Of a DNA stretch of 26,380 bases, positions 1 through 26,380 are shown one piece after another. The notes under the pieces were generated by a model. The model did not search any database, was not told the DNA's origin, and worked only from the letters and a program-made list of their open reading frames with translations. A program made the translations under genes and the position numbers. Within the stretch, counting starts at the first letter, position 1, and each line of letters starts with the position of its first letter. The stretch lies in the IMG/VR virus record IMGVR_UViG_3300017747_001237, positions 1 through 26,380 of that record; one strand, 5' to 3'. The stretch is from a virus (taxonomy: Duplodnaviria > Caudoviricetes).

Positions 1-70
1 CCATGATGAGCCCAGCCCCAAGGGCAAGACGCCCGCCGATGGTGCCGAAAAAAGCAATCACGGAGATCAT
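1..70 (-). CDS. Partial membrane protein (5' end only), possibly i-spanin or holin of the lysis cassette
   Basis: ATG at 70 overlaps the TGA of the upstream gene (ATGA, 67-70). Translates MISVIAFFGTIGGRLALGAGLIM..., hydrophobic, and runs off the window edge. Confidence 0.55.
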   Translation of the reverse strand, partial: MISVIAFFGTIGGRLALGAGLIM

Positions 71-1662
71 AGCGGCGGCTCCTGCTGCTGAGCGAGGGAC
101 GCAGCGCCAGCCGCAACAGGAGGCAATAAGCCGTACTTGCGGAGGATTTCTATCAGCTTGTCGTCGAAGACGACGTAGTTACGAGACCCCTGCCCAGCAG
201 CGCGAGAGCCTTGGTCTAGGTATTTGATGCCGGGGATGCCTGCTTCGCGGAGGGCTGATGTATCGCCTGAACCGACCCGCTGATTGCCGGCGGTGTTCCA
301 TCCCGAAACGGCGCCATAAGCTGATTTCCCGGTCAGTTTTTCGCCTGCCGTGTCGTTAAAAAACTCAGCCTGTCGCCTCACTGCAGGATGTTGCAACAAG
401 GCACGTACGTTCTCACTCTGCTGTGCTAGCGGCTTATCCCAGTCTAGGAACGTCTCCGGGTCAGCGTTTATCTTGACCTCGTACATGCGGCCGGGTTCGC
501 CTTTACGAAGTGCCTGCAAAATTGCGACATCATACGGGGGTAACTCGTAATTTAGCCCTGCGTCTCGCAACGATCTGACACGGGAAAGCGCTTTGCTCTC
601 AAACTTTTGAAGAGCCTTTTTCCAATCGCCTCCTGCAAGATCAACAAGCGTTTGCGCAATTTGATCAGTTCCGCCGTCTGCACGGCTTAGGTTCTGCCTA
701 TAGTTCCTCGCTACTCCCTCCGCTTCCGCAAAATACAGCCCGCGCCCATAAGCCTGGGCACCTTCGCCCGTACCAATTTTGTTGATGTCGAATTTGTCGA
801 AGTCATGCGGGCTGCCGTGGTAGGCGCGGATGCCTTGGGGCTTCTGGGCGTATGTCGGGATTTCGCGGTTGGGATATAAATTCGGCTCATACCCGGTCTG
901 GGCCAGATCTCTTGTCTTCAGCAGTGCGTCGCGATCACGCTTGGCCCAAAATGCAACGGCATTGTCTGATAGCTGGTTCCAAGGTGAAGGAACAAGTTTG
1001 GTTTGCGGAAAGTCCCGCGCAATCATGTCGTAGACAGATGACCCCAGCCCCTGCCGTTGCAAATGGTCCGCGACCCGCGCGTTGGTGACTTCAATGCCGC
1101 CGTTCTGGCCTGGCTTGACTTGGAATTGCCCAAGGCCGTTGTACGTGTTATCGCCGCCGTAAACGGGCTTGCCAGCAGGCACCAAATCATACGTCACGCG
1201 ATCAAATCGCGGGTCAGCAACAACATCAAAGTCTCCGACGCGCCTGCCGTTTTTTGGAATAGCTGCGGTAAGGCTGTCCCACTGTTCAGGATCAATGCGC
1301 GGGGCTATTGAGCGATCATATCCGCCGCCAGAACCTTCTGGCGCGCGGGCGATTTGTGGGCGGCCCGGCAATCTGACACTAGGCGCGAAAAAATTTGCCA
1401 GGAATCCAGCTTTGTCCAGGGCATCAGCTGCAATCGGCTTGTCGTCAAACCACGATGGAGCGCGCGGCATCGGGACTTGGCTGTCCCGCTGTGACGGAAG
1501 CGTAAGGTCAGGCGTGGGGCTGTTGAGGTATTTCGACAACGCGCCGACTAGAGGCGATTGATTGATTGCGTCCGTGGCTCGCTGCGGTAGTAGGTGCTCA
1601 TACCACGTCTCCTTCCGAGGCGCGGCCCATTCAGGGCGGGCGTAGTTGTTGAGTGTCGTCAA
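67..1662 (-). CDS. Polyvalent-type protein: GNAT acetyltransferase-like domain plus ADP-ribosyltransferase-like (ART-PolyVal-type) domain
   Basis: Probable TTG start at 1662 overlaps the endolysin stop (TTGA); the ORF-track start at 1734 lies inside the endolysin. GNAT acetyl-CoA motif V-x2-HLQRQGLGS-x-VY and S-x2-A-x2-FW. ART-like motifs AYHGSPHDFDKF, GxGLYFAE-x3-VA-x2-Y, G-x-MYEV and NYVVFD. Confidence 0.75.
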   Translation of the reverse strand: MTTLNNYARPEWAAPRKETWYEHLLPQRATDAINQSPLVGALSKYLNSPTPDLTLPSQRDSQVPMPRAPSWFDDKPIAADALDKAGFLANFFAPSVRLPGRPQIARAPEGSGGGYDRSIAPRIDPEQWDSLTAAIPKNGRRVGDFDVVADPRFDRVTYDLVPAGKPVYGGDNTYNGLGQFQVKPGQNGGIEVTNARVADHLQRQGLGSSVYDMIARDFPQTKLVPSPWNQLSDNAVAFWAKRDRDALLKTRDLAQTGYEPNLYPNREIPTYAQKPQGIRAYHGSPHDFDKFDINKIGTGEGAQAYGRGLYFAEAEGVARNYRQNLSRADGGTDQIAQTLVDLAGGDWKKALQKFESKALSRVRSLRDAGLNYELPPYDVAILQALRKGEPGRMYEVKINADPETFLDWDKPLAQQSENVRALLQHPAVRRQAEFFNDTAGEKLTGKSAYGAVSGWNTAGNQRVGSGDTSALREAGIPGIKYLDQGSRAAGQGSRNYVVFDDKLIEILRKYGLLPPVAAGAASLAQQQEPPL

Positions 1663-2441
1663 GCGCGCCTCCGTTGCCAGTAGGGGAGCCCGTGAGCCAA
1701 AATGAGATACAGACCGCCAGCGCCGACAGACCAAGGCCAGTTAGTGAGCGCCCATGTGGCGAGGTCTTTGCCTTGTTCTGCTACGCCCTTCCAAGCAGTC
1801 AAAGATGAGAGGTCAGGCGGGGCTTGAATGGCCGTCACAGCGCCACCGCTGCCGACTGTGGCCACGCCGCCGACCTTGGCCAGCGCTTCGCCTGTCGTCA
1901 TTTTTGACGTTGGCGCTTCGATCTTCTGAGGCATGGCGTCAACTGGGGCGGACTCAAGGAATAACTCGGTTTCCGCCGCGCGACGCGACACAAGCCCAGC
2001 CAGAGCAACGCTGGTCCCGTCCGCCACCTTGTAAAGGCGGGCCGTGCTGCCGCGCACACGCGCATACTTGAAGTCAGAGAAATGCGAGGCTGCCCGCGCG
2101 TAATCGCCAGCGTTTAGATGCTTAAGAAGTTTCGACTTTTTGAGATTTCCGACGCCGATGTTGTAGCAAAGGCTTACGAGAGCGTCGAACTGCCCTTGTG
2201 TGAGCGGGACCGTCACCAGTTTGTGAACATTGGCCTCATGCGCGCCCATCTCCTTGCGTAACGCGTCCTCGGCTTCCTCTCGCGTCCAGTGAGTGTTTGC
2301 CGTTATCCCCTCTGTGCATCCGTACCCCACCGTCCAGACCCCGGCCGGACACAAGTACGCTTTACACGAACCATCTTTTTGTTTCTGGTGATAACCCTCA
2401 ACGTTTCGGATTAAGTCCAGACCCTTTTCGCTCATTTTCAT
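1659..2441 (-). CDS. Endolysin, GH24 phage lysozyme with C-terminal hydrophobic segments
   Basis: SEKGLDLIRNVEG (Glu15), AYLCPAGVWTVGYG, VTVPLTQGQFDALVSLCYNIG, GLVSRRAAETELF. The C-terminal region is Gly/Ala-rich and hydrophobic and ends YWQRRRA. GGGGA RBS upstream. Confidence 0.95.
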   Translation of the reverse strand: MKMSEKGLDLIRNVEGYHQKQKDGSCKAYLCPAGVWTVGYGCTEGITANTHWTREEAEDALRKEMGAHEANVHKLVTVPLTQGQFDALVSLCYNIGVGNLKKSKLLKHLNAGDYARAASHFSDFKYARVRGSTARLYKVADGTSVALAGLVSRRAAETELFLESAPVDAMPQKIEAPTSKMTTGEALAKVGGVATVGSGGAVTAIQAPPDLSSLTAWKGVAEQGKDLATWALTNWPWSVGAGGLYLILAHGLPYWQRRRA

Positions 2442-2479
2442 GCTACAGATTCCCCGCGCATATTTTTACAGGGTGACGC

Positions 2480-3019
2480 ATGGAGCAATGGAAAGAAGTC
2501 GATTGGATCACGGGCTACAAGGGTGTGCTTGATGTATCCAGCCATGGCCGCATCAGGCGGCGGGCCTACACCTACGAAACGACCGGACGATGGGGAACGC
2601 CGCACATTGCTTCTAAGCCAGACAAGATATTGTCTCCGTCGAATGAGTCTCATGGATACGATGTCATTGCAGTCCAAATCGAGGGGCGAAGAAAAAAGTT
2701 TTTGGTTCACAGACTTGTCGGGCGAGCGTTCGTTCCGGGCTACGAAAAGGGGCTCACCATCAACCACATCAACGGGGTCAAGACAGACAATCGCCCCGAA
2801 AACCTTGAATGGGTGACGCTCGCCATCAACACCAAAAAGCAATGGGAAACTGGCCTTGTTGCCGGCACCAGAAAGAAGTTGACCAGCGGCAAAGTCCGCA
2901 TCATCCGAGAAGCTCTTTTGCTCGGCCTGTCCGCTTATAAGTTGTCGATACTCTGCGACGTTGATCCGACGCTCATCTACGGCATCAAGCGCGGGTCCCG
3001 GTGGAAATCGTCCGACTGA
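2480..3019 (+). CDS. Free-standing NUMOD4-HNH homing endonuclease with C-terminal HTH-like domain
   Basis: NUMOD4-like WKEVDWITGYKG..VSSHGRIR; HNH_3-like VHRLVGRAF...INHINGVKTDNRPENLEWVT..N; C-terminal KLT...V..IR...I..IKRG..WK. AGGGTG RBS. The only credible plus-strand gene in the window. Confidence 0.93.
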   Translation: MEQWKEVDWITGYKGVLDVSSHGRIRRRAYTYETTGRWGTPHIASKPDKILSPSNESHGYDVIAVQIEGRRKKFLVHRLVGRAFVPGYEKGLTINHINGVKTDNRPENLEWVTLAINTKKQWETGLVAGTRKKLTSGKVRIIREALLLGLSAYKLSILCDVDPTLIYGIKRGSRWKSSD

Positions 3020-3067
3020 TCCCTCTTGGGACTTGATGAGGGCTAGGCCTTTTTCGCTGAGCTTCAC
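3020..3067 (-). pseudogene. 16-codon remnant of the endolysin 5' end (MKLSEKGLALIKSQEG)
   Basis: 11/16 aa and 29/48 nt identical to the first 16 codons of the endolysin (2394-2441). GTG start overlaps the upstream stop (GTGA, 3064-3067). Similarity ends exactly at the HNH stop codon. Confidence 0.85.
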
Positions 3068-3528
3068 GGCTGCACCTCGACGCGGCCGAGGGCTGTCTGC
3101 TCGATCTCAACAATGCGAGATTGCATGGCCTGCATTTGCTCTGCCAATTCCAGCAGAGCTTGCGCTAAAGCGCCTGTGTTTTGGTTGTCCATTGGTGCGG
3201 GCAATGCCTGTTGAGTTGCACGCGTGACCAATGCCGGCAACATATCACGAACCGCTGCCACAACGAGCGGCGTGACCTCGACAGTTGTCGGAGATTGCAC
3301 GATTTGCGTGACCTGTTGCGCCTGGTCCACGCGGGCGTAAATATCCCAGCTTGCGCCATTGCTCACAGCGAGAGACGGGCGCGGGTTGCCGTCGCGCCGG
3401 TCGTTGATGAGGATAATGCTTCCGGTGCAGGTCACGGGATCGGGAAGCCGCGCCGGCTCGTAGACCGGGATGCGCAGCGGCTTCAAGACCGTGGCAACGC
3501 TGCCGCCGTCTTCGATGATGCGCGCCAT
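3064..3528 (-). CDS. Tail-fibre-associated protein, possible chaperone
   Basis: ATG at 3528 with GGGG upstream. N-terminal IPVY...LP....G..I.I.D......LA.SNG.SW module resembles those in phage fibre proteins. C-terminal coiled coil LAQALLELAEQMQAMQSRIVEIE. Confidence 0.6.
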   Translation of the reverse strand: MARIIEDGGSVATVLKPLRIPVYEPARLPDPVTCTGSIILINDRRDGNPRPSLAVSNGASWDIYARVDQAQQVTQIVQSPTTVEVTPLVVAAVRDMLPALVTRATQQALPAPMDNQNTGALAQALLELAEQMQAMQSRIVEIEQTALGRVEVQP

Positions 3529-3603
3529 GTCATGACCCCGCAAAAATCACGCCACACATTGGCACAGCGGGCGATTCACGCCGGTGTTTCTGGAACTCTG
3601 GTC

Positions 3604-4287
3604 TCATCTGAGAGACACAAAGCAGGCCGACCCCGCCGTTTGAAATGTCGGATTGACCGTTATGGTTGTTGAACCTGTTGTTGAGAACGTCGTGTCTCCG
3701 CCCGTGTGGGGCAAAACGCTCGCCTCGGTGTCGATGTCATAGCGTTCGGTCGCGTTGGTGGCGGAGTGCGTTGGCAGGCCCCCGGAATAGTAAGTGTAAG
3801 CAACATAAATTCCGACACCGCCCGCAGTGTGTGACAAGCTGCCGGATGTGTACGGGGCAACGGTCTGACTTGTGGCGGTGGCAACAGGCGTTGATGATTG
3901 CAGATCGTAGACAGCCCACACGCCGATACCGGAACGCGCGCATGTTGCCGAGTACGTGACAACGATGTCTGCTGTGGTGCCTGTGTCTACCTGTATGATG
4001 TAGAGCGCCGTGCGCTGGTTCGCGCCGCCGCCAGATCCTTCGTCGGTGCAGAGCTGCGTCGCCGCGTTGCCGCCAACGGTGACGCTCGTTACCGACACCG
4101 TTCCGCCCCTACCGCCAGCCACGCCGATGACAATTTGTCGGCCTGTCGCCGCCGTGCCGATTGATTGGCTCGAAAAGGTGTATGTCGATGCGTCAGTCGC
4201 CGACTGCGCGTTCGTGCAAAACGAACGCGACGCCACCGTATTGCTGGAAACAGCCGACGCGATCAAAGATGCAAATGATGGTCCCAT
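3604..4287 (-). CDS. Beta-rich tail-fibre tip/adhesin-like protein
   Basis: Start MGPSFASL at 4287 is coupled to the fibre stop (TAATG). Ser/Thr/Gly-rich with beta-strand patterning. Confidence 0.65.
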   Translation of the reverse strand: MGPSFASLIASAVSSNTVASRSFCTNAQSATDASTYTFSSQSIGTAATGRQIVIGVAGGRGGTVSVTSVTVGGNAATQLCTDEGSGGGANQRTALYIIQVDTGTTADIVVTYSATCARSGIGVWAVYDLQSSTPVATATSQTVAPYTSGSLSHTAGGVGIYVAYTYYSGGLPTHSATNATERYDIDTEASVLPHTGGDTTFSTTGSTTITVNPTFQTAGSACFVSLR

Positions 4288-7200
4288 TAGGTTAGCCCCG
4301 TTCCTGAAATCATCCACGACGTCGATGTCACCTTAATCGCTGTGGCCATGCCGTTTGCCGCAAGAGTGCGGCTCCCCGTGGTTCCGGCTCCCGCAAGCGT
4401 CAGCGTGTCCGTCGTAATAGAAATTGTTACCGTGTTTATGGCGTTGATAAACGTGAGGCACGTTCCGACAGGATAGGCGACCGAAGAATTCGCCGGGATC
4501 GTAAACGTCCTTGCGTTGTTGTCTGAGCTTGGGTGATAAATGTGCTTCTGAGCATCAGCCAAGACAAGGGTGTAGGCGGCCGATTTCGAATTCTGCGGGA
4601 TCTGCGAATACAGCGGCACGCCTTCAACCGCAATTATGCCGGCGCTCTCGCGCGACACAGTCGTGTCGGTCGCATGGCCAAGTTCGATTGCCCCCGTTGT
4701 TGTCTTTGCGCTTGTCCCATTCGAAAAGTCGCTTGCAATCGTCAACGCGCCGGCCGGCGTCATCGAGAACCCGGTCACGGTTGACGAAAAGTCCGCATTC
4801 GCCGTGGCAACACCGTTGAATATGAAGTCGAGCGTTGTGCCGTTATAAACTGCGTACATACCTTTAAGGCCAGAGCCGCCGTTTTTCAGCGTGTTGGCTG
4901 TTGACGAATGCTCGGCTAAAAATGCAAGAAAAGGAACGCCGGCGCCGTTGAGCGTCCCGGTCGAGCCGTAATAGTCCGTGTTGGCGTGGCTCCACTTGAT
5001 GCCGCTGCCCCCATGCGTGGCGATGAGAACGGCAATGTTTGTCGCGCCGGAATGCGAGAAGGTATAGCCAGCATCCGCGCCCGCAAAGGCCAACGCGTTG
5101 CTTGAGTGCGTGACAGTCACGTCACCATTAGCGAAGTTGACCACGCCGCCGGACGCGAGGAACAGATCAGACCACGAGGCCGCGCCCGTGCCCAAAGAAT
5201 CAGCGTCGTTTGCCGTCGGGTCAGGATATGATGCTAAAGCGGCTGAATACGCTTGAACGTTAGTGCCAATCGCAAGACCTAGATTGCTTCGCGACGTTGC
5301 GGCGCTTGCGACATCCGAAAGATTGTTGGCTGCGACGAGATCGCCTGTCCCCGCCCCGTCTGCGCCCTTATCGCCGCTGCGTTCGAACAGCACCGCAACA
5401 TTGACCGCAGTCAGGCTCGTGACGCCTGACACGTAGCTGACGTTGATCGTATCATAAGACCCGTTGTCCGTGTTCGTGCCGGACACCGAAAACCGAACCT
5501 TGTTTGCTGGCGTCGCTAGGTCAACCAGCGTTAGATAGCCTCGCACCGTCGTGGTGCTGTCGTCCCATTGCGCAATTGCCGCCGCTTGCGACACACCGAG
5601 GCGGTCTGTCTCATTGATGTAAAGAGCTGTTGCAGACGACAGCGTTGCGTTGTTGGCGCGTATTTTGCCTGTGCCGGGGTCCGCAGCCGTTGTGCCTGTG
5701 TCAAAAGCCCAGTCGAAACTGTAAACCCCAGCCGCACCCGTCGCGCCCGTGGCACCGTTGGTGCCGTTCGTCCCGTTGGTGCCGTTTGTTCCAGCGTCGC
5801 CTTTGTCACCCTTTAGAACCGGGTTGACCGCAACGGCATTGGTGTTGCTGATTGTCCCAGCCGTGCCAACGAACGTAACGGGAAACGTCCAATAGTCGCC
5901 CTGATCCGTGCCAGCCCCGCTGATGGCAAAACTGTGACGGTTGGCGGGACTGCCCTCTTTTACAATGTAGAGCTTGGCGCGAATCGACGACGTACTGTCA
6001 TCCCAGGTCGCAATTTCCGTTTCGATATCGGCCCCTGATGCCGTCAGCTTGTGAATACCAATTTCTGTAATACTGGCAACGGTCGCGTGATTGCCCCTAA
6101 TCTTACCTGAGCCCGGATCTCCTGATGTGGCCGTGCTCCAGGCATAGTCAAATGAGGCGTCGAGCCCGTCTGTGCCCTGCGCGCCTTGCGCACCTTGCGG
6201 CCCCTGCAATGCCGTAAGGCTCAAAACCCGGACATACGCATAGGTTTCAAGGTTGCTGGCAATTGACATCGCCGTGCCGAGCGCGTTGCCGCTCGAGTTG
6301 GTCTGCAGGTAGTATTCAAGGATCAGGTTATCAGAGCTGGCCAGCGTGAAGGTCGCGACGACCTGGCTGCCATGCGTACCGTCCGCGCCGGAACCGGACA
6401 CGCCGTTGATGCCATAAAAGATCGTGCCGGCCGTTTCCAGTCGCAGCCGCAGTTGTGCGCCGTCCGCGCGCGAGAACACTCCGTCAGCATCGACGTTGTA
6501 GGTTCCGGCAGGAAGAGCGATCTTGTTGGATGCCAGAGACGCGCCCGTGATGGAGTTGGCAGACTCCGTCTGCAGCGTGTGCGTCGTCCAAGCGCCTGGC
6601 GTGGTGCTGCCGGTAGACGTGCCGTCTGCCCTCTGGTCAAGCCAAATGCCCATTTTGAGGGTTGACGTCGACGGGGTTGACATGCCGGTCTGATCGGCCC
6701 AGGCGTTGCCGATGAAGGCCGTGTAAAGGTTTTCGTCCTCAACGTAGGCGAGCCAGCCTTCAGTTGGCGTGTAGCGGAACCACGATCCGTTGCCGTCGCT
6801 TTCCACGACGTCGTGCTGCGCGAACGAGAGCGTTGACCAAACGCCCGTGGGCGTGCCGTTGATGATGTAGCGGGCTCCACCAACGGGGGAGCTTGGTGGC
6901 GCGGTCAGGCGGTCCGCGATCTTAAAGAACGCCAGCCCGTCCAGCATCAGCGCGGGCGTGGAGCCGTCCACATACCAGTTGCCGCCATCCGAAACGAACT
7001 GCACGGATTCGCCGAGGCTCTTGAGCGAAAACGACGTGACGGAAGCGCCGGAAATGCCAATGGTTTGGCCGGCCGTGGTGCGGATGGTAACAACGTTTGC
7101 CGTGCCTGCATGACGAACGGTGACGCGGAACCCGTCTTCTGCCGTAACCGCCGACAGCAGCGTGATCGCAAAGCTACCCGAGGTCGGGTTGGCGTTGATC

Positions 7201-7598
7201 ACCTTCCCCTGATCGGCCGCGACGACGGTGTATGTGCTGGTTTTGGAGCTGACCGGGGTCTCAGGAAGGGCAATCTCGTCAGTTGCTGGCGTTGCGACAG
7301 CGCCGGGGACGTTGTCATGGGTGACAAGCGTGGTGCCGGCCGAGTCCTTCACGATCATCTTGAAAGCGCTGGTGCCAGTGAACACCAATGTGCGCGCGTT
7401 GCCGGATGTCTTCGGATAGCCGGACGAATCCGTCGAAACCGTCGTCCCGAGTGACGAGGTCAGGTCTTTGTCGGCGTAGACGGTTTTCGGCGTGGACGTG
7501 CCCGCTTCGTAAAATTCGACGGTCCCGTTTGAGACGGGATTGCCCGACGCATCCGTGATGCGCACCATCGGGCTAAACACTGCGATAGAGTCGGTCAT
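4287..7598 (-). CDS. Tail fibre protein (1103 aa)
   Basis: N-terminal virion-attachment-like region (DASGNPVSNGTVEFYEAGTSTPKTVY.D), DUF2793-like segment (TAPPSSP..GARYII..TPTG.W...W....P.EGWLAYVEDE), collagen-like Gly-X-Y runs, a duplicated ~120-aa module and NNLSDVASAATSRSNLGL. Confidence 0.9.
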   Translation of the reverse strand: MTDSIAVFSPMVRITDASGNPVSNGTVEFYEAGTSTPKTVYADKDLTSSLGTTVSTDSSGYPKTSGNARTLVFTGTSAFKMIVKDSAGTTLVTHDNVPGAVATPATDEIALPETPVSSKTSTYTVVAADQGKVINANPTSGSFAITLLSAVTAEDGFRVTVRHAGTANVVTIRTTAGQTIGISGASVTSFSLKSLGESVQFVSDGGNWYVDGSTPALMLDGLAFFKIADRLTAPPSSPVGGARYIINGTPTGVWSTLSFAQHDVVESDGNGSWFRYTPTEGWLAYVEDENLYTAFIGNAWADQTGMSTPSTSTLKMGIWLDQRADGTSTGSTTPGAWTTHTLQTESANSITGASLASNKIALPAGTYNVDADGVFSRADGAQLRLRLETAGTIFYGINGVSGSGADGTHGSQVVATFTLASSDNLILEYYLQTNSSGNALGTAMSIASNLETYAYVRVLSLTALQGPQGAQGAQGTDGLDASFDYAWSTATSGDPGSGKIRGNHATVASITEIGIHKLTASGADIETEIATWDDSTSSIRAKLYIVKEGSPANRHSFAISGAGTDQGDYWTFPVTFVGTAGTISNTNAVAVNPVLKGDKGDAGTNGTNGTNGTNGATGATGAAGVYSFDWAFDTGTTAADPGTGKIRANNATLSSATALYINETDRLGVSQAAAIAQWDDSTTTVRGYLTLVDLATPANKVRFSVSGTNTDNGSYDTINVSYVSGVTSLTAVNVAVLFERSGDKGADGAGTGDLVAANNLSDVASAATSRSNLGLAIGTNVQAYSAALASYPDPTANDADSLGTGAASWSDLFLASGGVVNFANGDVTVTHSSNALAFAGADAGYTFSHSGATNIAVLIATHGGSGIKWSHANTDYYGSTGTLNGAGVPFLAFLAEHSSTANTLKNGGSGLKGMYAVYNGTTLDFIFNGVATANADFSSTVTGFSMTPAGALTIASDFSNGTSAKTTTGAIELGHATDTTVSRESAGIIAVEGVPLYSQIPQNSKSAAYTLVLADAQKHIYHPSSDNNARTFTIPANSSVAYPVGTCLTFINAINTVTISITTDTLTLAGAGTTGSRTLAANGMATAIKVTSTSWMISGTGLT
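5360..6205 (-). repeat. Two diverged tandem ~120-aa modules flanked by collagen-like Gly-X-Y repeats (approximate limits)
   Basis: SFDYAW..T..DPGSGKIRGN..WDDST..R..L....PAN...F..SG..TD.G.Y...KGDKG versus SFDWAF..T..DPGTGKIRAN..WDDST..R..L....PAN...F..SG..TD.G.Y...SGDKG. GTN/GAT 9-bp repeats at about 5730-5795. Confidence 0.85.
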
Positions 7599-7632
7599 TC
7601 CCTGAGTCCTTGCGGCTCAAAGTTGAAGGGAA
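7598..7632 (-). promoter_or_regulatory. Possible RBS-occluding hairpin upstream of the tail fibre gene
   Basis: mRNA UUCCC-UUCAACUU-UGAGCC-GCAA-GGACUCA-GGGAAUG: GNRA-capped stem with an extension pairing the GGGA RBS. Confidence 0.35.
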
Positions 7633-7653
7633 CGCGGATACTTGGGAGGGGTG

Positions 7654-9960
7654 TTATTCTGACGTGGTGCTTTGAACGGCCAAGCCGCGCGGCGCTTGCA
7701 TCAGGTCGCGGATGACACGCTCAATCGCCTGACTGCGTTGACCGTTCAGCCGTTGACGCTGCGAAAACCGGATGAGAGCGCCAACGATAGCGTCACGATC
7801 TGCGCCTTGCGCAACCAGCATGCGGGCGGCGTCGGCTTGCTCGCGAACAAGCCGCTCGTTAACGGCGCCATTTCGGATCGAATTGACGATGCGGTGAGCC
7901 AACGCCATCGCTTGGCCCTGCAGCGACGACTTAATCAACTCAGCCCTCGCCTCCGCACCACCGTCAGGCGCCGGCCACTTCTTGGCCGCTGCATTCATGG
8001 TCGATGTGATCGAGTTAGCCGTGGCGTCGTTCTGAGTGCGCGCAAATGTCGACTCAGCGTCCAATCGGCGGGTAATGTTCTGCGCTGCGCGCGGGCCTGC
8101 AATCAGCTCCAATTTCTCGCGGGCATTGTCGGAGCCGAGAGCGCGGCGCACCGCGTTGTCTCCGGTCGAGCCCTGAGCCGAAGAAGCGTTGCCCGCAATC
8201 TGGCGAACCTGATCTCGGGCGGCAATGTCGTAAGCGGCTTGCTGGTTGAAACCCAGTCGGCCACGGTCGACGCGCATCTGATCCGGAGACAGGTTGCGGC
8301 TGAAGGCGCCGCGCCCCATGTCCACCGCTTCCTCAAATTGCTTCGAATTGCCAGCAAGACGGCGCGCCTGCGCCCATGGGCTTTGCGCTCTGGTTTGCGG
8401 CGTGCCGCCTGGGCTTAGGATGTCATCGGTTGCGTTTCTGATGTTTCGGGACAGATCGCGAGAGATGCGCTGCAGGTTTGACCCAGGTTCGGCACCGCTA
8501 GCAATGTCGTCGACAGCCCGCTTGACAAGGTCAATACCGCGACCAGTGTTCATCACGTTCTGAAGGTTTACGCCTTCCATTTCCGCAAGCTGTGCGGCTC
8601 GCTGCCAAGCTGATTGCGGAACACGCTGCAGCGCCGTCACAAGTTCTTGCGTGTAGGGGATCGGCGTCTGGTAAAACTCATCATAGAAGGGCCGCGCTTG
8701 CGCGTAGGCCGTCTGGCGAATCTGCTCAACCGTTTGCGGGACGGGTAATGGCGCTCCAATTCCGTCGTCGAGCTCGGCGGTTATGCGCCCTTGCGAGCCC
8801 TGCCGACGTGCATCGAGCGCATTGATGACGGTGCTGCGAGCCTCGCCAGGATTGCGCGCTAGGCGGGCGGCATCCATGCGGAGATTATCGCCCATGTCGG
8901 CAAGCATGCCTTCGGGGCCAAGCTCCGCGCGCCGTTGAGCGTAGGCGGCAGGAACTCCGTCTTGCTCCATGGAGCCCGCAACCTTCGTCACCGCGCGGCG
9001 ATCCATTCCAGCAACAGGAACGCCGGGGCGGTTCATATATCGCGCAAGAGAGTTGATTGGCCCCGTGACAGCGTTTTGAACCACGGGAATTGCAGAGCCA
9101 AGCGCGCCACCCGTCAATGTGCCAACTGCGCTGTTGACTGCACGATCTCCAAGGGTGTCGCCCTCACCGGCTCCGTATAGGCCACCATACGCAGCGCCTG
9201 TGGCTGTCGCGTTGACGGTGCGCGGGATCAATGACGCTCCTTGCATGAGGGTAAGGCCAGGGAACGCGCGCGTTGAAGCCAAGCCACCTGCCAGCTTTTC
9301 AAGTCCCGATGTCGTCACCGGAAGATCGCCTAGCGGCGTTGGCACCGTGGCAAGCGTCGATGCTTCAGAGTCGCGCGCCTCGTCTTTGGCCCGCTCATAA
9401 GCAAGCTGCTCGTCATACGGGACGCCAACGAGGTTATAGGCTGCCGCGTTGGCTTCATCGAGCCAGGAGCCGACCGGCGTGCCTCGCGCCAACGTTCTGA
9501 CGCGGTCGTCGATCCATGTGTTGACGGCTTTCATGCCGCCCTGGGAGCGCTCTTCCTTGACCTTTGCGTCAGCCCATTCTTTGAGCACCTTCTTGCGGAT
9601 GTCAGGCGGGGCGCCGTCAAGGATTTTGCGGATTTCCTCGCGGGACGGAACGCCGCGAGGCGCTTCAAGCGCTGGCGATCCGTCCGGCTTGGCAAACCTG
9701 CCGGCTCCCGGTGCCGTTGGCTCTTCAGCCATGCCCGTTGCTGTGGCATCGGCCCCTGGCATAGCGGCGGGTGGCGCCAAGCTGCGACCCGGCGTGCGCT
9801 GGCGAGCCGGAGCATCCATTGGCCGCTCGACGGGGCCGGGGCGTGGAATTGGCGCGGGCCGCTGAATAGGCGATTGGGCCTCAACGCGAAAGTCTGCCCA
9901 GGGATCGGCGGCTGGCGCTTGCTGCGCCTGAATACGAAAGTCTGCCCAGGGGTCAGCCAT
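7654..9960 (-). CDS. Large internal virion/ejection protein (positional equivalent of P22 gp16)
   Basis: 768 aa, third of three genes after the tail hub. N-terminal ADPWADF repeats, Gly/Ala-rich hydrophobic stretch (GAAYGGLYGAGEG...GTLTGGALG), helical C-terminus. TAATG-coupled. Confidence 0.7.
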   Translation of the reverse strand: MADPWADFRIQAQQAPAADPWADFRVEAQSPIQRPAPIPRPGPVERPMDAPARQRTPGRSLAPPAAMPGADATATGMAEEPTAPGAGRFAKPDGSPALEAPRGVPSREEIRKILDGAPPDIRKKVLKEWADAKVKEERSQGGMKAVNTWIDDRVRTLARGTPVGSWLDEANAAAYNLVGVPYDEQLAYERAKDEARDSEASTLATVPTPLGDLPVTTSGLEKLAGGLASTRAFPGLTLMQGASLIPRTVNATATGAAYGGLYGAGEGDTLGDRAVNSAVGTLTGGALGSAIPVVQNAVTGPINSLARYMNRPGVPVAGMDRRAVTKVAGSMEQDGVPAAYAQRRAELGPEGMLADMGDNLRMDAARLARNPGEARSTVINALDARRQGSQGRITAELDDGIGAPLPVPQTVEQIRQTAYAQARPFYDEFYQTPIPYTQELVTALQRVPQSAWQRAAQLAEMEGVNLQNVMNTGRGIDLVKRAVDDIASGAEPGSNLQRISRDLSRNIRNATDDILSPGGTPQTRAQSPWAQARRLAGNSKQFEEAVDMGRGAFSRNLSPDQMRVDRGRLGFNQQAAYDIAARDQVRQIAGNASSAQGSTGDNAVRRALGSDNAREKLELIAGPRAAQNITRRLDAESTFARTQNDATANSITSTMNAAAKKWPAPDGGAEARAELIKSSLQGQAMALAHRIVNSIRNGAVNERLVREQADAARMLVAQGADRDAIVGALIRFSQRQRLNGQRSQAIERVIRDLMQAPRGLAVQSTTSE
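9887..9957 (-). repeat. Direct repeat, 2 x 23 bp (21/23 identical, 48-bp period), encoding ADPWADFR
   Basis: cgaaagtctgcccagggatcggc (9887-9909) and cgaaagtctgcccaggggtcagc (9935-9957). Confidence 0.9.
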
Positions 9961-11084
9961 TATGGAACTCTCCCAAGTGACCCGTCAGGCAGGATGATCG
10001 TCGTGCCGCTTGGCAGCTTGCGCGCATCTTCAGGCGTGCGCACGCGTACGGCCCTTTCTGGTTGCGGCCCACCCGCTTGCGCAGCCGGCGCGGCCTGAGT
10101 TGTCGGCGCAGTTTGCTGGCCAACAGCCTGCCGCCAGATTGAATGCGGATCGGGTAGGGATTCAATTTCGATCTCGGCTTGATCGCGCGTGATCTTGCCC
10201 AGCATCGCTTTCTTGGCGATCTTGGCTTGCGCGTCCGAATACTGCGCAACGGCGCGCAAATGCTGAATAAGCATCTGCCGTCCAGGGACAGTCTGAACGA
10301 TCTGAGGCAACGAGTTGATGTACTGTTGCAAGTCGAAATCGGACGTTGCGCCAGATCCAGGAGGGCGCAGATTGGGCGCCATCTTGCTGACCAGAGACGA
10401 AAACAATTCGATCTCGGACATATTTTTGGGGTCGAGCCCCATCGCCTTTAACGTCGGCCCGAACTTGGCGGCGATTTGCGTTTTAGCGTTCGGCGCTCCA
10501 ATGACGGTGCTGAGGTCTTCAAGCCGCTTCAGGTTAAACATCTGCTCTGGGATCGTGTCGCCATGCTTGGCAATAGCCACATAGCGCTCTGCGGTGCCTT
10601 CTGCCGCCTTTTCGTTGAACTTTTTTTGCCCAGGCCCTGATGCGTTGGGAACCTCAAGGAAGCGAACGCCACCCGGCGCACTGGGGTCGACGGCATAGGG
10701 GATATCGCCCTCTTTGATCGTTCCGAACTTCTGCGATTCAAGCGCCTTGCGCTTGGCCGCAAGTTCGAGCGGATGCATTTCGCCCTTAAAGCCGTATTCT
10801 TGCTCAGCAGAGCGCAAGGCTTGATTCTGCGCGCTGATGCCGCCCTGCATTTGCTGCCGCTGCAACGGGAACAGCTCTTGCGCGCGGGTTGCCGCCGCCC
10901 GGTCAAAGCCCAGCCGCTCGCCCTCAAAGCCGAGGCGCTGCTCGTCCATGCCCATCTGGCGCTGCTTAAATTCGTTCTCGCGCTGGAGTTGCTGCTGTTG
11001 GAAGTAGCGACCCAGGCCCTGGTTGATGGGCTCAAAGTCAAGCTGGCCCTGCAGCCCCATCAAGTATTGAGGAAGGCTTGGCAT
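9960..11084 (-). CDS. Internal virion/ejection protein (positional equivalent of P22 gp20)
   Basis: Likely start MPSLPQY at 11084 with GAGGG RBS. Gln-rich helical N-terminus, PGSGATSDFD motif, C-terminal TPEDARKLPSGT.I..PDG. Confidence 0.7.
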   Translation of the reverse strand: MPSLPQYLMGLQGQLDFEPINQGLGRYFQQQQLQRENEFKQRQMGMDEQRLGFEGERLGFDRAAATRAQELFPLQRQQMQGGISAQNQALRSAEQEYGFKGEMHPLELAAKRKALESQKFGTIKEGDIPYAVDPSAPGGVRFLEVPNASGPGQKKFNEKAAEGTAERYVAIAKHGDTIPEQMFNLKRLEDLSTVIGAPNAKTQIAAKFGPTLKAMGLDPKNMSEIELFSSLVSKMAPNLRPPGSGATSDFDLQQYINSLPQIVQTVPGRQMLIQHLRAVAQYSDAQAKIAKKAMLGKITRDQAEIEIESLPDPHSIWRQAVGQQTAPTTQAAPAAQAGGPQPERAVRVRTPEDARKLPSGTTIILPDGSLGRVP

Positions 11085-11085
11085 G

Positions 11086-11823
11086 TCAGACCCTCGCTCC
11101 GTAGCCGTTGAGGTAGCCCTGCAGCGAGTTGATTCCGCCGTTCTTGCCGTCGTCTTGCTCTTGCGGACGCATGCCCATCGGCATGCCCGTGTAGGCAGAG
11201 ATTGCCATTCCCCCAAGCTTGATCAGGTTGTTCGGCAAGATGCTGTCAGCAGCGCTTCTGGCGTTGTTGTATTGGATCGCGTTCCCGGCCTGGGCCTGAC
11301 CCAGCCCCATCCGCATCTGGCCGAGGTTGTTTCCAAGGCTGCTGTCCATGCCGGCCATGGCCGATGACGCGCCGTATCCCTGTTGTCCCATGCCGGCCAA
11401 GCGGTTGAGATACGCCTCATAGTCCTGGCTTCCACGGTCGAGCATGGCGCGGCTCATGGCGAGCCGGCTGTTGCCGCTGTCGAGCATGCCCATTTGATTA
11501 TAGCGCCGTGACATCGCCCGGGTGGCCATGTCCTCGTTGTGCTGCCGGAACGGGTCTTGGCCCGCATACTCAGCCAGTGCGCCACGTTGGGCGTCGGCGC
11601 CGTTCAGTCCGAGATAGGTGCCGTAGCGCTGATTAGCCTGCCCGCCCTGTTGGGCGTAGGGCTGTAGGTAGCCCCTAGCCTGCGTGTTGTACCGCTCCAT
11701 CTGCTCGCGGCCCTGGTCGTAGCCGCCCTGAAGCGCCGCTGAAGACTGCTGATAGGCTTGGTCGGCGTATTTCTTTTGGTTGGCACCCGTGAAGCTGCCA
11801 AACAGAGAACCGAGTGAGGGCAT
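11086..11823 (-). CDS. DNA pilot/ejection protein (P22 gp7-like)
   Basis: LQPYAQQGGQA...Y...LGLNG.DAQ..A, SGN...AM......G.QDY..YLNRLAGM...G..A. Gly/Gln/Ala-rich. GGAGG RBS. Confidence 0.75.
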   Translation of the reverse strand: MPSLGSLFGSFTGANQKKYADQAYQQSSAALQGGYDQGREQMERYNTQARGYLQPYAQQGGQANQRYGTYLGLNGADAQRGALAEYAGQDPFRQHNEDMATRAMSRRYNQMGMLDSGNSRLAMSRAMLDRGSQDYEAYLNRLAGMGQQGYGASSAMAGMDSSLGNNLGQMRMGLGQAQAGNAIQYNNARSAADSILPNNLIKLGGMAISAYTGMPMGMRPQEQDDGKNGGINSLQGYLNGYGARV

Positions 11824-11826
11824 GGC

Positions 11827-12573
11827 TTAGGCCTCCAAGATGGGCGGGCCATCGCTCGTGTAGTTGGACGAGTCGATGTTGTTGAGTGCGTGGTCATGCG
11901 TTGACCCGGCGTCGTTGCCGAGGTCGTTTGCATCACTGAAATCGAAGAAAAACCCATTGTTGCCGTAGGTCGGCGCGGGGTTGGGCTTTGCCTTCCAGAC
12001 CCCACCGTCAAGCGCGCCGAAATCACTGACACTCGCTGTTGTTGTGTCCATCCAGTGATACCGGGCAATTTTGCCGCCGAAACAGTCACCGCTCACCTGA
12101 TCGCGGCCGATCTGATGCGCCAGCGTGAGGCCAATGGAAGACGTTCCGTCGTAAGCGGTCGAGACTGTCTTAAGCGTCTCAGTCCCGTTGACCCAGAACC
12201 GCACCCGCTCGCCGCTCGCCGCGGAAAAGTTCACCACGACAAACACATGGAACCACGTGTTTGCCACAAGGGCCGCCGTGGTCGAAGTGACGAGGCATTT
12301 GGTGGAAAGCCCAGGAGACGCGCGCTCGTGGTAGACAATCTGATTGCTCGAGTTGATGTAGATCCGCCCATCCGAGACCGACTGAGCCGAACTCATGATG
12401 GGGTCGTTACTGGCGGCAGTCGTGCGGTAAACCCAAACTGACCAAGCCCGCGTGCTGGCCGGAAAGCTGCTCACCGATGGCGTGCGGCTCAGATACTCGT
12501 CGGTGCCGTTCAAGATTAACGCCGGCGCCTGCCGCCCGCTGGCGAAGTGCCCGGTTGGGTAAATCAGCGGCAT
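11827..12573 (-). CDS. LamG/concanavalin A-like lectin domain protein (putative receptor-binding tip)
   Basis: LNGTDEYLSRTP, WSVWVYR, NTWFHVFVVV, VRFWVNG, HQIGR...FGGKIA, DFG.....WK.K...YGNNGF.FDF.D...LGND. TAATG-coupled to the upstream gene. Confidence 0.8.
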   Translation of the reverse strand: MPLIYPTGHFASGRQAPALILNGTDEYLSRTPSVSSFPASTRAWSVWVYRTTAASNDPIMSSAQSVSDGRIYINSSNQIVYHERASPGLSTKCLVTSTTAALVANTWFHVFVVVNFSAASGERVRFWVNGTETLKTVSTAYDGTSSIGLTLAHQIGRDQVSGDCFGGKIARYHWMDTTTASVSDFGALDGGVWKAKPNPAPTYGNNGFFFDFSDANDLGNDAGSTHDHALNNIDSSNYTSDGPPILEA

Positions 12574-13130
12574 TAGCCAAACGCCTTCACGGCAACGCCA
12601 TACATGCTTGACCCGTCGCTGATGAACGTCAGCAGGTCAATGGAGCTCGCCGCCGTGGTGAGCGTCGGAGCCGTGGCCGATGGCCACTTGTATGCCGAGC
12701 CATAGCCAAGCGTCCGTGAGCCGGTTCCGTCCTGCCGCACGATCAACTGATAGGTGCCGCCGTTTCGCATGTTGGTCGGATTGGCCAGCGTGCGATTGTC
12801 GGTCAGCGTTACCGTGGCCACCTGCCCGGTATTGAGGTCCCACGCAATGCTGGCCGCATCCGTCAAGGTAGCCATGGCGAAATACTGTTGCCCGGACCAC
12901 GCGTTGACGCCGTTGAGGAGCGGTACTTTTTCACCTGACGTGCCTGTGTCTTCCGTTGCCGCCGTGCCAAACGTAGGCAGCCCGCCAACGTCGCCAGACA
13001 GCGCCGTCAGGGTGCTGTTCAGGCTGTTGAGCAATTTGGTGGCGTCAAAGAACCACCGATACCACGGCTCGCGAAACCGCCCTTGCTCAAGTGTCCCGGA
13101 TTCATGCGCGGGCGGTAGGGTCAGCGTCAT
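12573..13130 (-). CDS. Tail needle/short fibre-like protein
   Basis: Follows the gp10-like gene. N-terminal PWYRWF plus short coiled coil; C-terminal LTDAASIAWDL...ATVTLT.NRTLANPTN...G.TY.LIVRQDGTGSRTL...YKWP..TAPTLTT fibre module. Confidence 0.65.
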   Translation of the reverse strand: MTLTLPPAHESGTLEQGRFREPWYRWFFDATKLLNSLNSTLTALSGDVGGLPTFGTAATEDTGTSGEKVPLLNGVNAWSGQQYFAMATLTDAASIAWDLNTGQVATVTLTDNRTLANPTNMRNGGTYQLIVRQDGTGSRTLGYGSAYKWPSATAPTLTTAASSIDLLTFISDGSSMYGVAVKAFG

Positions 13131-14572
13131 GCGGCTATCTTGGCCCCATCAGCCGCGATGCTCATGAACGTTTTCACCACCTTTGCCGAGGCAGAAAACT
13201 TGTAGCTGATGCCGCGATGATCCGACGTCCCAAGCCCATGCCAGGCAAGCCGCTTGTTGCTGTTGCCCTGCCGGCCAAGCGCGCGGCTTAATTCCGTCCC
13301 CCATGTCTCGCCGTCTCGGCTCATGGCCATCGACACGACGGGGTCAAGATCAGCCGGCGTCGTGGTGTTGAGTCCGACCCCGGTGACGCAATCCAAATAC
13401 AAAGCATTGACCTCAATCTGATCGGGAAAGGCATGCACGGGCGGGGTTTGCACCGTCATGACAAGCTGCGTGCCGGCTTCGTCGTTGGCGTTCGGGTCGA
13501 CAAAGTAAAGATTGGGCGAGCTTCGATGGCCGCCAACCACGCGCCCGCCAAGCACCATCGTCGTGCCAATGTTCCAATGCCCTTGGCCATAGCTCTGACG
13601 TTCGTGCCACAGGCTCGTGGCCGTGTCGTAAACCCACGTCGTCACGCCTGGGATGGTCCAAGCCATGTAAGCGTGGCCGGCGTCGGTCCAGCTCATGCCG
13701 GTGATGGTCGTTGGATCTGCGCAGTCGCGCATGTCCCGGTCAACGTCGTGATGGCTGATTTTGCGCGCCGTGTAGCCATCGAGAATGACAATCCCCGCAT
13801 AAGCGCCGTCACGATCCGTCGCCGCCCAGGCAATGGCGTCCGTGACCAGATCGGGCCGAATGATCGGAGCGGAAACGACAGAAGCGGCAGACCAGCAGCC
13901 GACGCGGCTTGACTGTGAACGCTGGAACGGAAACCCGTCATTGCTGCCCGTGTAGTCCCAAACCTCAAACGACCGTTGACCAAAGGCAATCACGCTGGTT
14001 CCACGTGAAACCGCCCTGAGCAGCCCGTCCGGGTCCGACTGCGCCGCCGTCACGTCCAGGCCATCCCAGCCGGTGGCGTCGTTGATCTCGCTTGATCTCA
14101 GATACCCATCCGGGGACGACGTAACAAAGTGATTGGCCACGGAGCAGACCGAGTTGGGCGAGCCGAAGTCTGTGTCCGTGATGTCGACGACAGAGCCGCC
14201 CTGGATAAACTTCCCCAGCCCATCGCACACGATCATTGTTTGCGCGCCGGCTGATCGCGCGTTGCGCGCCATAGTGACGAGCCCGTCAGATGGCATGCCA
14301 CCAAAAACCGTGCTTGTGCCGCCCGCTTCGAACTGATGCACGACGCGGCCGCACACCGCATAGCCGATCCCGTCGACCTCCAGCATAGCGCGGATGCCAC
14401 CGGAGCCTGACAGCGTGCCGAGCGTGGTCAGCCCAGCCACAGCATGTGTCGCGACCTTAACCCTTTGCTCGTCGCCTACGACTTCAGCGCGGCAGTTGAT
14501 CAGCCGAGCGATGCCCTCAAGGGGGGATTTGCCCTTGTTGCTTTGCGTGCCGAGGGCGATGGGAAACCTCAT
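13127..14572 (-). CDS. Tail hub / packaged-DNA stabilization protein (P22 gp10-like)
   Basis: 481 aa with beta-propeller-like patterning: A.SDPD.L..., FG..S.EVW..TG...FPF.R, TWVYD.AT.LWHERQS, S.DG.TW...R.LG.QG....R..W..LG. Confidence 0.85.
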   Translation of the reverse strand: MRFPIALGTQSNKGKSPLEGIARLINCRAEVVGDEQRVKVATHAVAGLTTLGTLSGSGGIRAMLEVDGIGYAVCGRVVHQFEAGGTSTVFGGMPSDGLVTMARNARSAGAQTMIVCDGLGKFIQGGSVVDITDTDFGSPNSVCSVANHFVTSSPDGYLRSSEINDATGWDGLDVTAAQSDPDGLLRAVSRGTSVIAFGQRSFEVWDYTGSNDGFPFQRSQSSRVGCWSAASVVSAPIIRPDLVTDAIAWAATDRDGAYAGIVILDGYTARKISHHDVDRDMRDCADPTTITGMSWTDAGHAYMAWTIPGVTTWVYDTATSLWHERQSYGQGHWNIGTTMVLGGRVVGGHRSSPNLYFVDPNANDEAGTQLVMTVQTPPVHAFPDQIEVNALYLDCVTGVGLNTTTPADLDPVVSMAMSRDGETWGTELSRALGRQGNSNKRLAWHGLGTSDHRGISYKFSASAKVVKTFMSIAADGAKIAA

Positions 14573-15240
14573 CGGCGCATATCCGGAACAAAGCGCACGT
14601 AGTCTTCACGGTCCATGGCTTTGGCCGTAGCTACCGATGCCTGAGCGCGAGCCGTCAGCCGGTCGTCTGACTTGCCATAGAAGCCTTGCAGCCTGTCGGC
14701 CAGCGCCAGCGACACGACATCCAGCCACTCTTGCGGGATGTCCAAATCTTCGTCCGCACTGGCCACGTCCTCAAACACGCGGCTGTAGGTGTATTTCAGG
14801 GTTTCCGTCGTGACGGCAGACAGCACCGGCCAGATGTAGAGCGTTGCCGATGACCGTTGTGGGTCCATGTAGTATTGCGTCGGAATGCCTGTCGTCGTCT
14901 TGAGCGGCATCTCAAAATATTCGACGCGGGTTAGCTCCTCCATCGGCAGGTCACGACTGTTGGCGTCACGGTAGCGGCATTCGCTGATGCGATGCGGACG
15001 CGGCGACAAAACGTAGGAAGCTGTATTCGCCAGCAGAGTGACGGAGCCTTCGGTCTGCCGCCACAGATGCGGGCCGGTCAACTGCCAGCCCTTGAGCATC
15101 AGGTTTAACTCTGCGATCCCCATGGCCATGTCTTCGGCGGATGGATCGTCAAACACGGGCGTAACGCGAATGCGCCGCAGCGCATGCGTGACCACGCCGC
15201 GCGCCGTTAGGCTGTAAGTGATCGTGCCAGATGTGGCCAT
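14569..15240 (-). CDS. Head-tail adaptor (P22 gp4 / tail tubular protein A-like)
   Basis: Start MATSGT at 15240 (TGATG overlap). ALRRI.V......AED.......LNLMLK.W...G..LW, G.PTQYY.D......LYIWP, LDIPQEW.....L.LA..L. Confidence 0.75.
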   Translation of the reverse strand: MATSGTITYSLTARGVVTHALRRIRVTPVFDDPSAEDMAMGIAELNLMLKGWQLTGPHLWRQTEGSVTLLANTASYVLSPRPHRISECRYRDANSRDLPMEELTRVEYFEMPLKTTTGIPTQYYMDPQRSSATLYIWPVLSAVTTETLKYTYSRVFEDVASADEDLDIPQEWLDVVSLALADRLQGFYGKSDDRLTARAQASVATAKAMDREDYVRFVPDMRR

Positions 15241-15485
15241 CAGAGGTCGTCCGCTGTGACGTCGTTCGGATTGAGAAACACGTCGGCAGGTTCGGGGCGG
15301 GCGTCGGGGACGCGTTGGCGATCCCGTCTGCCGCGCACCGAGTCTTGCGGGTGGCGGGGCTCCCAATCCTTGAGACACACACGTCGATTATCCCAACGCA
15401 TGCGGGTGTCAGACGACCTGACTTTAAACCCGCACTCGTCGCAAAGGACGTAGTAGTCCCCTGACCTGTAGCCCTCGCCACTCAT
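15240..15485 (-). CDS. Small Cys-containing virion-module protein (Zn-ribbon-like)
   Basis: CDECGFK...WD...VCLKDWEPRHPQD...D.Q..P.ARPEP. Coupled at both ends. Confidence 0.7.
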   Translation of the reverse strand: MSGEGYRSGDYYVLCDECGFKVRSSDTRMRWDNRRVCLKDWEPRHPQDSVRGRRDRQRVPDARPEPADVFLNPNDVTADDL

Positions 15486-15757
15486 CCTGCGACCACCGTC
15501 AAATCATCCGCGCCGCTGGTCACGATGGTGAGGCCGGTCTGGAAGTTCAGATTGTACGTCACGTCATAGGGCTTCACGTCCGTGGTGTTCGTGATAAGCC
15601 CAATGACCGTGCCAGATCCGGCCGTGTTGTCGTAAATCGTGATCGTCGAGGACGCGACGGGCTTGTTAAGCGTGATGCTTTGCAACTTGCCCTTGCCGCT
15701 TTTGACGACCGTCGTCGTGGCCGTCGAGATCCGGGTGTACTTCATCCCGTCCGGCAT
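15482..15757 (-). CDS. Small beta-rich virion protein
   Basis: Start MPDGMKY at 15757 (TGATG overlap). TTTVVKSG.G.L..ITLN......ITIYDNTAGSGT.I...Y...F.TGLTIVT. Confidence 0.7.
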   Translation of the reverse strand: MPDGMKYTRISTATTTVVKSGKGKLQSITLNKPVASSTITIYDNTAGSGTVIGLITNTTDVKPYDVTYNLNFQTGLTIVTSGADDLTVVAG

Positions 15758-16167
15758 CAGACGTCCTCGACGATGTAGTGAATGTGCACGACCGTTGAGC
15801 CGCCTGATGCTGCCGACGCGCCAACCTTGCCGTACACCGGGGTTGGAACGGTCAACGCGGTGTTGCACAAGACGCCAAGCGTGCCAGCCACAAAGCCGGA
15901 CGAATTGCCGTCTGCATCAAGCTCATTGGCAAAACCGTCGTCATCAGCCACCGTGCCAACGTCAACCGTTGGGTTAGTGCCGCCCGTGCCGCCGCCCCAG
16001 GACCGAACGTCAGTCACGCGCGCTCCGGCCGGCAAGGTGCCGATCAGAACTTGAGTGGATGACGTCGAACTGAATGAGCCGCGCATAACAAGCATAGCGG
16101 AAGCAGTAGTGGCGCCCGTGTGAGCGCCACCCACGGCCACGCCGCCAGGAAAACGAGTAACCGGCAT
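15757..16167 (-). CDS. Virion structural protein downstream of the capsid gene
   Basis: Strong AAGGAGGT RBS. MPVTRFPGGV..., LPAGARV.DV...VGT..DDD.F, G...V...Y. Confidence 0.75.
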   Translation of the reverse strand: MPVTRFPGGVAVGGAHTGATTASAMLVMRGSFSSTSSTQVLIGTLPAGARVTDVRSWGGGTGGTNPTVDVGTVADDDGFANELDADGNSSGFVAGTLGVLCNTALTVPTPVYGKVGASAASGGSTVVHIHYIVEDV

Positions 16168-16179
16168 GCGTGAACCTCC

Positions 16180-17088
16180 TTATGCGCCAGGGCTGCCGAA
16201 GATGCCGCGCCAGTCGGTCCAACCAACGCTGAAACGAAGCGTGGCCTTGGCCTTGGCGTTCTCGGTATCGAAGTCGTTGTCCTGACGGAACTCGGTTGCG
16301 CGCCGGTTGAACCGCATCAAACCGTTCGGGGCGTTGGTCTGGACGAAAAACGCATCCGAGTCGGTCAGGTAGTGGTTGACGACCGCGCCGCCCTTAATCA
16401 ACCCCATCGACTTGACGGCGTTAACGTCGTTGTTGGCCGTGCCGCTCTGCAGCGTCGAATTCATGACGCGTTCCGCGTCAAACGCCAGAGACGGCGGCAC
16501 GATCAGCTTTTTCGGCATCAGCGAGATGCGCAAACCGCGCGAATTCTTGCTTTCCATGATCTGGATCAGCAAGTCTTCAAGCGACGCTTCGCTGAAGTCG
16601 GCTGCCGTCGTCAACTCGTTCGACTGCGTGCCGTCCACGGTCGGGTGGTCCGTCGCAATCATCTCCTTGCCGTCCGCGCCCGTGTAGCTCGAGTTGAACG
16701 CACGGTTCAGGATGTTGGCGGCAACGATCTCTTCCGTCTGGCGAACCGAGAAGGCAAGCGCCTTGATGCGACGCTTAGAGACGACCTCATAAAGGTTGTC
16801 TTCCTGCTCTTCGCGCGTCACGATGTAGCCGAGGCCGTAGGTGACGTGCGTATAGCGCTTGGTCGGCCCCTGGCTTTCGCTGTCGAACTCAACAGCCATT
16901 GCCTGGTTTTTCTCTTTAGCCAAGCCGAAGCCAGTGACCTCGGTATCCTCTTCGTAATTCTTCTCGGAGGTTTCCGTCTCAAAGATCTGCGACCACTCCT
17001 GCGGGTGCTCGGAATACTGCCGGCCCCAGAATTTGTGCATCCCAGGCCATAGGGCCTTTGGGTGATTGCCAGTTGTGATAACGGCCAT
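16180..17088 (-). CDS. Major capsid protein (HK97-like fold expected)
   Basis: 302 aa, AAGGAG RBS. LWPG...W...Y....EW..IF....S...YEE.....GFG.A..K.....V.FD, Y.H.TY.LG..VT.E..EDNLY, PKKLIVP, NHYLTD.DAFF, DF.T.N...KA..RFS.GW.DWRGIFGSPGA. Confidence 0.9.
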   Translation of the reverse strand: MAVITTGNHPKALWPGMHKFWGRQYSEHPQEWSQIFETETSEKNYEEDTEVTGFGLAKEKNQAMAVEFDSESQGPTKRYTHVTYGLGYIVTREEQEDNLYEVVSKRRIKALAFSVRQTEEIVAANILNRAFNSSYTGADGKEMIATDHPTVDGTQSNELTTAADFSEASLEDLLIQIMESKNSRGLRISLMPKKLIVPPSLAFDAERVMNSTLQSGTANNDVNAVKSMGLIKGGAVVNHYLTDSDAFFVQTNAPNGLMRFNRRATEFRQDNDFDTENAKAKATLRFSVGWTDWRGIFGSPGA

Positions 17089-17101
17089 GGTTCAGATCTC
17101 C

Positions 17102-17677
17102 TTAGATGCCGGTCAGGTTGCGCAGCGTGTGCAGATTGATGCTGACAAGCATCTTGGCGTTGGCGTTGCCCACTTCGTTGTCGATCCTCCGAGAGAATCC
17201 CATGATCCGAAGCTGAAGCGTGTTGGTCGTCGCCGCCGTGGAGCTATCCGCCTGGAAGCCGGAAAGTCCGGTAACGGTCGAGCCCGTGCCGGCAACAAGG
17301 TCAACGTTCTGGCCAACACTGGTCACGGCCAGAGCGCCGCCGACGCCGTCTTCCTGGATCTCAAACTGGAGATCGGGATCGTCGGCCACCCAGACATAGC
17401 GAGCGGTCGAGGCCGCGCGGTAGGTGAGGGAATCGCGGGTTTCAGACTCAACCGAAACCACCGGGCCAAGCAGAAACGCGCCGCCAGCAGCGGTGGCGCG
17501 GGTCACAGTCGCCACGCCGTCAGCGTCGGACGAACCGGCGATGATGACGGGATCACCAATGTAGAGAGCCGTGCTGTCGGAAGCCGGCACAAAGTAGCGT
17601 GTCGCGGCGCCGTTGTAAGGCGCACCGCTGCGATGCCGAACCGGGCGCAGCCCGAACGGCGTATTGGCGTTTGCCAT
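17102..17677 (-). CDS. Head decoration/minor capsid-like protein
   Basis: MAN.NTPFGLRPV, Y.......AL.IGDPV, V.DDP...FEIQ.D......VG.N.DL..G.GS..TG.S...D; directly upstream of the capsid gene. AGGA RBS. Confidence 0.75.
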   Translation of the reverse strand: MANANTPFGLRPVRHRSGAPYNGAATRYFVPASDSTALYIGDPVIIAGSSDADGVATVTRATAAGGAFLLGPVVSVESETRDSLTYRAASTARYVWVADDPDLQFEIQEDGVGGALAVTSVGQNVDLVAGTGSTVTGLSGFQADSSTAATTNTLQLRIMGFSRRIDNEVGNANAKMLVSINLHTLRNLTGI

Positions 17678-17698
17678 GGGTTATGTCCTGATGAGGGG

Positions 17699-18166
17699 TT
17701 AGGGTTTAAATGCGCCGCCGTGGGATACGCTGATCGCTTGCGGCACGTAGCCGCCCGCTTCAGGCGTGCCGGACTCGCTCTTGAGTTGGCCGCGCTTGAT
17801 TGATTTCTCAGTGTCGTCGATCATTGCCTGTTCCTTGGCTTTGTCGCCGACGTAGTAGTCTTTTCGCTTCCTCAGCAAGATCGCCCGTTTGCCGGTACGC
17901 CGATCGACAATGCGTTCTGCACCAGTGCCGACGGAAACGTCCTTCGGTCCCTTCTGGTCGAACGTCACAACCTCCCAGTCATCCGCAACCGTCAGAGCGT
18001 GCATGCGCCCCGGCTCGTCGTTGACCCAACGATAGGTAAAGTTTGGGTCCATCTCGCCCGTGATCGCCAGATTCCTGCGGCGACTGAGGCCCGTGTCTTC
18101 ACGGCGCCGACGTTGCTGACGTTCGGCTTCGATGCGGGGTGACGGTTGCTTGATGATCTGGTTCAT
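17699..18166 (-). CDS. Head-module hypothetical protein
   Basis: Start MNQIIK at 18166 (ATGA overlap with the scaffold stop). F.YRWVND.PGR......DWE.V, G.RA.LLRK....Y..D...Q..ID..E..I. Confidence 0.75.
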   Translation of the reverse strand: MNQIIKQPSPRIEAERQQRRRREDTGLSRRRNLAITGEMDPNFTYRWVNDEPGRMHALTVADDWEVVTFDQKGPKDVSVGTGAERIVDRRTGKRAILLRKRKDYYVGDKAKEQAMIDDTEKSIKRGQLKSESGTPEAGGYVPQAISVSHGGAFKP

Positions 18167-19053
18167 TGATCCTGAGCCCAATAGTCCGAAGCGTATTCGG
18201 ATATGTTCTTGAAGAGACCCTGCTTGACGAAGCGCTCACCTTGCGCGCGTGCGTCGGCCGGGAGATCGGACGCGCCCTTTTGACGAGGGCCACCATTGGC
18301 AATTCGCGAGCCGCCTTCAAGGTTGAGGGGCTGTGCTCGCGAAGCGCCGAACTTGTCTGGATAGCGGGATCGAACGTAGCGCTCGACCTCGGCGAGGTTT
18401 TCGCGCATCGACAGGCCCGGCCGCTCCCGTGCCAGAGCATCGGACCTCGCCACAGCAACAAGCTGCATTTCACGGTCGGCGTTGAACCACGAATTGCGCT
18501 GAATCCAGGCGTCGGCATCTGGATCGCGGGCGGGCTGTTGCGGTTTCGGCTCTGCGACTTCGCGAATTTGCGCGTCGTGACGCTCGACCGCCTGCCCCAT
18601 GTCCTGGCGAAGTTGGTCATACCGTTGCGTGTCACCGGTCTCGACCGCCTGGCGCATAGCGTTTTCATAGGCGCCGACAAGCTGGTCACGCTGGCGCTTG
18701 AGCGCCGTTTCGGACATCTTCTCGAGGCGGGCAACCTGCTGGTTGAAGTTGCTTTCAAGCTCGGAGATTTTGCGGGTCGCAGCACGAAGCCGCTCGCGCA
18801 CGATCGGCAAGTCTTCCTCGCCGCGCTTGACGAACTCCGAGGCGTCCCGCCAGTTTTCGGGTGGCCCTCGGAACTCTTCTTTCGGCACCCAGCCCATGGC
18901 TTTCGCGCGGGATTCGGTGTCGTCGCCGGCTGGCTGCTGATGGTCGCCCTGTTCGACGCGGTCTGCCGGCTCGTTGTCGACGCTTGGCGGCGGCGATGCG
19001 GGCGCGCTGCCTTCGCCGGGGACGGCAACGCCTTGGTTCAGATCGTCGCTCAT
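18163..19053 (-). CDS. Capsid scaffolding protein
   Basis: Acidic/Pro-rich N-terminus, A..MGWVPKEEF.G....W.DA.EFV.RGE, long coiled coil, W...N.WF..D..M, C-terminal helical pair. Lies between portal and capsid. Confidence 0.75.
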   Translation of the reverse strand: MSDDLNQGVAVPGEGSAPASPPPSVDNEPADRVEQGDHQQPAGDDTESRAKAMGWVPKEEFRGPPENWRDASEFVKRGEEDLPIVRERLRAATRKISELESNFNQQVARLEKMSETALKRQRDQLVGAYENAMRQAVETGDTQRYDQLRQDMGQAVERHDAQIREVAEPKPQQPARDPDADAWIQRNSWFNADREMQLVAVARSDALARERPGLSMRENLAEVERYVRSRYPDKFGASRAQPLNLEGGSRIANGGPRQKGASDLPADARAQGERFVKQGLFKNISEYASDYWAQDQ

Positions 19054-19409
19054 CGGCGCACCGCCACAACGTCTTTGTCGTTCATCACGCGGTATTCTTT
19101 GCCGTCAGATCCGGTGATCGTAATGCCGGCGTAGCGAGCAAACACGACACGGTCGCCTGAAGTTGGCTTGCGCGCGGTTGCGGGCCATTCTTCGTAGGAG
19201 AACGCCAGCGGTGATACCGCAACAAGGTCGCCTTCCATCGCGGCGTGCTTGTCGCGCTCTTTCGTCTCGTCAGGCTTGTGCAGCTTGAAGCCGCCTTTCA
19301 GTTCGACATAGCCCTTCTCTTCAACCGGAAGCACGACCACCTTGTATTCAACGGGGTCAATGCCGGACAGATTCAGACTTGGCACCCTTAGTGCCGCTGC
19401 TTTTGTCAT
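19050..19409 (-). CDS. GroES/Cpn10-like co-chaperonin
   Basis: P..YKVVVLP, GG..L.P, G.LVAVSP.A, GDRV.FARYAG..I...DG.EYRVMNDKDV.AV match the Cpn10 pattern. Confidence 0.9.
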   Translation of the reverse strand: MTKAAALRVPSLNLSGIDPVEYKVVVLPVEEKGYVELKGGFKLHKPDETKERDKHAAMEGDLVAVSPLAFSYEEWPATARKPTSGDRVVFARYAGITITGSDGKEYRVMNDKDVVAVRR

Positions 19410-19636
19410 GAGAGTAATCCCTCTAATTGCTCGGCTGTCATGTGTCTCAACTCACTGAGCGTGCTTGCTCGGCTACGCAGCTTCGCCAGGGTTTCCGGGT
19501 CACTGTTGCCCGCGCCCCATGACGTACTCATCCACGATGACTTTGCTTGTTCTTCTAGGCTGGCCATGGCCCGATACAGTGCCTCTGTCATCGGGTGTGC
19601 CAGCCACTCGTCAAACGTCTCCGGGTCGATCTTCAT
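19406..19636 (-). CDS. Small hypothetical protein downstream of portal
   Basis: F.EW..HPMT..L motif, helical. ATGA overlaps at both ends. Confidence 0.75.
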   Translation of the reverse strand: MKIDPETFDEWLAHPMTEALYRAMASLEEQAKSSWMSTSWGAGNSDPETLAKLRSRASTLSELRHMTAEQLEGLLS

Positions 19637-21711
19637 TTGGCCTTGTAGCCAGCCGAGGCAACCTCGTGCTTCATTTCGACTTCCGCAGCACGCAAGTCAG
19701 CCTCTCGAGCTTTGACGTCAAGCGCCGATGCCTGAATCTCAATTTCGCGCTGCTTCATGTCGAGCGTCTGGGCCATCATGGCCATTTTCTGCTCACCCTC
19801 AATCATCTTGCGTTGCGCGTCGGCCAGCTTGGACTCGATGTCGATCGCGGCCATCTCGCGCTTGGCTTCAATCTCGTCGCGCATCGACTGAGCTTTGATC
19901 TCGGCCAGCTTTTCTTCTGGCGTCGGTGGCGGCGGCTGATCTGGCGGCGGCGGCGGAACAAGCACGCCTTCAACGTTGTCGACGCGCGCGGCTTCAAGCG
20001 CCCGCCTGGTCGCCTCGAACATGTTGATATGCGGATTGCCGGCCTTGGCCTCTTCAAGCACGAACTGCGCCTTGGACATGCGCTGCATATCCGTAATCGT
20101 ATTTGGGTCGGCCGTGGGCATCACGTCCATGTCGCCCATGTAGTCGGCCTGCGTGACCTCGGCTGGCTCGTCGAGCAAGGCCACGTATTTGACGCCGTCG
20201 AGACCGCGCTTGTTGATCTCGAAGATCATCTTGTACTCAGAGCGCAGCGCCCGATAGATGCGCTTATAGATGGCCGTGAACACCTTGAGCCCCTGCTCAA
20301 TCTTGGCCATTGTCGTGGTTGCGGTCTCGTTGGCCGGGCTGTCGCCAACAAGAATGTCCTGAATGCTGGCGATGTCGCGCCCGCTGTCGATCATCAGCGA
20401 CAAAAGCTCAAACAGCGTCTTGCTGGGGCCTGGATGCTCCATCGAGACGATGCCGGCGCGAAGGTCAGGAACCGCCGTCTGCACCGTCTTGTACTGTCCG
20501 GGCCGCAAGCGGACTTCCGCCTTGCCCTTGGAGATGTCGACACCAGCCGCAATAAAGCCGCCACCCGCGTTCTGCAGCGTGCCGGCGTCCATCATCTGAT
20601 TGATGGTCGTGTCGATCACGTCCGACAGATGCTCAAGCAGCTTGCCAAAACCGATGTCGTAAAAGCCGCCTTGCGGGTCTGGAATGAACGGGATTTTCAC
20701 AAAATACTTGATCCGCGACATCTGCTTAATGCGGAACTTGCGTTCATCAATCTGGATCGAATCGAGGTCAAACCCGGCTACAAGCTTGACGACGGTCTGA
20801 GTTTGCTTGTGAACCGTGACAATCCAGGGCTCGGGGAAGCCGTCTTCGTCGCTGTCCCAGTAGCGTTGCTGCTCGAGGAATTCATGCGGGCTGTCGGGGT
20901 CGCTGCTATCCTCGCCGCTGCCCTTAAAGTCGAACTCCTTGAACCGGCCGTCACGCTGCCGCTCGATGATCTCATGCGGATAGAGGCTTAGCTTGTGGGT
21001 GATGCGCGGCACGCTTTCGAGCGAGCGAGCGCTTTGGTTGACCACCACGTCAAAGGCTGACACCAAGTCATCGCAGAAGCCAGCCGGCTTGCTCGGCTCC
21101 GCGTAAACCTTTTTGAAGCAGCAACCCACGATGGGCAATTGATGCAAGGCCGTGTCTAGGTCGCTCTCCCAGTTCTCGACCTCATACATAAGCTGATAGC
21201 TCATGTGCTGGGAGACGCGGTCAGCGGCCGCAGCCTTCATGCCGTTTTCGTCGCGGCCGATCACCTGACACTTGACGATGCGCGGGCCATCAACAATAGC
21301 AGGGTAGGCGCGAGCAGCGAACTGCAGCGCAGCCGTGGCAAGCATCGGGTATTTGACGTTGGACGCGCCAGGCCACGGGCTCGACTTCTCCTCGCGCTTC
21401 TGGCGGGCAAGGTCCATGGCGCGAGTTGCCGTGGCCTTCCAATCGCTGCGGCTGTCGTCGTCAAGGTCGTATTCGCGGACCACCAATTGACCGAGTCCAG
21501 CAATGCGGGAATCGTCGAACTCATCGACCGCATTAGGCGAGCTGGCAACACGCTGCAAGCCCATGACTATCTTGCGCAGCGCGATCAACTCAGGCGAAGG
21601 CGGCGGCTCAAACATCGGCGCAAATGGGATGATCTCAGCCGATTGCGGCGTCATCATCTGCGGGGCCATCGCGTCGGCCATGGGGTCGAGCATCTCGGGG
21701 AAATCGCCCAT
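19633..21711 (-). CDS. Portal protein (P22-like, with C-terminal helical extension)
   Basis: 692 aa after the terminase. D..SR.DW, K..PWPGASNVKYP.L..AA.QF.ARAYP, LP.VG..FKKVY, F.P.P.GGFY.IG.G.LL, INQ..DAGTL.N..GGF, A.TT.A.IEQG.KVF.AIYKR. Confidence 0.93.
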   Translation of the reverse strand: MGDFPEMLDPMADAMAPQMMTPQSAEIIPFAPMFEPPPSPELIALRKIVMGLQRVASSPNAVDEFDDSRIAGLGQLVVREYDLDDDSRSDWKATATRAMDLARQKREEKSSPWPGASNVKYPMLATAALQFAARAYPAIVDGPRIVKCQVIGRDENGMKAAAADRVSQHMSYQLMYEVENWESDLDTALHQLPIVGCCFKKVYAEPSKPAGFCDDLVSAFDVVVNQSARSLESVPRITHKLSLYPHEIIERQRDGRFKEFDFKGSGEDSSDPDSPHEFLEQQRYWDSDEDGFPEPWIVTVHKQTQTVVKLVAGFDLDSIQIDERKFRIKQMSRIKYFVKIPFIPDPQGGFYDIGFGKLLEHLSDVIDTTINQMMDAGTLQNAGGGFIAAGVDISKGKAEVRLRPGQYKTVQTAVPDLRAGIVSMEHPGPSKTLFELLSLMIDSGRDIASIQDILVGDSPANETATTTMAKIEQGLKVFTAIYKRIYRALRSEYKMIFEINKRGLDGVKYVALLDEPAEVTQADYMGDMDVMPTADPNTITDMQRMSKAQFVLEEAKAGNPHINMFEATRRALEAARVDNVEGVLVPPPPPDQPPPPTPEEKLAEIKAQSMRDEIEAKREMAAIDIESKLADAQRKMIEGEQKMAMMAQTLDMKQREIEIQASALDVKAREADLRAAEVEMKHEVASAGYKAK

Positions 21712-22442
21712 CAGTAGCCCGTGCTCGCGTTGCGCGTCTTGCGCTCATGCGGCTGCTCTTCGTCAAGATACGGCGCGGTCTTGCTGACCTTCATGCCGGA
21801 CATGATCAGGTAGCGCATGGCGTCCATCGCGTGGTCATTCTCTTTAATGATCTTGCCATCCTCGTTGCGTCGGTAGATGCGGAGCTCGGAGATGAGATTG
21901 CGCAGCGTCGAGAAAATCTTGAGCCGACCCGACACCATGCGCTGATAGCAAGCGTGAATGCCCGCCTCGACGGTGTTGTCGGCATCGACAAGGTTAAGCC
22001 CTAGACGCTGGTATTCCATGCGTAGCGACTGGCCGTCCTTCTGACTTGCGCCAGCGCTGGCCGGATCGATCGCGCCCCAAATCCACTCACCCTTGACCTT
22101 GATTGCGTCGGCGTGAATGGCGGGCGCGGCTTGGCCCATGTAGTGATCAGCGTAGAGATGCACCGTGTCACTATGTCGATCCCAGGCGCCCCAGATTGCT
22201 GCCGTTCGGTTCCAGCCGACGTCCATGCCATACGCGCGTGGCCAATAATCTGGGATCTCGAAGGGCTGCTCAACAACAACGCTCTCAGGCACCGGATAAA
22301 TGACGCCCGAGCCCATGGTCGGAACGCCCTTAGTCCGCGCGTCCCGCATGTGCGGCTGCATGGCGTCGAGCATTTGCGCTTTGGTTTCGGCCGAGAGATG
22401 AGGGACGTCGTCCCACGTGGCCTGAACGCAGAGGCGGCTCAT
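21711..22442 (-). CDS. terL: Terminase large subunit, C-terminal part (end of ATPase domain plus RNase H-like nuclease)
   Basis: ATWDDVPHL...RDARTKGVPTMGSG.IYP, GMDVGW, IDPA, V.AGI......M..GRLK.F, E.R.YRR.E.GKI.KENDH.MDA.RY, paralleling P22 gp2 as I recall it. Confidence 0.92.
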   Translation of the reverse strand: MSRLCVQATWDDVPHLSAETKAQMLDAMQPHMRDARTKGVPTMGSGVIYPVPESVVVEQPFEIPDYWPRAYGMDVGWNRTAAIWGAWDRHSDTVHLYADHYMGQAAPAIHADAIKVKGEWIWGAIDPASAGASQKDGQSLRMEYQRLGLNLVDADNTVEAGIHACYQRMVSGRLKIFSTLRNLISELRIYRRNEDGKIIKENDHAMDAMRYLIMSGMKVSKTAPYLDEEQPHERKTRNASTGY

Positions 22443-22582
22443 TCGGTGGTCGGCTTCTCGACGCTAAACCGAATGCGCCCATCACTTTTGATCGTCGCCC
22501 AATAGTGGTCGCCACGCCAAAGGTTAACGCTGATCTTCTTGAACCCGTAAATGCCTTCAAGCTCGGCTTCGGCTGTCTTCAT
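22439..22582 (-). CDS. 47-aa hypothetical protein between the two terL halves
   Basis: MKTAEAELEGIYGFKKISVNLWRGDHYWATIKSDGRIRFSVEKPTTE. ATGA overlaps at both ends (22579-22582 and 22439-22442); GGAG upstream. Confidence 0.6.
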   Translation of the reverse strand: MKTAEAELEGIYGFKKISVNLWRGDHYWATIKSDGRIRFSVEKPTTE

Positions 22583-23328
22583 TGCGGCGCTAACTCCGGC
22601 AGGAACTTCAGTGCCACCTTGCTGATGCCATTCAGCGGCGTGAACGTGCAAAGCATCAGCCCGTTTTCATCGCCTGGCGTCGTGGCCGTGAGGCGAAGCA
22701 CACACTCTTCGTAAACGTGAATGTCAGGCTCTTCGTCGAGCCAAACCAAGTCCTTCTTCGTGCCCTGAAACTTGGCCCGTCCTTGATCGTAGGCTTTGAA
22801 ACCGATCTTGCTGACACCGCCCGTCACATGCCGGACTCGGATCGTATCAAATGCACCAGAGATGCCGCGTTTCGTGCTTGGGCTACCAACGATCAAATGG
22901 CCGGGGATCATTCCCGTTCCAAGCTCGCCGTCGCCGCCCTCGCCTCCGACGCCCGTCAACGCCACCTGAATGACGTCTCGAGTCGTCTCGATGGTGTCGC
23001 CGGCTGTCCAAGCCTCAATCGGCCGCTTGAACCGCCGCCCAACCCACCAGTCAGGATAGAGCCCCGTCAGATGGCATGTCGTCTCGTAAGCACCGACGCC
23101 CCAGGTCTTGCCAACGCGGTTTGCGGCCATCATGCAGCGTTCCATGTGCTGCGTGCCGCCCGCAAAAAACGTCATGTGCTTGGCGTACAGCTCACGCCTT
23201 AGTGGTCCCGTCTCCGGGTACATGCTGAAGAACTTCTTGCGCTGGATCCGGCGTTCCTTCTCCTCCAGCAGCAGCAATAGCTCCCGCTTTTCGGAGGACG
23301 AAAGTAAGCCTAGATTCAAGCTGCTCAT
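22579..23328 (-). CDS. terL: Terminase large subunit, N-terminal ATPase part
   Basis: Walker A MAANRVGKT, HLTG.YPDWW.GRRF, FKAYDQGR.KFQG, Walker B LVWLDEEP, coupling motif TFTPL.G. Start taken at MSSLNL (23328), uncertain. Confidence 0.92.
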   Translation of the reverse strand: MSSLNLGLLSSSEKRELLLLLEEKERRIQRKKFFSMYPETGPLRRELYAKHMTFFAGGTQHMERCMMAANRVGKTWGVGAYETTCHLTGLYPDWWVGRRFKRPIEAWTAGDTIETTRDVIQVALTGVGGEGGDGELGTGMIPGHLIVGSPSTKRGISGAFDTIRVRHVTGGVSKIGFKAYDQGRAKFQGTKKDLVWLDEEPDIHVYEECVLRLTATTPGDENGLMLCTFTPLNGISKVALKFLPELAPQ

Positions 23329-23698
23329 CGGAAAGCTTGAGGTCGATTCCTGTGACGTCGAGCTTATCACCGTACACCTTCGGCTTTAGCTTCCCAGCCG
23401 CCCATTTGCGCGCGTCGATGCGAACGCGCGCCTTGTTGGGATCAGGCTCAGTGTCTGCAATATTGGCGATTTCATCAGCAAAATAATCGGCCTGCGCTTC
23501 ACGCGCGCGCGTGTAGTTGTCATGGAAATCGACGTCTTCATGCAGCCAACGGTAAATCGTTTCCCGAGTAGGCATCGTCGGGTCATTGTCGAGGATGCTC
23601 TTGAGAGATTTCCCAACCATGAGACCAAGACAGATGCGGCCTTGAATGTCGCTGCGTTCGTCTGGGGAATAACCAGGATTGCCGCGCTCATCGGTCAT
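23192..23698 (-). CDS. terS: Terminase small subunit (Sf6/P22-like)
   Basis: IC..L..GKSL..I.....MP...TIYRWL....DF...Y.RARE.QAD..ADEI..IAD, ARVRIDARKW.A.KL.PKVYGDK. Confidence 0.92.
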   Translation of the reverse strand: MTDERGNPGYSPDERSDIQGRICLGLMVGKSLKSILDNDPTMPTRETIYRWLHEDVDFHDNYTRAREAQADYFADEIANIADTEPDPNKARVRIDARKWAAGKLKPKVYGDKLDVTGIDLKLSDEQLESRLTFVLRKAGAIAAAGGEGTPDPAQEVLQHVPGDGTTKA

Positions 23699-23865
23699 GC
23701 TTGCTCTGCCTTGGCAGCAAGAGCCTGTTCAATCTTAAGTAGTGCCTTATTGGTGCGTCGGTCGAGTGTGCCGTCTGCCTTCAGCTTGGCCTTGGCAAAG
23801 AGCTTGGCTTCCTCTTTGGTCAAGGGGCGAGTTTGATTGTCGCCGAAGTGGAGAACCCAGGTCAC
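23695..23865 (-). CDS. 56-aa basic hypothetical protein (not in the ORF track)
   Basis: MTWVLHFGDNQTRPLTKEEAKLFAKAKLKADGTLDRRTNKALLKIEQALAAKAEQA. Exactly fills the gap, with GTGA and ATGA overlaps. Confidence 0.7.
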   Translation of the reverse strand: MTWVLHFGDNQTRPLTKEEAKLFAKAKLKADGTLDRRTNKALLKIEQALAAKAEQA

Positions 23866-24905
23866 GCTGCGAGGCTCCGAAGCTGGGCAATGGTGTGGGT
23901 TTTGAGAACAGAAGGGCGAGTGTCAGCCTTAGTGACAGTCGCAGGCGGGGCGATGTCTGCCTGATGGTCTTCCTTGCGGCGGCGGCCGGCGAGAAAGAAC
24001 CCAATCGGAGCCAACACCAGCAAGGCAAACGAACCAAGGCCGGCGCTGCCAAGCGTGGCGTAGCGCATGGAAATCTCGTCGGCTTTGATAGCCTCTGCTG
24101 GGGCTTCACCGCGCACGAGATTGACGATTTGAGACGTGACCTGGGCCACAGCGACGTTCAGGCTGTCGCGATGCTCTGCCGTGTCGGCCTTGTTGCGCTC
24201 CTTGTCGAGCACGGCCTTGGTCCCGGCAATTTGCGTGTTCAACTCCGCAATCTTAGCATCGAGGCCCGTGAGGCTTTCAGCGGCGGCAATCTGGTTTAGG
24301 ACCTTATTGCGCTCGTCCTTTAGCTTCTCGCACTCGGCTTTGCAGCCCTTGGCGCGGCCACCACGGCCACCGGCAATCTCTGCTGCAATCTTGTCGTCGA
24401 GGGTCTTGACCTGATCCCGCAAGGCGTCGGCTTGCACTGTCGTAAGCCATGGGTTCTTTTCCATGGCCGCCGTGCGCTCGACATGCAGGGCCTTCAACCG
24501 ATCTTGAAACAACTTGAAGTTGGTGCGGGTTTCCTCGACAGCCTGCTGAGCGCCGCTGTGGCGGGCGTTGACGATCTGCGTATGCTGGATTTCGCCATGG
24601 CGCATGCCGGCCGTGTAGGTGACTTGCTGCTCAAAAGCCTTGATGCCGATGGGCACGCACAAGAGAGCCAGGACGATAGCCGAGAGATAGCGACCGGCGT
24701 CGAATTCCTCGTAAGCAGCATCAGGCAGAAATGCGAAGCCCATGGCCAGCATCGCCGCGCCGACACCATGCCAGAACGTGGCCTGTGAGATGCCGCCGTT
24801 AAACCCGATGGCAATGTCGACGACCAGGGCAATAGTGCCAACCGTTAGCCAAAGCTTGCCGTGCGGCGTGTATTGGTCATAGCGACGCTTGATCCATGAT
24901 CGCAT
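23862..24905 (-). CDS. Membrane protein with long coiled coil, DUF4407-like
   Basis: Start MRSWIKRR at 24905. Three N-terminal hydrophobic segments, a coiled coil interrupted by AEIAGGRGGRAKGCKAEC, then a fourth hydrophobic segment followed by RRRK. Confidence 0.65.
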   Translation of the reverse strand: MRSWIKRRYDQYTPHGKLWLTVGTIALVVDIAIGFNGGISQATFWHGVGAAMLAMGFAFLPDAAYEEFDAGRYLSAIVLALLCVPIGIKAFEQQVTYTAGMRHGEIQHTQIVNARHSGAQQAVEETRTNFKLFQDRLKALHVERTAAMEKNPWLTTVQADALRDQVKTLDDKIAAEIAGGRGGRAKGCKAECEKLKDERNKVLNQIAAAESLTGLDAKIAELNTQIAGTKAVLDKERNKADTAEHRDSLNVAVAQVTSQIVNLVRGEAPAEAIKADEISMRYATLGSAGLGSFALLVLAPIGFFLAGRRRKEDHQADIAPPATVTKADTRPSVLKTHTIAQLRSLAA

Positions 24906-24918
24906 GTGAGTGTGTCCC

Positions 24919-25089
24919 CTAGTGCACGGCTGGCTTAGGCTTGATCTCGGGATACAACTCAACCATTCGTTCCGTCGTCATCTCAACGGCAGCGTTCACG
25001 CCGAGGCGGTAAGTCTTGAGCAATTCGATGAGGTCGCAGATGATTAGATCGGCCTCGTCTACTTCGAGGTCGTCGAGGTCCTCGGTCAT
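24919..25089 (-). CDS. 56-aa acidic hypothetical protein
   Basis: MTEDLDDLEVDEADLIICDLIELLKTYRLG... ATG overlaps the upstream stop (ATGA). Confidence 0.6.
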   Translation of the reverse strand: MTEDLDDLEVDEADLIICDLIELLKTYRLGVNAAVEMTTERMVELYPEIKPKPAVH

Positions 25090-25175
25090 TTCAGGAGAGC
25101 CAAGACTGCAACGGCAAGCACAAGAGCGGCGGTTGATAGGAGTTGAACCCGTGTGACGCGGTGTTCGGTGTTCAT
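25086..25175 (-). CDS. 29-aa single-helix hydrophobic peptide
   Basis: MNTEHRVTRVQLLSTAALVLAVAVLALLK. GGGG upstream; stop overlaps the next ATG. Confidence 0.45.
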   Translation of the reverse strand: MNTEHRVTRVQLLSTAALVLAVAVLALLK

Positions 25176-25183
25176 GAGGCCCC

Positions 25184-25225
25184 AAAAGCAGAAGCGCCCG
25201 GAAGGCTGTTGGGCCTCGGGCGCTT
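25184..25225 (-). terminator. Putative intrinsic terminator downstream of the late promoter (tR'-like)
   Basis: AAGCGCCCG-AGGC-CCAACA-GCCT-TC-CGGGCGCTT followed by CTGCTTTT (interrupted U-tract). Confidence 0.6.
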
Positions 25226-25242
25226 GTGTCGGCATTGTGGCG

Positions 25243-25271
25243 TTTATGCGGTGATTTGCAGGGCCTGTCAA
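25243..25271 (-). promoter_or_regulatory. Putative sigma70 late promoter (pR'-like)
   Basis: Consensus TTGACA (25271-25266), 17-bp spacer, CATAAA (25248-25243). Lies 9 bp after the regulator gene stop and points into the late operon. Confidence 0.7.
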
Positions 25272-25280
25272 TTAGCCCGG

Positions 25281-25805
25281 TCACGGTGCTCGTGGACGAT
25301 TGGTACCGTAGTGGTGCGTAAGCATCTCCAAGGCGATCTTCAGATAGGCCACGCCGCTCGCAGCCGCGCGCTTGTCGTCGGTGATGCCAGCAATCAGCTT
25401 GCCGATGTGGGATGCCGTCTTGCCGTCGCAGGCAAGCAGCATGGCCATACGGGCGGATGGTGGAAGGGCGGCCTTAGCCTGGGCGTGCAACACGTAGTAA
25501 TCGACGGTACGCGCCATGTCAGCCTCTGCGGCGTAGCCTGAGAGCTGGCTGACTGGCGTGCCTTCTGCGTGGCGCTGGCCATAGCTGGGGGTAATGGATC
25601 GGCCACGATAGGCCAGCTCTAGATGCGCAGCAAACTTCTGGCCGGCGTCTCGCTCTTCATCGGTGATCTGGTTCAACCGGCGCATGTTGCCCCAGATGTC
25701 ACGGACGACGTAGGCCCTGCGCTGTGTGGCTTGTGTAACCTCAGGCTCGTCGATGCCGTGCGCCGCGCGGGCCACTCGCTCTGCGGTCGGGCTGATGGTG
25801 TCCAT
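25281..25805 (-). CDS. Putative late-gene regulator (DUF6456 / antiterminator Q-like)
   Basis: QIT.EE..AG.KF, C-terminal helical HTH-like region (LLACDGKT...IG........A...LKIAL..L..HYG). AGGAC RBS. Directly upstream of promoter and terminator. Confidence 0.6.
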   Translation of the reverse strand: MDTISPTAERVARAAHGIDEPEVTQATQRRAYVVRDIWGNMRRLNQITDEERDAGQKFAAHLELAYRGRSITPSYGQRHAEGTPVSQLSGYAAEADMARTVDYYVLHAQAKAALPPSARMAMLLACDGKTASHIGKLIAGITDDKRAAASGVAYLKIALEMLTHHYGTNRPRAP

Positions 25806-25867
25806 ATGGCGTCCTATTGGTTGTGGTTGGTCTGGGACGCAGGACGAAGGGAAGCGAACTTGAGACT

Positions 25868-26182
25868 TTAGCTAATGGCCACCGGCAGCCACGCGCCATT
25901 TGTGAACCGATAAACAAGCCGGCCATCGCTTGCCAAAGCGCCTTCGCGTGGACCAGCAACAGCCGAATTGAGCGAATTTTTGCTCTGGCGAAGTTGGTCC
26001 GCCAGATACTGGCTTTCGCCCACTAACGGTGCATGTTGGATCGGCGCTGGTTGATGCGCCTGAACAATCGCCAGCCCTGCCCTTAGCTCTTCGACGAGAG
26101 CGGTCAGTTGCATCCCGTTGCCGTCTCTCTCGACGCGGTCCATGATCCGGGTGGCGATGAAGGTTAGTTGGTCTTCGGTCAT
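25868..26182 (-). CDS. Hypothetical protein
   Basis: 104 aa, GGGGAG RBS, ATGA overlap with the upstream gene. Confidence 0.65.
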   Translation of the reverse strand: MTEDQLTFIATRIMDRVERDGNGMQLTALVEELRAGLAIVQAHQPAPIQHAPLVGESQYLADQLRQSKNSLNSAVAGPREGALASDGRLVYRFTNGAWLPVAIS

Positions 26183-26343
26183 GACTGCACACTCCCCACG
26201 GCTTTGACCTTGACGCGTGGCTTCGGCTCTAGACAGTCAAGAAGATACTGCAAGTGGTCGACTTTGATGATGACAAGCGGGTCTTGAATGCGCCGATGGA
26301 TGTCGATGAGATTGCGATAGTGGGCTGCCTCGTGTTCGTTCAT
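26179..26343 (-). CDS. 54-aa hypothetical protein (not in the ORF track)
   Basis: MNEHEAAHYRNLIDIHRRIQDPLVIIKVDHLQYLLDCLEPKPRVKVKAVGSVQS. AGGAG RBS; stop overlaps the next ATG. Confidence 0.65.
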   Translation of the reverse strand: MNEHEAAHYRNLIDIHRRIQDPLVIIKVDHLQYLLDCLEPKPRVKVKAVGSVQS

Positions 26344-26380
26344 GCCTCTGGCTCCTACTTGTGCAATTCGATCGTGCGGA

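Follow-up and report, generated by a model that had tools for sequence, protein, structure and literature searches.

In fungal mitochondria, endonuclease open reading frames that carry a foreign C-terminus for their host gene displace the native one, with cases described for Allomyces atp6 and for Glomus atp6, atp9, cox2 and nad3 (PMC3630166, PMC4019555, in the sections available to us). In these accounts the 3′ end of the gene is replaced, the endonucleases are of the LAGLIDADG or GIY-YIG type, and some of them lie in phase with the host gene. T4-like phages carry free-standing endonucleases (segF/56, segG/32 and mobE/nrdB) that sit outside introns and inteins and convert the recipient allele to that of the donor, and in intronless homing and marker exclusion the target lies in a neighbouring conserved gene, distant from the insertion (PMC2988022, available portion). 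The T4 endonuclease genes are intergenic and, with the exception of segD, have the orientation of the genes around them, and embedded promoters keep the downstream genes on (PMC2988022, same portion). Endonuclease genes are also found unspliced within a host coding sequence, as for mobE in Aeh1 nrdA and mobA in the T4 topoisomerase, where both halves of the split gene are made and reassemble (PMC2988022, same portion). Finally, synthetic home-and-rescue drives, engineered with Cas9 in Drosophila, cut an essential gene and carry a rescuing copy (PMC7968924, accessible text), and serve here as an analogy only.

Here we analysed a lysin locus in a stretch of 26,380 nucleotides of virus DNA (IMG/VR record IMGVR_UViG_3300017747_001237, hereafter the window), together with related loci. 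Like the fungal mitochondrial frames, the phage cassette combines an intron-less endonuclease with a duplicated gene terminus and a hybrid host gene, and the displaced native copy is nearer to empty relatives than the inserted copy. In contrast to them, the replacement affects the 5′ end or the entire gene, the endonuclease is an HNH enzyme encoded on the opposite strand, the setting is a phage genome, and the back strand of the endonuclease gene forms an open bridge; the cassette works like the fungal mitochondrial kind and is not a member of it. With the T4-like free-standing endonucleases it shares the lack of an intron or intein, the proposed conversion of the recipient allele, and a putative target at a distance from the insertion, while the available portion of PMC2988022 makes no mention of remnants or of a back-strand relay in those systems. 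Unlike in the split genes, a complete lysin follows downstream and the upstream piece is redundant. Our main reading, to which we assign a probability of roughly two in three (0.68), is that the HNH genes of this clade, which stand backwards before lysin genes, encode free-standing homing endonucleases that would cut near the W-T-x-G-x-G codons of the lysin and bring a diverged 5′ end with them, and that their back strand would relay ribosomes to the new start.

The locus begins with a gene of unknown function (3064..3543, minus strand) without a Pfam or PHROG match, whose homologs directly precede lysins in the relatives L045 (46% amino acid identity) and L047 (95%). Just before this gene, at about position 3545, the window is 37 nt shorter than L045, reflecting a deletion. 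The stop codon of the upstream gene overlaps the GTG of a lysin remnant (GTGA), in agreement with the coupling to the preceding gene stated in the original prediction. The remnant, 16 codons long (3020..3067, minus strand), abuts the stop codon of the HNH gene with 0 bp between them. The HNH gene itself (2480..3019, plus strand) encodes an I-HmuI-like endonuclease of 179 residues and is separated by a 38-bp spacer (2442..2479) from an intact GH24 endolysin of 260 residues with the replacement 5′ end (1659..2441, minus strand; PF00959, E = 1.2e-36). The two copies of the lysin start, 3067-3020 in the remnant and 2441-2394 in the working gene, lie 626 bp apart (family D2) and share 29 of 48 nucleotides and 11 of 16 amino acids, with different codons at 7 of the 11 identical residues and A/T-ending codons numbering 5 in the remnant and 7 in the working start. 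All of the coordinates and counts given for the two copies in the original prediction were reproduced.

The lysin that follows the cassette is complete: its alignment with empty (HNH-free) alleles begins at residue 1, it shares 77% amino acid identity with that of L045, and it matches lysozymes in the PDB. Its C-terminal tail (1659-1900, minus strand), which is hydrophobic, Trp-rich and common to the L047 lysin, is possibly a membrane anchor. The gene after the lysin (67-1572, minus strand) has a weak ADP-ribosyltransferase (ART-PolyVal) match below cut-off (E = 1.5e-6), and its L047 counterpart is shorter and differs in the middle. Within the spacer, a purine-rich stretch (2455-2451, minus strand) precedes the lysin ATG, and a weak extended -10-like motif (2441-2449, plus strand), which by eye fits only the loosest form of the pattern, faces the HNH gene. 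A promoter consensus scan of 2200-3700 returned 0 sites, and 18 of 55 clade spacers contained a hand-made extended -10 pattern, where 1.3 would be expected. The motif often lies only a few bases 5′ of the HNH start in clade spacers, a proximity that suggests leaderless transcripts, and it overlaps the lysin ATG in the window as well as in L002, L003, L061 and L133.

The HNH product matches PF13392 (E = 2.9e-12) and PHROG 59 (E = 2.7e-33), and its residues 46-129 match PDB entry 1u3e (E = 7.8e-12; entry title 'HNH homing endonuclease'), which we take to be I-HmuI. The HNH domain match is common to the I-HmuI family; the NUMOD4 signal is weak here (20.8 bits, with a cut-off of 23.4), and I-HmuI is intron-encoded (PMC2988022, available portion). 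Compared with its relatives, the window protein has a linker after the nuclease domain that is 5 residues shorter and lacks a conserved motif; it is alone in this among 52 measurable clade proteins, the other 51 having the longer linker, and the loss of 15 nt preserves both reading frames. The copy in the window may be damaged and no longer active, and may represent a nuclease in decay with a bridge that is still required.

A profile of the HNH C-terminal region, which is clade-specific, recovered 95 distinct loci, of which 58 were kept as the clade at a score cut of 63 that was chosen after the table was seen. L065, which is without a divergent lysin, was removed, and L259 (score 59) fell under the cut despite having a remnant and a divergent lysin; 33 of the 37 non-clade HNH loci served as controls. 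Among the 58 distinct clade loci, 55 have a divergent GH24-like lysin, two a GH108 lysin and one is truncated, and the clade is a lysin specialist (57 of 58 loci with a divergent lysin). Counting duplicates and the window, 35 of 37 loci with HNH homologs of at least 115 bits have a lysozyme gene head to head, and below 115 bits only L035 has a lysozyme gene, which lies about 2 kb off in the same orientation. The bacterial genome collection contained zero clade members, and in 50,697 records of cultured phages the best HNH matches reached only 36% over the full length, with none close. At L065 and L141, related HNH genes overlap a further gene 3′ end to 3′ end, presumably a peptidase-type endolysin from its look, and the back-strand frame of L065 is open.

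Several comparisons support the remnant as the recipient's old lysin start. Three empty alleles are available in the lysin family of the window (L045, L266 and L268), and the HNH is therein optional. The intact lysins of L045 and L266 share 39 and 40 of 48 nucleotides with the remnant versus 31 and 30 with the working start, and their starts overlap the upstream stop; L268 is neutral, with 32 and 31, respectively. The claim that the remnant is the original sequence, and the expectation that HNH-free relatives would have a remnant-like coupled lysin start, are both borne out by L045 and L266. On a profile of the lysin N-terminus the remnant scores 45.7 bits, with a maximum of 5.1 among 596 null windows. 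Over the 16 residues compared, 61 of 119 lysin homologs are nearer to the remnant and 10 nearer to the working start, with 48 ties. In run X1, a low-depth contig agrees with the remnant over 40 nt and then continues into lysin sequence without interruption, next to a different upstream gene.

Among the relatives, no empty allele was found in which the near-identical upstream gene is combined with a GH24 start of the remnant type. The near-identical upstream gene occurs in L047 and in contigs of runs X3, X7 and X9, where it is followed by a lysin with a different catalytic domain and the same tail. In these sister phages the locus has undergone a catalytic-domain swap (L047:3462-4382; joint 1834-3064 in X3, X7 and X9) ahead of the same C-terminal tail. 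The swapped N-terminal domain has no Pfam match at E 0.001, and we take it to be GH19-like in the L047-type lysin.

The frame of the remnant does not end at the junction, a feature that the original prediction overlooked. It remains open for 209 codons (2438..3067, minus strand; read from 3067 to 2438) through the remnant, the HNH back strand and the spacer, and closes in an ATGA overlap with the lysin start. For the window alone, the chance of such a frame is P = 0.02-0.08, and a chance by-product was first favoured on this basis and then overturned by the clade data. Of the 58 clade loci, 26 have an open HNH back-strand frame, where 3.1 would be expected from local codon usage; 2 of 33 other HNH genes do so as well. 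After reduction to a single locus per 70% cluster and exclusion of the window, the count is 10-13 of 28 versus 1.8 expected. The remaining two back-strand frames are stop-free in just 3 and 0 of the 58 loci. Openness follows the presence of an in-frame old start: two or fewer stops are found in 26 of 32 loci with such a start versus 7 of 26 others (P = 5e-5, with loci that are not independent), and the association has a median P of 0.006 at the cluster level. The HNH codons CTA and TCA occur at 9/363 and 17/246 in loci with an in-frame start versus 43/269 and 59/238 without one. A general avoidance of A-ending or TA codons was rejected as the cause, as GTA, CCA, ACA, GCA, CGA and GGA are used at similar levels whether or not the old start is in frame. 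Taken at the level of sequence comparison, the back strand is shown to be selected to stay open.

The open frame is likely a translational relay to the new lysin start. With a range of -16..+13 nt that was set after the data were seen, and using the nearest start candidate, 23 of 25 frames have their stop within range of the new lysin start, versus 6.0 expected from shuffles; 16 of the 25 stops lie at most 10 nt from the new start and six, including that of the window, are exact overlaps. Translational coupling needs a distance below about 20 nt and is lost beyond it (PMC10666635, accessible text). The best surviving alternative, which we consider unlikely, accepts homing and replacement and holds that the frame is kept for a useful protein, or only for shielding the transcript against termination, with no re-initiation at the lysin start. 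It would account for the length of a frame that is selected to be open (about 170-205 codons in the clade, 209 in the window) and for the 19 of 25 stops that are not exact overlaps. However, stops cluster at the new start more tightly than shielding alone would require, and a functional back-strand protein finds no support: the 209-codon product has no family match in Pfam or PHROG, and peptide identity and four-fold-site mismatch do not differ between open-open and closed-closed pairs matched for HNH identity, so that there is no conservation beyond what the HNH gene forces. Shielding of the transcript may contribute alongside the relay. The frame is closed in 32 of the 58 loci, with stops in 12 of the 32 loci that have an in-frame start, and the relay is therefore not obligatory; closed-frame loci, more than half of the total, presumably rely on their own initiation signals. 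Conversely, six open loci have no in-frame start by the rule used. The restart of the lysin from its own ribosome binding site, as first proposed, agrees with the purine-rich stretch in the spacer, yet the open frame suggests that the lysin stays coupled and does not depend solely on that site.

Remnants above the null maximum were found at 10 of 58 clade loci, in 6 clusters at 70% HNH identity, and three further remnants were recognized by eye in L056, L208 and L241, whose flanks resemble their own downstream lysin; the anticipated HNH homologues flanked by duplicated lysin starts do exist. Remnants range from 1-3 codons to 25 codons. Many clade loci retain only 1-3 codons after the upstream stop, which fits the second lysin family, where 63 of 64 empty lysins begin with an xTGA overlap. 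The long remnants end at Glu+1 (window), +2 (L241), +5, +6, +7 and +10, and others end before the Glu. Two loci extend the linkage to GH108 lysins: at L260:641-1120 the clade HNH is linked to a GH108 lysin, and at L131:221-766 a GH24 remnant stands ahead of an unrelated GH108 lysin, indicating that a non-homologous lysin replaced the original one. At L130:429-458 (minus strand), the remnant beside the closest relative of the window HNH (68%) resembles the replacement start of the window, and the contig stops before the lysin; this likeness suggests successive rounds of invasion.

These junctions bear on the target. In the window lysin we take Glu15 and Thr37 to be the catalytic residues of the GH24 fold; they are conserved in 100% and 97% of the 119 homologs and align with solved lysozymes. 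A second alternative, somewhat less probable than the useful-protein or shielding account, holds that the catalytic Glu codon is both the target and the insertion point, that the lysin restarts only from its new ribosome binding site and that the open frame is incidental. The junctions at Glu+1 and Glu+2, the purine-rich stretch before the new ATG, the chance level of the frame in the window alone and the closed frames of other loci would all be in line with it. Against it, junctions scatter from codon 1-3 to Glu+10, so that the left junction is not fixed at the catalytic Glu and a fixed junction there was rejected; the codons around the Glu show no excess divergence; and clade openness far exceeds expectation and tracks in-frame starts.

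We compared linked (HNH-associated) and empty alleles of the second lysin family, 27 and 64 in number; to gather the empty ones, 6 of the 64 parts of the collection were searched with a pattern spanning codons 24-32, and the best 80 were kept. In the 12 closest linked alleles versus the nearest empty ones, excess nucleotide mismatch is concentrated in codons 1-12 and 25-42 (ratios 1.5-2.15) and peaks at codons 31-36 (2.15), while codons 13-24 have ratios of 1.0-1.1 and the region past codon 42 ratios of 0.7-1.2, save one interval at 1.4. The sequence WTIGYG is carried by 51 of the 64 empty alleles and by none of the 27 linked alleles, the latter showing 15 different variants; 13 of the 64 empty alleles deviate as well. 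His35 is present in 62 of 64 empty versus 2 of 12 close linked alleles, and Tyr33 in 54 of 64 versus 1 of 12; these two positions, 33 and 35, give the strongest signal and are not covered by the pattern with which the empty alleles were collected. Seven linked-empty sister pairs share 57-76% of nucleotides in the 5′ end and 76-86% in the body, compared with 71-95% and 79-91% in 11 empty-empty sister pairs, all chosen by eye on a quick lysin-body tree of 129 columns. At the sequence level, the 5′ end of linked alleles is thus shown to be foreign and altered at the motif, in agreement with the original proposal that the element brings a diverged 5′ end. The same proposal placed the target at the catalytic Glu, and here the data depart from it, as the divergence peaks instead at the W-T-x-G-x-G-H codons.

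The W-T-x-G-x-G codons of HNH-free lysins are likely the candidate target. In the window lysin the motif reads W-T-V-G-Y-G (codons 36-41; 2319..2336, minus strand), in the region where linked and empty alleles differ most, versus W-T-C-G-W-G in the empty alleles L045, L266 and L268; the C and W occur in 80% and 75% of the 119 homologs in this family. W-T-C-G-W-G is the empty type in the family of the window and a linked type (3 of 27) in the second family, which, together with the deviating empty alleles, argues against a single shared target. W-T-V-G-W-G is found in five empty and three linked alleles.

A third alternative, a little less probable again, is that the HNH is a gene kept by the phage, for example as a weapon against the lysins of co-infecting phages or as a lysis regulator, and that it was spread by ordinary recombination. 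The strict linkage to a lysis gene and the likely own promoter in the spacer would suit such a role, and cutting the lysin of a rival would leave the same escape signature. Opposed to this are the rare and patchy occurrence of the clade HNH, which occupies 1 of 68 and 0 of 71 lysin loci that had 700 nt or more of upstream sequence (11 of 102 lysins, unlinked and with less than 700 nt upstream, were dropped), and the repeated scars within the lysins of recipients. Moreover, linked alleles, with their foreign 5′ ends, are interspersed among empty ones on the lysin-body tree, with 11 changes, at least seven of them forced. A weapon role and homing are compatible and not mutually exclusive.

The structure of the locus was confirmed by contigs from other assemblies. 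Contigs with 0 differences cover the cassette in run X1 (1765-3324) and run X3 (1746-3181), which come from two studies, and runs X2 and X4, from the same study as X1, cover it with 3 and 6 differences; one of runs X1-X4 may be the source sample of the window. Misassembly was rejected on the strength of the identical contigs from two studies. Rfam gave zero matches at E<=1 in 1500-4000, and a group I intron was rejected on this null together with the 0 and 38 bp outside the HNH frame, which leave no space for a ribozyme core; the HNH gene, on the opposite strand and ahead of a complete lysin, lies outside any intron or intein, as had been claimed. Although HNH endonucleases of the same family are found in phage group I introns (PMC2988022, available portion), a cryptic self-splicing intron that joins the remnant to the lysin, or a duplication that is an assembly artefact of two copies only 60% identical, is highly improbable in light of these results.

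The homing reading can be laid out as a sequence of steps. The HNH would first nick the empty allele about 30-40 codons into the lysin gene. Judging from the anatomy of the loci, repair would then be homologous on the lysin side, or the whole lysin would be replaced, and the other side would join at a variable point upstream of the cut, leaving 1-25 old codons, 16 of them in the window. One-sided illegitimate repair has been described for a T4 intron (PMC2988022, available portion). The first approximately 40 codons of the donor, foreign in sequence and different at the motif, would confer resistance to cutting. Where the old start is in frame, the HNH gene has been selected to avoid TTA, CTA and TCA, and the frame stops at the new start; ribosomes arriving from the upstream gene would read the remnant and the back strand, produce a throw-away peptide and re-initiate on the lysin. 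Coupling would thereby be kept and polarity avoided.

The arrangement had been presented in the original prediction as another route by which a homing endonuclease avoids damage. This stands in part: the replacement principle was already known from fungal mitochondria (PMC3630166, available sections), and the phage 5′ form with its relay is unmatched in the literature searched. A full-text search judged by titles and the beginnings of abstracts, with few subscription papers, returned no case of 5′ replacement of a phage lysin or of a back-strand relay, and term searches of PMC10448857 and PMC12724721 returned no lysin or terminus-duplication case in the text accessible to them. The relay and the 5′ lysin replacement in phages are apparently new. 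We consider it somewhat better than an even chance that, besides self-splicing introns and inteins, this represents a third way for a homing endonuclease to occupy an essential gene under translational coupling without much cost, in which a resistant replacement start or a whole non-homologous lysin is combined with a codon-tuned, stop-free bridge, and in which a lysin-specialist clade promotes the exchange of alleles and of lysin families (GH24 to GH108) among freshwater phages.

If true, these findings would add to the biology of homing endonucleases a strategy of harm avoidance that is written in synonymous codon choice. They would also offer a statistically supported reason for long antisense frames without a useful product, in which translation, and not the product, is selected. 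A candidate target motif would be named for a whole clade of uncultured nucleases, and the clade would be a possible driver of hybrid and swapped endolysin genes, with relevance to the phylogeny and annotation of lysins.
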